Below, piece by piece: positions 1 through 64,000 of a stretch of 64,000 bases of DNA. The number at the start of each line of letters is the position of its first letter. The first letter of the stretch is position 1. Source of the DNA: an uncultured Planctomycetota bacterium (lineage in GTDB: Bacteria; Planctomycetota; Planctomycetia; Gemmatales; Gemmataceae). The position numbers and the translations under genes are program-made. The notes below the pieces were generated by a model, which was not told the DNA's origin, did not search any database, and saw only the letters and a program-made list of their open reading frames with translations. The stretch covers positions 800,001 through 864,000 of the forward strand of contig CAWKHF010000002.1 of the NCBI GenBank assembly GCA_963849325.1, written 5' to 3'.

Positions 1-215
1 TAGAGCTGATAGCGTTGGCGGGCCGAATCGTAGGAATGCGGCACGCGCGCGGCCCGAGCGCCAAATTCGGCGGCGACGAACGCCCAGTCCATCCGCGTCG
101 CGCGCTTCACGGATACCTCGGGTAGAAAACCGCGCTCGGTCCCGTCGGCCGCCACGGCCGGCGTCAGCGCCGCGGCCAGCCACGCCAGGACGTGTACCGC
201 TCCCCGGCCGTTCAT
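1..215 (-). CDS. N-terminal part of a secreted protein (runs off the window edge), possibly hydrolase/esterase-like
   Basis: AGGAGG RBS, then ATG at 215. Reads MNGRGAVHVLAWLAAALTPAVAADGTERGFLPEVSVKRATRMDWAF...YDSARQRYQL with a signal-peptide-like N-terminus and is open to position 1. Confidence 0.6.
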   Translation of the reverse strand, partial: MNGRGAVHVLAWLAAALTPAVAADGTERGFLPEVSVKRATRMDWAFVAAEFGARAARVPHSYDSARQRYQL

Positions 216-407
216 CGTCGCGCCTCCTGTTTACCTCTCTTACTTCATTTACCCCAAACCCCCAAATCACGAAGTCACAACGAAAGGGGTTCCGAAACCC
301 CACTTCCAGATATACCATGAGAGAAGTGAGCGCCCCCCATGCGGAGCGCCGAAGATGGCTCCGTAGGTGGCTCCCGGGCATCGGTTCCTGCGGTACGGGG
401 CGTCGGC

Positions 408-779
408 ATGGATAGTCTACGCGAATTGCTGGAAGCCGTCCGGGAGCGGGACCTGGCTCGGGGCCACTTCCAGGGTTTGCTGCACCTGCTCGTGGGTCGC
501 CGCATTACCCGCGCGGACGGCACGATCGTCTCTTCCGGGATGACCTGGCGCGACCTGGCCACCCTGCTCAAACGCCTGCGCTGGGACGTGGACTGCGTGG
601 ACGAGCTGGGACTCCATCCCACCCAGCTGCCGCCGCGCGACCGGCAACGTTTCTGGTACATGGCCATCTCCCGCGGCAGCATCGATTCGCCCGACGCCAG
701 CGCCGCCGCCGACCGCCTCGTTGAACCGCTCCGCAAACTCGGCTTCGTCGTCGGCCCCGCGCCCAGCACCAAACAGTAG
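408..779 (+). CDS. hypothetical protein
   Basis: ORF 339..779 with likely ATG at 408 (MDSLRELLEAVRERDLARGHF...); GC3-biased codons. Confidence 0.7.
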   Translation: MDSLRELLEAVRERDLARGHFQGLLHLLVGRRITRADGTIVSSGMTWRDLATLLKRLRWDVDCVDELGLHPTQLPPRDRQRFWYMAISRGSIDSPDASAAADRLVEPLRKLGFVVGPAPSTKQ

Positions 780-886
780 TTCTGAGTTCTGAGTTCTGAG
801 TTCAAGAAGCCGGTATCCGCTCGCCGAGATCCCTCCTCCCTGGCTATTGCTCTTCACTCAGAACTCAGAACTCAGAACTCAGAACT
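778..886. repeat. inverted heptamer tandem arrays (AGTTCTG)n ... (CAGAACT)n
   Basis: 778-803 agttctgagttctgagttctgagttc and 856-886 actcagaactcagaactcagaactcagaact are reverse complements around a ~50-bp spacer. Confidence 0.9.
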
Positions 887-984
887 ATTGACCGTATCTC
901 CCTCGCCTCCTATCATCACGAAATCAGCGAGGGCCAACGGGTTGAGCACGGTTCGACCGTGGGCTGGCAGTGGAGACACCAGCT

Positions 985-1633
985 ATGAAGGCGGAACATC
1001 GCAAGGAATTGATGACCAATTCGCTCGCTCATCGACTGGGCGAGGCGTTTCAGGGCATGAAGGAAGGACCGTCGCGCGGCACCATCCTCGCCCTGGTCGC
1101 CGTCGGCCTGATCGTGATCCTGGTCCTCACCTGGCGTTATTTTTCCAGCAGCGCCGAGGAGTCCGAGTCGGCGCGCTGGCTGAAGTGGGACAGCCTTTCG
1201 TCGCCGGAGCAGTTGAAGAGCTTCGCCGAGGACCGCGATGTACAGGGGCACATGCCCGGCCGGCTCGCTCGCCTGGAGGAAGCCCGCCGCTCTCTGCACG
1301 ACGGTCTGCGCGACGTCGGTCCCTCCGGCACGCGCAAGCAAGGGATCGAGAACATCAAGAGGGCCGCGGAGCTGTACGATAAGCTCGTGGACGAGTGCGG
1401 CGACAAGCCGGTGCTGCACCAGCAGGTGCTGATGGGCGCGGCCAAGGCCCACGAAAGCCTCGGCGAATACGACCAGGCCCGTAAGTATTACCAGCAGCTC
1501 TCCCAGAAGTACGCCCGCTCGCACCTGGGCAAAGAGGCCGACGAGCAGCTCGAAGCGCCTGGACGCCGGAGAGGAGAACGGCGACCTGAAAGCGCTCCGC
1601 GAGGAGTACGCTTCCCGAGCGACCACGCCCTAG
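985..1633 (+). CDS. membrane-anchored TPR-like protein (YfgM-like), one frameshift near 1552
   Basis: MKAEHRKELMTNSLA, one TM helix, TPR-like AKAHESLGEYDQARKYYQQL. The natural end RLDAGEENGDLKALREEYASRATTP* (TAG 1631-1633) is in another frame. Confidence 0.7.
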
Positions 1634-1671
1634 TCCTTTATCTCCGCTCGCTGACGCTCGCGGCTCTAACG

Positions 1672-2679
1672 ATGGACACCTCGATCCCGACTCCCGCCGA
1701 CGACCGCGTGGTCGAGTTGGTCGCCAAGTGCCGCGACAATCTTCGCCTGGACCAGTATTTGACCGGCCTGTTCTCCGACTTCAGCCGGTCGGTCGTGCAG
1801 CGCGTCATCGATGCCGGCGGCGTGCGGGTCAACGGCAAACCGTCCAAGGCCAGCTACCGCGTGCGTCACGGCGACCACATCCGCATCGAGAAACCGGAGC
1901 CGACCCACCCGACGCCCATCCCCGAAGACATCCCGCTCGACATCCTCTATGAGGACGAGTATCTCGCGGCCGTCAACAAGCCGGCCGACATGGTCGTTCA
2001 CCCCGCCAAGGGCCATTGGTCCGGCACGCTGGTCAACGCCCTGCGCTTCCACTTCGGACAACTCAGCGAGGTCAACGGCGATTACCGCGCCGGCATCGTC
2101 CACCGCCTCGACCGCGATACCAGCGGCGTCATCCTCATCGCCAAGGAGGAGCAGACGCACCGCGACCTCAGCCTGATGTTCGAGCAGCGCAAGATTTTCA
2201 AGGAATACGTGGCCCTGACGGCCGGCGTGCTCGACCGCGACAGCGATTACATCGAGGGCCGCATCGCCCACCATCCGCACGACCGCGTCAAGATGACGGT
2301 TAGCGACGACGAGGACGACGACGGCAAGGACGCCGTGAGTTATTATGAAGTGATCGAGCGTTTCCGCGGCTTCAGCTATTGCCGCATCCAGCCGCGCACC
2401 GGACGGACGCACCAGATCCGCGTTCACCTGGCGAGCATCGGCTGTCCGGTGCTGGCCGATAAGATTTACAGCGGCCGCGATCGTCTGCACCTGTCCGACC
2501 TCGTGCCCGGTCTGGAGAGCGCGCGGGAGGAATTGTTGCTGGAGCGTCAGGCGCTGCATGCGTATCGTCTGCGTCTGCATCATCCGCGGCGGCGAACGAT
2601 CCTGGAGTTGGAGGCACCGCTGCCGCCGGAGTTTCAACGGACCCTGGCCGCTTTGCGTCAGTATCGTACGCGCGGCTAA
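1672..2679 (+). CDS. rluD: RluA-family pseudouridine synthase with S4 domain (RluD-like)
   Basis: RLDQYL...SRSVVQR S4 domain, VNKPADMVVHP, GIVHRLDRDTSG catalytic motif, TGRTHQIRVHL, RQALHA. Confidence 0.9.
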   Translation: MDTSIPTPADDRVVELVAKCRDNLRLDQYLTGLFSDFSRSVVQRVIDAGGVRVNGKPSKASYRVRHGDHIRIEKPEPTHPTPIPEDIPLDILYEDEYLAAVNKPADMVVHPAKGHWSGTLVNALRFHFGQLSEVNGDYRAGIVHRLDRDTSGVILIAKEEQTHRDLSLMFEQRKIFKEYVALTAGVLDRDSDYIEGRIAHHPHDRVKMTVSDDEDDDGKDAVSYYEVIERFRGFSYCRIQPRTGRTHQIRVHLASIGCPVLADKIYSGRDRLHLSDLVPGLESAREELLLERQALHAYRLRLHHPRRRTILELEAPLPPEFQRTLAALRQYRTRG

Positions 2680-2696
2680 GAGATACAGCGAGGAGT

Positions 2697-3164
2697 TTGA
2701 TAATGGATCGAGGATTGGACTGCCGGAGATGGCTCAGGTTCGCGCTGGCCGCTTGGGTATCGATCGCCCTGGTCGTTGGATGTCAGAAGGACCGGGGCAC
2801 TCCCGCTGCGATGCAGCTGAGCAAACGGTATCAAGCGTTGAAGAATGCCGGCGATTCAGCGGCCGACGCGCTGCTCGTCCCGATGCCGACGGTGCCGGCG
2901 AAGCCCGTCTCGCCGGAGGAAGCCGAGCGTATCCAGACGGAATGCTTTCTGCACCAGGACATCCGCATCCTGTCCATCCGGGCCGACTCGCCGCATCGCC
3001 TCGTCCTGACCACCAAAGGCAACGTCTCCGCCCCGACGCTCCAGGTCCAGACCGCCAAGGGCGTCGATCGCGTGCAGCGCACGATGGCGAATCCCGATCT
3101 GATTGTCGAGGTCCGCGGCGGCCGAATCCACGGTGTCCGGGCCGAGATGCACTCGGGACGATGA
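2697..3164 (+). CDS. putative lipoprotein
   Basis: Signal-like N-terminus ending in lipobox-like LVVGC; ORF lies between rluD and an intergenic palindrome. Confidence 0.55.
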   Translation: MIMDRGLDCRRWLRFALAAWVSIALVVGCQKDRGTPAAMQLSKRYQALKNAGDSAADALLVPMPTVPAKPVSPEEAERIQTECFLHQDIRILSIRADSPHRLVLTTKGNVSAPTLQVQTAKGVDRVQRTMANPDLIVEVRGGRIHGVRAEMHSGR

Positions 3165-3165
3165 C

Positions 3166-3210
3166 GCCGCTTGCGGCTTAGCGTTCTGCCGGCGCTAAGC
3201 CGCAAGCGGC
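3166..3210. repeat. REP-like palindrome between convergent genes
   Basis: GCCGCTTGCGGCTTAGCG / CGCTAAGCCGCAAGCGGC, perfect 18-bp arms. Confidence 0.85.
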
Positions 3211-3220
3211 TCGAAGCCCC

Positions 3221-4253
3221 TCACTTGCCGACGACGATCTTCGAGCGCTGCCGCGCTTCACCGATGATGCTGTCGTGCAAGCGCGTGCAATAGTGCTCCT
3301 TGACCATCTCCTTGACGTTGTCAAAGGTCACGTCGCGGCCGGGCTTGCGATCCGTCACCAGGATGAGGTGATAGCCGAACGGCGTCTTGACCGGCTCGGA
3401 CATCTCGAACGGCTTCAGGGCGAACGCGGCGCGCGCGAACGGCTCGACCATGAAGCCGACGCCCTGGAACCAATCGACGTCGCCGCCCTTCTCCTTGGTG
3501 GGACACGCCGATTTCTCCTTGGCCTGGGCGGCAAACGCCTCGTCGATCAGCGCCTGCCGCTTCTTCTCGCGCGTCAGGTTGTCCGTGTCCGCCGGCAGTT
3601 TGGCCAACCCCTCGGCCGCCTGCTTTTCGATCTGCTGCTTGATGGCCAGCAGCTGGGCCACGACCTGCTCGCCGGCCTTGGGATCGTCGCCGGCCGGCGC
3701 GATCAGGATGTGACGGGCGCGCACCTGGCTGCCGTCAAATAGATACTTTTGCGAGTCGAAGAGTTCCTTGAGCACCTTGTCGGTCGGCGCGCTCCTCGGC
3801 GAACTTGCTCCAGCGCATCTCCGCGGCGATCTGCTCGTTCAGCTCGGCCTCGGTCAGCCGCAGTTCCGCCAGCATCTTGGCGAAGTCCTGGTTGCGCTTC
3901 TGCAACTCGGCCTTCATTTCCGCGACGGACTTCTCGACCTCCTTGGGATCGACGGCGACGTGCAGTTGCAACAGGTACTGGTCGAGGAGGGCCAAGTCGA
4001 TCAGGTAATGGAGGACTTGCGGCCGGGCCTCGGTGTGCTTCTGGGGCGGCACGCGGTGCAGTCCGCGCTGCACGGCGGATTCGAGGATGGGCTGTCCGTT
4101 GACGGTGGCGGCGACGGCATTGGGGGCCGCGGCCGGAGCGGTCGGCGCCGGCGGCGGGGCCGACGGGGCTGGCGGGGGTGTCTGGGCCAGCGCCGGCAAG
4201 CACGACAGCGTCAAACCAAGGACCGCCCAGCCGGGGCGTTGCATGGCACGCAT
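3221..4253 (-). CDS. parvulin-type peptidyl-prolyl isomerase (SurA/PrsA-like), frameshift near 3780
   Basis: Signal peptide plus SurA N-domain ([10 protein letters not shown]) in ORF 3735..4328; rotamase motifs [35 protein letters not shown] in ORF 3221..3775. Confidence 0.9.
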
Positions 4254-4281
4254 GTTTTTCTCCTCGACGAAAGTGTAGGCG

Positions 4282-4319
4282 ACTCGCTCCGCGAGTCGAT
4301 CCGCACTCGCGGAGCGAGT
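4282..4319. repeat. REP-like palindrome
   Basis: ACTCGCTCCGCGAGT / ACTCGCGGAGCGAGT perfect inverted arms. Confidence 0.75.
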
Positions 4320-4368
4320 GCATCCCAAGGCGGCGGATTGTAGCGACCCGCCCTCCAGCGCCGAGACG

Positions 4369-4410
4369 AAAAAAACAGCCGCCGGACCCTCTCGTGGAGG
4401 GCCCGGCGGC
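4369..4410 (-). terminator. intrinsic terminator
   Basis: GC hairpin 4378-4410 followed on the minus strand by TGTTTTTTT, just downstream of the 4437..4802 gene. Confidence 0.75.
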
Positions 4411-4436
4411 CGACGGAAGACGGAGGAACGCCGACG

Positions 4437-4802
4437 TTACGGATAGAGGTAGTTGTAGCGTACGACCGCTGGGGCCGGCGCGTAGTAATTGCTGACCCTG
4501 CGGAGACGGCCGAAGGGGCCGTAGCGATAGGTCGTCACGGCCGCCGCCGGGGCGTAGTAGGAAGCGTAGACCGGCGCGGGGGCGGCGTAGTACGAAGTCA
4601 CCACGGGGGCCGGCGCGTAATACGACGTCACCACCGGGGCGGGCGCGGCATAGTAGGACGTAACGGCAGGCGGCGGCGCGTAGTACGTCGTCACCGGGAC
4701 AGGTTGATAACAGACCGCCTGAGCGTGGACCGCGCCGGCGCTCGCCGAGAGCAGGACCAGCGCCGCGACCATTGCGGCCAGCCATCGAGACTTGCGTACC
4801 AT
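4437..4802 (-). CDS. small secreted Tyr/Ala/Pro-repeat protein
   Basis: AGGAG RBS, signal peptide ending AVHA, about 6 repeats of (V)VTSYYA(A)PAP. Confidence 0.8.
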   Translation of the reverse strand: MVRKSRWLAAMVAALVLLSASAGAVHAQAVCYQPVPVTTYYAPPPAVTSYYAAPAPVVTSYYAPAPVVTSYYAAPAPVYASYYAPAAAVTTYRYGPFGRLRRVSNYYAPAPAVVRYNYLYP

Positions 4803-5000
4803 GGCTCCTTCTCCTGTTGCAAGGGTCCGCGCCGGGTCTTCCGTAACTATACGCAGTTCGATACGTCCGGGGTAGTCCTCACGACCGGATCGTTCCTTTC
4901 CTCCGTCTCCGCACCATCCCCTCCTCGGCTCCTTGTCGGTCTGCCTACAATAAGGTAGCGGCCCAGCTCATCGATCCTCCTCGAAACGGACAGATTCCCC

Positions 5001-6013
5001 ATGACGTTCTGGCAGCATTTCCTCAGCAACAGCGGCGGTCCCGTGGAGGGCCATCCTCCGCCCGAACCGGACCCGCGCGAACTCGAAGCGCTCGACGCCT
5101 ATTCCAACGTGGTGGTGCGCGTGGCCGAGATGCTGCGCCCCGCCGTGGTCAACCTGCGCAGCGGCCGCGGCCGCCGCGAGGGTTCCGGCTCCGGCATCCT
5201 GTTCACGCCGGACGGCTTTCTGCTGACCAATCATCACGTCGTCCAGGGCAGCGAGCGCGTGCGCGTGCGGCTGGGCGATGGCCGCGAGATCGGCGGCCGC
5301 GTCGTCGGCGCCGACCCGTGGACCGACCTGGCCGTGGTGCAGGCCGAGGAGAGCAATCTGCCGCACGCGCGTACTCGGCGATTCGTCGCGCCTGCGCGTC
5401 GGCCAGCTGGTCGTCGCCATCGGCAGCCCGCTCGGCTTCGAGTCCACCGTGACGGCCGGCGTCATCAGCGCCCTGGGCCGAACGCTGCGCAGCATCACCG
5501 GACACCTGGTCGATAACGTGATCCAGACCGATGCCGCCCTCAACCCCGGCAACAGCGGCGGCCCGCTGGTCGATAGCCGCGGCCAGGTCATCGGCATCAA
5601 CACCGCCATCATCCGGCCGGCCCAGGGGATATGCTTCGCCATCCCGATCAACATGGCCAAGCACATCCTGCCGCAGCTGCTGCAAGCATGGCCGGGTGGT
5701 GCGCGGCTATCTCGGTCTGCACGCTCGCAACGTGCCGCTCCCGCGCGGCCTGGCGGCTCGCTTCGAGTTGACACAGACAGGGGCGGTGGAAGTGATGGGC
5801 ATCGAGCCGGGCGGCCCGGCCGACCAGGCCGGCATTCTGGAGGAGGACCTCCTCGTCTCCCTGGGCGAGCAGCCGACGACCAGCGTGGACGACCTGCACA
5901 AGCTGCTGACCCAGCTGCCGATCGACGTGCCGGCGCCGGTCACGCTGCTGCGCCGCGATCGCCGATTGACCCGGCTCGTGTTGCCGACGGATTACCCCTC
6001 TTTCGGAGCCTGA
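5001..6013 (+). CDS. HtrA/S1C trypsin-like serine protease with PDZ, frameshifts near 5370 and 5686
   Basis: [35 protein letters not shown], then PDZ (GYLGL...GPADQAGI), spread over three ORFs. Confidence 0.9.
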
Positions 6014-6053
6014 AGCGTAAGCGAAGAGATTGCTTCGCTTACGCTTCAGGCTC
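6006..6053. repeat. REP palindrome family A, copy 1
   Basis: GAGCCTGAAGCGTAAGCGAAG / CTTCGCTTACGCTTCAGGCTC; same element at 37385 and 56394. Confidence 0.9.
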
Positions 6054-6899
6054 GGAGAAATGGGCCGACCAGACGCCGTACAGTTGTGCCAGCTGCGCGG
6101 GACGGAGGTCGATTCCCAAATAGGGCGTGAAATCCGCTTCTTTTCGGCCGATCTCGAAGTCGGCGACGTAGCGCTCGATGGCTCGGCGCGGGCAATTCGT
6201 CCGCCGCTGGATGTCGTCGAAGCTGTCTCCGCGCACGTGCAGGGCCAGCACGACGTGGAGCTTGCCCTTCTTCGTCCGCCGCGGCTCACTCAGGTAACGG
6301 TATGGCCGCATGACGAAGCGCGTGGACTCGGTTGGCGATCCGCCTTTCTTCAGCAGCAGCCCTACCCGCGCCGAGCGGACCAGCGGTCGATCTTCGATCG
6401 TGTCCATTTGCCGTAACAGGAGGGGATTGCTCTCATCCCAGGCGAGGCGGCCGGCGATGGCCCGGTCCAGTGCGGAGACACTTGCGGCCCCTGTCGCGTC
6501 GAGCAGGTGATCGACGCACAGCGACGGCCCATCAATCAGCGTCCCTTCCGGCGTCTCCAGGCCGCGAAAGAGGATGCCGCCGGAGGTGGTACGGTCGCCG
6601 AAGGTCAGGTCCAGTCCCTTGAAACTGCCGCCGCGAAACGTCCCGCGCGTGCGGTGGAAGTACCAGTGACCGATGTGGAACTGGATCGGGTCGCGGTGCG
6701 TGAAGGGATCGGGGTGCGTCTGCGACCAGTAGTAAAACTCGATCTCGACAAGGCGATGGGCCTGCCGGCCGACCACCAGGCGCGAGCCGTTGAGGAGCCG
6801 CTGCGCGATGCGAGTGAACCAATTATCGAGGGTTTCCGGCGTGCTCCGAGGATCGGATTGGCGCAGCAGCGTGAGCCAGTCGGACATGCAGCGTCTCAC
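6039..6899 (-). CDS. hypothetical protein, distant Mpg (3-methyladenine DNA glycosylase)-like, with a C-terminal HTH-like segment
   Basis: Motif order [38 protein letters not shown] parallels Mpg/AAG motifs. Confidence 0.6.
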
Positions 6900-7957
6900 T
6901 TTGCCGGCGCGAGTTCCCCCGACTTGAGTTTCTTCAGTAGCGGCTTGACGACCTCGGCCGGGATGGCGTAGGTCTCGGTACGGCCGGCCCGCGCGATGTT
7001 GATGCCGATGACCTTGCCGTCGAGATCCACGAGCGGCCCGCCACAGTCGGAAGGACGCAGGACCGTATCGTGCTGCAGGATTTCGGGAAAGCCGGTGCGG
7101 CGGTCGCTGAGCTTGCCGCCCATCTGGTTCTGAAAATCGGAGCGATCCATCGGCCGCCTGTCGAGCTTCGGTTTCAGCTCCAGCTCCTCCTCATCGCGCT
7201 TGACGCGCACGGTAATCACTTGCTTGGGGCGCGTCTTGGCCAGGGCCTTGAACAGCGCATCGGGGTCGGCGATGGGCTTGTCGGAGACGGCGACAATGAT
7301 GTCGTCGGCCTCGAAGCCGGCCTTGGCGGCGGCGCTCTTGGGAATCACCTCGGCGACCTTGACGCCGTTCTTGACCGGGGCGACGCGAATGCCGAGAAAG
7401 CCGCCGCTACTGCTGCGCCGGCTCAGTTCCATGCCGCTGATCTTTCGGGCCGCCACGCTGAGGACGCCGACCGCCACGGGGACGTCGCTGACGCCCGGCG
7501 TCGCCAGCCAATTGCCGACCGCCTCGTGGGTGCTGTCGCGCCACACGACCGGCGGCAAATCCGTGACGTCGATCTTGAGCATGGCCAGGTCATAAGGTTC
7601 CGATAGGCCGACAAGGCGAGCCGACCGTTCGCGGCCGTCGCGCAGCCGGCATACGATGTCGCCTTTCAGTTCGCTGGCCTTGGTCACAATCCAGCCGTCC
7701 GCGCCGACGACGGCGCCGAGGGCCGCGTCCTGGTTATCGCAGCGGAAGCGAACCGTGCTGCGCGAGGGTCCGGCGACCGAGGCGCGGAAGGCGGCCAGAA
7801 ACTCCGGACTGGTGTTGAGGGCAACGTCGCTGCTGTCGCGGTCGCGCCGGCCGCGCTGAGCGTAGGCCGGCGCCGGCCCGCACAAACTCACGCCGAGGAC
7901 GAGGATCGCAAGCGCCTGAATCATCAGGCGAACACCAGGTTTTCGCAGATGGATCAT
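6896..7957 (-). CDS. exported S1C-like protease homologue with an internal PDZ domain and non-canonical catalytic residues
   Basis: Signal peptide, GWIVTKASE, YDLAML, PDZ (GFLGI...SAAAKAG), then LQHDTVLRPSDCGGPLVDLDGKVIGINIAR. Confidence 0.85.
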   Translation of the reverse strand: MIHLRKPGVRLMIQALAILVLGVSLCGPAPAYAQRGRRDRDSSDVALNTSPEFLAAFRASVAGPSRSTVRFRCDNQDAALGAVVGADGWIVTKASELKGDIVCRLRDGRERSARLVGLSEPYDLAMLKIDVTDLPPVVWRDSTHEAVGNWLATPGVSDVPVAVGVLSVAARKISGMELSRRSSSGGFLGIRVAPVKNGVKVAEVIPKSAAAKAGFEADDIIVAVSDKPIADPDALFKALAKTRPKQVITVRVKRDEEELELKPKLDRRPMDRSDFQNQMGGKLSDRRTGFPEILQHDTVLRPSDCGGPLVDLDGKVIGINIARAGRTETYAIPAEVVKPLLKKLKSGELAPAK

Positions 7958-8001
7958 GGTTGAGGAACTCCGCGTGACACTCCTCGCTTGCCCTCATCAG
8001 G

Positions 8002-9000
8002 TCAGGCAGTGCGTTTGCCGACGACCACCTTGAGGTTGAGGACTTCTTTGCCGCGCCGCACTTCCAGGGGCACTTCGTCGCCCGGCTTGTGCTTGCGTAT
8101 CAGCGTGAGCAGGTCTTCCAGGTCGGCGACCTTCTTCTTGTCGAAGCGGACCACGACGTCGTCGGGCCGAAGTCCGGCCTTGGCCGCGGGCGAGTCTTTT
8201 TCGACCTCGGCGATGCGGCACTCCTTGGCGTCGGCGTTGAGGACGACGCCGATGTACGGCTCATTGCTGCGGCCGCCCCACACCTCGCCCTTGACGAGCC
8301 GGTCCCAGGTATCGCGGTAGGTGTCCGCCGGGACGTGGATGTTGAAGGTGATGCCCTCGCCGATGCGGCTGTGGATGCCGATGACCTTGCCGTCCAGGTC
8401 GAACAGCGGCCCGCCCGAGTCGCCGCCGACCAGCGGACAACTGGTGCGGATCATGCGGCCGCTGCGGTACAGCACCCGGCCCAGACGCACGACAGGCGTC
8501 CGGCCCGGCTTGTATCCGTCCGGGTGGCCCAGGGCGATGCACCACTGTCCCTTCTTGATCTTCGCCGAGTCTCCCATCTCGATGAACGGCCATTCGCCCT
8601 TGTCGGTGATCCGGATCATGCCGCTATCGATGCCCTGGTTGGAGCCGAGCGTTTTGCCCTTGAGTCTGCGGCCGTCGGACAGGATCACCGTCACGGTGCG
8701 ATCCGCTTCGCCGCTGATGTGCCCGGCCGTCAGGATGAGGCCGTCCTCGCTGACAAGGACGCCGCTGCCGGCGGCGTTGCCGATGCGGATGGCGACCGTG
8801 CAGGGCAGCGCCTTGGCCACCACTTTTTTGACCTGGTCCTGGATGACGCGCAGATCCTGGACCGTCTGCGGCACCGGTTTGTCCAGGGCCGGCGGCGCCT
8901 CGGCGCGTACCGGCGTCAGGACGGTCAGGCCGAGCAGCGACGAAAGGAAGAGGTACGTTCGCGGGAGCATGGTTCGGCGAGGATTCATCATGGGTGTCAC
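8002..9000 (-). CDS. exported S1C serine protease with C-terminal PDZ
   Basis: GSGV, LTAGH, DSGM, GGDSGGPL triad motifs; PDZ PYIGV...SPAAKAGL. Confidence 0.9.
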   Translation of the reverse strand: MTPMMNPRRTMLPRTYLFLSSLLGLTVLTPVRAEAPPALDKPVPQTVQDLRVIQDQVKKVVAKALPCTVAIRIGNAAGSGVLVSEDGLILTAGHISGEADRTVTVILSDGRRLKGKTLGSNQGIDSGMIRITDKGEWPFIEMGDSAKIKKGQWCIALGHPDGYKPGRTPVVRLGRVLYRSGRMIRTSCPLVGGDSGGPLFDLDGKVIGIHSRIGEGITFNIHVPADTYRDTWDRLVKGEVWGGRSNEPYIGVVLNADAKECRIAEVEKDSPAAKAGLRPDDVVVRFDKKKVADLEDLLTLIRKHKPGDEVPLEVRRGKEVLNLKVVVGKRTA

Positions 9001-9411
9001 TCGAAATCATCCAGACGCTCTGACGATCCATTGTAGAGCGAACCGAGGGACGAGGTCCACCCTACAATTCCAGTGTAATCCAACGAGGCAAGGCGCTCAA
9101 AAGAAAATCGCCCCTGTTCTGACGATCCGCGCGACAGGGCAACGATCGCTGTTCCGAAGATCGGCAATCGGAATAGCGCGGAGGCGCGGAAGGGTGCAGG
9201 GGTGTAGCGGCAGCCCAATCGGCGACCGGTGGAAATTTCGCTTGATAGAGAATCGTCATGAGCTTGAGATAGCGGTGTTCGGGCGAGCCAGCGCGATCGA
9301 AGAACGAGTTCGGTCCCCGACTCTTGGCTGGGTCGGATTTGGTGACTGCGACCTTCGCCGGGAGTAGGGCGGTCGTCCTCTTACCGGCTCCTGTATGGAA
9401 GGATACAGCGT

Positions 9412-9657
9412 GTGGACGAGAGCTTACCGCTCCATGTCGCCACCCATCCGATAGAATACGTTTACAAGCACTTGGAGAAACATCACGGGATTCCGGCCCA
9501 CGTAGCGAGCAATCGGTTACACAAAATCAAGGACCAGAACGGACTACCTGCGAACTTCAACCTGCTTTTCCACCGAACAGGAAATATCTACCGTGCGGAT
9601 GACAGAACTTATCTCGGCAGCTTGACGCTCGGCGGAAAGACAGAAGGAGAAGGGTGA
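9412..9657 (+). CDS. small protein resembling a polymorphic-toxin C-terminal tip
   Basis: 81 aa, low GC, AAGGA upstream of GTG; LEKHHGI..ASNRLHKIK..TGNIY..LGSLT. Confidence 0.6.
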   Translation: MDESLPLHVATHPIEYVYKHLEKHHGIPAHVASNRLHKIKDQNGLPANFNLLFHRTGNIYRADDRTYLGSLTLGGKTEGEG

Positions 9658-9989
9658 TGACTGAGGTGTTAAAACCCAACAAAAAATATGGCCATGTTTA
9701 CGCGATTATTCGTTACGAGACGGACGCGGCGCAGGCGACGCCGATCGATCTTCGCGTCACCGTGAAGAAGATTGTTACAGACCCGCACTATGCGGAGAAG
9801 GAAGTACAACGCCTTAACGACCTAAACAAAGAAAAAGGATCCTATTACTTCTTGCAAGTTACCCGGTTTGAAGATGCACCTGTTCCATTCCAAGCTGTCC
9901 CACCGATTATGAGCAGTGACCGTGGAGATGCCGACGTCCAAGGTGTCGGAGCCGAACCGGGCGCGGCAGCAGACCGGCCACGCGAATAG
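9654..9989 (+). CDS. hypothetical protein, candidate immunity/antitoxin partner, cassette-borne
   Basis: GTGATG overlap with the upstream stop; low GC; tail AEPGAAADRPRE is translated from the attC-like site. Confidence 0.65.
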   Translation: MMTEVLKPNKKYGHVYAIIRYETDAAQATPIDLRVTVKKIVTDPHYAEKEVQRLNDLNKEKGSYYFLQVTRFEDAPVPFQAVPPIMSSDRGDADVQGVGAEPGAAADRPRE

Positions 9990-10051
9990 CGCCCGTGCCT
10001 GCCATGCTGTTTTCTCCCACGTGAGCCGGCTGCTCCATTGCGTCGTTCGGC
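9951..10051 (+). mobile_element. integron attC-like recombination site (solitary)
   Basis: GCCGAAC (9951-9957) and GTTCGGC (10045-10051) are complementary cores; inner imperfect L-box pair GCAGCAG / CGGCTGC; 101 bp, at the 3' end of a low-GC gene. Confidence 0.7.
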
Positions 10052-10102
10052 AGATCGATGGCGCGTCGAGAACGACTCGGCGCTGCGTAAGGGAAGGGAC
10101 AG

Positions 10103-12247
10103 GTGATGAGAACAAGCGCGCTGGAGCGGCGGTTTTTTCTGGTGGTTACATCGGTCGTCGCCGCACTGTGCCTCAACCGCCCGGTGTCGGGACGGCCGTT
10201 GGAATGGACATCCGCCACACCGGAAAGCCAGGGAATGGCGAAGGAGAAGCTCGACGCCCTCAAGGACGAATTGGCGAAGCGCAAGACCCACGCCTTCCTG
10301 GTCGTCCGCAACGACAAGATCGTCTACGAGTGGTACGCGGCCGGGTACGGTGCGAACAAGAAACATGGGGCCGCGTCCCTGTCCAAGGCGACGGTTGCCG
10401 GCCTGGCACTGGCGCTGCTTTTGAGCGACCGCAAACTCCAGCTCGATACGCCGGTCGCCGAGTTGGTGCCGGCCTGGAACGATGACCCCCGTAAACGCAA
10501 GGTCACGCTGCGCCATCTTGGCACGCACACGTCCGGACTGGCCGACGCCGAACAAGGCCGCCTGCCCCACGACAAACTCCCCGGCTGGAAAGGCGACTTT
10601 TGGAAACGACTTGACCCACCCAACGATCCTTTCACCCTCGCGCGGGACAAAGCACCGGTCCTGTTCGAGCCGGGGACGAAGTTGCAGTACAGCAATCCCG
10701 GAATCGCCATGCTAGGCTATGCCGTTACCGCGGCCTTGAAGGACGCGCCGCACAAGGACATCCGCACTCTGCTCCGCGACCGCGTGATGCGGCCGATCGG
10801 CGTGGCCGACAGCGAATGGTCGATCGGCTATGGCCAGACGTTCCGGGTCGATGGCTTGCCCCTGGTCGCGGGCTGGGGCGGTGGAAGTTATACCGCTCGG
10901 GCCTCGGCCCGCATCGGCCGACTCTTGCTCCGCGAAGGCGACTGGAACGGTCAACGCATCCTCGGCAAGAAGGCGGTAGGCCAGGTAACGGGCGACGCCG
11001 GCCTGCCCGGCCATTGTGGCATGGGCTTCTGGACCAACGCCGATGGTCGTTATTCCCGTTTGCCCAGGGATACCTACTACGGCGCCGGGGCCGGCGATCA
11101 GCTCTTGATCGTGGTTCCCAGCCGGAACTTGATCGTGGTTCGCAACGGCGAAACGCTCGCCCCCGAACCGAAGAACGCCAAGGACGTGTTTGAAGCCTTT
11201 CACGATCCGCGCGTGAAGGTCCTCTTTGAGCCGCTTTTGGACGCGATCACCGACCGCCCCAAGCAATCCCGTACCGCTCCCTACCCGTCCAGCAAGGTGA
11301 TCGCGGGCATCGACTGGGCGCCAAAGGAAGCAATCATCCGCAAAGCCAGGGGCAGCGACAACTGGCCGCTCACCTGGGCGGAGGACGATCACCAGTACAC
11401 GGCCTATGGCGACGGCCGGGGTTTCGAACCGTTTGTGCCGAAGAAGCTGGGACTGGGATTCGCTCGGATCGAGGGCGACCCGCCCGGCTTCCAGGGCGTC
11501 AACATCCCTTCTTCCAGCGGCGAACAGTTCGGCGATGGGGCCGCGTCGAGGAAGGCCAGCGGCCTTCTCTGCGTCGAGGGCGTGCTGTACCTGTGGACGC
11601 GCAACGCCGGCAACGCGCAGCTGGCCTGGTCGAAGGACCACGGTCGGACGTGGCAATGGGCCTCCTGGAAGTTCACGACAAGCTTCGGCTGCCCGACGTT
11701 TCTGAACTTCGGCAAAAACTACACGGGTGCCCGCGACGAGTTCGTCTACGTCTACTCGCACGACGCCGACAGCGCGTACAAGCCGGCCGACCGCATGGTC
11801 CTGGCCCGCGTCCCCAGGCGAAACATCACGCAGCGCAATGCCTACGAGTTTTTCCGAGGTCTGGACGCCGAGGGACGGCCGCTCTGGTCGAAAGCACTTG
11901 CCGATCGCGCCGCCGTCTTCACGGACAAAGGAAGGTGTTACCGCTCCGGCATCACCTACAACGCCGGCCTTCAACGCTACCTGTGGGTGCAGATCCTTCC
12001 GGGAACGGAAGGCCGGAAGGCCGACACCCGCTTCGAGGGCGGTTTCGCCATCTATGATGCCCCGGAGCCGTGGGGAACGTGGACGACGGTTTACTTCACC
12101 GAGAAATGGGACGTCGGTCCGGGCGAAACGGCCAGCTTCCCAACCAAGTGGATGAGCACCGACGGCAAGACCGTTCATCTGGTGTTTTCGGGGGACGATT
12201 CCTTTGCCGTCCGCGAAGCGCGCCTGACGGTTGCCGGTACGAAGTAA
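10103..12247 (+). CDS. exported serine hydrolase (beta-lactamase/AmpC-like fold) fused to a DUF4185-like domain
   Basis: Signal peptide, SxxK (ASLSKA), LRHLGTHTSGL, YSN; second domain starts APYPSSKVI..SDNWPLTW..YGDG. Confidence 0.85.
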   Translation: MMRTSALERRFFLVVTSVVAALCLNRPVSGRPLEWTSATPESQGMAKEKLDALKDELAKRKTHAFLVVRNDKIVYEWYAAGYGANKKHGAASLSKATVAGLALALLLSDRKLQLDTPVAELVPAWNDDPRKRKVTLRHLGTHTSGLADAEQGRLPHDKLPGWKGDFWKRLDPPNDPFTLARDKAPVLFEPGTKLQYSNPGIAMLGYAVTAALKDAPHKDIRTLLRDRVMRPIGVADSEWSIGYGQTFRVDGLPLVAGWGGGSYTARASARIGRLLLREGDWNGQRILGKKAVGQVTGDAGLPGHCGMGFWTNADGRYSRLPRDTYYGAGAGDQLLIVVPSRNLIVVRNGETLAPEPKNAKDVFEAFHDPRVKVLFEPLLDAITDRPKQSRTAPYPSSKVIAGIDWAPKEAIIRKARGSDNWPLTWAEDDHQYTAYGDGRGFEPFVPKKLGLGFARIEGDPPGFQGVNIPSSSGEQFGDGAASRKASGLLCVEGVLYLWTRNAGNAQLAWSKDHGRTWQWASWKFTTSFGCPTFLNFGKNYTGARDEFVYVYSHDADSAYKPADRMVLARVPRRNITQRNAYEFFRGLDAEGRPLWSKALADRAAVFTDKGRCYRSGITYNAGLQRYLWVQILPGTEGRKADTRFEGGFAIYDAPEPWGTWTTVYFTEKWDVGPGETASFPTKWMSTDGKTVHLVFSGDDSFAVREARLTVAGTK

Positions 12248-12316
12248 TCGCCGCCCAGCTTGGCATTGACGATGACGTGTCCGGAGTACCGCCCGGGAGA
12301 GCGGAAACAAGTTGCC

Positions 12317-12670
12317 TCATCGGAGCGGCAGGTAACGTACTTGACCTTCCCACTCCCCGTCCAAGCTGCACTCGGCCAGCAGCACGATCTCCTCGATGGC
12401 AACCCCGATCGGCACGTGTCGCCCGACCTCGAAGACGCCCGGCATCGGCTTTCCCTCCCGCACGCGGTCATACGCATAACGAGTCATCGTCGCCACGTCA
12501 TGCGTCAGCAAGACGCGGCCTGACTGTGCCGCCCACTCCAGAATGGTTGGGTCATCGGCCGACAATAGCCCCGCGTCTTGCACACGTGCAATGTCCACAG
12601 CCGGATCTCGGCGGTGGACGCCCCGTACGATGTCGTTGTTGAAGTTCTCATCCGCAGCGAGTCGGAGCAT
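12317..12670 (-). CDS. DUF5615 PIN-like toxin
   Basis: LAADEN, DDPTILEWA, RVLLTHD motifs. Confidence 0.85.
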   Translation of the reverse strand: MLRLAADENFNNDIVRGVHRRDPAVDIARVQDAGLLSADDPTILEWAAQSGRVLLTHDVATMTRYAYDRVREGKPMPGVFEVGRHVPIGVAIEEIVLLAECSLDGEWEGQVRYLPLR

Positions 12671-12676
12671 TGTCGC

Positions 12677-13006
12677 TCATCCTTGACGCCGCCGGGAAAG
12701 AAGGCGGTCGCGGATTCCGGTAGGGTTAAAGCGAACCTCGTTCTCCCGCCGGACGTCGTCGGCGAAGTGCCGACGGCCGCGCAAGTACGCTTCGACTTCT
12801 TCGCGGTGATTGAGAACGTAGCCAATGACCGAATAGACCTGGGCCAATTGTAGAGAGGGATACTGTTCAACGATTCCCTCCGGCGTCATCCCCTCCTGGA
12901 AGGCCGCGACCACCGTATCAAGGGTCACGCGGGTGGAACCGATGCGTACCACGCCATCGGCATCACTCGCCAGCGGTGCAGGCTCGGGGATCACCAACAG
13001 CGACAT
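12677..13006 (-). CDS. DUF433 antitoxin
   Basis: GSTRVTLDTVV...GMTPEGIVEQYPSL; AGGAGG RBS; directly upstream of the DUF5615 gene. Confidence 0.85.
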   Translation of the reverse strand: MSLLVIPEPAPLASDADGVVRIGSTRVTLDTVVAAFQEGMTPEGIVEQYPSLQLAQVYSVIGYVLNHREEVEAYLRGRRHFADDVRRENEVRFNPTGIRDRLLSRRRQG

Positions 13007-13114
13007 GCGATCACCTCCTCCAGCCGTTTCCCCTGCGTCCATCCTCTTTCTTTCAGTGTACGCCGGTGGCGACCAGCGCTCAAACGGCAGTTCGTTCGCA
13101 TGGACGTCCGAGCG

Positions 13115-15745
13115 TCATTCGTAGGCGATGGCCTCAGCGATACGTAGGCGCGTGGCATGATACGCCGGCCACAGACCGACGAGCGTGGCCAGCACCACGG
13201 ACAGACCTAGGACGACGGCGGCCGGCTTCCACGGCACCAGCATGGGGAAGACGAAGCCAGCCTCGTCGAACAGGAGCAAGCGGATCGTGTACCACTCGAT
13301 GAACAGGCCGATCAGGAAACCGAGGATCGCTCCGAAGAAACCCATCAGGGCCGCCTCCGCCAGGACGGTGCCGAGCACCTGGCCGCGCGACGCACCCACG
13401 GCCCGCAGCAGTCCCAACTCGCGCCGGCGCTGCAACACCGAGATGAACAGGGCGCTGACCACGCCCAGCAGCGTCACCAGGCCGACGATGAAAAACTGAG
13501 CGTAGCCCAGCAGATAGACGCGATCGATGCCTTCCTCGATGCTCTTGTGCATCTGGGCCCGTGTCGCCGCGTACAGCGCTTCCTGCTGGCCCCACTTCGC
13601 CTGGACCTGCTCGCGCACGGCTTCCGCATCGGCGCCCGGCTTCAAATAGACGTCCCAGATGTCCACCAGATTGTCACCGTAGACGCGGCGAAACCAGGCG
13701 CGATCGACAAGGATGGTGCCGCGGTTCCAGGTGTAATCAACGATGACGCCAATCACTTCCAGCGTAAGGGGGCCATCCCGTCCGCGCACGGTGATCTGAT
13801 CCCCCGGATGGACGTTATACAGAGCGGCGAAGTTTTCCGACACCAGCGCCCTGCCGCCTTCGCGCAGGCTCGGATAATTGTGAGCCAGCGTTTGCCGAGT
13901 GCGTGGGTGGTCCTCCGCGAAAGCGTCGGTATCGAACGCCAGCATGAAAACGAGACGTTCGCGGAAATCGAGGATGTGAAAACGGATGCCGACCGCCGCC
14001 TCGATTTCCGGCAGGGACATCAGTTTGTCGCGTAGATGGGCATCCATTGGCTGCGTCAGGCTGGCCGAATCGATCGAGCCGCCGCAGGTGACGAACAGGT
14101 CGGCGGCGATCTTGTCATCGACCCAGGTGTAGACGGTCTCCTTGGTGCTGTGGATGAAGCCGGCCAGACCGAAGACGAGTCCGGCCGTGGCCGCCAGGGC
14201 GGCGATGACGATGCCGGTTCGTCCAGGACTGCGCACGAGGTTGTCGGCGGCGAGCCGGCTCTCCAGCCCGAGGTACGCGCGCACGACCGGCCGCAACAGG
14301 CGACCCATCAGCTCGGTCGCCAGGGGGACCAGGACCAGCCCGCTCACAAACAGCAGGACGGCCCCGGCGAAGACGCCGACGCGGCGCGGCAGATGTTCGC
14401 GTCCCATGACCGAGGCGGCGCCGGCCAGCAACAACAAGGCGATGGCGGACAGGTGCAGGACACGATGACGAAAGCGGCTACTCCGCGGTACGCGGCGGAC
14501 AGCGTCGGCCGGCTCCTCCGAGGCGGCTTGCAAGGCCGGCACCAGCGCCGCCAGCATCGCCGTGCCGACGCCGGACACCAACGCGATCAGCATCAGCGAG
14601 GGCGACAGTTGCAGCGAGGCGCCCCCCATCGGCACGAACACGTCGCTGAGGAAGCCCAGCAGCGGACGCAGCGTCAACCAGCCCAACCCCCAGCCCAGCG
14701 GCAGACCGAGCGCCGAACCGACCAGCCCCAGCAGGGCGGCCTCACCCAGGAATAGGCCGGCCACCTGGCTGCGCGTCGCCCCCACCGAGCGCAGGATGCC
14801 GATGTCGTGCCGACGCTCGGCCACGCTGACCGATAGCACGTTGTAGACGAGGAACAACCCGACCACCAGCGCGATGGCCCCGCCGATGTCGAAGCCCAGT
14901 TCCAGCCCGCCCGTCACATCGCGTACCGCTTCGTAGTTCGACTCCAGAGTGCGTACCTCGGCCCGGTCGCCGACGTACTCTTTCAGCCGCTGCCGCACCT
15001 GCTGCCGATCCGCTCCCGGCTCGACGAGAATGTTGATCTGGCTGACGTTCTCGCGCCGCTGGGGAAAGATCAAGGCGGCGGCGTCGCCGAGGTCCATGAC
15101 GACGAAATTGCCCTCTCTCAGTGCCGCCACGTTCCGGAAATGGACCGTGCCCAGCAAGCGGAAGCTGCTCCGCTTGCTGGCGGCTAACGCCTGAAATTCC
15201 TTGCCGTCGTTAGGGAGTTTGTCTTCAAGATCTCGCCCGAGCTTCTCGCCGACCAGCACCGGCGTGCGTCCGCGTAGACGCTCGCCCATCAGCCACAACA
15301 AACCGGCCGGCTCGAACGGATTGTGGAGCCAGTGAATTTCGGCGCCCCAGGGGTTGTCCGCCTGGGACTGGGCGTTCGGCAGATCGTGGGCTGCGGACCA
15401 GTCGAGTCCGAACAGCCACACGGATCGGCCCTTCTTATCGAGCTGCGGCAGGGTGATGCGGCCGAGGATGATCGGCTGGGCGTCGCGCAGACCGGGAATG
15501 TCGGCCTTTTTCAGCTCACCGGCCAACGGACGCGGTACGCCGGTCTGGGCGTTCATGACGACTAGGTCGGCGACCTTGGCCATAGGATTGACGGCCTCGG
15601 GCCCTTCCTGGTGAATACTCTGATTGAGCAGGCGCGTGGCTACCAGCGTGGTCACGCCCAGCGAGATGCTGAGGACGATCAGCACCGCCCGCGTCGGATG
15701 CAGGCGCAAATAACCAACGCTCAGGCTGCGGTGAAGTGCCAGCAT
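13115..15745 (-). CDS. ABC transporter permease, double MacB/FtsX type
   Basis: Two FtsX repeats (SVAERRHDIGILRSVGA; SVLQRRRELGLLRAVGA) with periplasmic domains; likely start MLALHRSL. Confidence 0.9.
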   Translation of the reverse strand: MLALHRSLSVGYLRLHPTRAVLIVLSISLGVTTLVATRLLNQSIHQEGPEAVNPMAKVADLVVMNAQTGVPRPLAGELKKADIPGLRDAQPIILGRITLPQLDKKGRSVWLFGLDWSAAHDLPNAQSQADNPWGAEIHWLHNPFEPAGLLWLMGERLRGRTPVLVGEKLGRDLEDKLPNDGKEFQALAASKRSSFRLLGTVHFRNVAALREGNFVVMDLGDAAALIFPQRRENVSQINILVEPGADRQQVRQRLKEYVGDRAEVRTLESNYEAVRDVTGGLELGFDIGGAIALVVGLFLVYNVLSVSVAERRHDIGILRSVGATRSQVAGLFLGEAALLGLVGSALGLPLGWGLGWLTLRPLLGFLSDVFVPMGGASLQLSPSLMLIALVSGVGTAMLAALVPALQAASEEPADAVRRVPRSSRFRHRVLHLSAIALLLLAGAASVMGREHLPRRVGVFAGAVLLFVSGLVLVPLATELMGRLLRPVVRAYLGLESRLAADNLVRSPGRTGIVIAALAATAGLVFGLAGFIHSTKETVYTWVDDKIAADLFVTCGGSIDSASLTQPMDAHLRDKLMSLPEIEAAVGIRFHILDFRERLVFMLAFDTDAFAEDHPRTRQTLAHNYPSLREGGRALVSENFAALYNVHPGDQITVRGRDGPLTLEVIGVIVDYTWNRGTILVDRAWFRRVYGDNLVDIWDVYLKPGADAEAVREQVQAKWGQQEALYAATRAQMHKSIEEGIDRVYLLGYAQFFIVGLVTLLGVVSALFISVLQRRRELGLLRAVGASRGQVLGTVLAEAALMGFFGAILGFLIGLFIEWYTIRLLLFDEAGFVFPMLVPWKPAAVVLGLSVVLATLVGLWPAYHATRLRIAEAIAYE

Positions 15746-15758
15746 GTCGAGGCCCGTG

Positions 15759-16505
15759 TCATCGAGGATGGAAGGTCGAGGAGGACATCGGCGTGAAACT
15801 CTCGGGGGAGGCCGGCTGTCCGTTGCGCGACAGGTCGTCGATGCCCGCGAGGAGGCCATCGCGGATGTGCACCAGGCGGTCGCCGTAGGCGGCGGCCTGC
15901 GGATCGTGCGTCACCATGACGACGCTGCGCCGTCCCGATTCCGGCAGACTGCGCAGCAGGTTCAGGATGTCGCGGCTGTTGGCCGAATCGAGGTTGCCGG
16001 TCGGCTCATCGCACAGCACGGCGTCCGGCTCCATGACCAGGGCGCGAGCGACGGCCACGCGCTGCATTTCGCCGCCGGACATCTCCTCCGGGTGGTGTTC
16101 GCCGCGGTGTCCCAGGCCGACGCGCTCCAGGGCGGCGACCGCCAAGATCAAGGCGCGGCCCCGCGGCTGGCCTTCGAGAAACAGCGGCAGGGCCACGTTC
16201 TCCGCCGCCGTCAACGTCGGCAGCAGGTTGAAGAATTGAAAGACGAAACCGATCTTCGTCCGCCGAAATTTGGACCGTTCTCGATCCGACATCGTGTGCA
16301 GATCGCGTCCCTGGAATAGCGCTCGACCCGTCGTCGGCGTATCGAGGGCGCCCAGCAGGTGCATCAAGGTGGACTTGCCGGAGCCACTGGGTCCCATGAT
16401 CGACACGAACTCGCCGGCGGCGATGGTCAGGCTCACGCCGCGCACGGCGTGGACTGGCGTTCGTCCGGTATTGTAGACTTTCGTGACCTCGACCAGTTCC
16501 ATCAT
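15759..16505 (-). CDS. ABC transporter ATP-binding protein (LolD/MacB-like)
   Basis: GPSGSGKST, MSGGEMQRV, DEPTGNLD, VTHD. Confidence 0.95.
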   Translation of the reverse strand: MMELVEVTKVYNTGRTPVHAVRGVSLTIAAGEFVSIMGPSGSGKSTLMHLLGALDTPTTGRALFQGRDLHTMSDRERSKFRRTKIGFVFQFFNLLPTLTAAENVALPLFLEGQPRGRALILAVAALERVGLGHRGEHHPEEMSGGEMQRVAVARALVMEPDAVLCDEPTGNLDSANSRDILNLLRSLPESGRRSVVMVTHDPQAAAYGDRLVHIRDGLLAGIDDLSRNGQPASPESFTPMSSSTFHPR

Positions 16506-16522
16506 GAGGAAGGCTCCGACTA

Positions 16523-17212
16523 TCAGGTGCCGCGCTGTCGGCCGGCGCGCTCGAACAATCGTTGCAAGGGGAGGACGAAACCGGGCAGCACGTCGCCGCC
16601 TTCCAGAGAGCCGTCGGGGCCGATCTCCTGGAACGTATCGGGGCTGGTGTACGCGCGGGCGGACTGCGTCTTCGGGTAGATTTCCCAGACCAAGCGTGCG
16701 CCGCCCTGGAAATACTCGCCGCGCTTGCCCTCCATTTCGCGGCGGGTATTGCTGGTGCTGAGCACCTCGACAGCCAGATCGGGGACCAGATCCGCAATCG
16801 GCTCGGCAGGCAGTTCGCGGTCGGGTAGCCGCTCCCAGGAAACGAAGGAGACATCGGGCAGGCGCACTCGGCCCGGCACGATCCGCAGCATGGCATCGCC
16901 GGGATAGCAGATGCCTCGATCGTGTTCTTCCAGGTAATCCTCGATGAAGTGAAAAATCAGGCCGCCAAGACGAGCTTCATACTGTCCCACGGCTTTCTCC
17001 ACCAGAGTGCCATCGACCAGTTCGCACAGCCGTTTGCGCGGCGCTGCTTCCGCCGCGATCACGTCTTGCTCCGTGGCGGTGCCGGGATAGGGTTTCATAC
17101 GAACCCGCTGCGGCGGAATGTCGCCCAGCCGTTCGAGCAAGTCGGCCACCGTTTCCAAATTAGCGATGGCAGGGTCCATCGTGACGCTGGAAGACGTTAG
17201 GGTTGGAGGCAC
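16523..17212 (-). CDS. Uma2 (DUF820) family endonuclease-like protein
   Basis: CELVDGTLVEK, RLPDVSF, PDLAVEVLS, GARLVWEI, GGDVLPGF. Confidence 0.9.
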   Translation of the reverse strand: MPPTLTSSSVTMDPAIANLETVADLLERLGDIPPQRVRMKPYPGTATEQDVIAAEAAPRKRLCELVDGTLVEKAVGQYEARLGGLIFHFIEDYLEEHDRGICYPGDAMLRIVPGRVRLPDVSFVSWERLPDRELPAEPIADLVPDLAVEVLSTSNTRREMEGKRGEYFQGGARLVWEIYPKTQSARAYTSPDTFQEIGPDGSLEGGDVLPGFVLPLQRLFERAGRQRGT

Positions 17213-17224
17213 GTGCGATTCCTT

Positions 17225-18898
<1,674 letters not shown>

Positions 18899-19124
18899 GC
18901 CACCCTTCGTCTTCGTTTCCATCCGCCCTCGATCCCGCACCGAGGGAAACGTTGTTAGCCTACCGAAGCCGGCGCGGGAGGTCAAACCACGTCCGGGCGG
19001 TCTTTCTCCGACATCCGTGACGCTGTATACAGGATGTACTCGCCGAGAGCGTTTCCGGTTGCAGGAATGGCGAGCGGTACTTTCGCGGCCGGAGGGGAGA
19101 AAAGTCATTGGCCGGACAGGGAAC

Positions 19125-19176
19125 GAAAAGGCATCTGGAGACTTTTCCTATCCGAAAAGGTTCCTGACACCTTTTC
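19125..19176. repeat. degenerate inverted pair of GAAAAGGTTCCTGACACCTTTTC-type REP
   Basis: GAAAAGGCATCTGGAGACTTTTC and GAAAAGGTTCCTGACACCTTTTC in inverted orientation (5 mismatches); each has self-complementary ends. Confidence 0.55.
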
Positions 19177-19235
19177 CCCTTCCCACCTTTTCCCCTTCCG
19201 AGGCCCGAGGGAGGAGAAGGTCTCTCGAATAAAAT

Positions 19236-21886
19236 CTAAGCCTGGACACTTATCGAGCCGCAGAGTCTGCCTCCTCCTCCTCCATATTTTTTCACATGTG
19301 CCATGCCTGTACCCTCAAACGTCTTCCATTCAGTACTGACAATGATCGTGTAATCCGAAAGCGCCACTAAAGTTTTGTCGTCAACCCTGTAGCCCCCGAG
19401 ACTCAAACAATCGAGTTCGAGGGTTCCCTCAACAAATTCAACACAAGAATCCCCGACTCTGTTTGCCCAGGGTAACGCTGGTGGACATTCCACCAACCGC
19501 CAACGAATTCGTCCTCGCGCACGTTTTCCTTCGACCTCCAGGGCCGACTGTAGCTCCCAGAGGTCTCCTTTGTCTCCATACCATCGGCCTGTCAATTCGA
19601 TTTTTCGGGCTGGACAGCTTGAGGACGGGGGCACGACCGGAAGATGCGGGGGAGGAGGGGGCGGCGGCAGCGGCGGTTGCTTGAGGCCAAGTCCGGGGAT
19701 GGAGCCAGCCTGCATCCACGAGCCGAGATGAGTTGTCCAAACCATGTCGGCGTATCCAATCTTACCCGTTTGGGCACAGTTCACCAACTCCGCGAATGAG
19801 ACGGGGCCGGTCTGCTTCCCATCCCGGCTATAGTACCACGGCTCCGTCGGTGGCGGCGGGGGTAGCGGTGGAGATACGCGCAGTCTCTCCAACACTTCCG
19901 CGAAGTTCTGCGGTCGGTTCTTTGGATCTTCGTCCAGGCACTTCTCCAGCAGTTCCGCCAGCCCTTGTGGGATGCTCTGCCAGTGTTTCAAGAGCGGTTG
20001 CGTCGTCTGAAACAGGGCGAAGCAACACGTCTTGGCCCAGCCGTATAGGTCGGAGTATGGGCCGACCGGATCGTTTCGCTTCCCCATCTGTTCCGGCGCG
20101 GCGTAGTCGAGTGTACCAAGCACGCTCTCTCCGATGAGCGTCTTCGTCCCTCGGAACATGCTGGCGTTCATGCTTGTCTGCACTACCTTCTGCCGCAGCG
20201 CCAGCCCGAAGTCGATCACCTTGGCTTGCCAATTCGCCCCGTCCTTGCGGACGAGCAAGTTCGCTGGCTTGACATCGCGGTGCAGGATGCCCTTGCCGTG
20301 AGCCGCTTGCAGCCCTTCAGCGACCGGACGCGCCACCGCCAGCACATCGTCCACCGACAGCGCGCCGTGCTTCTTGACGTGTTCCTCCAGCGTGCCGCCC
20401 TCGAAATAGTCCATGACGAGGAACGGACGCGACTTGCTGATCGCGTCCACATAGCCACAATCGGAGATGCGGATGATGGCCGGGTGATCCAGTTGCCGCA
20501 GCAACTGCGCCTCGGAGAACACCTTGTCGGCGTCGCGGCCGAGGTCGTCCAGCATCAGCGTCTTGACGACCACCTGCGCTTCCATGTACTTGTGCTTGCA
20601 CAAAAAGGCGACGCCGAAGCCGCCCGCGCCGAGGATGCGCTGCGGCTGATACTTGCCGACCGGAAATGGAGCGAACCGCTTGGCATCGAGCTTGACGGCT
20701 TTCACGAGTTCCTGAATGGCGGCCGGCCAGTCGCGCCGCTCCAGGCACGCTTGATAGGCGTTGCAATACGCCTCGGCCTGCGCCTTGTTGTCTTCGACCA
20801 GCGTGGCCACGGCGTCGAAGTCCTTGCGGGCGGCGTCGAAGTCGCCGGCCGCGACCTCCAGCTTACCGATGCCGTTGAGCAGGGCGGGCATCTGCCGCCG
20901 CTCCGCGTCGGGCAAAGCACGATAGCGAGCCACCAGTTGCTTGACCAGTTGCCGCTCGTTGTCGTTGCGGATCGACAGACTGTCGCCGGGACGCACTTCA
21001 CGGCGATGCAGCTGGTGCTGCTCCAACAGTTTCTGCACCGCCTGCCCGATCTGTTGGATGTGCCCGCTCTGCCCTTCGATTTGCCTCCGCAAGTCGAGGA
21101 CGGCACTGTGCGTCTCCTCGACGACGGCCCGCACATCGGCCAGCAGTTCTTCCAGGCGTTGCCCTTGCTGCGTCATCGCGGCGGCAAGGGCGGAGAACCC
21201 TTTCTCCTGGGCCTCGCCCAGCCGCTCCAGCTGGGAGAAGGCTAGTCCCTGGAAGAGCTTCGGATCTTCCTCGATCGCTCGACGAAAAAAATACGCGCCC
21301 CGGCCACGAGAACACAATCGCCCTGTCGCGGACGCTGCGACAACAGCCAGGCGAGCCGGGCATAGCCCGCTTCTTTCAGTTCGAGGGCCATGCCATCGAT
21401 AACGCGCCATTCGCCATTCAGAAGACTTTGCGGATCGCTGAAGCGGCCAAAGGCGCCGGTCTGCTCCGCCAACTGCCGAGGCTGGAGAGCGCCGCCCGTC
21501 AGCAGTTTCGCCTTACGCGCCGCGCGCAGCTCCTCCAGGCACTTCTGCCGAAACTCCGGCTCGCCGGATGGTTCGGGCAACGGGTTCGCATCGAGGAAAG
21601 CGCGCACTTGCCGGGCAAACGCCTGGTCTTCCGCCCGCGCCGTCGCTACCTTGCAGCGTTCCCACAGCGACTCGCCGGCAAGGGATAACTCCAGCGCTCG
21701 CCAGGCGCGCTCGTTGGCGACCTGGAGCGCCGCCGTGAGGTGCTGGCTGTGATCGGTGAAACGCTCGTTGAGAATGGCGACGACCGCGAAGGCGGTATCC
21801 TTGGCCTCCTTGACGCCGACCGCCGTGCAAGCTCCGTCAATCGCTTTCCGCAGGGCCAGGCTGGCCAGGCTCAGAGCAAGATTCAG
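19236..21886 (-). CDS. Ser/Thr protein kinase with N-terminal helical/TPR region, GYF_2 (DUF4339) domain and divergent C-terminal domain; frameshift near 21295
   Basis: LGAGGFG, VVVK, HRDVKPAN, DFGL, GTLDYAAPEQ, WYYSRDGKQTGPVS...VW...W. The upstream frame is open to a CTG at 21886 behind GGAG. Confidence 0.85.
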
Positions 21887-22021
21887 GGCGACTCTCCCAG
21901 AGGAGTCCGGCTTCAGGGATGCGAGGATGCGCCGAGATGAGACGAGTATAACTCGACCGGTGTCGATTACCAGACGCGGCGGCGTTTTCTTCGCGGCTGG
22001 TTACGTGCGCCGGCCGTATCC

Positions 22022-24359
22022 TCACGGCTTAGGAGCCGCCTCGCCCTCGACCACGTCGGCGGCGTGGGCGTGCTGGATGGCCTCGTCCGTGCTGGTGGGA
22101 TCGACGGCGCGACAGCTTGCTGTCAGTTGTTCGGCCAGGTCGCGCAGGTCCGCCTGCCACTCGGCCGGCGTCGTCTCCGGCGGACATACCTGGGCGAACT
22201 CGCCGCACAGCAGGATCAGCCGCAGCAGATGGCGAAAGATGATGCCCTCCTGTTTGATGAGATCGCGCGTTTGCACGTACAGGTCGAAATTGCCGTTGAA
22301 GCGCAGCAGTTCGCCGGCCGCCCACACCGCCTGCGTCGAGACGTCGAAGACGCCCGGATGCGTGGCGTCGAACAGCAGCCGCAGCTTCTCGGCCAGGGTC
22401 GGCGGCCGTTCCTCTTCTTCCTCGTCGTCCTCTTCCTCGTCGTCCTCCGTTTTCGGCACGGGGGCCAGGATGAGCCCGCGGCGGATCAATTCGGGATCGA
22501 GGCGGTTCATGGCCAGGGGACCGGGTGACAGCTGGTCCGGCGCGGCACGCGGACGTAACGCAGCAGAGGGCGCGGCACCTCCAGCACGCTCTCCATCGCT
22601 TGCAGACGCTCGTTGCGGTCGGCGATGCCGAGTTGCTCGATCAGGAAGGCGCCGTACAGCGGATGCACGCTGCGGAAGACCAGCAGCGTGTCCAGCGCCG
22701 GCGTCGGCACGGCACGGACCACCTGGTATCCCTCGGGCACCTCACGGCGAGCGGAGTGCTCGCCGGCCGCTCCGCCCTCTCCGGTTGCGGCGGAGGGAGC
22801 GGCGGGTCGAGCGTGACGAAGCCGCGTTCGGCCAGCGTCAACACCATGCGATCCAGCGTCTTCTCGCTGGCCTTGATGCGTGCCTCATCCATTAGCCGCT
22901 TGCGGATGACGGTACGGACCCGCGCCACCTCCGGCGACAGTTTCAGGAGATAGGCGAGCAAACGCCACGGCAGCGGTCCCTTGCTGTACAGCTTGCCGGG
23001 CGGAGCGACCTGCAACTGTTGAAACTGGGCCTCGCTCCAGTACACCGCGTTGTCGCGTCGAGTCGGTTTCTTCTTTTTCAGAGCTTTTTTCGCTTTGAGC
23101 AGGCCGGGATCGCGCGTGTCCTCCGGGATGGCGTCGTACTTCTCGCGCCAGCGGAGGATGCGCACGTCGTCCTCATGCGCCAGGGCGAAGACGAAACCGC
23201 GATCGTCGAACTGCGGCCGGCCGGCGCGGCCGAAGATCTGGTGCGCCGTGCTGGCATCGACCAGCTTTTCCTTGCCGTGCGGCCCCTTGACCAGCGTGGT
23301 CAGCACGACCGAGCGAGCCGGCAGGTTGATCCCCGCCGCCAGCGTCTCGGTGCAGACGGCCACGGCCAGCAGCTTCTTCTCGAATAAGTCCTCGACGACG
23401 CGGCGATACTTGGGCAGCAGGCCGGCGTGATGGACGCCGACAGCGCGGCGAAGCATCTGCTTGAGCTTGGGACCGACGCCCTTGGTCCAGTCGAGCTTGT
23501 CCACCACGTCGTTGAGCGGGCCGCGCGTGCCGGGAGCGAACAGGTCCAGACCCTTGAGCATCTCCGCCACGCTCCAGCATTCATCGCGGTTGAAGCAGAA
23601 TACCAGCGCCGGCGTCGTGCGGTTCTCGCCCTGTCCCTTGGCCATGTGGACCAACTGGTCGCCGAGGAACTCGTCGGGTATCCAGCGGAAGGTGAGGGGC
23701 ACCTTGCGTTCCTTGCCCTCAACCAATTCCAGCTTGCGATGATGACAACGCTGGAGCCAGGTCAGAAATTCGGCGGCATTGCCGACCGTCGCCGACAAGA
23801 GCAGCAGACGGATATGGGCCGGCAACAGGGCCAGGGCCAGCTCCCAGACGATGCCGCGCTGCGGATCGGCGAAGTTGTGAAACTCGTCCATGACCACGGC
23901 GGAAACGCGCGTGAAGTCGAACGTTTCGGGACCGAGCGGTACGTCGTCGGGCAGGTCCGGCTCCCGATGGGCGTGCAGGAGGCGGTTGAGCAGGATCTCG
24001 GCGACGACGACGAGGATGCGAGCGTTGGGGTTGACGCGGCGATTGCCGGTGACGAGTCCGACGTCGTCCGCCTGGAAGCCCCAGCGCACGGCCGACGCCT
24101 GCATTTCCTGGAACTTCTGCTCGGTCAGGGCGATGAGCGGCGTCGTGTAATAGGCGACGGTGCCGGTGTGCAGCGCCTCGAACAGCGCCGCCTGGGCGAT
24201 GAGCGTCTTGCCGGTGCCGGTCGGAGCGCAGACGAGCACGCCCTGCTCGGCGGTGAACCAGGCCAGCAACGCCTCTTCCTGCACGGGATACGGCGTGTAC
24301 GGCAGCTGAGCGAGGTAACGCTCGGCTAGTTCGTCGCGCGTCGGTACGTCGGCGGACAT
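22022..24359 (-). CDS. Ski2/HelY-like DEAD/DEAH-box helicase, frameshifts near 22745 and 22545
   Basis: [45 protein letters not shown]-terminal [12 protein letters not shown]. Confidence 0.9.
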
Positions 24360-24492
24360 TCGGAATATATGCCTTAAAGAATAAAGTTTATCTCAAACGA
24401 CCTTTTCCGCGCCAACGGCGAATGGCGGCGGCAGGTCTCCGAGGTTATACTAGGAATCGTTGCCCCCTCCAAACATTGAGGGAGATGAAGCC

Positions 24493-24753
24493 ATGACCAC
24501 GACCGCGAGTTGGGTTTCCAAAAAGCCGGATCGCTGTGGCGGAGACGCTTGTGTCCGCGACATCCGTATCCCCGTCTGGGGTTTGGTGAGATACCGCCAG
24601 TTGGGAGCGACGGACGAAGTCATCCTCCGCGCTTACCCCAGCCTGACGTCTGCGGATCTGGAAGTTGCTTTTGCCTACGCTGCCGCTCACCCGGAGGAGA
24701 TCGAGGCCGCCATCCGCGAGAACGAGGAGGGCGAGGAAGGACTGGTGGAGTGA
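24493..24753 (+). CDS. DUF433 antitoxin
   Basis: PDRCGGDACVRDIRIPV...YPSLT. Confidence 0.85.
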   Translation: MTTTASWVSKKPDRCGGDACVRDIRIPVWGLVRYRQLGATDEVILRAYPSLTSADLEVAFAYAAAHPEEIEAAIRENEEGEEGLVE

Positions 24754-24759
24754 AAGCGG

Positions 24760-25092
24760 ATGCAGCTTTACGCGGACGAAGATTTCCCTCTCCCTGCTGT
24801 CGAAATACTTCGCCAATTGGGGCATGACGTGTTGACAGCCCAAGAAGACGGTCGGATGGCGGCTCCCGACCCCGACCTCTTGGCCCGCGCCCACGCTCTG
24901 GGCCGCACCGTGCTGACCCACAATCGCCGGCACTTCGAGCGTTTGCACAGACAGGGACTGGCGCATAGCGGCATTGTATCGGCCAGACAAGACGCCGATT
25001 TTCCCACCTTGGCTGCTCGCATCCACGCCGCCCTGGCGGGCGGCTCACCCGGCCGCTGGTGCATTCGGGTCAACCGGCCACCCGCACCTTGA
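24760..25092 (+). CDS. DUF5615 PIN-like toxin
   Basis: LYADEDF, LGHDV, RTVLTHNRRHF, HSGI. Confidence 0.85.
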   Translation: MQLYADEDFPLPAVEILRQLGHDVLTAQEDGRMAAPDPDLLARAHALGRTVLTHNRRHFERLHRQGLAHSGIVSARQDADFPTLAARIHAALAGGSPGRWCIRVNRPPAP

Positions 25093-25117
25093 TCCTTTGA
25101 TCGCCGTAAAAAAAGTC

Positions 25118-25164
25118 TTGCACTCCGTCTCCGGCTGCGCTAGTGTACTATATGCGTGTGACAC
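25118..25164 (+). promoter_or_regulatory. sigma70-like promoter with overlapping candidate GntR/YtrA operator
   Basis: TTGCAC(25118)-N17-TAGTGT(25141); imperfect palindrome GTGTACTA-TATGCG-TGTGACAC just before the AGGAGG RBS of the gntR gene. Confidence 0.45.
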
Positions 25165-25184
25165 GCAGGAGGACGGACGACCTC

Positions 25185-25559
25185 ATGTGGTTCGACATCC
25201 ACCCGGATTCGGCGATTCCCATCTTCGAGCAGATCGTCGCCCAGGTCATCTTCCACGTCGCCTCGGGCGGTCTGGAGGTGGGCGAGCTGATCCCGAGTGT
25301 GCGCGACCTGGGTATGCGGCTAACCGTTCATCCGAACACGGTGGCGAAGGCCTTCCAGGAGCTGGAACGTCTGGGCGTGGTGACGGCGCGGCGCGGCCGG
25401 GGCATGGAGGTGACGCCGGACGCGCCGAAGATTTGCCAGGCCCGGCGGCGCGACATCGTCGGCAAGCGCATCCGCGAGGCGCTGCGCGAGGCGGTCTCCA
25501 GCGGTCTGACCGGCGCGGAAATCCGTCAGATTGTCGAGTCCGTGGTCCGCATTTCGTAA
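25185..25559 (+). CDS. GntR family (YtrA subfamily) regulator
   Basis: PIFEQI...GELIPSVRDLG..VHPNTVAKAFQELE..RRGRG; precedes an ABC transporter. Confidence 0.9.
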   Translation: MWFDIHPDSAIPIFEQIVAQVIFHVASGGLEVGELIPSVRDLGMRLTVHPNTVAKAFQELERLGVVTARRGRGMEVTPDAPKICQARRRDIVGKRIREALREAVSSGLTGAEIRQIVESVVRIS

Positions 25560-25580
25560 GAACGGAGGAGAACAAACGCG

Positions 25581-26601
25581 ATGGACACCATCATCGCCAC
25601 GCAGGGGCTGACCAAGCGCTTCGGCGGCAAGACCGTCGTGAACCATCTCGACTTGTCCGTGCCGCGCGGGGCCATCTTCGCCCTGTTGGGTGGCAATGGG
25701 GCCGGCAAGTCCACGACCATCCGCATGTTGACGGGCCTGTTGCCGCCGGACGACGGCTCGGCCGAGGTGCTCGGCGAAGACTGCTGGTCGGCGGCCATCG
25801 AGCTGCGCCATCGCATTGGCTACGTTCCGGAACGGCCGCGCTTCTACGACTGGATGACCGTCGAGCAAATCGGCTGGTTCACGGCCGGCTTCCATCGGCC
25901 CGGGTTCCTGCCGCGCTACGTCGAGCTGATACAGCGCTTCCGCCTCGGCTCGTCGGCCCGGCTGAAAACGCTTTCCAAGGGCGGCTACGCCAAGGTCGGC
26001 TTGGCGCTGGCGTTGGCCTCGGACCCGGAAGTACTCATCCTCGACGAGCCGACTTCTGGTCTCGATCTGTTCATCCGCCGCGAGTTCCTCGCCAGCATGG
26101 TCGAGCTGGCGGGAGCGGGACGGACGATCCTGCTGTCCAGCCACGGCATCGCCGAAGTGGAGCGCGTGGCCAGCCACGCTGGCTTCATGGCCGAGGGCCG
26201 GCTGCTCCTGGCGGCGTCGATTGAGGAGCTGCGCAAGCGCATCGTCGCGCGTTCGGCTGCGTCTGGATGGACCTCCGCCCGAAGGCTCGACGCTGGGCAC
26301 CGTGCTGGAGCACGAGGGGTCCGGGCGGTTGTGGCAGGCGGTGCTGCAAGACCCCAATCGCAACGCCCTGGAAGAACTGCGGAGGCAGGAGGGCATCCTC
26401 GATGTGGAGGAGATGCCGTTGAGCCTCGAAGAGATGTATACCGCTCTGCTAAGTCGCTTTCATCGGCCCGGCGAGGCGCGCGAGACGAGCAACGGCCGAC
26501 CCGCGCCGCCGTTGCCGCCGTCGAGCAAGGTGATGGCTCCTTCCGGCGTGGAATGGCTGCGCGGCCGGGCGGTTCGGGACGAGGAAGGAGAAAAGCCATG
26601 A
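25581..26601 (+). CDS. ABC transporter ATP-binding protein, frameshift near 26250
   Basis: GGNGAGKST, LSKG, LDEPTSGLD, SSH; C-terminal PLSLEEMY in ORF 26221..26601. Confidence 0.9.
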
Positions 26602-29600
26602 TCCCAGCAATGGTGTGGAAGGAGTACCGCGAACATCGGGCCGTGTGGCTGGCGTTGGCGGTGGTCAGCGGCGGCGGCACTGTACGGCCTGTCGCGCTGG
26701 CTGAGCGTCGATAACACGATGCCCCACACTTCGCGGCGCGAGGTATTGCAAGGCGTGGCGACGCTGCTGGCCTGGGCGTATGGCATCGTGTGCGGCGCGA
26801 TGCTGTTGGCGGGCGAACGGGAGGAGTCGACCCTCACCTTCCTCGACATGCTGCCCGTTCGCCGCCTGCAACTGTGGGGCCTGAAGGCCGGCATCGGCCT
26901 GGTTCTTGTCGTGGGGCAGGCGGTCGTGCTGATCGGCTTCCTGGCCGGACTGGACATCACCGAGTCCAACGTGGACCGGCGAACGTTCTTCATCGTGCTG
27001 CCGATGTTGTTTGCCGGCTTGCTCGGCCTGTCGTGGGGCCTGCTGTTTTCGTCGCGCGGCGAAAACGTTCTCAACGTCATCGGCCAGGCCATTGGCGCAC
27101 CAGATCGTTTGCGGCTGCTTGACGGGCTTCCTGTCCGTGCCGGTTGCGGCCGTACTGGAGTTGTTCGATTCGGAGAGCCGCGGCGTTCATCTGCCGGTGA
27201 TCCTCGGTGTCCTGACCGTGATCGGCGTGACCGTGGGACCGATCATTGGCTCGGCGCGCATCTTCAGCCGGCCGGATCGACTGCGCGGGTACGACACGCT
27301 GCCCGTTATCCGTCGTCCGCCGGAGACCAGGGCTTGGGTGAGCTGGCTCCGACTTTTGTGGCTGAGCTACACCCAAATGCGCTCGCTCCTGTTGGGCCTA
27401 TCGATCTTCGCCTTGGCGTTGGGCTTTGTCCTGCCCCTGATGGGGCCGGTGGGATGGCCCTTCCTGACGCTGTTTATCGGCGGCCTGTGCGGCGTCACCG
27501 TCTGCGCCGACGAACAGATTCACGGCTCGTTCCGTTTTCTCGGCGATCAGCGCTTCCCCCTGGGCCGCATCTGGATCGTCAAGGTCGGCATGCGCTTCGC
27601 CCTAACCGTGCTCGCCTCGTTCCTGCTTCTGCTGCCGAGCCTGATCCTGGCCATCTTCCGTCAGGAGGAATTGCACGCGACGGCCCAGTCGCGGCCGCCG
27701 TTTTTCGCCGACGCCCTGCATTCGAGCCTGGTCGGCACGGTGGTCCCTGTCGGCCTGCATTTGACGATGTGGCTGCTGTACGGCTTCGCGGTGGGACATC
27801 TGTGTGGCCTGCTGTTCCGCAAAAGTCTGGTGGCGGCGGTGGTGACGCTGGGCACGGCGGCGATGCTGGCCAGCCTGTGGCTGCCGTCGCTGGCCGGCAT
27901 CGGCCTGCACTTCTGGCAGGTCGCCGGCGTGCCGTTGATTGGCCTGGTGACGGCCTGGCTGCTCATGCCGGCCTGGGCGGCGGGCCGGCTGCTGGCCCGA
28001 GGGACGTTCGTGGGACTGGGAGCGGCGTTCGCGGCGGCGACGCTGTGGACGGTAGGCGGAATCTGGTATCGCGTCGTCGAGGTGCCGGACGTGCCCGACC
28101 AATTCGACATGCCGGCGTTCGTGGCCGGCTTGCCGACGCTGGAGGAGAACGAGGCCGGCATGAAGATTCGCGGCGCCTGGAAAGAGGTGGGGTTAGCGGT
28201 CGGCCAGGTCATCTCGGCTCGCGCTCAAAAGCCGTTGTTCCCCAACGCCCCGCCCAAGCCGTTGTTCCCCAACGGCGGCCCGCCCAATGAAGATCCCCTT
28301 TCTTTCCAGACGCAGTTGAACGAGATCCTCCAGCATGGCTGGCCCGGCGGCCAAGTGGAGTTGGGCGACGCCCTGGACGGAGCGTTCGCAGGCAACTGGT
28401 ATGGGCAGCTCGCCGACGCCGCTCGGCAACCGCTCGGCGTGGTCGAAGATCCCCGGCGGCATATGATCGGCACTCGTCTGAGCGCGGAATGGGGCTACGC
28501 GGGTCCGCTCAGCGAGATGCTGGCCGTCCGCGCTCTGCAACGGCAAGCCGGCGGCGACCACCGCGCCTTCGTGGACAACCTGCGCATCGCCCTGGCCCTG
28601 TCGCGCAACTTGCGGAATCACTCCTCCACTCTCGTCGCCCGTTATGGACGAGCGGTCGAGAAGTCCTGGATACCCGCGCTGGACCGCTGGCTGGAGAAAC
28701 TGCCGGGTCATCCCGAACTCCTCAAGGAAGTGCTGGCGCTGCTGGCCCAGCACGAGGCCGAGGCGCCGGACCCGAACGACGCGGTCAAGGCGGCGTACCT
28801 GGAAGCCCAAAACACGCTGGACGTACCCGGTGAGCTGCTCAAGCTGGAGATTGGCCCAACCAGGGGAGAAGATGCCGAGCGCGTTCAGGCGGAGCTGAAC
28901 GTGGCGTCCATCCTGTGGATGTTTCCCTGGGAGCGCGAGCGGCATCGGCGCATCCTGCGCGTCGGCTTCGAGGGCGGCCAAAGCGAACGGATTGAGGCGG
29001 TGAAGTGGGGTGGGATCATCATGCGCGATCTCGTAGGGAATAGGGATCGCCTCGTTCTGCATTCCCCGCGCAACGTCGCCGCCTGGCACGCGGGCCGGCT
29101 CAAGGGCGCCCTGCGTCTGTACCAGGCGGACACCGGCAAACCCGCGGCCACGCTCGGCGTGCTGGTGCCGCGCTATCTGCCGGCCATTCCGGCCGATCCC
29201 TTCGACGGCAAACCATTTCACTATCGTCTGTCTCGGGGAGAGCGCGTCGGCTGGGTGGACGAGCAGCAAGCCGTCCCTCCGGGTGGGAACCCAGGCCCCG
29301 CCGCTGCGGCAGCACCCGGTATGCAGCCACCGGGGCCAATGCCTGGCGGCGCGCCCATGCCCCCTGGCGGGATGATGGGCGGCCAACCTGTACCGCCGGG
29401 AGGAATGCAGGGCGGCCCAGCCATACCAGGAATGCCCGGCGCGATGCCTGGGCCTGGCATGCAAGGCATACCGCCACCGATGCGCCTTATCCCCAAAGGC
29501 CAGGGCATTCTCTGGTCGAGCGGCGAGGATCGCCACGATGACGGCGGCTTGCGGCAGGGGGGCGACCGGCAGTCCGGCACGGTGTTCGGCGAGGACATCC

Positions 29601-29629
29601 TTTACCTGGTCCCCTTGCCCCCTCCATGA
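26598..29629 (+). CDS. large ABC-2-type permease with a soluble C-terminal domain and Pro/Gly/Met-rich insert; frameshifts near 26680 and 27098
   Basis: MIPAMVWKEYRE, AGEREESTLTFLDMLP, second repeat ADEQIHGSFRFL, many TM helices. Confidence 0.8.
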
Positions 29630-29722
29630 CACTGTTTGCTGACCTGGGAGGCCGCCGCGAGGGGTGGTACAATAAAGTATGGAGTAATGAGATGTCTAGA
29701 GACCACTGCTGAGATCGAGTCC

Positions 29723-30088
29723 ATGCGACCGCTTTCCTCCTTACCGAAACGCCTGCTCGCCGCCGCCGAGGTGTTCGCTTCGCTGCCGGGTCCGACCCGC
29801 AAGCGCGCTCTCAGTCCGTATTGCTACCGGCTGACCTATCGTAATCCCGATCCCGGCGGACGTGGCTGCGTCCTGCTCTGGGACGTTTATGGCGGACGCG
29901 ACACGTATCAGATTGCCCTGGAACGTGAGCCGGCCGGCGGCTTGCGCTGGCATTGCACCTGCGCCGATGCCGTCTATCGCGGCGAGGACGCGCCGCACGT
30001 CTGCAAACACGTGCGCGGATTGCAAGCGCTCGGCCGTCAACCGCTCGCGCCGACGCCTCCCTCCGAAGCGTGTCCCGGCGCCGCCTGA
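29723..30088 (+). CDS. small SWIM zinc-finger protein
   Basis: WHCTCADAVYRGEDAPHVCKHV fits CxC...CxH; start uncertain (ORF 29636..30088). Confidence 0.75.
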   Translation: MRPLSSLPKRLLAAAEVFASLPGPTRKRALSPYCYRLTYRNPDPGGRGCVLLWDVYGGRDTYQIALEREPAGGLRWHCTCADAVYRGEDAPHVCKHVRGLQALGRQPLAPTPPSEACPGAA

Positions 30089-30183
30089 ACGCGAATCCTC
30101 CTTGACTTCCGGCCGGGATCGCGTTTCATGGAGGAACCGGGCGTGCGGTCGAATGCCGCAGACCGGCTCCGGAGAGCGCGTCC

Positions 30184-31554
30184 ATGCTGCACCTGTGCGG
30201 CCGCAGTCCGCGTTTGTGTGACGGCCTGAGCCGGCGTGAGTTTCTTCGCGCCGGCGGCCTGGGGCTGGCCGGTCTTTCCCTCCCTGACCTGTTCCGCGCG
30301 GAGGCCGCGCCGGCTCGAAATCGCATCCGCAGCGTCATCCAACTCTTTCTCTGGGGCGGCCCCTCGCAGCTGGAAACCTTCGACCTGAAACCGCACGCCC
30401 CCTCCGGCATCCGGGGCACATTCCGGCCCATCACCACGCGCACACCAGGGATGCAAATCTGCGAGCACCTGCCGCGCCTGGCCCAGCTCAGCGAGCAGTA
30501 CGCCCTCGTCCGTTCGCTGACGCACACCGGCACCAACCACGGCACCAGCGCCTATCACATGCTGACGGGCCACATCCATTTCAGCCCCGGCACGCTGCGC
30601 CATCCGGCGCCCAACGACTTCCCCAGCGTCAACGCTGCTGTCAACCGCTTCGCCCGTCCGCCGCGAGACATGCCGGCCACGGTCTCGCTGCCGTCGGTCC
30701 TCTACGATGGCGACGGCGGCGAGGTGCCCGGCCAGGGTCCCGGCCTGCTCGGCCAGCGTTTCACTCCGTTCATGGTCAACGGCGATCCGACGCAGCCAGA
30801 CTTCTCGATCCGAACGCTGACGCTGCCCGGCGACATGGACGGCCGCCGCTTGCGCGGCCGCATCGAGTTGCAAACCGCCCTCGACCGCGAGGGCGAACGC
30901 CTCGCCCGCCTGTCGTCGGCCCGCGCCATGGACGACTATCACGAACAGGCGTTTCGTCTGCTCCAGTCGCCGGCGGCGCGGCGGGCGTTCGACCTGTCCG
31001 CCGAGCCGGCCCGGCTGCGCCAGCGCTACGGCTGGCATCACTTCGGCCAAAGTTGCTTGCTGGCCCGCCGTCTCGTCGAAGCGCGCGTCCGTCTCGTCAC
31101 CGTGTACTGGAACGCGCCGACCAACGCCGACAACCAGAGCTGGGACACGCACAACAACAGCTTCGAGCGCCTCAGCAAGTATCTGCTTCCGGCCTACGAT
31201 CAGGCCGTGTCGGCGCTGCTGGAGGATCTGCAAGCGCGCGGCCTGCTGTCCGAAACGCTGGTCTTCAGCGCCGGCGAATTCGGCCGCACGCCGAAGATCA
31301 ACAAGCAGGCCGGCCGCGATCACTGGGGCTTTTGCCAGTCGATCTTGCTGTCCGGCGGCGGCGTACGCGGCGGTCAGGTGTACGGCTCCTCGGACGCCAC
31401 GGCCGCCTACGCCGCCGAGTTGCCGGTCAGCCCCGATGACCTCGCGGCGACTGTCTTCCACGGCCTGGGCATTCCGCTCGATCAGGAGATCCACGACAGC
31501 CAGGGTCGGCCGCTGCCCCTGTGCATCGGCAAACCCGTCGTGGGATTGTTCTGA
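30184..31554 (+). CDS. DUF1501 domain protein
   Basis: SRREFL Tat-like motif, GGPSQLETFDLKP, WDTH, GEFGRTP, GRDHW. Confidence 0.95.
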   Translation: MLHLCGRSPRLCDGLSRREFLRAGGLGLAGLSLPDLFRAEAAPARNRIRSVIQLFLWGGPSQLETFDLKPHAPSGIRGTFRPITTRTPGMQICEHLPRLAQLSEQYALVRSLTHTGTNHGTSAYHMLTGHIHFSPGTLRHPAPNDFPSVNAAVNRFARPPRDMPATVSLPSVLYDGDGGEVPGQGPGLLGQRFTPFMVNGDPTQPDFSIRTLTLPGDMDGRRLRGRIELQTALDREGERLARLSSARAMDDYHEQAFRLLQSPAARRAFDLSAEPARLRQRYGWHHFGQSCLLARRLVEARVRLVTVYWNAPTNADNQSWDTHNNSFERLSKYLLPAYDQAVSALLEDLQARGLLSETLVFSAGEFGRTPKINKQAGRDHWGFCQSILLSGGGVRGGQVYGSSDATAAYAAELPVSPDDLAATVFHGLGIPLDQEIHDSQGRPLPLCIGKPVVGLF

Positions 31555-31602
31555 GTGCGGTAAGCTGGCGCTCTCACCCGCATCGCCGCGAATGAGGAAA
31601 AA

Positions 31603-31638
31603 GAAGGACGCCCGGCGGACCATCCGCCGGGCGTCTTC
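31603..31638. terminator. GC-rich hairpin, probable terminator
   Basis: GACGCCCGGCGGA-CCA-TCCGCCGGGCGTC with A-rich 5' and pyrimidine-rich 3' flanks. Confidence 0.65.
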
Positions 31639-32084
31639 TCTTGGGGAAGAGTTGGTGCCTGTTGTGAAAGAGATGGCCGGGCGCCTACCGACCGGCGACA
31701 GTTGGCCCACAGTGTCCGAGGCAGGGATCTTTCCACACGGGTGGCGCCGTGGACCGTCCGAACGCCCGCCGGCAGAGCAAACCCGGCTCATCTCTCGTGC
31801 TCGCTCGGGCCGCTCCTCTGTTCGTCGGATAAACGCGGCGAAACGGGCGACTTCGCGCGATGGCTGTTTTTTCTCCAGAATTGTTGGGCGAATGCCGGCA
31901 GACTCGCTTCTACGGCGGGACGCATCCGCGCATCAATCTTACGCTTTTTTAACTTTCTTCTTGCATCGCGGTCATCGGGTTGCTACAAGAGGACGAATTC
32001 CGAAGAAGGAGTTCTCCTTCTCGCATCCGTTGAGTCGATCAATTGCGCGTCCCGACAGCCGGAGTCACCCCAAGGAGGTGGCCC

Positions 32085-33903
32085 ATGTTCGCCTGGCTGA
32101 AGACACGCACTAAGACCATCCGCAAAGACGCAAAAAGCGACATTACACCCATACCGACTCTTTTATTCTTCGGACGCATCTTGTGGACCAGATGGCTACG
32201 GAGGATGGGACGAGCATGCCGCCGGTTGCTGGGGGGTGAGACTTCAAGCGTGTCCAGGCTCCCGAAACGTCGCCATCCTCGGCCGACGAGGCGGTTGGTC
32301 CTGGAAGGATTGGAAGATCGCACAATGCCCTCGGTGACGCTGGTGGACGCACCGCCGGCCCAGCCGTCGCTCACTCCCGCAGCCCGCTACGCGCAGCCGT
32401 CGATGCCTTCGCTGGCGAATGAGGCCATTCATGAGGAAACGCGCGCGGCCCAGTCCGTGCAGCCGGCGATGCCCTCTTCCTCCATGACGGTGTTGCAGAT
32501 CCAGTGGCGACAGGCGGAGCATCCTTCAGTCCTCGGCTCCGACCGCGGTCCTGGCGAGGCACATCTCTTGTCTCCGGCCGGGGTGCCGGTAGCCGTGTCG
32601 GTCTGGTACGGCGGGTTCGGCAGCAACGCGGGCCGAATCTTTCGTTCGGCTTCACCAGTGGTCCTTTCAGCGCTTCGGTCCTCGGCTTCGGTAATGGCTG
32701 CGGAGATGGGCGGCGGCGGTGGCAGCTATACGACCGCAGCGGCCTGATCTCCGGCACCCTCGCCACGGGCGCGGCCGCCAATGGTCCGTACACGGTGACA
32801 GTCAGCGCCAGCGATGCCCAGGGCAATAGTAGCGCTCAGCAATTCACCTGGAACGTCAGTCTGCCGGCGCACGCTCTGAGCTTGGCCAATCCCGGCAACC
32901 AGAGCAACGCCGAGGGCGACACGGTATCGCTGCAGATGCAAGGCAGCGATCCCGACGGCGATACCTTGACGTACACGGCCAGCGGCTTGCCGGTGGGGCT
33001 GTCTATCGATGCGCAAACGGGTCTCATCTCCGGGACCGTCGATTACAGTGCGGCGGAGATCTCCGGCGGACAATATGCGGTGACGGTGGTGGTCAATGAC
33101 GGCAACGGCGACACCGCCAAGCAATCGTTCCAGTGGACGATCGCGGACACGGAGCAGGGTCCGTGGCTGGCCTATCCGGGACTGCAGAACAACGCGGTGA
33201 ATGACAAGGTGACACTGCCATTGCAGGCCGGTTCGCCCGACGGCAGGGTGCTGACATACTCGGCGGACGGCTTGCCGGCGGGCTTGTCGGTCAATGCCCA
33301 GACGGGTGTCATCAGCGGGGCGATTACGGCGGCGCCTGCCAATTACACGGTGACGGCGTCGGTGACGGATGGGTTGAAGACGGCGTCGCAGACGTTCACC
33401 TGGCAGGTATCAAACACGACGGCACCCAAGGTAACCCTGGCGATCAACGGCACGGTGGACCACAGCGACGACGTGGGCATCGTCGATCCGTCGTTGCGGA
33501 TTCCGCTGACGATCACGCTGACGAACGCGGGTCCGGGGACGCATCAGGTGCAGATCAACATTCCGTCGGGGTTTTCGGAAGTGGATGATTCGCAGTTCGA
33601 GATGACGGATGGCGCGACGGTGACGACATGGCTGACGCCGTTGCAGGAGAGCGACGAGCCGGATGACGTAGACATTCAGGCGAAGGTAGACGGCTTCCTG
33701 GCTGCGGACCAGAAGATGACCAACGTCAAGGTGAGCTTTGGCAACGACGGCCATGTCAAAAACGCAGATACGCCGACAGGCATGGCCGACCGTATTCCGC
33801 CGAGTGCGGATGCGGCGGTGAAGACACCGGTGCAATTGACGCTCAGCGATGACCTAGGTCCGGGCGAGGAGTTGTACTTGGTGATCCGAGGTGATGCGCA
33901 TAA
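32085..33903 (+). pseudogene. planctomycete extracellular protein with putative Ig (He_PIG) repeats, frameshifted and 3'-truncated by an IS5 derivative
   Basis: AAGGAGGT RBS, RRLVLEGLEDRTMPS motif, repeats LTYTASGLPVGLSIDAQTGLISGT; the frame runs into the terminal inverted repeat at 33904. Confidence 0.75.
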
Positions 33904-34077
33904 GAGCCACTAACAAAAAGAGTCATTTATAAGAACCGAAAGCATATCAGAGCGAGGGCGAGGTTGAAGTCGGAGACAAGCGGCTTGGCCATGACAATAC
34001 CTCCTGGGACGAGGGAATCGGTCCCGAGAGATAAAAAGGCGAATACCATGCCGATTGCCTCTTTTTGTTAGTGCCTC
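33904..34077 (-). mobile_element. non-autonomous IS5-family deletion derivative (MITE), 174 bp
   Basis: 19-bp terminal inverted repeats GAGCCACTAACAAAAAGAG / CTCTTTTTGTTAGTGCCTC (1 mismatch); internal AGGAGG plus mini-ORF 33992..33927 MAKPLVSD-FNLALALICFRFL*. Confidence 0.8.
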
Positions 34078-34378
34078 TGAAGATCCACCTGAACATCAAT
34101 CAATGACCAAGCCCCGCCGGCAGGATTGGGAACAAAAGCCCCTCCCGGATAGGCGGACCCCAACAACGCCTGCACCTCGAAAAGGGCTACGGAGGCGTCT
34201 TCGGCGAGGTAGAGAATTTCAAAGGCGGGATCGGCCAGAGTGCCGGGTTGAAACGGGTTGCGTGCGTTGTTGTATGAACCGTGCCGAGAGGATTGGCCAA
34301 GTGCCTGGGATGTAACGCGCGAACTCACGTCCCATGAAGCGGACGACGGGGTAGATGACCACATTGCGCCAGCTTCAT
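34078..34378 (-). pseudogene. RES-domain toxin, degraded
   Basis: MKLAQCGHLPRRPLHGT*VRAL...TRFNP / GTLADPAFEILYLAEDASVALFEVQALLG; in-frame TGA, a frameshift and truncation at the MITE. Confidence 0.75.
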
Positions 34379-34582
34379 GAAAACGACCCGTTTCGGATGG
34401 CATCCAATAAGTTCCGCAACACGGGTTCCTTGGGCGTGCCCACCAGCGTTCTCGGCTTCTCGCCGCCCAGTTGATCGTTTTTCGTGTCGAGCCATTTGTC
34501 CGGCTCGTCAACGAGTTCGCGCACCGAGATCCTCGACCGAAGGCAAAGCGGTCGAATGCGGCTTTTTTTTCGGTATGGTCAT
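34375..34582 (-). pseudogene. Xre/MbcA/ParS C-terminal-type antitoxin, frameshifted
   Basis: DEPDKWLDTKNDQLGGEKPRTLVGT...LRNLLDAIRNG; ATGA overlap with the RES gene. Confidence 0.7.
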
Positions 34583-34711
34583 GAGGTAGGGATCTCGAGG
34601 GAACAGTGTGCCGCTTAAGATCGAAAAAGTCTCTTGAAACCTTTACGGGCCAACCCGCCGCGCCAGGAGGGGACGAACCCTTGCTGGCGCCGCGGGCTGG
34701 CAAAACACGTC

Positions 34712-35590
34712 TCACTCCTTTTGCAGCGGCGTCACCCACAGATAAACCTTGTGCGGCCGGCCGTCTTCCTTGGAATCAACCGTCACGACCTGCTTGGGCT
34801 TGACCCCTTTCATCTTGAAATCGTGGGAGACGATGCGCGATCCGTCCTTCATCTTCTCCAGCTGGGGGATCAGCTTGACGTTCAGCTCCGGCAGCAGGTA
34901 GAGCGTGACGACGCTGGCCGGCCGCAGGTCCAGCTGGAAAATGTCTTTCTCCTCGATGGTCACGAGCTTTTCGACCTTGCCGGCCTTGACGCTGTCGCGC
35001 GACTCCTGGACGCGCTCGGGGTCGATGTCGAAGCCCATCGCCTTGCAGCCGTACTTCTTCGCCGCCGTGACGACGATGATGCCGTCGCCGCAGCCGAGGT
35101 CGTAGAGGAGGTCGTCTTTCTTGGCCTCGGCGAGTTCGAGCATCTTGTCCACCACGTCCTGCGGCGTCGGCACGAACACCACGTCCGGCTTCCGTCCCGG
35201 CTTCTTCGCCTTCTTTTCCTTGTCCTCTTTTGTTTTTGTGTCCGCATTCGTTGTCTTCTCGACGGCCTCTTGGAGCAAGTCCACTTCCTTGTCGTCGCCG
35301 GCCCGGATGTGAACGGTCTTCTTCCGCGTGACGGATTTGCCGTCCTTCTGGTACGTCCATTCGAGCGTGTAATGATAGCTCTTGCCCGGCTCCAGCGGAG
35401 GCGAGTAGAAGCGGCGCAGCAGGCCGGTCTGCCGGCTCTCCTGGCCATCGATGACCAGGCGAGCGTCCGCGGGCAGACGGACGCGCAACGTCGCACGCTG
35501 CTCCTCCTCTCCTCCTCGGGCGGGTGCCAGCGCCAGCGCGAGACAGGCGCAGGCGAGAGAGGAACGACCCAGACGAATCGTGCTTGGCAT
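34712..35590 (-). CDS. signal peptide + TIGR03000-like domain + class I SAM methyltransferase
   Basis: VRLPADARLVIDG..FYSPPLEPGKSYHY; VFVPTPQDVVDKML, YDLGCGDG, VVTLYL, RIVSHDF. Confidence 0.85.
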   Translation of the reverse strand: MPSTIRLGRSSLACACLALALAPARGGEEEQRATLRVRLPADARLVIDGQESRQTGLLRRFYSPPLEPGKSYHYTLEWTYQKDGKSVTRKKTVHIRAGDDKEVDLLQEAVEKTTNADTKTKEDKEKKAKKPGRKPDVVFVPTPQDVVDKMLELAEAKKDDLLYDLGCGDGIIVVTAAKKYGCKAMGFDIDPERVQESRDSVKAGKVEKLVTIEEKDIFQLDLRPASVVTLYLLPELNVKLIPQLEKMKDGSRIVSHDFKMKGVKPKQVVTVDSKEDGRPHKVYLWVTPLQKE

Positions 35591-35606
35591 GGATGTGTCC
35601 TCCGCG

Positions 35607-37070
35607 TCAATCGGGACCAACCACGGACTCGATCGCGCGCTTGCCGGGTGCCCGCGGACGGGTCATCCGCTGCGAGACCCGATACAGCACCAACCCGGCG
35701 ACCGCCACCAGGCTGGACACGGCGAACAGGCCGCCCAGCAGGTCGAAGCGCTGCTGGGCGTAGCTGAGGCCGGCATAGATCATATAGGCACAAATGGCGC
35801 AAAAGATGAGGGGCAATTCCGGGTAGAGCGGGACGGTGAACGGACGGTGGATGTCCGAGTCACGCTGGCGCAGCACGAACAGAGATAGGCCCGTCAACAG
35901 AAAAAACGACCAGAACAGCGGGGTGGTAAAGACCGTCAGTACCTCGAAGCCGCCGTGGCCCTCCCACTGGACGGCCCCGAGTGCGCCGTGAGCCAGCACG
36001 TCGTTGACCAGGGCGCGGCCGGCCGGCGTGCCGACCACGCCGATCATGAAGAGGCTGACGGTCGCCTGCACCAGCAGCGCCCCCACGGTGCCCGGGTCCG
36101 TGCATAGCCTCGGCCGAGCCAGGCGAAGATGGGGTGATCGCCACCGAGGGACGAGTACACGCGCGAGCCGGAGAACAGCATGCCATTGATGGCTCCTCAG
36201 CGCCGACACCATGACGAGCACAGCCATCGCCCGCGCGCCCCACTCACCCAGGGCACGGGCCAGCAGGTCCGCGGCGATCGCCTTCGACTGCCGAGCTTGC
36301 TCGAAGCCCAGTCCCCAGAGGAAAGCCGCGTTGAGCAGCAGGTAGAGTATGGTAATAGCCACGGTGCCCAGTAGCAGGGCGCGGGCGATGGCGCGCGGTC
36401 CGCCGCGCACCTCGGCAGCGACGAAGGCCGCGTCGTTCCAGCCGCCGTAGGTCAACAGGACCAATACCATCGCCACGGCCAGCGACGGCGTCCCGCTCGC
36501 GGCGGGGACAACGACGGCGGTCATGGGCTGCGGCCAGCCGAACCCCGCCAGGAGGACGCCGCTCAGGCCGACGACCTTGGCCAGCGTCAGCGCGTTCTGC
36601 ACTCTCTTGCCGAAGACGACGCCCAGCAGGTTGAGCAAGGTCAGCGCCAGCACCGCTCCGCAGGCCCACGCCCACTGCCACGCGAACGGCACGCCCCAAA
36701 TCGGCGCCGCGTAATCGGCGAAGACGAAGCCCATCATGGCGATGTTGGCGGCGCGAATGGCGACCAGCTGAAACCAGGCGAACAGGAAGCCCAGCCACGG
36801 ACCGAAGGCTCGCGTCAGGTAGACATAATCGCCGCCGGAGCGCGGATAGGTGCTGGCCAATTCCGCGAAGCAGAAAGCACCCACCAGAGACAGAGCGCCG
36901 CCCAGGGCCCAGACGCCCATGGCCTGCCACGGCCCCGAGACGTTTCGCAGCACCAGCGGCGGCGTTTCGTAGATGCCTGTTCCAACGACGATGCCGATCA
37001 TGATGCTGACCACGTCCCCCAGTCCGAGCGGGGCATGGTGCGAGGAAGCCTCGGAAGCGGAACGCGCCAT
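35607..37070 (-). CDS. APC family amino acid permease, compensating frameshifts near 36190 and 36100
   Basis: IVVGTGIY, AELASTYPRSGGDYVYL, YGGWN, RPFTVPLYP. Confidence 0.9.
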   Translation of the reverse strand: MARSASEASSHHAPLGLGDVVSIMIGIVVGTGIYETPPLVLRNVSGPWQAMGVWALGGALSLVGAFCFAELASTYPRSGGDYVYLTRAFGPWLGFLFAWFQLVAIRAANIAMMGFVFADYAAPIWGVPFAWQWAWACGAVLALTLLNLLGVVFGKRVQNALTLAKVVGLSGVLLAGFGWPQPMTAVVVPAASGTPSLAVAMVLVLLTYGGWNDAAFVAAEVRGGPRAIARALLLGTVAITILYLLLNAAFLWGLGFEQARQSKAIAADLLARALGEWGARAMAVLVMVSALRSHQWHAVLRLARVLVPRWRSPHLRLARPRLCTDPGTVGALLVQATVSLFMIGVVGTPAGRALVNDVLAHGALGAVQWEGHGGFEVLTVFTTPLFWSFFLLTGLSLFVLRQRDSDIHRPFTVPLYPELPLIFCAICAYMIYAGLSYAQQRFDLLGGLFAVSSLVAVAGLVLYRVSQRMTRPRAPGKRAIESVVGPD

Positions 37071-37162
37071 GAGTTTGCATCCTTCCGGAGAGAGAGCGGA
37101 AGGACGGAAGATAGCCCATCCATCAAGGCATTGCAAGCGGGGAAAGGATCGTGAGAGAGTAT

Positions 37163-37236
37163 TACGCCCGGCAGGAATCGAACCTGCAACCTGCGGTTCC
37201 GAAGACCGCTGCTCTATCCAATTGAGCTACGGGCGC
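37163..37236 (-). tRNA. tRNA-Arg (anticodon UCG), CCA not encoded
   Basis: GCGCCCGTAGCTCAATTGGATAGAGCA GCGGT CTTCGGA ACCGC AGGTTGCAGGTTCGATTCCTGCCGGGCGTA folds as a cloverleaf. Confidence 0.95.
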
Positions 37237-37384
37237 GATGTTATTCCGTGTGGGTTTAAGTCTCCGGGAATGGAGGGATCGGACTCCTGAGGGACAGGAG
37301 AATCAAGACATCGAAGAACGCAGCACGACACCAATCTACCAGATCCCGTCTTCTTGACAAGGCGCGAAGAAGGAACGTGATTTG

Positions 37385-37441
37385 TCCGAGCCTGAAGCGT
37401 TAGCGAAGGAATGGCAGCTTCGCTAACGCTTCAGGCTCGGA
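37385..37441. repeat. REP palindrome family A, copy 2
   Basis: TCCGAGCCTGAAGCGTTAGCGAAG / CTTCGCTAACGCTTCAGGCTCGGA, 24-bp perfect arms. Confidence 0.9.
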
Positions 37442-38620
37442 GGAGCGCCGTCTCGCAGCACCCGCACCGTCTCGCGCACGATGGTCAGATCCTCGCGGGT
37501 GGCAATGACCAGAATGCGACCGCGCGACGAGGACGAGGCCACGTCCGCATCGGGATGACACCGGGCGTTGGCGTCCGCATCCAGTTCCAACCCCAGACAT
37601 TCCAACCCACGGCAGGCGGCGGCACGGATCGAGGCCGAGTGTTCGCCGACGCCGGCCGTGAACACCAGGGCATCGACGCCGCCCAGCACCGCCGTCATCG
37701 CTCCGATCGTCTTCCGCAGTCGGTGGACGTAGATGTCCAGGGCCAGCACGGCGCGGGCGTTGCCGTTGTGGGCCGCCTCTTCGACCTGCCGCATGTCGCC
37801 GGAAACACCGGAGACGCCCAGCAGGCCCGACTCGCGGTTGAGCACCCGATCTACGTCTTCGGCCGTGAGGTTCTTGTGCCGAAGGACGTACAGCAGCAAG
37901 CTCGGATCGACGGAGCCGCTGCGCGTGCCCATCATGAGGCCCTCCAGCGGCGTGAAGCCCATCGACGTGTCCACGCAGACGCCGTCGCGCACGGCGGACA
38001 GCGAACAGCCGTTACCCAGATGGCAGATGACCAGCCGCAGGCCGGCGGCGTCGCGCCGCAGCATCCGCGCCGCTCGGCCGGCACAGTAAGCGTGGCTGAG
38101 TCCGTGGAAGCCGTAGCGGCGCAGCTGCCAGTCGTGCGTCCAGGCGTAGGGGATGGGGTAGGTGCGTGCCGCCTCGGGCAGAGTGGCGTGAAAGGCGGTG
38201 TCGAAGACGGCGACGTGCGGCAGGTGCGGCCAGGCTTGCTCGGCCGCCTCAATGCCCTCCAGGTTGACCGCGGTGTGCAGCGGCGCGATGTCCGCTCAGC
38301 TCGGCCAGGTGTGCCTTGACTTGCGGCGTGATACGAACGCCGGACGTGTAGCGCGGCCCGCCGTGGACGACGCGATGACCCACGGCGGCGACGCCAATGT
38401 CCCTCTCGTGCAATTGCCCCAGGATGTGAGCGATCGCCGCTCCGTGGCGGACGGCTTCGAGTTGGGAGACGACCGGTTCCGACCCCGCCGCGCGGAGAAC
38501 CAGCTGCGCCGGCCTCCTCGACCAGTCCGCCTGGCCATCGAGAATCGTCTGTTCCCCCTCGGACTCGAGGACGCTGAATTTCACGGTGCTCGAGCCGGTA
38601 TTCAGGACCAGGACCTTCAT
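37423..38620 (-). CDS. ackA: acetate kinase, frameshifts near 38290 and 38070
   Basis: LVLNTGSSTVK, GHRVVHGG, VFDTAFH, RYGFHG, CHLGNG, DTSMGFTPLEGLMMGTRSG, FTAGVGE. Confidence 0.95.
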
Positions 38621-38754
38621 CGTCTTCTCCGATTTGGGAGGGAGGTCTACCTCAACCCCTTGCGTTGTCGCCAGCCGATCGACATACTAGCACACGAAGG
38701 AGAAGGGGTACTTGGCAGACATCAACCCGAAACCTACTCGGAGGCGAGCGTCCC

Positions 38755-39111
38755 ATGGTCGAGGAGCCTGGACAGGGCATGGTGCAGTCGGAGATCGTGC
38801 TCGACGACAGTGAGGCGCATTCCGCCTACTCGAATTTCGCGCGCGTCACCGCCACGCCGGAGGAAGTCATCATCGATTTCGCCCTCAATCCCAACCCGTT
38901 CGTGCAGGGCAAACATGAGGTGAAGATCACGCAGCGGCTGATCGTGAACTTCTACACGGCCAAGCGGCTGTGCCGGGCGCTGGCTGGCGACGCTGCAACG
39001 GATCGAAGCCTCGTTCGGCCCCATCGAGCTGGACGTGCAATCGCCGCGCCCAGGGCATCCAGCCGCCGGGCGGACCGATGCAGAAATAAGGGACTAGGGA
39101 CTAGGGACTAG
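38755..39111 (+). CDS. DUF3467-like protein (3' end frameshifted)
   Basis: AYSNFARVTATPEEVIIDFALNP...RLIVNFYTAKRL; GGAGG RBS. Confidence 0.8.
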   Translation: MVEEPGQGMVQSEIVLDDSEAHSAYSNFARVTATPEEVIIDFALNPNPFVQGKHEVKITQRLIVNFYTAKRLCRALAGDAATDRSLVRPHRAGRAIAAPRASSRRADRCRNKGLGTRD

Positions 39112-39153
39112 GGAAGAAGGCGCCTAGTCCCTAGTCCCTAGTCCCTAGTCCCT
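39089..39153. repeat. inverted heptamer tandem arrays (AGGGACT)n / (AGTCCCT)n
   Basis: 3+ copies facing 4 copies, forming a long hairpin. Confidence 0.9.
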
Positions 39154-39324
39154 TCTTCTGCGGTGACAAAAACGGGCGTAGGGGTGTTGCATTCCCGGCG
39201 GAACCGGGTGACAATAGGTGCGCTGCGAACTTCGGACGAGCGGCTCCCTCCTCCCCGGAGGGGAAACCCATCCGCTCGTCTCTTCCTGCCTGAATTGGTC
39301 CTGCCACCTTGGGGGGTATGTCTG

Positions 39325-41876
39325 ATGTCTCTCACACGATGTCCCGTCCTGCTGGCCCTCGCGGCCCTCACCTGTGCAGGCGGCTCCCTCTTCGCCGGCG
39401 ATCTCTACTCCGGCAAGGAACCCAGTCAAGCTCGATACGCGTCGCCCTGCCCAAGCCCGGCGAAATCAAGGCCTTCACCGTCCATCCGACGAAGATCGCC
39501 CTGAAAGGCATGCGACGACGCCCAGCAGATCGTCCTCACCGCCGACCTGCTCAACGGCCGATTCGCAAGACCTGACCGGCGACGTCAAGTACGAGGTGGC
39601 CGACAACAAGGTCGTCCGCGTCACCAGCACCGGCCGCGTCGTCCCGCTGGCCAACGGCACGACCGAGATCACCGCCATCTTCGGCGACAAGGTCGGTCAA
39701 GGTGCCGGTCACGACCGAGAACTGCGACGTGAACCTGCCGATCAACTTCGCCAACCAGATCGTGCCGATCTTCACCAAGCTCGGCTGCAACTCCGGCGGC
39801 TGCCACGGCAAGGCGAGCGGCCAGAACGGCTTCAAGATCTCGCTGCTCGGCTTCGAGCCGGAGGTCGATTACAACGCCCTGGTCAAGGAGGCGCGCGGCC
39901 GGCGCGTGTTCCCGGCCGCTCCCGACAGCAGCCTGCTGCTGCTCAAGGCGTCCGGCGGCATGGCCCACGGCGGCGGCAAGCGCATGGAGGTCGGCTCCGA
40001 CGAGTACCGCCTCATCCGCCGCTGGATCGCCGCCGGCATGCCCTTCGGCGAGAAGACCGATCCGGTCGTCACGCACATCTCGGTCTATCCCGAGCACCGC
40101 GTCATGACGCGGAACAACCAGCAGCAGTTCGCCGTCTACGCCCACTACAGCGACGGCACCGTCGAGGACATCACCCGCCGCGCCCAGTACGAGAGCAACG
40201 ATCAGGAGATCGCCGTCGTCGATGCGGCCGGCCTGGTCCGCACGCTCGGCATGAGCGGCGAGGCGGCCGTCATGGTCCGCTACCAGGAGCACGTCGCCAT
40301 CTTCCGCGCCACGGTGCCGCTGGGCGTCACGATCCCCGACTACACCTTCCCGCGCGCAGACCGTGGTCGATCAGCACACCGCACAAGAAATGGCAGGAAT
40401 CTCGGCCTGGTGCCCTCGGAGCTGTGCAGCGACGAGCAGTTCATCCGCCGGGTGTCGCTCGACCTGACCGGCACGCTGCCGACGCCGGCTCAGGTGCACG
40501 GCCTTCGTCGCCGACAAGGACCCGAACAAGCGCGACAAGCTGGTCGATCGCCTGCTGGAGTCGCCGGAATACAGCTACTATTTCGCCAACAAATGGGCGG
40601 ACATCCTGCGCGTCAAGCGCCGCAACCAGCCCGACCGGGCCAGCGGCACCTTCGCCTTCCACGACTGGATCCGCGACAGCATCGCCCGCGACAAGCCCTA
40701 CGACGAGTTCGCCCGCGACATCCTCGGCGCCAGCGGCGACGAGGTGACCAATCCGCCGACGGTGTGGTACAAGGAGCTGCAGAACCCCGAGCAGTTCGTG
40801 GACGACACGGCCCAGGTGTTCCTCGGCCTGCGCCTGGCCTGCGCCCAGTGCCACCACCATCCCTACGAGAAGTGGAGCCAGGACGACTACTGGGGCATCG
40901 CCGCCTTCTTCGGCCGGGTCGGCCGCAAGAACGTGCCGGTGCCCGGCGAGGTCAACAACCAGCAGGGCGGCCGGCAGGTCGTCTTCATCGCGCTCGCGCG
41001 GCAACGTCATCAACAAGCGCACCGGCCAGACGGCGATCATGAAGCCGCTCGACGGCAAGCCGATGGAGGTCGGCCCCGACGACGACCCGCGGCAGAAGCT
41101 GGTGGACTGGATGGTCGACGCCGGAGAACCCGTTCTTCGCCCGCGCCGTGGCCAACCGCTACTGGGCGCACTTCTTCGGCCGCGGCATCGTCGATCCGCT
41201 CGACGACATGCGCGTCACCAACCCGCCGAGCAACCCCGAACTGCTCGACGCCCTGGCCAAGGACCTGGTCGGACAACAAGTACAGCCTCAAGCACCTGAT
41301 CGCGCACGATCTGCAAGAGCCGGACCTACCAGCTCAGCTCGACGCCCAACGAGTTCAACAAGCACGACAAGCAGAACTACGCCCGCTACTATCCGCGGCG
41401 GATGAGCGCCGAGGTGCTGTTCGACGCGGTCAACCAGGTGGCCGACAGCCCGGCGCCGTTCGGCGGCCTGCCGCAGGACCGGCACGCTCCGAAGCGGGCG
41501 ATCATGCTGCCGGACGAGTCGTTCCCGTCGTACTTCCTCGACGTGTTCGGCCGGCCGCAGCGCATCAGCGCCTGCGAGTGCGAGCGCGTCAGCGAGGCCA
41601 ACCTGGCCCAGGCGCTGCACCTGCTCAACTCCGACGAGATCCAGGGCAAGCTGGCGCGGCCGGGCGGCCGGGCCGACATGCTGGCCAAGGACCCGCGGCC
41701 GGACGCCGAGAAGGTCGAGGAGATGTTCCTGTGGGCCTTCGCCCGCAAGCCGACCGACGGAACAGCGCAAGACGGCGCTGGAGCACATCGCCAAGCACGG
41801 CAAGAACAAGAAGGTCGCCTACGAGAACATCCTCTGGGCGCTGCTCAACACCAAGGAGTTCATCTTCAACCGCTGA
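39325..41876 (+). CDS. DUF1549/DUF1553 (PSD1) protein with Ig-like domains, heavily frameshifted
   Basis: GCNSGGCHG, FIRRVSLDLTGTLPT, CAQCHHHPYEKW, ANRYWAHFFGRGIV, PPSNPELLDAL, CECER, WALLNTKEFIFNR*. Confidence 0.9.
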
Positions 41877-41883
41877 TCGCACG

Positions 41884-41950
41884 CGTGGCTCGCGCATCGT
41901 TCATCGGGAATCGTGTTTTTCGATTCCCGATGAACGATGCGCGAGCCACG
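41884..41950. repeat. perfect 30-bp inverted repeat
   Basis: CGTGGCTCGCGCATCGTTCATCGGGAATCG / CGATTCCCGATGAACGATGCGCGAGCCACG. Confidence 0.9.
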
Positions 41951-42114
41951 ATTTTTTTCTCTCACCGCTACAGCTTTCCATCCGACTCCGCTCTCCCACG
42001 CGAATCCGCTCCCGTACGTCGTCCGCCCGGCGCGGAGCGCGGGTAAACTAACGTGGCATCCGCGCCGAGCCGCGTTCGTGGCCCCGAGCAAGGTGTGTGG
42101 AACGGGTGGGACTC

Positions 42115-43520
42115 ATGCAGACATCCACGAGGCTGCTCCGAGGGCTTGGTCCCGTCGTCCGAACCCTCGTCGCAACCCTCTTGTTGGTGTTGCTCGTCTC
42201 CGCCGAGCCACAACAACCAACCGCCGGTTCGTCCGGATCGGCCTTTTTTGCAGCATGTGAAGCGGCCACCCCGGATGCCAGCGCGCGACAGCATTCGCCC
42301 CGACGCAGCCGCGACGCTCCGAGCTGTTGCAGCGTCTCGGCGTGTCCGCGTGGCACGCGCGCGGCTGGCGCGGACGAGGTTTGAAGGTGGCCGTGCTCGA
42401 TTCCGGGTTCTGCGGCTACCAGGCCCATCTCGGCAAGGCGCTCCCCCGAATCGTTACAACACGCTCCTTCCGCCTGGACGGCAATTTCGAGGCCAAGGAC
42501 AGCCAGCACGGCATCCTCTGCGCGGAGGTGATTCACGCCCTGGCTCCTGAGGCGGAATTGCTGCTGGCTAACTGGGAGCCGGAACACCCGCGGCAATTTC
42601 TCGCCGCCGTCCAATGGGCGCGTCAGGAAGGGGCACGGATCATCTCGTGCTCGGTCATCATGCCGACCTGGAGCGATTGCGAGGGGCACGGCCGCATTCA
42701 CGAAGAATTGACCCACTTGCTCGGCACAGGCGAGCAGCGCGGGGACGCCCTCTTCTTCGCCAGCGCCGGCAACACGGCCCAGCGGCACTGGAGCGGCGCC
42801 TTCCAGGACGGCGGCGACGGTTATCACGCCTGGAAGCGCATGGAGGGGGTCGCCGAGACGGAGAACGCCATCAAGCCGTGGGGCGGCGAACGGGTTTCGG
42901 TCGAGCTATGCTGCCCGGTGAGCGCCAATTACGAGGTCATCGTCCGCGATGCGACCGCCGGACAACTCATTGGCCGGATGGCATCCGTGGATCGCGGAGG
43001 CACCGGGAACGCGGTGGTCGCGTTCGTACCGGAGACGGGTCACGATTACCGTGTCCGCGTCCGGCGGCTGCGCAGCGGATCGGCGGGCTTTCATCTGGTC
43101 GTCCTCGGCGGTGGATTGCGCCACGCTACCCGTCCGGGAAGCATCCCCTTTCCCGGCGATGGTCCCGAGGTCGTCGCCGTGGGCGCGGTGGATCACGCCG
43201 GCCGACGACTCAGCTACAGCTCGTGCGGTCCCCAGCGCGGCGTCGGCAAACCGGATTTGGTAGCGCCGGTGCCCTTCCCGAGCGCCTGGCGGACGCGCCC
43301 TTTCTCCGGCACGTCCGCGGCCGCTCCCCAGGCCGCCGCCCTGGCCACTCTGGTCTGGTCGCGCCATACCGAGTGGAATGCCGGCCGCGTCTCCGCTGTG
43401 CTGAAGAACACCGCTCGTCCCTGCTCCAACAGTAGCCCTCCCTGGGAGACCGGCCACGGGCTGATTCATCTCCCTGGTGCGTCCGCGACGGAGTCCGATC
43501 GATCAATCCTTCTGCCCTGA
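42115..43520 (+). CDS. S8 subtilisin-family peptidase, frameshift near 42310
   Basis: VAVLDSG, HG, SAGN, KPDLVAP, FSGTSAAAP; signal-like N-terminus in ORF 42097..42384. Confidence 0.9.
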
Positions 43521-43554
43521 TCCGTTCGCGCTCCCTCGGTGGATGCGCAGCATC

Positions 43555-44465
43555 TTACTCGAACACTCCCATGTCCGTAAAGCGGCGGACTATCTCAAAT
43601 ACCTTCTGCAGGTCGAAGCAGACATAGAACGCCGGATAGCGACGGCCTTGGCCGCCCAGGCAGACCTCGACCTCGTCTGCCTCCTGATTGGGATCGTAGT
43701 AAATCCAGCCGTCGCCCGGTTCGCGGAGAACGTACTTCCCATTGCCTCCGAGGATGTCCAGCGCGAGTCCCTGATCCGGCTCCCCTCGCCAAAGGCGAAC
43801 GGACGGTCGCACCTCCTGATCCAAATCTCGGATACTCAGCGCGATCTGTTCCCAGGAGGCGTTCCGATGTCGGACTTCAACAGGTTGCTGGATCCCTCGA
43901 CATAAAGTTATCTCCAGGCATATTTCTTTGGCTGTCTGGCTTGTCCCCATTCGGTGCCGCGGCGCGGGCCGTTCGTCGCGAGCCGCCGCCGAAAGGGTCA
44001 TTAACAGTTCGATCCAAAAATCGGAGCGGAGGGGATTGCCGCTCGCATAGACCACCTCCCCATTTACGAGGAGTCGATTTTGTAAATGCCGCATGCCCTT
44101 TAAGAGCAGGCGCAGCCCTCTGAAAGGTGTATACATCCACAGGATGTCCGCCAGACTCGGTTTAACATAGTGGACCTCCTCAATGTCTGATAAATAGACG
44201 GGGTCGGAGAGGAAGCTCGAATAAAGTCCTCGGTTGGTGAGTAGGAGTCCGGCTTTGCCGTTCCGCAAAAAAGAGCTGTCGATGAACGCTAACGGTGTTT
44301 CGTTGTCACTCATCTCTCGGGCGAAGCGAGTGGCCGCGTTGGCCAGATGGTCTTGGCGAATGTTCCCTAGCGCGGCAGAATTCCTTTGGCCCCATGCTTT
44401 TCGGCGATTTCGCGTAGCATCGACTCCGCCTGTTCTTCGGGGAGCAACTTCGGATACTTGCTCAT
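43555..44465 (-). CDS. hypothetical two-domain protein with Imm1-like C-terminus, probable frameshift near 44385
   Basis: Low GC; ETPLAFIDSSFLRNGKAGLLLTNRGLY; C-terminal WEQIALSIRDLD...GGQGRRYPA..VRRFTDMG. Confidence 0.6.
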
Positions 44466-44690
44466 ATTTCGTTTGCAATCGAACGAGGGTTTGACCGCCA
44501 TGGTCAGAAGTCTATGCTGGGAGAGTTGGATGCCTCCGTCAAGTCGATTCCCTCCCTGCGATTCGCGCGGGCATGTAGAGGCGCAATTGATGCTTGACAG
44601 GTGCGCCTTCATCGCCTTAGATGGATTCGCCGACTCTCCGATAATCATCTCCGGAAGCCGCTTGCGGCTTTGGAGGCCGAGTTCCTCGCC

Positions 44691-45619
44691 ATGTCCTTCC
44701 GCTTGTTCATCTATTATTGTGCCTTGTGTGGCGGCGGAGGCGCCTTCGTGGGCTGGTGCTGGGCCGGCCCCTGAACATTCACAATCCGGTGCTGTCCCAG
44801 GGTGTCAAGGGCATGCTCCTGGGCCTTTCAGTGACCCTGGCGCTGGGAGTGGTCGATGCCCTGTGGGTCTTCTCCCCCCAGCGCGTCGTGGCCATTGGCT
44901 TGCGCGTCGCCACCGCCGTCGTTGTCGGCACCATGGGCGGGTTACTCGGAGGGCTGGTGAGCCAGGCCTTGTATGGTTGGACGGAGTGGGCCTTCTTTCT
45001 CGTCCTGGGTTGGACGATCACTGGCTTTCTCATCGGCGTGTCGCTGGGCGTTTTTGACTTGCTGGCCTGCCTCCTCCAAGGACAGGATCCCGGCGCCGCG
45101 CTGCGGAAGGTCTTGAAGGCCGTGCTGGGCGGCACGGCGGGCGGAGTGCTGGGCGGCATCCTCTCGCTCCTGCTGCACAGCGGCTGGACGCGGCTGCTGG
45201 GGTCCAGGCCCGAGATGCAGGAACACCTTTGGAGTCCCAGCGCCTGGGGTTTCGTCGCCCTGGGAGCGTGCATCGGCCTGTTGATCGGATTGGCCCAGGT
45301 CATCCTGAAGGAAGCCTGGCTCAAGGTCGAGTCCGGCTTTCGCAAGGGACGGGAAGTGATTCTGTCCAAGCCGGAGGTCACGATCGGTCGGGCCGAGAGC
45401 TGCGACATTGGCCTATTCGGCGATCCGCAGGTCGAGAAGCTGCACGCACGCATCCGCCTGGAGGGCAATCGACACGTGCTGGTCGATGAAGGCTCCGGCT
45501 CCGGCACCTATGTCAACGACGAACGCCTCCAGGGTTCGCGGATGCTGCGCTCCGGCGACGCCATCCGCGTGGGCAAGAACGTGCTCCGCTTCGGCGAACG
45601 CCAGAAACAGTCGAATTGA
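44691..45619 (+). CDS. multi-pass membrane protein with C-terminal FHA domain, frameshift near 44740
   Basis: MSFRLFIYYCALCGG start; Gly-rich TM helices; TIGR..CDI..HARI..GTYVN..LRSGDAIRVG. Confidence 0.85.
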
Positions 45620-45658
45620 TGGTTGAATGCCAATCATCAATTCGATCGGGGAGGGACC

Positions 45659-48471
45659 ATGGCCCTTGTCTGCCGCAACTGTAAGCGGGTCAATCCGGCG
45701 GAGGCGCATTACTGCTACTGGGACGGCGCCGTGCTGGATGGCCACGCGCGGCGCGCGGCCCCATCGCCATCGGCGCTCAGCCGTTCCTGAGTCCGTTCGT
45801 GTTCCCTTCGGGCCGGCAGTGTCGCAATTTCGACGAGCTGGTGTTGGCCTGTTACGGCGAGTGGAAGGAGGCGCTGGATCTGCTGCGGCAGGGGTATCTG
45901 GAAGGGTTCTTCGGCGCTCTGGGGCGAGCGGATCTGGCCCTGGCGGCGCGGCAGGCGGTGAGCGCCGCCGACCTCGATCGCGGCCTGGACCATCTGCTGA
46001 GCAAGCTGCCGTGCAGCACGCGCGAACCGCCGAAGCTGTTCGCCCAGCCGCAGGAGGTCAACCTCGGACAGATCTCGCGCAGCGCCGATCGGCAATTCAT
46101 GCTGCACATCGAGAACCAGGGCATGGGCCTGCTGCAAGGCAGCATTGTCTGCGAAGACATGGCCTGGCTGTCGCTGGGCGAAGGAGCGGGCTCGCCGCGC
46201 AAGGTGTTCCAGTGTCTTAACGAATTCACGCTGACCGTGCAGGTCCACGCCAAGGCGCTCTGCGCCGGCAACAAGACGCTGGAAGGCCGGATCACCGTCG
46301 AATCCAACGGCGGGTCCACCGTCATTGTCGTGCGCGCCGACGTGCCGGTGCAGCCGTTTCCCGATGGCGTCCTGGCCGGGGCCATCTCGCCGCGGCAGGT
46401 CGCCGAGAAGTCCAAGGCCAACCCCAAGGGCGCCGCTCCCTTCTTCGAGAAAGGGGCCGTCGCCGCCTGGTACGAGAGCAACGGCTGGACCTATCCCGTG
46501 CAAGGTCCGGCCTCGTCCGGACTGGGCGCCATCCAGCAGTTCTTCGAGGCGCTCGGCCTGGTCAAGCCGCCCGTGGTCGAGATCAGCGAGCAGTCGCTGC
46601 ACCTGCACGGGGCGCCCGGCGCCAGCCTGGAGCATATCTTGCAGGTGCGGGCGGTGGAGAAACGTCCGGTGTTCGCCTACGCCACCACGGCGACGCCCTG
46701 GATACGGATCGGCCGCGTCGTCCTCGATGGCCGAACCGCGCGCATTCCGGTGAAGGTGCCGAGCGTGCCGGCCCAGCCGGGCGAATATCTGCACGGCAAG
46801 GTGCAGGTGACGGCCAACGGCAATCAGCGCTTCGTGGTCGAAGTGTCGCTGACCATCGCCGGCCGGATGTCCATGCGCGCGGACCAACTGCCCCCCGGCG
46901 CCGTGTTCGACATGGATGAGGTGCTCGAAGTCATGCCCGTGCAATCGGTGCCGGAGAGGGCGGTCGAGACGAAAAGCATCGCCGAGGTGCTGACGGCCGT
47001 CGAGGCCGTGCCCGTGCATCGCGGCCACGACAACGTCCTCGAAGTGCTCCCGGTGATCCCGGCGGATGACGGACCGCGGCATGAGCGGGACGATGATTTC
47101 GCCCGAAAAGTCGCGCGCATTCACGAACCATCCGCCGGCGGTTTCGTCAAGCATCTGGTCCCGCTGGCCGTCCTCACGCTGCTCCTGCTGATCGTGGTCG
47201 GCCATGACCTGTGGGTGATCGTGAAGCAGTCCGGCGCAGGCAACGCCTCCGAGCCGGGCCTGGTCGATCCCGACCCGTACCTCGCCATCCGCTTCCACGA
47301 TGGACCCAAGGAGCGGGATGACAAGATGCCGGAACCGACCATGCGCTTCGGCCTGGTCATGCTGCGCGAGAAGGATCCCGAGCACCCCGATCGCCTGAAA
47401 AAGCTGACCTTCGACGAGTGGGGCCGGACGAACAACACCTGTCTGCGCGTGGATGGGAAAGATTATCTGTTCGGCCAACCGCCCGGCACCTGGGAGGCGA
47501 TGAAGAGTAAGCTGCCAGGCGAAACGGCCGGCCGACCGCGCGACGGTCTCGCCTCTTCGTGGTCGCTGTCGAGACCGCGGATCAAGGTGACGCAGGAAGT
47601 CGAGATCGTGCCCGGCGAACAGTCGCGCCGCCTGGACACCTGCCTGGTGCGCTACACCCTGGAAAACAAGGACGCCGTCCGGCACAAGGTCGGCATCCGC
47701 TTCCTGCTGGACACTTACATCGGCGCCAACGACGGCGTGCCCTTCACCATCCCCGGAGCGAGCGGCTTGTGCGATAGCCTCATGAAGTTCGACCGGGCCG
47801 CCGAGGTGCCCGATTTCATTCAGGCGCTGGAGAAGGACGATCCGCGGCAGCCGGGCACCGTGGCATACTTGCAGTTCCGCGTCGGCAAGCAGATGGAGAG
47901 TCCCGAGCGGGTCACGCTCGGAGGTTGGCCCAATCAAGAGCTGCGTCAGTTCGGCTACTGGACGGCACTGTCGCAGCTCACCAAATGGGACGTGCCGTTT
48001 CTCTCGATGAAGGAACTGGATGTGCGGGCGCGACAGATCGGCAAGCGCCGCCCCGGATTCGGCGGTGACGATGTACTGGGAGGAACGAGAGCTGGGGCCG
48101 GACCAGACGCGCGTGGTGGGCTTCCTGTATGGCCTGGGCAACGTGGACTCGCGCGAGAGCGAGGGCCATCTGCTGCTGACGGTTGGCGGCCGGATGGTAC
48201 GCCACGGCGAGTTCACGCTGACGGCGCTGGTCCACAATCCACAGGCGGGCGAGAGGCTTACCCTGACGCTGCCGCGCGGCTTCTCGATCCTTGAAGGCGG
48301 TACGGGCCAGGATGTGCCGCCGGTACCAGCCGGCGCGACATGGGCGGATAGCCCCGTCACCTGGCGCTCTGCGCCGGCGACGATGGCAAGTATGACTTGG
48401 CGGTGCAGTCGAACAAGGGGGCCAAGCAGAAACTTCCCATCGCCATCCGCACGCGCGGCGTGTTTGATTAA
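45659..48471 (+). CDS. large protein: N-terminal Zn-ribbon, two BACON/Ig-like repeats, TM helix and extracytoplasmic beta domain; frameshifts near 45750, 48045, 48370
   Basis: MALVCRNCKRVNPAEAHYCYWDG; LHIENQGMGLLQGSI..WL, ITVESNGG; TM LVPLAVLTLLLLIVVG; ends RGVFD*. Confidence 0.7.
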
Positions 48472-48506
48472 GAGTCACCAGCAGAATCCATTTCTCGTTC
48501 GCCCTC

Positions 48507-48620
48507 GTTCCCAAGCTCCGCTTGGGAACGCACGTCAGGAAGCTCCGCTTCCTGTCCGGTGATGGAGTGGGCCGCGAAGCGGAGCTTCGCCCCGTGCGTT
48601 CCCAAGCAGAGCTTGGGAAC
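48507..48620. repeat. composite REP/MITE-like nested palindrome
   Basis: GTTCCCAAGCTCCGCTTGGGAACGCAC ... GTGCGTTCCCAAGCAGAGCTTGGGAAC with inner GAAGCTCCGCTTC / GAAGCGGAGCTTC. Confidence 0.85.
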
Positions 48621-48631
48621 CAGAAGGAGGT

Positions 48632-49492
48632 TCACTTTTTCCCTTCCTTCCTCAGCAATTCGGCATGAACGTGGGCCACGTCGCCCATGTAAGAACCAAT
48701 GCGATACTTGCCCTCCGCCAATGTCATGTGTTCCAGTGCCTTCTTCTTGTCGCCGGTCACGTCGTAATACAGTCCCAGATAGAGATGAGCGTAGAACAGT
48801 TGCTGCTTGCGCAGCTCGGTAGGCACTTCGCCGGCTTTTGCGGCATCGAGCACGTCGGCCGGCTTCAACTTGCCGCGATAGAGGTCGTACACCTCCATCA
48901 TGGGCACGCGCCGATCTCTGCCAATCTTGAGCATGGCCTCCCGCGCCTGGTCGATGCCCAGCCGGCGGGCGTTGCAGAGGAAATGCCAGACGGCGTTCTC
49001 CACATCATTGGTATCTACTTTCTCGTAGCCCTCGAACTGCTTGCGGCCGTCGTCGAAGCGGCCGACGTAATACAGGGAGATGCCGCGCTTCCAGTGGCCG
49101 GGCGCCGCCTTGGGTCGCAGCTGGAGAAAGCGGTCGAAGTCGGCCAGAGATTCCTTGATGCGGCCGAGCTTGAACTGCTCGCTACCGCGGTGATCATAGG
49201 CTTCGGCGAGGCGAGGGTCTCGTTGCAGGCATCGGTCGAAGTCGGCGATCGCCTCGGTGTGCTGCCGCAAGACTTCGTGAACCATGCCCCTCAGGAGATA
49301 GCCGCGCGCGTCCTTCGCATCAGCTTCGATCGCCTTGTTCGCCCACTCCATCGCCTTCTTGGTTTCCTGTTTCATTAAGGCGGCCTCACCCCGCTGGAGA
49401 TAGTCGTCAACCGTGTCGGCGCGGACGGGCGACGACAGAGAGCCGACGACGAGGAGGCCGAGAGCGAAGACAGACAGGCGGCGCGGACGCAT
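48632..49492 (-). CDS. exported TPR protein (NlpI-like)
   Basis: Signal peptide, TPRs, WKRGISLYY, NDVENAVWHFLC, FYAHLYLGLYY. Confidence 0.85.
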   Translation of the reverse strand: MRPRRLSVFALGLLVVGSLSSPVRADTVDDYLQRGEAALMKQETKKAMEWANKAIEADAKDARGYLLRGMVHEVLRQHTEAIADFDRCLQRDPRLAEAYDHRGSEQFKLGRIKESLADFDRFLQLRPKAAPGHWKRGISLYYVGRFDDGRKQFEGYEKVDTNDVENAVWHFLCNARRLGIDQAREAMLKIGRDRRVPMMEVYDLYRGKLKPADVLDAAKAGEVPTELRKQQLFYAHLYLGLYYDVTGDKKKALEHMTLAEGKYRIGSYMGDVAHVHAELLRKEGKK

Positions 49493-49592
49493 GGTTTCTT
49501 CTCCACGTCAGAGGATGGAATCGCGGCGCTATCTTACGGAGCCGGTCATGCACTGGCCGGGGTCGATACAATACGCTTCACGGAGGGAAAAC

Positions 49593-50833
49593 ATGAAGAG
49601 ACGATGGTGGTTCCTGGCGGCGGCCCTCGGTTTGTGCGGCTGGAATCCGGGGCGCGCGACGAAGGCGGAAATGCCGGGCAAACCGGAGGCGCCGCGCTGG
49701 TTGAGCGGCTGGGAGGAGGGCCGGAAGGCAGCGCGGGACAGCGGCAAGCCGATTTTCGTCGTCTTCCGCTGCGAGCACTGACTGGACTGCCATCCGTTCG
49801 ACGGGCAGGTCGCTCGTCTGGATCGCGTCCTCGCCGACGCGGCGAAGGAGTTTGTGCTCGTCCGTATCAATCACATGCGCGGGGTCGATCTCGACCTCTT
49901 CGATTTCGATTACGACCTCACCTGGATGGGTTTCTTCCTCAACGCCGACGGGACGATCTACGGCCGCTACGGCGGGCGCGACGCCGAATCGGCTGACAGC
50001 CGAATGTCACTGGCGGGTCTACGAAACGCCATGACCGCGGCCCTGGAGCGGCATCATCGCGGAGGGATCGCTCAGTCGGAGCCGATGCCGCGTCCTTCTC
50101 GTGCCGTGGAGCAGTATCCAGCAGCGCGGCGGCTGCCCGAGCGCGCCTGCATCCACTGCCATCAAGTCTACGACCTCCGCCGCGAGAGCCGGCAAGCGGC
50201 CGGGAAATGGCGGCTCGATGAAGTATGGGTCTACCCTATGCCTGAGAACGTGGGGCTGACTCTCGATGTTGATCGTGGCGACTCCGTCGCTCGGGTTGCC
50301 GTGGATTCGCCGGCGTCGCGCCTCGGCATCCGGGCGGGGGACCGCCTGCGCACGGTCAACCGCCAACCCGTCGCTTCCTTTGCCGACGTCCAATACGCCC
50401 TGCATCGCGCCCCGGCTCGCGGGCGCTGCCGATCACCTGGGAGCACGAAGGACAAACTCAGGAGGGAGAATTGACGCTGGCGGATGGCTGGCGAAAAACG
50501 GACATTTCCTGGCGCTGGTCGCTGCGCGGCCTCGATCCACCGCCGTGGGTACACGGCGACGACCTGTCGGCGGAAGAGAAGCAAGCGCTCGGCCTGGGCG
50601 CCAACCGGCTCGCGTTCCGCCAGGGTCCGTTCGTCTCCGAGCCGGCGCGGCAGGCGGGCATCCGCCAAAACGACGTCATCCTCGGCATCGACGGCAAAAT
50701 GCTGGAGATGACGTCTCGGCAGTTCGCCGGCTACGTTCGCCTAAACTACCGCGTGGGAGATCGCGTCACCTACAACCTGTTGCGGCGAGGAGCGCGCCTA
50801 GACGTTTCCTTGCGCCTGTTGGGTCGGCCTTGA
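49593..50833 (+). CDS. thioredoxin-like/PDZ putative selenoprotein (Sec at TGA 49779-49781) with CxxCH; frameshift near 50430
   Basis: Signal peptide; W..GRKAARDSGKPIFVVFRCEH-TGA-LDCHPFD continues in frame into FDFDYDLTW..YGRYGGR, CIHCHQ and two PDZ-like domains. Confidence 0.85.
49792..49823 (+). promoter_or_regulatory. bacterial SECIS-like hairpin
   Basis: ATCCG-TTC-GACGGGC-AGGTC-GCTCGTC-TGGAT, beginning about 10 nt after the TGA; G-containing apical loop. Confidence 0.7.
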
Positions 50834-50854
50834 AGAGATTGGACGGCGCGATTG

Positions 50855-52484
50855 TCATTCGCCCTTGGCGCGTACCTGACGGTTCATCAGCTTCGTCAGC
50901 GCCTCCAGGGCGGCGTTTCGCTGCGGGTCCGTGAGAGGATCATCCAGCGGCAGACGTTCCGTCGAGGAGCCGGGCCGGAGCGTTTGCTGTTCCCACCAGG
51001 TATGCAAGGCGCGACTGAGGTCGGCGGAGACGCGGAACTCGCGTCCGGGATCGGACCGGACGCCCCAGTCGCCGCTCGGTTTGCTGTCGGGGAAACGGTG
51101 CAAGTTCTGGCCGCCGGGACGAACGATGGTCCCACTCGTCACCTTCAAGCCGATGGAGCCGGGACTGGTGATCGTTTGCACGTTGCCCTTGCCGCGCGTC
51201 CGCTGGCCGACCAGCACGGCCCGGCGATGGTCCTGCAACGCCGCCGCGATCAGTTCGGCGCCGCCGGACGATTCGGCGTTGATGAGCACCACGATCGGGA
51301 AATCCAGGAACTTGTCCTCGTTGGTGCTGCGGAAGATGTCCTCCGGCCGGCTGCGATACTTCACGGTGGCGATGGTCCCCTCGCCCAGAAACAGCTCAGC
51401 GGTCTTTATCGATCCGGTAAGGGCGCCTCCCGGACACCAGCGCAAGTCGAGGATCAGCCCGCGCAGACCGTCCTGCCGCAGAGTGCCGAGGACCTCGCGC
51501 AGCTCATCGGCAGTGCCATCGACGAGGTTGCCGAGCCGGATGTGAGCGACCTTCCCCCGAGCATCGAGCCAGTAGTTCCAGGCGTTGCCGTCGTCCCGCG
51601 CCACGCCGAAGATGCTCTCCGGCCGGAAGCGCTGCCAGTCCAGCGTCGCGCTCCGTTCATCCCGAACACCGGGCCGGCGGAACGATACGGTGATCGGCTC
51701 CGGCGAGGCCAGGATGCCGAGGGCGGGTTTCACCAGCGGCGTGCGGCCGTTGAGTACGTCCAGCATTTCCTTCATCTTCCGCTCTCGGCCGTCCGAATCG
51801 CGGACGCGCGTGATCTCGTCGCCCGGTCGCAGGCCGGCACGCTGCGCCGGACTGCCCGGCAGGACGTCCTTGACGACGATGCGCCCGGCGTCGCTGTCGG
51901 GGACTTCCAGCCCGAAGCCGTCGCGCTCCGCGACGAGGCTGGTGGTCCGGCGCTCCTCTCCTGAGGTTACGACACCGGAGTAAGGGTCGAGCGCGCGCAG
52001 CATGGCCTGGCAGCAGAGACGCAAGGGATCTTCCCCTTCCAGGTTCGCGTTCGCTCCAATCTCGGCGCGGATGGTGCGGACCAGCTCGATCAGCGGCCGG
52101 TCGTCGAAGAGGACGCCACGGCGCGGCGCCAGGGCTGGAACGAGCGGAGCGGCCGGGTTGGCGTTCGGCCCGACCGGAGACAGGGCCGCGGCATCCTTCT
52201 CGGCCTGATCGATGCGGCGGCGCAGATCGTGCGGTAGCGGCCGGCGGCGCGCGTTCATACAACGCCGCCAGGGCGGACTGGAGCAGATCGTTGCGCGACA
52301 CGGGGCGGACGTAGATCTCGGCGACGAGGTTGACGGCCGCGACCAGGTTGTGAGCGAACGCCTCGGCGCCTTCGGTCGTGTGGGCGGGCGAGGGAGGTGG
52401 GGCCGGCGGAGGCGAGGGGGCCGGGGCAGCGCCGGCGAAGACGGCGACCAGCAGCGGCAGCGAGAAGGTCAAGCAAACGCGCAT
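50855..52484 (-). CDS. S41 C-terminal processing peptidase with PDZ, frameshift near 52260
   Basis: LDPYS, PDZ GSPAQRAGL, LILDLRWCPGG, SSGGAELIAAALQD, GQRTRGKG. Confidence 0.9.
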
Positions 52485-52586
52485 GCAAAAGCCCTCCCTG
52501 GACGGCGAACGCACTTCCGGCGCGATACTCTAGAATAAGTCCACGGCCGACAGAAGGCCAACCGTCCGACGATTGCAAGGAGGACC

Positions 52587-53207
52587 ATGCCAACTCGCGT
52601 ACTGTTGCTGCGTCACGCCGAAACCGCCAACCCCCTGATTTTCCACGGCGCCGAGTCGGACGTCGGCCTGAGCGCGCGCGGCCGGCGCCAGGCCGAGGCC
52701 GTCGCGCCGATCCTGGCCGCGGAAGCCCCGGACGTGGTCGTCTCCTCGGCGATGCGGCGCGCCCGTGACACGGCGGCGCCGATCGCGCGAGCCTGCGGTG
52801 TGCCTTTGCGGATCGAGCCGGAACTGCACGAGCGGCGCGTCGGTGCGCTGAGTGGCACGCCGACCCAGCGGAGCGAGGGCGTGTGGCCGGACACGCTGCG
52901 GCGCTGGCTGGCCGGCGACACGGCATTCGCTCCCCCGGAGGCCGAATCGTTTGACGACATCCGGCGGCGCGTCTTGCCGATCTGGGAGCGTCTGACGATG
53001 GAGGTTGAGGGACAGACTCTCGTCCTGGTGACGCATGGCGTCGTCTGCAAGGTGCTGTTATGCACCCTGCTGCCGGGGTACTCGGTCGGCGACTGGCATC
53101 GCATCGGCCCGATTCACAACGTCGCCATCACGGAATGGCTTCTTGAAGGGCAGACGTGGCGAACTTTGCGGCTGAACGAACTGCCGGCGGAGGTGGCACA
53201 CGTGTAA
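52587..53207 (+). CDS. histidine phosphatase (phosphoglycerate mutase family)
   Basis: LLRHAET, SSAMRRARDT, VTHG; AGGAGG RBS. Confidence 0.9.
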   Translation: MPTRVLLLRHAETANPLIFHGAESDVGLSARGRRQAEAVAPILAAEAPDVVVSSAMRRARDTAAPIARACGVPLRIEPELHERRVGALSGTPTQRSEGVWPDTLRRWLAGDTAFAPPEAESFDDIRRRVLPIWERLTMEVEGQTLVLVTHGVVCKVLLCTLLPGYSVGDWHRIGPIHNVAITEWLLEGQTWRTLRLNELPAEVAHV

Positions 53208-53213
53208 CCGGCG

Positions 53214-53324
53214 CTAACCAAATGCACTTTTGAACCACGGATAACACGGATAAAGAAAACCAGAACGTATCTATAACGCTTTTTTTTATCCGTGTTATCC
53301 GTGGTTCAAAGTGCATTTTGGTAG
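53214..53324. repeat. AT-rich long inverted repeat / MITE-like element
   Basis: ACCAAATGCACTTTTGAACCACGGATAACACGGATAAA ... TTTATCCGTGTTATCCGTGGTTCAAAGTGCATTTTGGT. Confidence 0.85.
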
Positions 53325-53344
53325 TGGCCCGAAGCCACTGCCGA

Positions 53345-53912
53345 TCAGATTTGCCACATCCATTCTTCAGTCGTTTGCGGTTTGAGGAGTCGTACTCCCT
53401 GGAGTCGCCAGCCGTGCTCCGGGTCGAAGTCGAACGTCGCGTCGCATTCGGCCAGGAATCCGTCAATGCCCGGCTGGCCGTGTACCTTGACCTGGAAGGA
53501 CGCTCGCGCCCGCCCTTCTGCCCGCGAGGGCGGGTCCGGACAAACGATGTCCCACACGTCCATGTGGTCCACTTGTTTTTGTCCAATGTATTTCCTGGCC
53601 TCTCCGCGAAGCTCTTCCTTCGTTCTTCCTCCGCGTGAGTGGAACCTATCCGAGATGTGCTGGAAGGCGCCATCGATATCGCCGGCGTTGAGGGCGGCGA
53701 TCATGGCGTGGACCTTGCGCACGATCTGCTCGCGGTCGGTTTCGATCGCCACGTCGAGGACCGCGTACAGACCCGCCAGGACCAGGACAGCGGCCACGCC
53801 CATCAGGCAAAGGCGCTCTGCGCGTCTGCCACCAGGCGACGAGCAGGAAACCGGCCAGCGCGGCAAGGACGACGTAGACGCTGGTGCGGCCTTCGAAGAG
53901 CCAGTCGAACAC
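53345..53912 (-). CDS. membrane-anchored NTF2/SnoaL-like hypothetical protein, frameshift near 53820
   Basis: Two N-terminal TM segments, then ETDREQI..ALNAGDIDGAFQHISDRF. Confidence 0.65.
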
Positions 53913-53932
53913 TCAGCCCCCTGTGGGCAACA

Positions 53933-53960
53933 AACAGGGGGCTGACGCCCCCCGCTCGCC
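53933..53960. repeat. short REP-like hairpin
   Basis: AACAGGGGGCTGACGCCCCCCGCTCGCC, intergenic. Confidence 0.45.
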
Positions 53961-53975
53961 GCATCCTGAAACGAC

Positions 53976-55821
53976 TCAATGGTTCAGGATAAATTCATTG
54001 CTGTTGAGCAAGGCCCAGAACAAGTCCTCATAACGGCGCGATGGATCCTTGAAATCGTTGATGGTGAGACGATTGTCGCGGAGGCGGAACTGCTTCACGA
54101 TCGCGCTGGTCTCTCGGTTCGTCGGCAGCCGATTGAGGGCGGTCAGATACAGTTCCTCGATGGCGAATCGCTCCGTGCGGTTGCGGATGGCGATGGCGAC
54201 CGCGCCTTTTTCCTTGCGCGCGATGGCGTCGTTGATGTCCTTGCCGTTCATCATCAACAGCGCCTGCACGACGGTGCCGTTGAAGTTGACCTCGTTGCCC
54301 TCGTCGTCGCCGAAGTTGCTGATGAGGCGTGCCCAGCCACTGCTGCCTTGAGGTTCTTCTTGCCGTCCTTGGACTCGGCGGCCTCGGCCTTGGTGGCCAC
54401 CATCAGCGACTCGAACAGCTGTTCGGGACTCATCGACTTCATAATCATGCGGCTGAACAGCGCCTCCTGCTCCGGCTTGTCGTTGGTCTTGTTGGCCACG
54501 CAGCTGAGGTTGTAGGCGTTGCTGTTGCAGATCCAGCGGATCAGCTTCTTGAAGTCGTAGTTGTAGTGCTTGAAGCGAGCGGCCAGCTCGTCGAGCAGTT
54601 CGGGGTTGGACGGCTGGTTCTGGTCGTTGAAGTCGTCGATCGGATTGACGAAGCCGCGGCCGAAGAAGACGCCCCACATGCGGTTGACGATGGCCTTGGG
54701 GAACTGCGGATGGTCGATGACGAAGTCGGCCAGTTTCTCGCGTCGCTGCAAGCCGGTCATGTCGGCGGGCAGACGGCCGCCGTGTTTCTCCTCGCCGGCG
54801 GGCAGGAACTCGGCCTTGGCCGTGAGGATGACGCCGTTGCGCTTCTCGAAGAAGACGATGGCGTCCTTGACCGACGTTCGTCGTTGTCGCGGAGCGTCAG
54901 CTTGCCGTAGGCCATCATCCGGCCCACCTGCGGCGGCTGGCCGTCGCGGTTGACCTGGCGGAGGAAGGCGTTGACGCCCCAGAAGTGCTCCTGCTTGATG
55001 TTGCTGTAGAAGGGGTGATCGTGGCACTGGGCGCACTGCACCTGCGTGCCCAGGAAAAGCCGCGTGATGCGCGAGGTGATCGGCACCATCTGGAACTGGC
55101 CTTCCTCGGCGCGATGGGCCGGCGGCACGTTCTCGCCGACGTGGGCGAGGATGAAGTTGGTGGCCGCCCCGCCGTTCTCGGTGTCGTTGTTCTCGCCCGT
55201 GGCGGCGATCAGGCTCTTGACCATCTCGTTGTACGGCTTGTTCTGGCTGAACTGGTCTTCGAGCCAGATGGCCAGGTATTCGTGATACGGCCCGCGGCCG
55301 AACACGCCGGCGCGGCTGAGCAGCCAGTTCGACCACATGTTGGCCCAGTGGCGCGGGTACTCATCGCTGTCGAGCAGTCGGTTGATGAGCTTGGAGCGGC
55401 GCGTGTCCTTGGAGTCCTTAAGGTACGCGCGGATCTCCTCCGGCTTGGCGATGCGGCCGATGATGTCCAGCGAAGCGCGGCGGATGAACTCGAAGTCGTC
55501 GGTATAGCGCGACGGGGCGATCTTGTTCTCCTTCCACTTCTCCTCGCTCATTTTGTTGATGGTCGAGACCATCTCGGTCAGCTGAGACATCTCTTGCGGG
55601 TCGTTGCCCTTGACAACGAAGGTGAGCTTGGGCGCTTCGGGCCACTTCAGCGGCGCCTCCTCCTTGGCCTTCGTCTCCTTGCCTTTGTCGTCCTTGGGCG
55701 GAGCGGCCGACGTGACGTCGGACAGGCTCACCACGGCGAGCGCGCCACCCAGCACGAACAAGCCCACCAGAAGCGACCGGAGCCGACCCGGCCGCCAACC
55801 TCGCATGGATGCGCGGAGCAT
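53976..55821 (-). CDS. DUF1549/DUF1553 protein, frameshifts near 54880 and 54340
   Basis: FIRRASLDIIGRI, CAQCHDHPF, VNRMWGVFFGRGFV, PSNPELLDEL, WALLNSNEFILNH*. Confidence 0.9.
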
Positions 55822-56048
55822 CGTTGACCCCCTTCAGGCCGATTTGTCCTTCGGAACCCACTCAGCCGTTCACGAACTGAATTCTCTCACGTCCGCGGAA
55901 GCGCGTCAATCATCCAACTGCTCAGAAAAAACCGTCCCTTGCGCTCCGGGCTGATCGTTTGGACGGAAAAAGACCCCTCTTAGTTCCCAAAGTCGCATGG
56001 CGGCGTCAAAATGAAGAGAGGAACGCTTGGCCCACCGGGAGGGAGACG

Positions 56049-56405
56049 ATGCGTCTGGATCTGGAGCGTGTGCGCGAAAACGTACGGCAAGCCGCCACCG
56101 AGGATCTGCTGGACCGGGCGACGGTTTATCGAGAGGGGATGGAGGTGGAAGCGCTCGACGTCATCGAGCGGGAGTTGCGCGATCGCGGCGTGACGCCGGA
56201 GGCGATCGCCGAGCACGAGCGGAAGCGGCGTGAAGGGGCGCTCTTGGATGCGCAGGGAATGACTCGGAAGTGTCACCAGTGCCTGCGTCCGGCCGTGGGA
56301 GAGAGCTGGGGCTGGCATTACTTGTGGGGTCTGGTGCCGCTCTTCCGCCGCCGCTTCGCCTGGTGCGAAGAACACCGACCGGGCGAACGCTCCGTCCGAG
56401 CCTGA
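56049..56405 (+). CDS. hypothetical protein with Cys/His motifs
   Basis: MRLDLERVRENVRQAATEDLLDRATVYR...CHQC...CEEH; GGAG RBS. Confidence 0.7.
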   Translation: MRLDLERVRENVRQAATEDLLDRATVYREGMEVEALDVIERELRDRGVTPEAIAEHERKRREGALLDAQGMTRKCHQCLRPAVGESWGWHYLWGLVPLFRRRFAWCEEHRPGERSVRA

Positions 56406-56449
56406 AGCGTAAGCGAACGGCACCCTTCGCTTACGCTTCAGGCTCGGAC
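56394..56449. repeat. REP palindrome family A, copy 3
   Basis: GTCCGAGCCTGAAGCGTAAGCGAA / TTCGCTTACGCTTCAGGCTCGGAC. Confidence 0.9.
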
Positions 56450-56676
56450 AGCAACCGATCCACGTCGGCCTGAACGATCTGGCGCGACGGTTTGTCGAGC
56501 GTGGCGCTGATCCAGCTCATCACGGACGGCGTGAAGGGCAGCTTGCCCTTCTGGATGATTTCGAGCATGCGCTTGTGGCGACGGATGCGTTCTTTCATTT
56601 TCAACATGCCGTTGGTGCGCCGCGATTCGGCCATGTCGTAACGCCGCTGCTCCCGGCGGATACGTCGTGCTCCCAT
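56431..56676 (-). CDS. small basic hypothetical protein
   Basis: AGGAG RBS, 81 aa, Arg/Lys-rich N-half, GC3-biased codons. Confidence 0.7.
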   Translation of the reverse strand: MGARRIRREQRRYDMAESRRTNGMLKMKERIRRHKRMLEIIQKGKLPFTPSVMSWISATLDKPSRQIVQADVDRLLSEPEA

Positions 56677-56938
56677 GGGAAAGCTCCTGACTGGTCCTCA
56701 AGGCCCGATCGTAAAAAGACAACATAGCGAGGACGGCAGCCGTCGGAAAGACCGCTTCCGTCCCGATCCGCATCGTTCTCTCCGGCACGACCGCTGTGCT
56801 CGGCACTTCCGCCGAAGGTTTTCTTCCTGACCCCCTCTCGCCGCCCGACCCCGACTCTCTTTCGCTGGCACAATTGATTCGCGGCGGAGAGCTTTCCCCG
56901 CTTTCCCTTCCTTGATGCGGCACCTCGGGGGCAGTGAC

Positions 56939-57794
56939 ATGGGCCGGCGGCGCAACCTGAACGGTTTACGGATCGTCATCACGGGCGCCTCGCAGGGCAT
57001 CGGCAAGGCGCTGGTGGAGACGGCGGCGCGGCGCGGCGCGCGTGCTGGCCGCGGCGCGATCCGACACCCTGCTGACCGAGTTGTCCCAGAAGGTCCGGGC
57101 GTCCGGCGGCATCATCGAGACCGTTCACGCCGACATCACGCGGCGCGAGGACCGCGAGGCGTTGGCCGGCGCCGCCCTGCGCCACTTCGGCGGCATTGAC
57201 GTCCTCGTCAACAATGCCGGCATCGGCGCCACCGGCCATTTCGCCGAGGTTAGCCCCGAACGACTGCGGGCGATCATGGAAGTCAATTTCTTCGCCCTGG
57301 TCGAAACGACGCGGCAGTTTCTGCCGCTACTACGTCTGGGACAGACGCCGGCCCTGATCAACATCTCCTCGATCGCCGGCAAGCGCGGCATCCCCGCGCG
57401 TAGCGAATACTCGGCCAGCAAGTTCGCCGTACAGGGCTTCAGCGAAGCGCTGCGCACCGAACTGGCCAAGGACGGCATCGACGTGCTGGTGGTCTGTCCC
57501 GGATTGACGCAAACGAATTTCTCGCGGAACATGCTCGAACAGAAGGCCGCCCTGCAGCTCGATCATCTCCGCGGCATGACGGCCGAGGCGGTCGCCGAGG
57601 CGACGCTGCGGACGCTGGAGCGCGGCCGCAACGAGGTCTGCCTGTCATTGAGCGGCCGGCTCATCGTCCTGGTCAATCGCCTGTTCCCGCGTTTGGCCGA
57701 CCGTATCGCACGCCGCAAGGTTTACCATTTGTTCCGCCACGAGATCGAGTCCGGAGGGCCGCAATTGCCGGCACCGACGACGGCGAAAGTGTAA
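56939..57794 (+). CDS. SDR family oxidoreductase, frameshift near 57040
   Basis: ITGASQGIG, DVLVNNAG, YSASK. Confidence 0.9.
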
Positions 57795-57859
57795 CGATTC
57801 GTCGCTTGCGTCTTCGCGCTCTCCGGCGCGAGCGCTCGTCTTTTCCCGCTGCGGCCCCG

Positions 57860-58708
57860 TTACTCGACCCGATTTTCAAGACAGCCAATATCCGTTATTT
57901 CGATGGCGATGTCGTCGCCGTGCTCCAGCGTGAAGTGATCCGGCGGTACGATGCCGGTGCCGGTCAGCAGGATGACGCCGTCGGGGAAACGATTGTCGCG
58001 TCCCAGCCAGGCGACGAGGTCTTCGAGCGAGCGTTTCATCGCCGACAGGCTCGTCGAGCCATCGAACGCCACGCCGCCGCCGCGGCGGATCGTCAGACGA
58101 ATGGTGACTTGCTCCGGCGGAGGTAGGCCGCCGACGAGCGTGATGACCGGGCCGAGAGCGCAGGCGCCGTCGTAGACCTTCGCCTGCGGCAAATACAGGG
58201 GGTTCTCGCCCTCGATGTCGCGCGAACTCATGTCGTTGCCGATGGTGTAGCCGACGATCTTCATCCGCGGCGACACGACGAGGGCCAGCTCCGGCTCCGG
58301 CACGTTCCAGCGGCTGTCCTGTCGGATGCGCACCGCCGCGCCCGGTGCGACGACGCGGCGCGGCGTCGCCTTGAAGAACAACTCGGGGCGCTCGGCGTTG
58401 TAGACCAGATCGTAGAAGCGAGCCGCTCCGGCCGACTCACGCTCGCGCGCCTCGCGGCTGCGCTTGTAGGTGACTCCCGCCGCCCACACTTCCTGCTCGT
58501 CCAGCGGCGCCAGCAGCTGGACGCTATCGAGCGGCACCCCGGACGCGCTCGCGTCGAGATGCGACGCGATCCGCGTCGCCGGATCGTCGGCGTGCAGGAA
58601 ATCGCTGAGAGTGTTCGGCCCGCCGCGGCGCAGGAAACGCACTTGCCCGTCGCTGACGACGCCGATCTCGACCTCTCCGCTCGCCCGCCGCACCTTGCAC
58701 AACTGCAT
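57860..58708 (-). CDS. fumarylacetoacetate hydrolase family protein (2-keto-3-deoxy-pentonate dehydratase-like)
   Basis: QEVWAAGVTY, RPELFFK, WNVPEPEL, GNDMSSRDIEGENPLYLPQAK. Confidence 0.9.
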   Translation of the reverse strand: MQLCKVRRASGEVEIGVVSDGQVRFLRRGGPNTLSDFLHADDPATRIASHLDASASGVPLDSVQLLAPLDEQEVWAAGVTYKRSREARERESAGAARFYDLVYNAERPELFFKATPRRVVAPGAAVRIRQDSRWNVPEPELALVVSPRMKIVGYTIGNDMSSRDIEGENPLYLPQAKVYDGACALGPVITLVGGLPPPEQVTIRLTIRRGGGVAFDGSTSLSAMKRSLEDLVAWLGRDNRFPDGVILLTGTGIVPPDHFTLEHGDDIAIEITDIGCLENRVE

Positions 58709-58739
58709 GACTGTCCCTCCGCTTCGCTGCTTGGTGACG

Positions 58740-59907
58740 CTATTGCCCGTCTTCAAGCCATCGATTCTCGCGTAGCGCTGTCACCATCTGCCGCGTCCTT
58801 TCGACGTCTCCCCGGGCGAGAAGGTGTTGCGCTTCCGCGATCCCCCGGTATAATCGCGGCGTGAACGGCACCGCCGCCCCGCGCAGAGGAGGATCGGGGA
58901 CCAGCCGATGCACAAGCGTTGCACAAAGGTCCGCCAGTCCCTCGCCCGTCTGCGCCGAGATACGAACCGCGTCCTCCGCCCCCTTCAGATCCCACGCTGG
59001 GGTCAAATCGATCTTATTGATGACCGGCTGGATCGTACCGAGGTCCGCGTCCGGCCAAACCGGGGGTGCGGACGCATCGAGTACCCACAGACACAGGTCG
59101 GCGCTCGCGGCCGTCGCCCTGGCCCGACGGATGCCCTGTTCCTCCAGCGCCTCCGCCTCCGTCCGCATTCCCGCCGTGTCCGCTAACTCGATCAACCAGC
59201 CGTCCAGCGCCAGGCGCGTCGTCACCACGTCGCGCGTCGTCCCCGGTGTCGGCGCCACCACGCTCCGCTGATAGCCGGTCAGGGCGTTGACGAGGCTGCT
59301 CTTGCCGACGTTCGGAGCGCCCAGCACCGCCACGCGCCACGGCCGCGTCAGTCGTTGACCTACTTCCACATAGCGGCTTAATTGCATCAAACCCTGCTGG
59401 GCCACCGCCGCATCGCCTTGAGCCAGCGCGGCCTGGATCGCCTCGAAGCTCCGCGCCAGCGCCCCCTGCTGCTGATCCAGCAAGATGCTAGCCGTGCGAA
59501 CCGTCACCGCCTGCGTCAAGGCGATCGCCGCCTCGGTACACAGAGCGTCCCCACTCGTCTTCCGCAGAAAATCTTCCCAACTACATATCTGCAAGCCTTG
59601 CGCGCGGAACAGGTCGAGCAGGAAGCGCACCGACCTCGCGGCCGCCGTGCCCATGTACTTCCAGCCACGGCAGCGGCTCGCGCTGCTTCACCGCCACGAC
59701 AACCTCATCCGCGACCTCGCCGCCGAGACGGCCCAACCAGAAGCGTCCGGCGACCGGGACGTCGGGCAGGACACCGCCGGAGCGGAGGCGGAAGGCCGTC
59801 CGCAACGCCTCCCAGGCGCGCGGACCATACAAACCCAGCGTCGCCAGCGCTGCCTGGCCCGGCGACGATAGACAGGCGATCCAGGTCGGCGTTTCCGGCG
59901 CGGTCAC
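58740..59907 (-). CDS. MnmE/TrmE-like GTPase (short form), frameshift near 59645
   Basis: N-terminal SSPGQAALA..DEVV..EVHGHGG; GAPNVGKSS, PGTTRD, DTAG, NKID. Confidence 0.85.
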
Positions 59908-60650
59908 GGCAATGCCTCCGCACTCAGACGGATGCCTTCGAGCGTCATGGTCGGCCACAGAGAGGCGTCGGGCAGAATCGCCTGCAACATGGGCGCATCG
60001 CCGCCGGTGAGGAACACCTGCGGCGACACCTTGGTCCTCGTCTTGTACTGTTCGATCAGGGCGCGCACGCCGCCCGCCACCGCCCAGAAAATGCCGGCTT
60101 CCATCGCGGCGATCGTGGACGCTCCCGGCAGCGGCGGCGTCGCGCGGGGCGGGTTGATCTGCGGCAGCAAGGCGGTATGGTCGTGCAGGGCCGCCGCCAT
60201 CAGACGCAGACCGGGGAGGATGGCGCCGCCGGCGAACGCTCCCGTCTCGTCCACCCAATCGACGGTGACGGCCGATCCCGCATCGATCGCGATGGCCGGC
60301 GTGTCCATCGGACGCCGACTGTTGGCCGCCACGGCATCGAGCAGGCGGTCGATGCCGACGTGGTCGGGCTTCTCCAGCCGCACCCACAGCGGTAACGAGG
60401 CCGCACCCGTCAGCACGCGAACGCGATCACCGCGCCGTCGCGCGTACCGCTCGAATTCAGCTCGCCACTCCGGATGGACGCCGGTCACGACCCACACCAG
60501 CGGTGATGGCAACTGCCACTGCCGGGCCTGCTCCTGCCAGGCGTCCCACGAGTCCGCAGAGAGAGTGCAAGCGTCGGTGACGCGGCCGTCCAAACAGCGG
60601 CCCCATTTGATGGCCGTGTTGCCGACATCGACGACGACGTCCGGCGTCAT
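59904..60650 (-). CDS. coaX: type III pantothenate kinase
   Basis: VDVGNT, VGIDR, IDAGSAVTVD, GGAILPG, LTGGDA. Confidence 0.9.
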   Translation of the reverse strand: MTPDVVVDVGNTAIKWGRCLDGRVTDACTLSADSWDAWQEQARQWQLPSPLVWVVTGVHPEWRAEFERYARRRGDRVRVLTGAASLPLWVRLEKPDHVGIDRLLDAVAANSRRPMDTPAIAIDAGSAVTVDWVDETGAFAGGAILPGLRLMAAALHDHTALLPQINPPRATPPLPGASTIAAMEAGIFWAVAGGVRALIEQYKTRTKVSPQVFLTGGDAPMLQAILPDASLWPTMTLEGIRLSAEALP

Positions 60651-61660
60651 GCGCTCACCTCGACCCGCGCGACCTGCAGCTGTTCGACCACGGCTCGCAC
60701 CAACTCCGACAATCCCTGTCCCGTCACCGCCGACAGGGCCAGGACCGGCCGGCCCAGTTCCTCCTCCAGCCGTCGCCGTACTTCGGCGCTGTCGGTCAGT
60801 TCGGCCTTGCTCACGGCCACGATTTCCGGTTTGTCCGCCAGCGCATGGCCGTGCAGCTCCAGTTCGCGGCGGATGGTCCGATAGTTGCGCAGTGGATCGC
60901 TGCCGTCGCTGGGCAGCGGCTCGACGAGATGCACGAGGACGCGCGTCCGCTCGACGTGCCGCAAAAACTCGTGTCCCAGCCCGATGCCGCTGTGCGCTCC
61001 CTCGATGAGGCCCGGCAGGTCGGCGAGGACGAACGCCCGTTCGCCGCCGATGGTCACCAGTCCGAGATTGGGGTGCTTGGTCGTGAACGGATAATCGGCG
61101 ATCTCCGGATGCGCCTGGGACAGTCGGCTGAGCAGTGTGGACTTACCCGCGTTGGGCAGGCCGACGAGGCCGGCGTCGGCGATGACTTTCAGCTCCAGCA
61201 CGATCCAGCGTTCCTCGCCCGGCGTGCCCGGTTGCGTCTGGCGCGGCGCCCGGTTGGTCGCCGTGGCGAAGGCCTTGTTGCCGCGCCCGCCACGTCCTCC
61301 CTTGGCCGCCGTCACCTGTTCGCCCCCCTCCGTAAGATCGCGCAGCAGGTGGCCGCGATCCCGGTCGTAAACCAGCGTCCCCGGCGGCACCGGGATGACC
61401 ATCTCGGGGGCACGTCGGCCGTGGCAGTTGTCCGGCCCGCCGCGTCCGCCGGACTGGGCGCGCCAGTGCTTGCGATTGACGATTTCGGCGAGACTGTCGG
61501 TGCCGGCCACGGCGCGGACGATGACGTCGCCGCCGTCGCCGCCGTCGCCGCCGTCCGGCCCCCCCTTGGGCACGTACTTCTCGCGCCGAAAGCTGCGGCA
61601 CCCCGCGCCTCCGTCGCCACCCTTCACGAACAACGATACGCGATCGACAAACATGGCCAT
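60647..61660 (-). CDS. obgE: GTPase Obg/CgtA
   Basis: MFVD..GGDGG..FRREKYVPKGGPDGGDGG, GLPNAGKST, YPFTT, DLPGLIEGA, FLRHVER. Confidence 0.95.
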   Translation of the reverse strand: MAMFVDRVSLFVKGGDGGAGCRSFRREKYVPKGGPDGGDGGDGGDVIVRAVAGTDSLAEIVNRKHWRAQSGGRGGPDNCHGRRAPEMVIPVPPGTLVYDRDRGHLLRDLTEGGEQVTAAKGGRGGRGNKAFATATNRAPRQTQPGTPGEERWIVLELKVIADAGLVGLPNAGKSTLLSRLSQAHPEIADYPFTTKHPNLGLVTIGGERAFVLADLPGLIEGAHSGIGLGHEFLRHVERTRVLVHLVEPLPSDGSDPLRNYRTIRRELELHGHALADKPEIVAVSKAELTDSAEVRRRLEEELGRPVLALSAVTGQGLSELVRAVVEQLQVARVEVSA

Positions 61661-61820
61661 CCGCTTCGGAATAGACAATCTTCATCCGACACGTTCCCTC
61701 TATGATACATACCCGGCTTCGGACGACGAAAGAAACGACGGCATCGCGGCCATTCTTTTCGGCACAATTCCTTCAAGTTGCCCATCCTCTTCGTCCGATG
61801 CAATGGAAAGGAAAGGCCTC

Positions 61821-61877
61821 TCGGAGCCCGCAGCGCCAGCGAGGGTTGATTTTCCTCGCTGACGCTGCGGGCTCCGA
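61821..61877. repeat. REP palindrome, divergent family A variant
   Basis: TCGGAGCCCGCAGCGCCAGCGAGG / CCTCGCTGACGCTGCGGGCTCCGA (1 mismatch). Confidence 0.8.
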
Positions 61878-61909
61878 CATCCGACGGGAATCTCCTGGAG
61901 GAGCTACCC

Positions 61910-64000: not shown

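Follow-up and report, generated by a model that had tools for sequence, protein, structure and literature searches.

The window, by which we mean the whole stretch of 64,000 nucleotides analysed here from an uncultured planctomycete of the family Gemmataceae, contains a locus that standard ORF calling renders as two ORFs, just as the original prediction had supposed of gene callers. The question it raises is whether these ORFs are two genes, a pseudogene, or a single gene in which an in-frame UGA is recoded as Sec. We consider it very probable that the locus is one gene for an exported NF041199 selenoprotein of ∼413 residues, with SECIS-directed insertion of Sec63, a redox role guided by PDZ domains and a break in the reading frame that is an assembly indel. 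Judged from its sequence, this is a real selenoprotein gene, apparently broken only through UGA recoding and the dropping of one base in assembly. The features on which the argument draws are collected in Table 1.

Table 1. Positions of the gene, its recoding signals and its domains in the window
Feature	Position	Strand	Basis or remark
Shine-Dalgarno-like GGAGG	49582..49586	+	6 nt ahead of ATG; direct sequence reading
Whole Trx7/PDZ selenoprotein gene	49593..50833	+	NF041199 match; alignment to 36 homologues
Start codon ATG	49593	+	
Signal-peptide-like N-terminal segment, MKRRWWFLAAALGLCGW...	49593..49667	+	inferred by eye from translation
Thioredoxin-fold domain	49680..50069	+	Pfam and AlphaFold model; Thioredoxin_7 core 49695-49886
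Redox motif C60-E-H-U63	49770..49781	+	TGC 49770-72, Sec codon TGA 49779-81
Recoded in-frame TGA, codon 63	49779-49781	+	
Cys66 (+3 Cys of U-x-x-C)	49788..49790	+	frequent, not invariant
Extended hairpin with outer arm ATCCG/UGGAU (pieces: ATCCG 49792-96, TTC, GACGGGC 49800-06, AGGTC 49807-11, GCTCGTC 49812-18, TGGAT 49819-23)	49792..49823	+	present in MFE fold; arm sequence-specific
Bacterial SECIS core: 7-bp stem GACGGGC/GCUCGUC, apical loop AGGUC	49800..49818	+	fold energy and conservation
C-I-H-C-H (C-x-H-C-H) between Trx domain and PDZ1	50148..50162	+	CxxCH heme-c motif form
PDZ domain 1	50244..50420	+	Pfam PDZ_6 E 2.4e-9, also PDZ, PDZ_2
Frame break, one base missing beside GGG run	50421..50424	+	DNA alignment to three same-genus orthologues
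PDZ domain 2, +2 frame relative to start	50636..50815	+	Pfam PDZ_2 E 5.2e-8
Gene stop codon TGA	50831-50833	+	

Gene structure and family membership

The start codon, the in-frame TGA and the ORF at 49854..50474 had been predicted to form one frame, and the sequence confirms this: the ORF shares the frame of the ATG and begins exactly 24 codons past the TGA, and the read-through peptide across the TGA is FRC-EH-U-LD-C. The same prediction held that the defect was an in-frame TGA and not an indel. The TGA is indeed recoded, but the predicted gene also crosses a separate one-base break (a -1 frame break at ∼50423/50424), and reading through the TGA does not make 49593-50833 a single open frame. 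With UGA taken as Sec and this break allowed for, the gene is ∼413 codons long. By eye, the translation of its N-terminal segment shows a basic n-region followed by a hydrophobic core.

A Trx/PDZ (seleno)protein family had also been suspected to exist in the catalogues, and this proved to be so. The window gene is a member of NCBIfam NF041199, 'Trx7/PDZ domain-containing (seleno)protein', an already known family. Read through up to the frame break, the protein scores 325.3 bits against the cut-off of 300 for this equivalog model, with model positions 2-254 covered by residues 35-278; a further 117.5 bits come from the downstream frame over positions 253-389 of 390. The architecture found here is PF13899 followed twice by PF17820/PF00595/PF13180; our protein shares with NF041199 the Trx7 domain, the two PDZ domains, the CxxU motif and the Sec column, and nothing essential differs. 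The Trx7/PDZ family is described as a predicted prokaryotic selenoprotein with CxxU in two reviews (PMC13188914, PMC9312934), both citing Zhang & Gladyshev 2008. To go by the tables of these reviews, it seems to correspond to the 'putative secreted serine protease MucD' of Zhang & Gladyshev 2008 (PMC2398784) and, as far as those tables extend, has been catalogued since 2008.

The protein is matched in 32 of 41 related genomes. For comparison at the Sec column we assembled homologues from 40 of 45 strong rows and 22 further loci, of which 60 were alignable and reduced to 53 distinct sequences. Whether homologues carry Cys or TGA at this column had been named as a check on the original prediction, and only these two were found among the 53 distinct loci: TGA in 43 and Cys (TGC or TGT) in 10.

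Thioredoxin domain and register of the redox motif

The Pfam Thioredoxin_7 match (PF13899, residues 35-98, E 4e-13) runs across the TGA, as expected of the thioredoxin-like domain that had been predicted. Residues 1-130 of the AlphaFold model resemble the thioredoxin folds of DsbD-gamma-like proteins, AGR and DsbH; the top structural match of the domain is 3f9u_B (Z 13.4, rmsd 2.8 across 118 residues), 3ph9, 2ju5 and 1vrs give Z 9.3-10.7, and AGR2 is matched by the family profile with E 3e-7. These comparators, namely the C-terminal (gamma) domain of DsbD, the related Trx domain of PDB entry 3f9u from an 'exported cytochrome c biogenesis-related' protein, DsbH and the Thioredoxin_7-type domains of AGR2/AGR3/ERp18, have in common with our protein the thioredoxin fold and an active-site motif located where helix 1 begins, and all are extracytoplasmic or ER-lumenal. 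However, identity between this group and our protein is 15-20%, and the second Cys is replaced here by Sec. Unlike DsbD, our protein has a fused CxHCH segment and two PDZ domains, and its chain includes no DsbD-beta partner embedded in the membrane.

The original prediction took the redox pair to be U-x-x-C, and this assignment had to be revised. The +3 position is Cys in 37 of the 43 Sec forms, the remainder having E, H, G or P, whereas at -3 every one of the 43 distinct Sec-form loci has Cys or Sec (with L059 re-registered); the family-wide pair is C60-x-x-U63, or U-x-x-U. Across the 53 distinct loci the motif is CxxU in 32, UxxU in 11 (a count that includes the re-registered L059) and CxxC in 10. 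Thus about one quarter of the distinct Sec-form loci (11/43) have U-x-x-U, whereas the family as reviewed has one Sec per protein.

The SECIS hairpin

The extended hairpin starts 10 nt past the TGA, and its 7-bp core lies 18 nt downstream. The spacing from the UGA to the apical loop is 25 nt (49782-49806), or 34 nt when measured from the upstream UGA in the UxxU forms. Both this hairpin and the E. coli fdhF-type SECIS/bSECIS are stem-loops that lie inside the coding region directly 3' of the UGA and have an apical loop rich in G. The GCAGGUC string here presumably also resembles the E. coli fdhF SECIS.

RNA folding, another of the checks proposed at the outset, gave a divided answer. The 19-nt core has an MFE of -9.8 kcal/mol (z -3.96), with 1 of 200 shuffles as good, but over the surrounding 81 nt the fold has no advantage over shuffled sequence (z -0.55), and we dropped the fold energy of that region as SECIS evidence. 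The finding stands above chance because of conservation, not fold energy. In an alignment of 28 sequences, 99% of the cells of the inner stem are paired, with compensatory changes at 3 pairs; stem pair 35-45 is GC in 10 sequences, AU in 9, GU in 8 and CG in 1, and stem pair 36-44 is GC in 11, GU in 9 and AU in 7. The covariation score of the stem was equalled by none of 500 shuffles. The loop positions A38, G39, G40 and T41 are invariant in all 28 sequences, giving the consensus AGGUN. The hairpin follows every TGA and is absent at the same site in the 10 Cys forms; over the same 19 nt, the mean MFE is -9.4 kcal/mol in the 43 Sec forms versus -2.1 in the 10 Cys forms. Most homologues have an 8-bp stem and a 3-nt loop, whereas in the window the stem is of 7 bp and the loop of 5 nt. 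In the outer ATCCG/TGGAT arm, by contrast with the inner stem, the paired cells among homologues amount to only 42.9%. The hairpin as it was originally drawn thus holds as a SECIS in its inner 7-bp stem and AGGUN loop, which are conserved, but not in its outer arm, which is not.

The consensus model for bSECIS (PMC13188914, section 5) describes an apical loop of 3-9 nt, an upper stem of 4-16 bp, a UGA-to-apical-loop distance of 16-37 nt and a hairpin MFE ≤ -7.5 kcal/mol. The window hairpin lies within all four limits in its stem length, its loop (A-G-G-U-C), its spacing (25 nt) and its energy (-9.8 kcal/mol). An Rfam search of 49400-51000 at E≤10 found no SECIS family; its only three matches, to mir-3150 (both strands) and to Actinomyces-1, are at chance level. 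One segment of the hairpin, GAC-GGN-CAG-GU, doubles as codons for the conserved D-G/E-Q-V, so that conservation of the hairpin sequence is partly driven by the protein; the covarying stem positions nevertheless alter amino acids.

Decoding of UGA and integrity of the gene

A search for selA, selB, selD and tRNA-Sec had likewise been proposed, and all four are present in the genome above their cut-offs, with profile scores of 286.7 bits for selA, 313.7 for selB and 386.9 for selD, and a tRNA-Sec of 72 bits with anticodon TCA. With the TGA conserved, Cys in paralogous forms, a hairpin that covaries and the Sec machinery present, the central claim of the original prediction, a real exported selenoprotein with a SECIS, is upheld.

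Were the TGA an ordinary stop, the locus would hold two genes, one for a 62-residue exported peptide and one for a separate protein from GTG 49854, which is the product of standard ORF calling. This is highly improbable: the Thioredoxin_7 and NF041199 matches continue straight through the TGA, the 24 codons from the TGA to the GTG are conserved as protein (CN.FDGQVARLD...) in all homologues, and some homologues have Cys at the TGA column. We give still less credence to an alternative genetic code in which UGA would specify a standard amino acid. Nothing specific speaks for such a code, and an open frame with TGA read as a residue fails to discriminate, but the gene's own stop is TGA, as it is in 23 of 39 related genes examined, and elsewhere in the loci an in-frame TGA marks the end of a gene. 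The recoded column aligns with Cys and is the only one followed by the hairpin, and the genome has a dedicated tRNA-Sec together with selABD. A pseudogene would leave the family assignment intact and concern this copy only, which might have suffered a genuine one-base deletion, or be terminated at the UGA by loss of Sec decoding (broken selA and selB), or both. The frame break could indeed be genuine, lying as it does at ∼50423/50424 relative to three orthologues; selA matches in three frames and selB in at least two, and the selA frame junctions, when inspected, showed no clear homopolymer signature. If the breaks in selA and selB were real, the organism would be unable to make Sec. Other defects were also noted in the window, where the PSCyt2/PSD1 gene (54254-55821), too, is broken up into a pair of overlapping ORFs. 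However, the essential genes rpoB and rpoC are themselves broken in this assembly, rpoB into 4 frame segments by 3 frame changes and rpoC into 3 by 2, implying indel errors at about one per 1-2 kb, which is enough for one break in 1.24 kb. Since rpoB and rpoC are frame-broken too, the break in our gene is probably an assembly error. Past the break, 136 codons are open and match NF041199 model positions 253-389, showing that the downstream frame is intact and conserved, and the genome is 84.69% 'complete' in 14 contigs, which we infer to fit a contiguous but indel-rich assembly. The break at ∼50423/50424 is most likely an assembly indel and not biology, and that this copy is a pseudogene seems to us improbable.

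Downstream domains and proposed function

Both of the PDZ-like regions that had been predicted were found by Pfam, the first with PDZ_6 spanning residues 232-276 and the second encoded in the ORF at 50471..50833. The family profile matches the PDZ domains of DegP with E 3.9e-21. In the AlphaFold model of a full-length orthologue (pLDDT 91.5) the PDZ tandem is similar to its counterparts in DegP, DegQ and RseP, and Foldseek with the whole model returned only PDZ-tandem proteins (DegP E 4e-10, RseP tandem 3e-8). DegP/DegQ (HtrA) and RseP share with our protein two consecutive PDZ domains of clear sequence and structural similarity, but their trypsin-like or metalloprotease domain is missing here. 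Pfam at E≤0.01 detected no protease domain, and the NCBIfam Do/DegP/DegQ models match the PDZ part only, with 16-29 bits versus cut-offs of 416-756. On these grounds an identity as 'serine protease MucD/DegP' was ruled out, and 'serine protease MucD' is an old label that does not fit the protein studied here.

We also asked whether the gene neighbourhood hints at a function. Among 39 related loci, 5 have the divergent TPR gene (48632-49492) next to the selenoprotein gene, and all 5 come from the same genus; the S41/PDZ peptidase (50855-52258) was found in no flank. Pfam analysis of 130 flanking ORFs in 19 more distant loci revealed unrelated neighbours and no conserved one; with no recurring partner in these loci, the neighbourhood was set aside.

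To go by its domains, the protein is probably an exported oxidoreductase that selects its substrates through the PDZ domains. SelB-tRNA-Sec, recruited by the hairpin at 49800-49818, would insert Sec63, which would pair with C60 as the redox motif C60-x-x-U63, placed where the active site lies in a thioredoxin fold of the DsbD-gamma/AGR type. By domain homology alone, the tandem DegP/RseP-like PDZ domains may, after export, capture envelope or secreted proteins by their C-termini or exposed peptides and offer these to the selenol/thiol centre, which could then reduce or isomerise disulfides, or other oxidised S/Se species.

The CIHCH noted in the original prediction is present, and none of its residues C157, H159, C160 and H161 varies among the 37 aligned sequences, Sec and Cys forms alike. 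Such a motif would mark a second centre, which may carry covalent heme c or else be a further redox or metal site. The same gene might then work by another mechanism, as a heme-c/selenol redox or sensor protein and not as a disulfide reductase or isomerase, with a covalent heme at CxHCH that would exchange electrons with the CxxU centre or be ligated by it. Consistent with this are the invariance of C-x-H-C-H in both forms, its position where a confidently modelled helix begins, and the best structural match of the Trx domain, a cytochrome-c-biogenesis-related DsbD-like domain. Heme c is attached on exported proteins, and predicted export would place the protein where this occurs. We nevertheless regard the mechanism as rather unlikely: Pfam and NCBIfam searches of the protein matched no cytochrome family, 2 of 37 sequences have another residue in place of the near-invariant His125, a possible distal ligand, and heme-c sites do not usually have an invariant His inside CxxCH. 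Foldseek with the N-terminal model returned thioredoxin folds only, in a search that the Trx domain dominates and that barely probes the CxHCH segment (model residues 131-191). A broader and somewhat more doubtful idea is that the family represents an undescribed two-centre exported redox enzyme, in which a heme c, metal or redox centre at CxHCH would trade electrons with the selenol-thiol centre. The latter might be a diselenide U-x-x-U in about a quarter of cases, with one SECIS serving both UGAs, and the DegP-like PDZ tandem would choose the protein substrates.

Implications

On the preferred reading, that of a single gene for an exported, PDZ-guided oxidoreductase with Sec63, the locus should be annotated as one gene with a Sec codon, and not as two ORFs or a pseudogene, with the frame break treated as an assembly error. 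Our analysis sharpens the CxxU register of the redox motif as well as the minimal conserved SECIS, which comprises a 7-bp stem, an AGGUN loop and a fixed spacing. The Trx7/PDZ selenoprotein is widespread in the Gemmataceae and in other Planctomycetota, and its invariant CxHCH and frequent UxxU double-Sec variants offer handles for the biochemistry of an exported selenoenzyme.

Identification of the selenoprotein gene

A sequence-only reading of the window had proposed an exported selenoprotein whose reading frame continues through a TGA, and the gene layout proved to be as described: ORF 49854..50474 is joined in the same frame exactly 24 codons past the TGA, and translation with TGA as selenocysteine (Sec) gives ...KPIFVVFRC-EH-U-LD-CHPFDGQVARLD.... 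The expected CIHCH and both PDZ regions were also found, and the N-terminus, judged by eye, looks like a signal peptide. The window protein scored 325.3 bits (cut-off 300) over model positions 2-254 of the NCBIfam equivalog NF041199, 'Trx7/PDZ domain-containing (seleno)protein', and thus belongs to a selenoprotein family that is already catalogued, as the original prediction had suspected.

Features of the selenoprotein gene, other genes of the window and related loci. Positions are those of the window unless a genome and contig are named (G000, the window's own genome; C1, C2 and C12, its contigs); L-numbers are homologous loci.
Feature	Position	Strand	Basis or remark
Shine-Dalgarno-like GGAGG	49582-86	+	precedes ATG 49593
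Start ATG	49593	+	direct sequence reading
In-frame TGA, codon 63	49779-81	+	direct sequence reading
Hairpin ATCCG-TTC-GACGGGC-AGGTC-GCTCGTC-TGGAT	49792-49823	+	10 nt after TGA; within MFE fold
CIHCH	50148-50162	+	direct sequence reading
Thioredoxin_7	residues 35-98, across TGA		Pfam, E 4e-13
First PDZ domain	residues 232-276		Pfam
Second PDZ domain	within ORF 50471..50833		Pfam
tRNA-Sec model match	37164-37236 (G000:C2:837164-837236)	-	32.1 bits, below gathering score
FHA-domain ORF	44717-45619	+	C-terminal FHA, Pfam E 2.2e-16
TPR gene	48632-49492	-	divergent; signal-peptide-bearing product
S41 C-terminal processing peptidase	50855-52258	-	convergent; own PDZ
PSCyt2 (DUF1549)/PSD1 (DUF1553) gene	54254-55821	-	overlapping ORFs 54757..55821 and 54254..55336, different frames
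rpoB, rpoC	G000:C1:334967-343005		matches in several frames, no stops inside matched pieces
selA, selB	G000:C12:1294158-1297495		matches in several frames, no stops inside matched pieces
U-x-x-U loci	L031, L039, L052, L059, L070, L073, L075, L076, L078, L079, L081

Homologues were sought in all six frames of 41 genomes, the window's own and 40 relatives; 32 of these had matches, and most strong matches contained one TGA. For the column count we combined 40 of the 45 strong matches with 22 loci on named MAG contigs and left out L060 (poor alignment) and L083 (no aligned column), which gave 60 loci and 53 distinct sequences. At the position of codon 63 these had either TGA (43 sequences) or a Cys codon, TGC or TGT (10 sequences). 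The closest named relatives were from Gemmataceae and other Planctomycetota MAGs, and the named matches were Planctomycetota throughout except for L073, L076 and L082, which are 43-55% identical to the window protein and whose contigs belong to MAGs with the labels Actinomycetota, Armatimonadota and Alcaligenaceae; these labels could reflect mis-binning or horizontal transfer.

The window's genome encodes the Sec machinery: selD is intact and scored 386.9 bits, selA and selB scored 286.7 and 313.7 bits, and a tRNA-Sec, with anticodon TCA, scored 72 bits. The weak tRNA-Sec match within the window most probably comes from an ordinary tRNA gene. General reassignment of UGA was ruled out because the window gene and most of its orthologues terminate in TGA. 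The TGA/Cys column, the Sec machinery and the covarying hairpin described below bear out the original view that this is a genuine selenoprotein.

The SECIS hairpin

In every Sec form a hairpin GACGNNC-AGGUN-GNNCGUC follows the UGA at constant spacing. When 28 Sec forms were aligned without gaps, 99% of cells in the 7-bp stem were paired, and two internal pairs alternate among GC, AU and GU (pair 35-45: GC 10, AU 9, GU 8, CG 1; pair 36-44: GC 11, GU 9, AU 7). None of 500 shuffles reached the covariation score. The whole structure was paired in 75.6% of cells, compared with 31-55% in slid controls. Of the hairpin originally drawn, the inner stem is therefore kept, whereas the outer ATCCG/TGGAT arm (columns 23-27 with 50-54) pairs in no more than 42.9% of cells and falls outside the conserved structure. 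The 19-nt core of the window hairpin gave an MFE of -9.8 kcal/mol (z -3.96); mean MFE at the core position was -9.4 kcal/mol for Sec forms (43 sequences) but -2.1 for Cys forms (10 sequences). The consensus bacterial SECIS model, in the version given in section 5 of PMC13188914, sets four constraints, and the window hairpin conforms to each of them.

A frame break within the gene

A second defect inside 49593-50833, which the original prediction did not mention, shifts the frame at ∼50423/50424, where the gene is one base short beside the GGG run 50421-50423 when compared with three same-genus orthologues. Past the break 136 codons remain open and conserved, and this frame carries the NF041199 match on to model position 389/390. 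Essential genes of the same assembly are also broken: from their coordinates, rpoB matches fall in frames 2, 0, 1 and 2 and rpoC matches in frames 2, 0 and 1, while selA is split over three frames and selB over at least two, which points to frequent single-base indel errors. The assembly comprises 14 contigs yet is only 84.69% 'complete', which would fit an indel-rich, long-read-type assembly. Because of these observations we consider the break most likely an assembly artefact and a pseudogene very improbable. Broken-looking genes in the window should be read with such errors in mind; the split of the PSCyt2/PSD1 gene is probably another indel-type break.

Redox motif and thioredoxin domain

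The original prediction placed the redox pair in U-x-x-C, a register that the alignment does not uphold. Cys at +3 from Sec occurs in just 37 of 43 Sec forms and is absent also from one Cys form (RCVPCPPG), whereas the residue at -3 is Cys or Sec throughout the family; judged from this conservation, the pair is C60-x-x-U63. The same C-x-x-U register appears in the literature listings of the family (PMC13188914, PMC9312934). In eleven of the 43 distinct Sec-form loci (counting L059, which was re-registered) the codon three places before the Sec codon is itself an in-frame TGA, so that the motif reads U-x-x-U, in contrast to the one Sec per protein in the reviews' entry for the family (PMC13188914, PMC9312934). 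At these loci the single hairpin is 34 nt downstream of the first UGA, within the 16-37 nt spacing range of the SECIS model, and U-x-x-U may possibly form a diselenide centre. Two of them, L039 (genome G038) and L052 (genome G026), end after PDZ1, ∼286 residues from the Trx start, without a second PDZ.

A model of the N-terminal 191 residues (pLDDT 82.7) predicts a thioredoxin fold at residues 1-130, with the DsbD-like 'exported cytochrome c biogenesis-related' domain 3f9u_B as its closest match (Z 13.4, rmsd 2.8, 118 residues), followed by Thermus thioredoxin, AGR3, DsbH and DsbD-gamma.

PDZ tandem, CxHCH motif and genomic neighbours

In the full-length model of L023, the closest intact orthologue (79% identical; pLDDT 91.5, pTM 0.88), the C-terminal half is predicted to resemble the PDZ tandems of DegP, DegQ and RseP; Pfam and NCBIfam revealed no protease domain in the window protein. 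The segment joining the Trx domain to PDZ1 holds a C-x-H-C-H motif that is invariant (37/37 sequences). This motif may be a heme-c site or else a second redox or metal centre, the former being rather unlikely; no cytochrome family match was returned by Pfam or NCBIfam.

Genomic context gave no clue to function. The TPR gene adjoins the orthologue in five same-genus loci (L023, L024, L026, L028 and L029) but was not detected beside more distant homologues, and across 19 more distant loci no shared neighbour genes were found, the neighbours being mutually unrelated. The S41 peptidase gene was detected in none of the flanks of the 39 related loci searched. The FHA-domain ORF is apparently unrelated to the selenoprotein gene.

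Possible function and relation to the known family

The window gene places a Sec codon and SECIS within the thioredoxin active-site motif of a two-PDZ protein. In DegP and RseP, PDZ domains bind the C-termini or exposed peptides of their clients; after export, the PDZ tandem would capture client proteins in the same way, and the CxxU centre would then reduce or isomerise the disulfides of these clients.

Published entries comprise a 'PDZ domain-containing protein, pfam13899, CxxU' (table in PMC9312934), a selenoprotein family named 'putative secreted serine protease MucD' with CxxU, 2 Sec and 12 Cys sequences (Zhang & Gladyshev 2008, PMC2398784, cited by both PMC13188914 and PMC9312934) and a MucD-like CxxC/U protein with a fused PDZ domain (PMC9402790). 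From the tables we infer that the entries of these four sources describe one family; section 5 of PMC13188914 and the portions consulted of the other three assign it no function. Since the family is already catalogued, novelty is low; the present analysis contributes modestly by defining its minimal SECIS, setting the redox register at C-x-x-U, and recording that CxHCH is invariant and how often U-x-x-U occurs.
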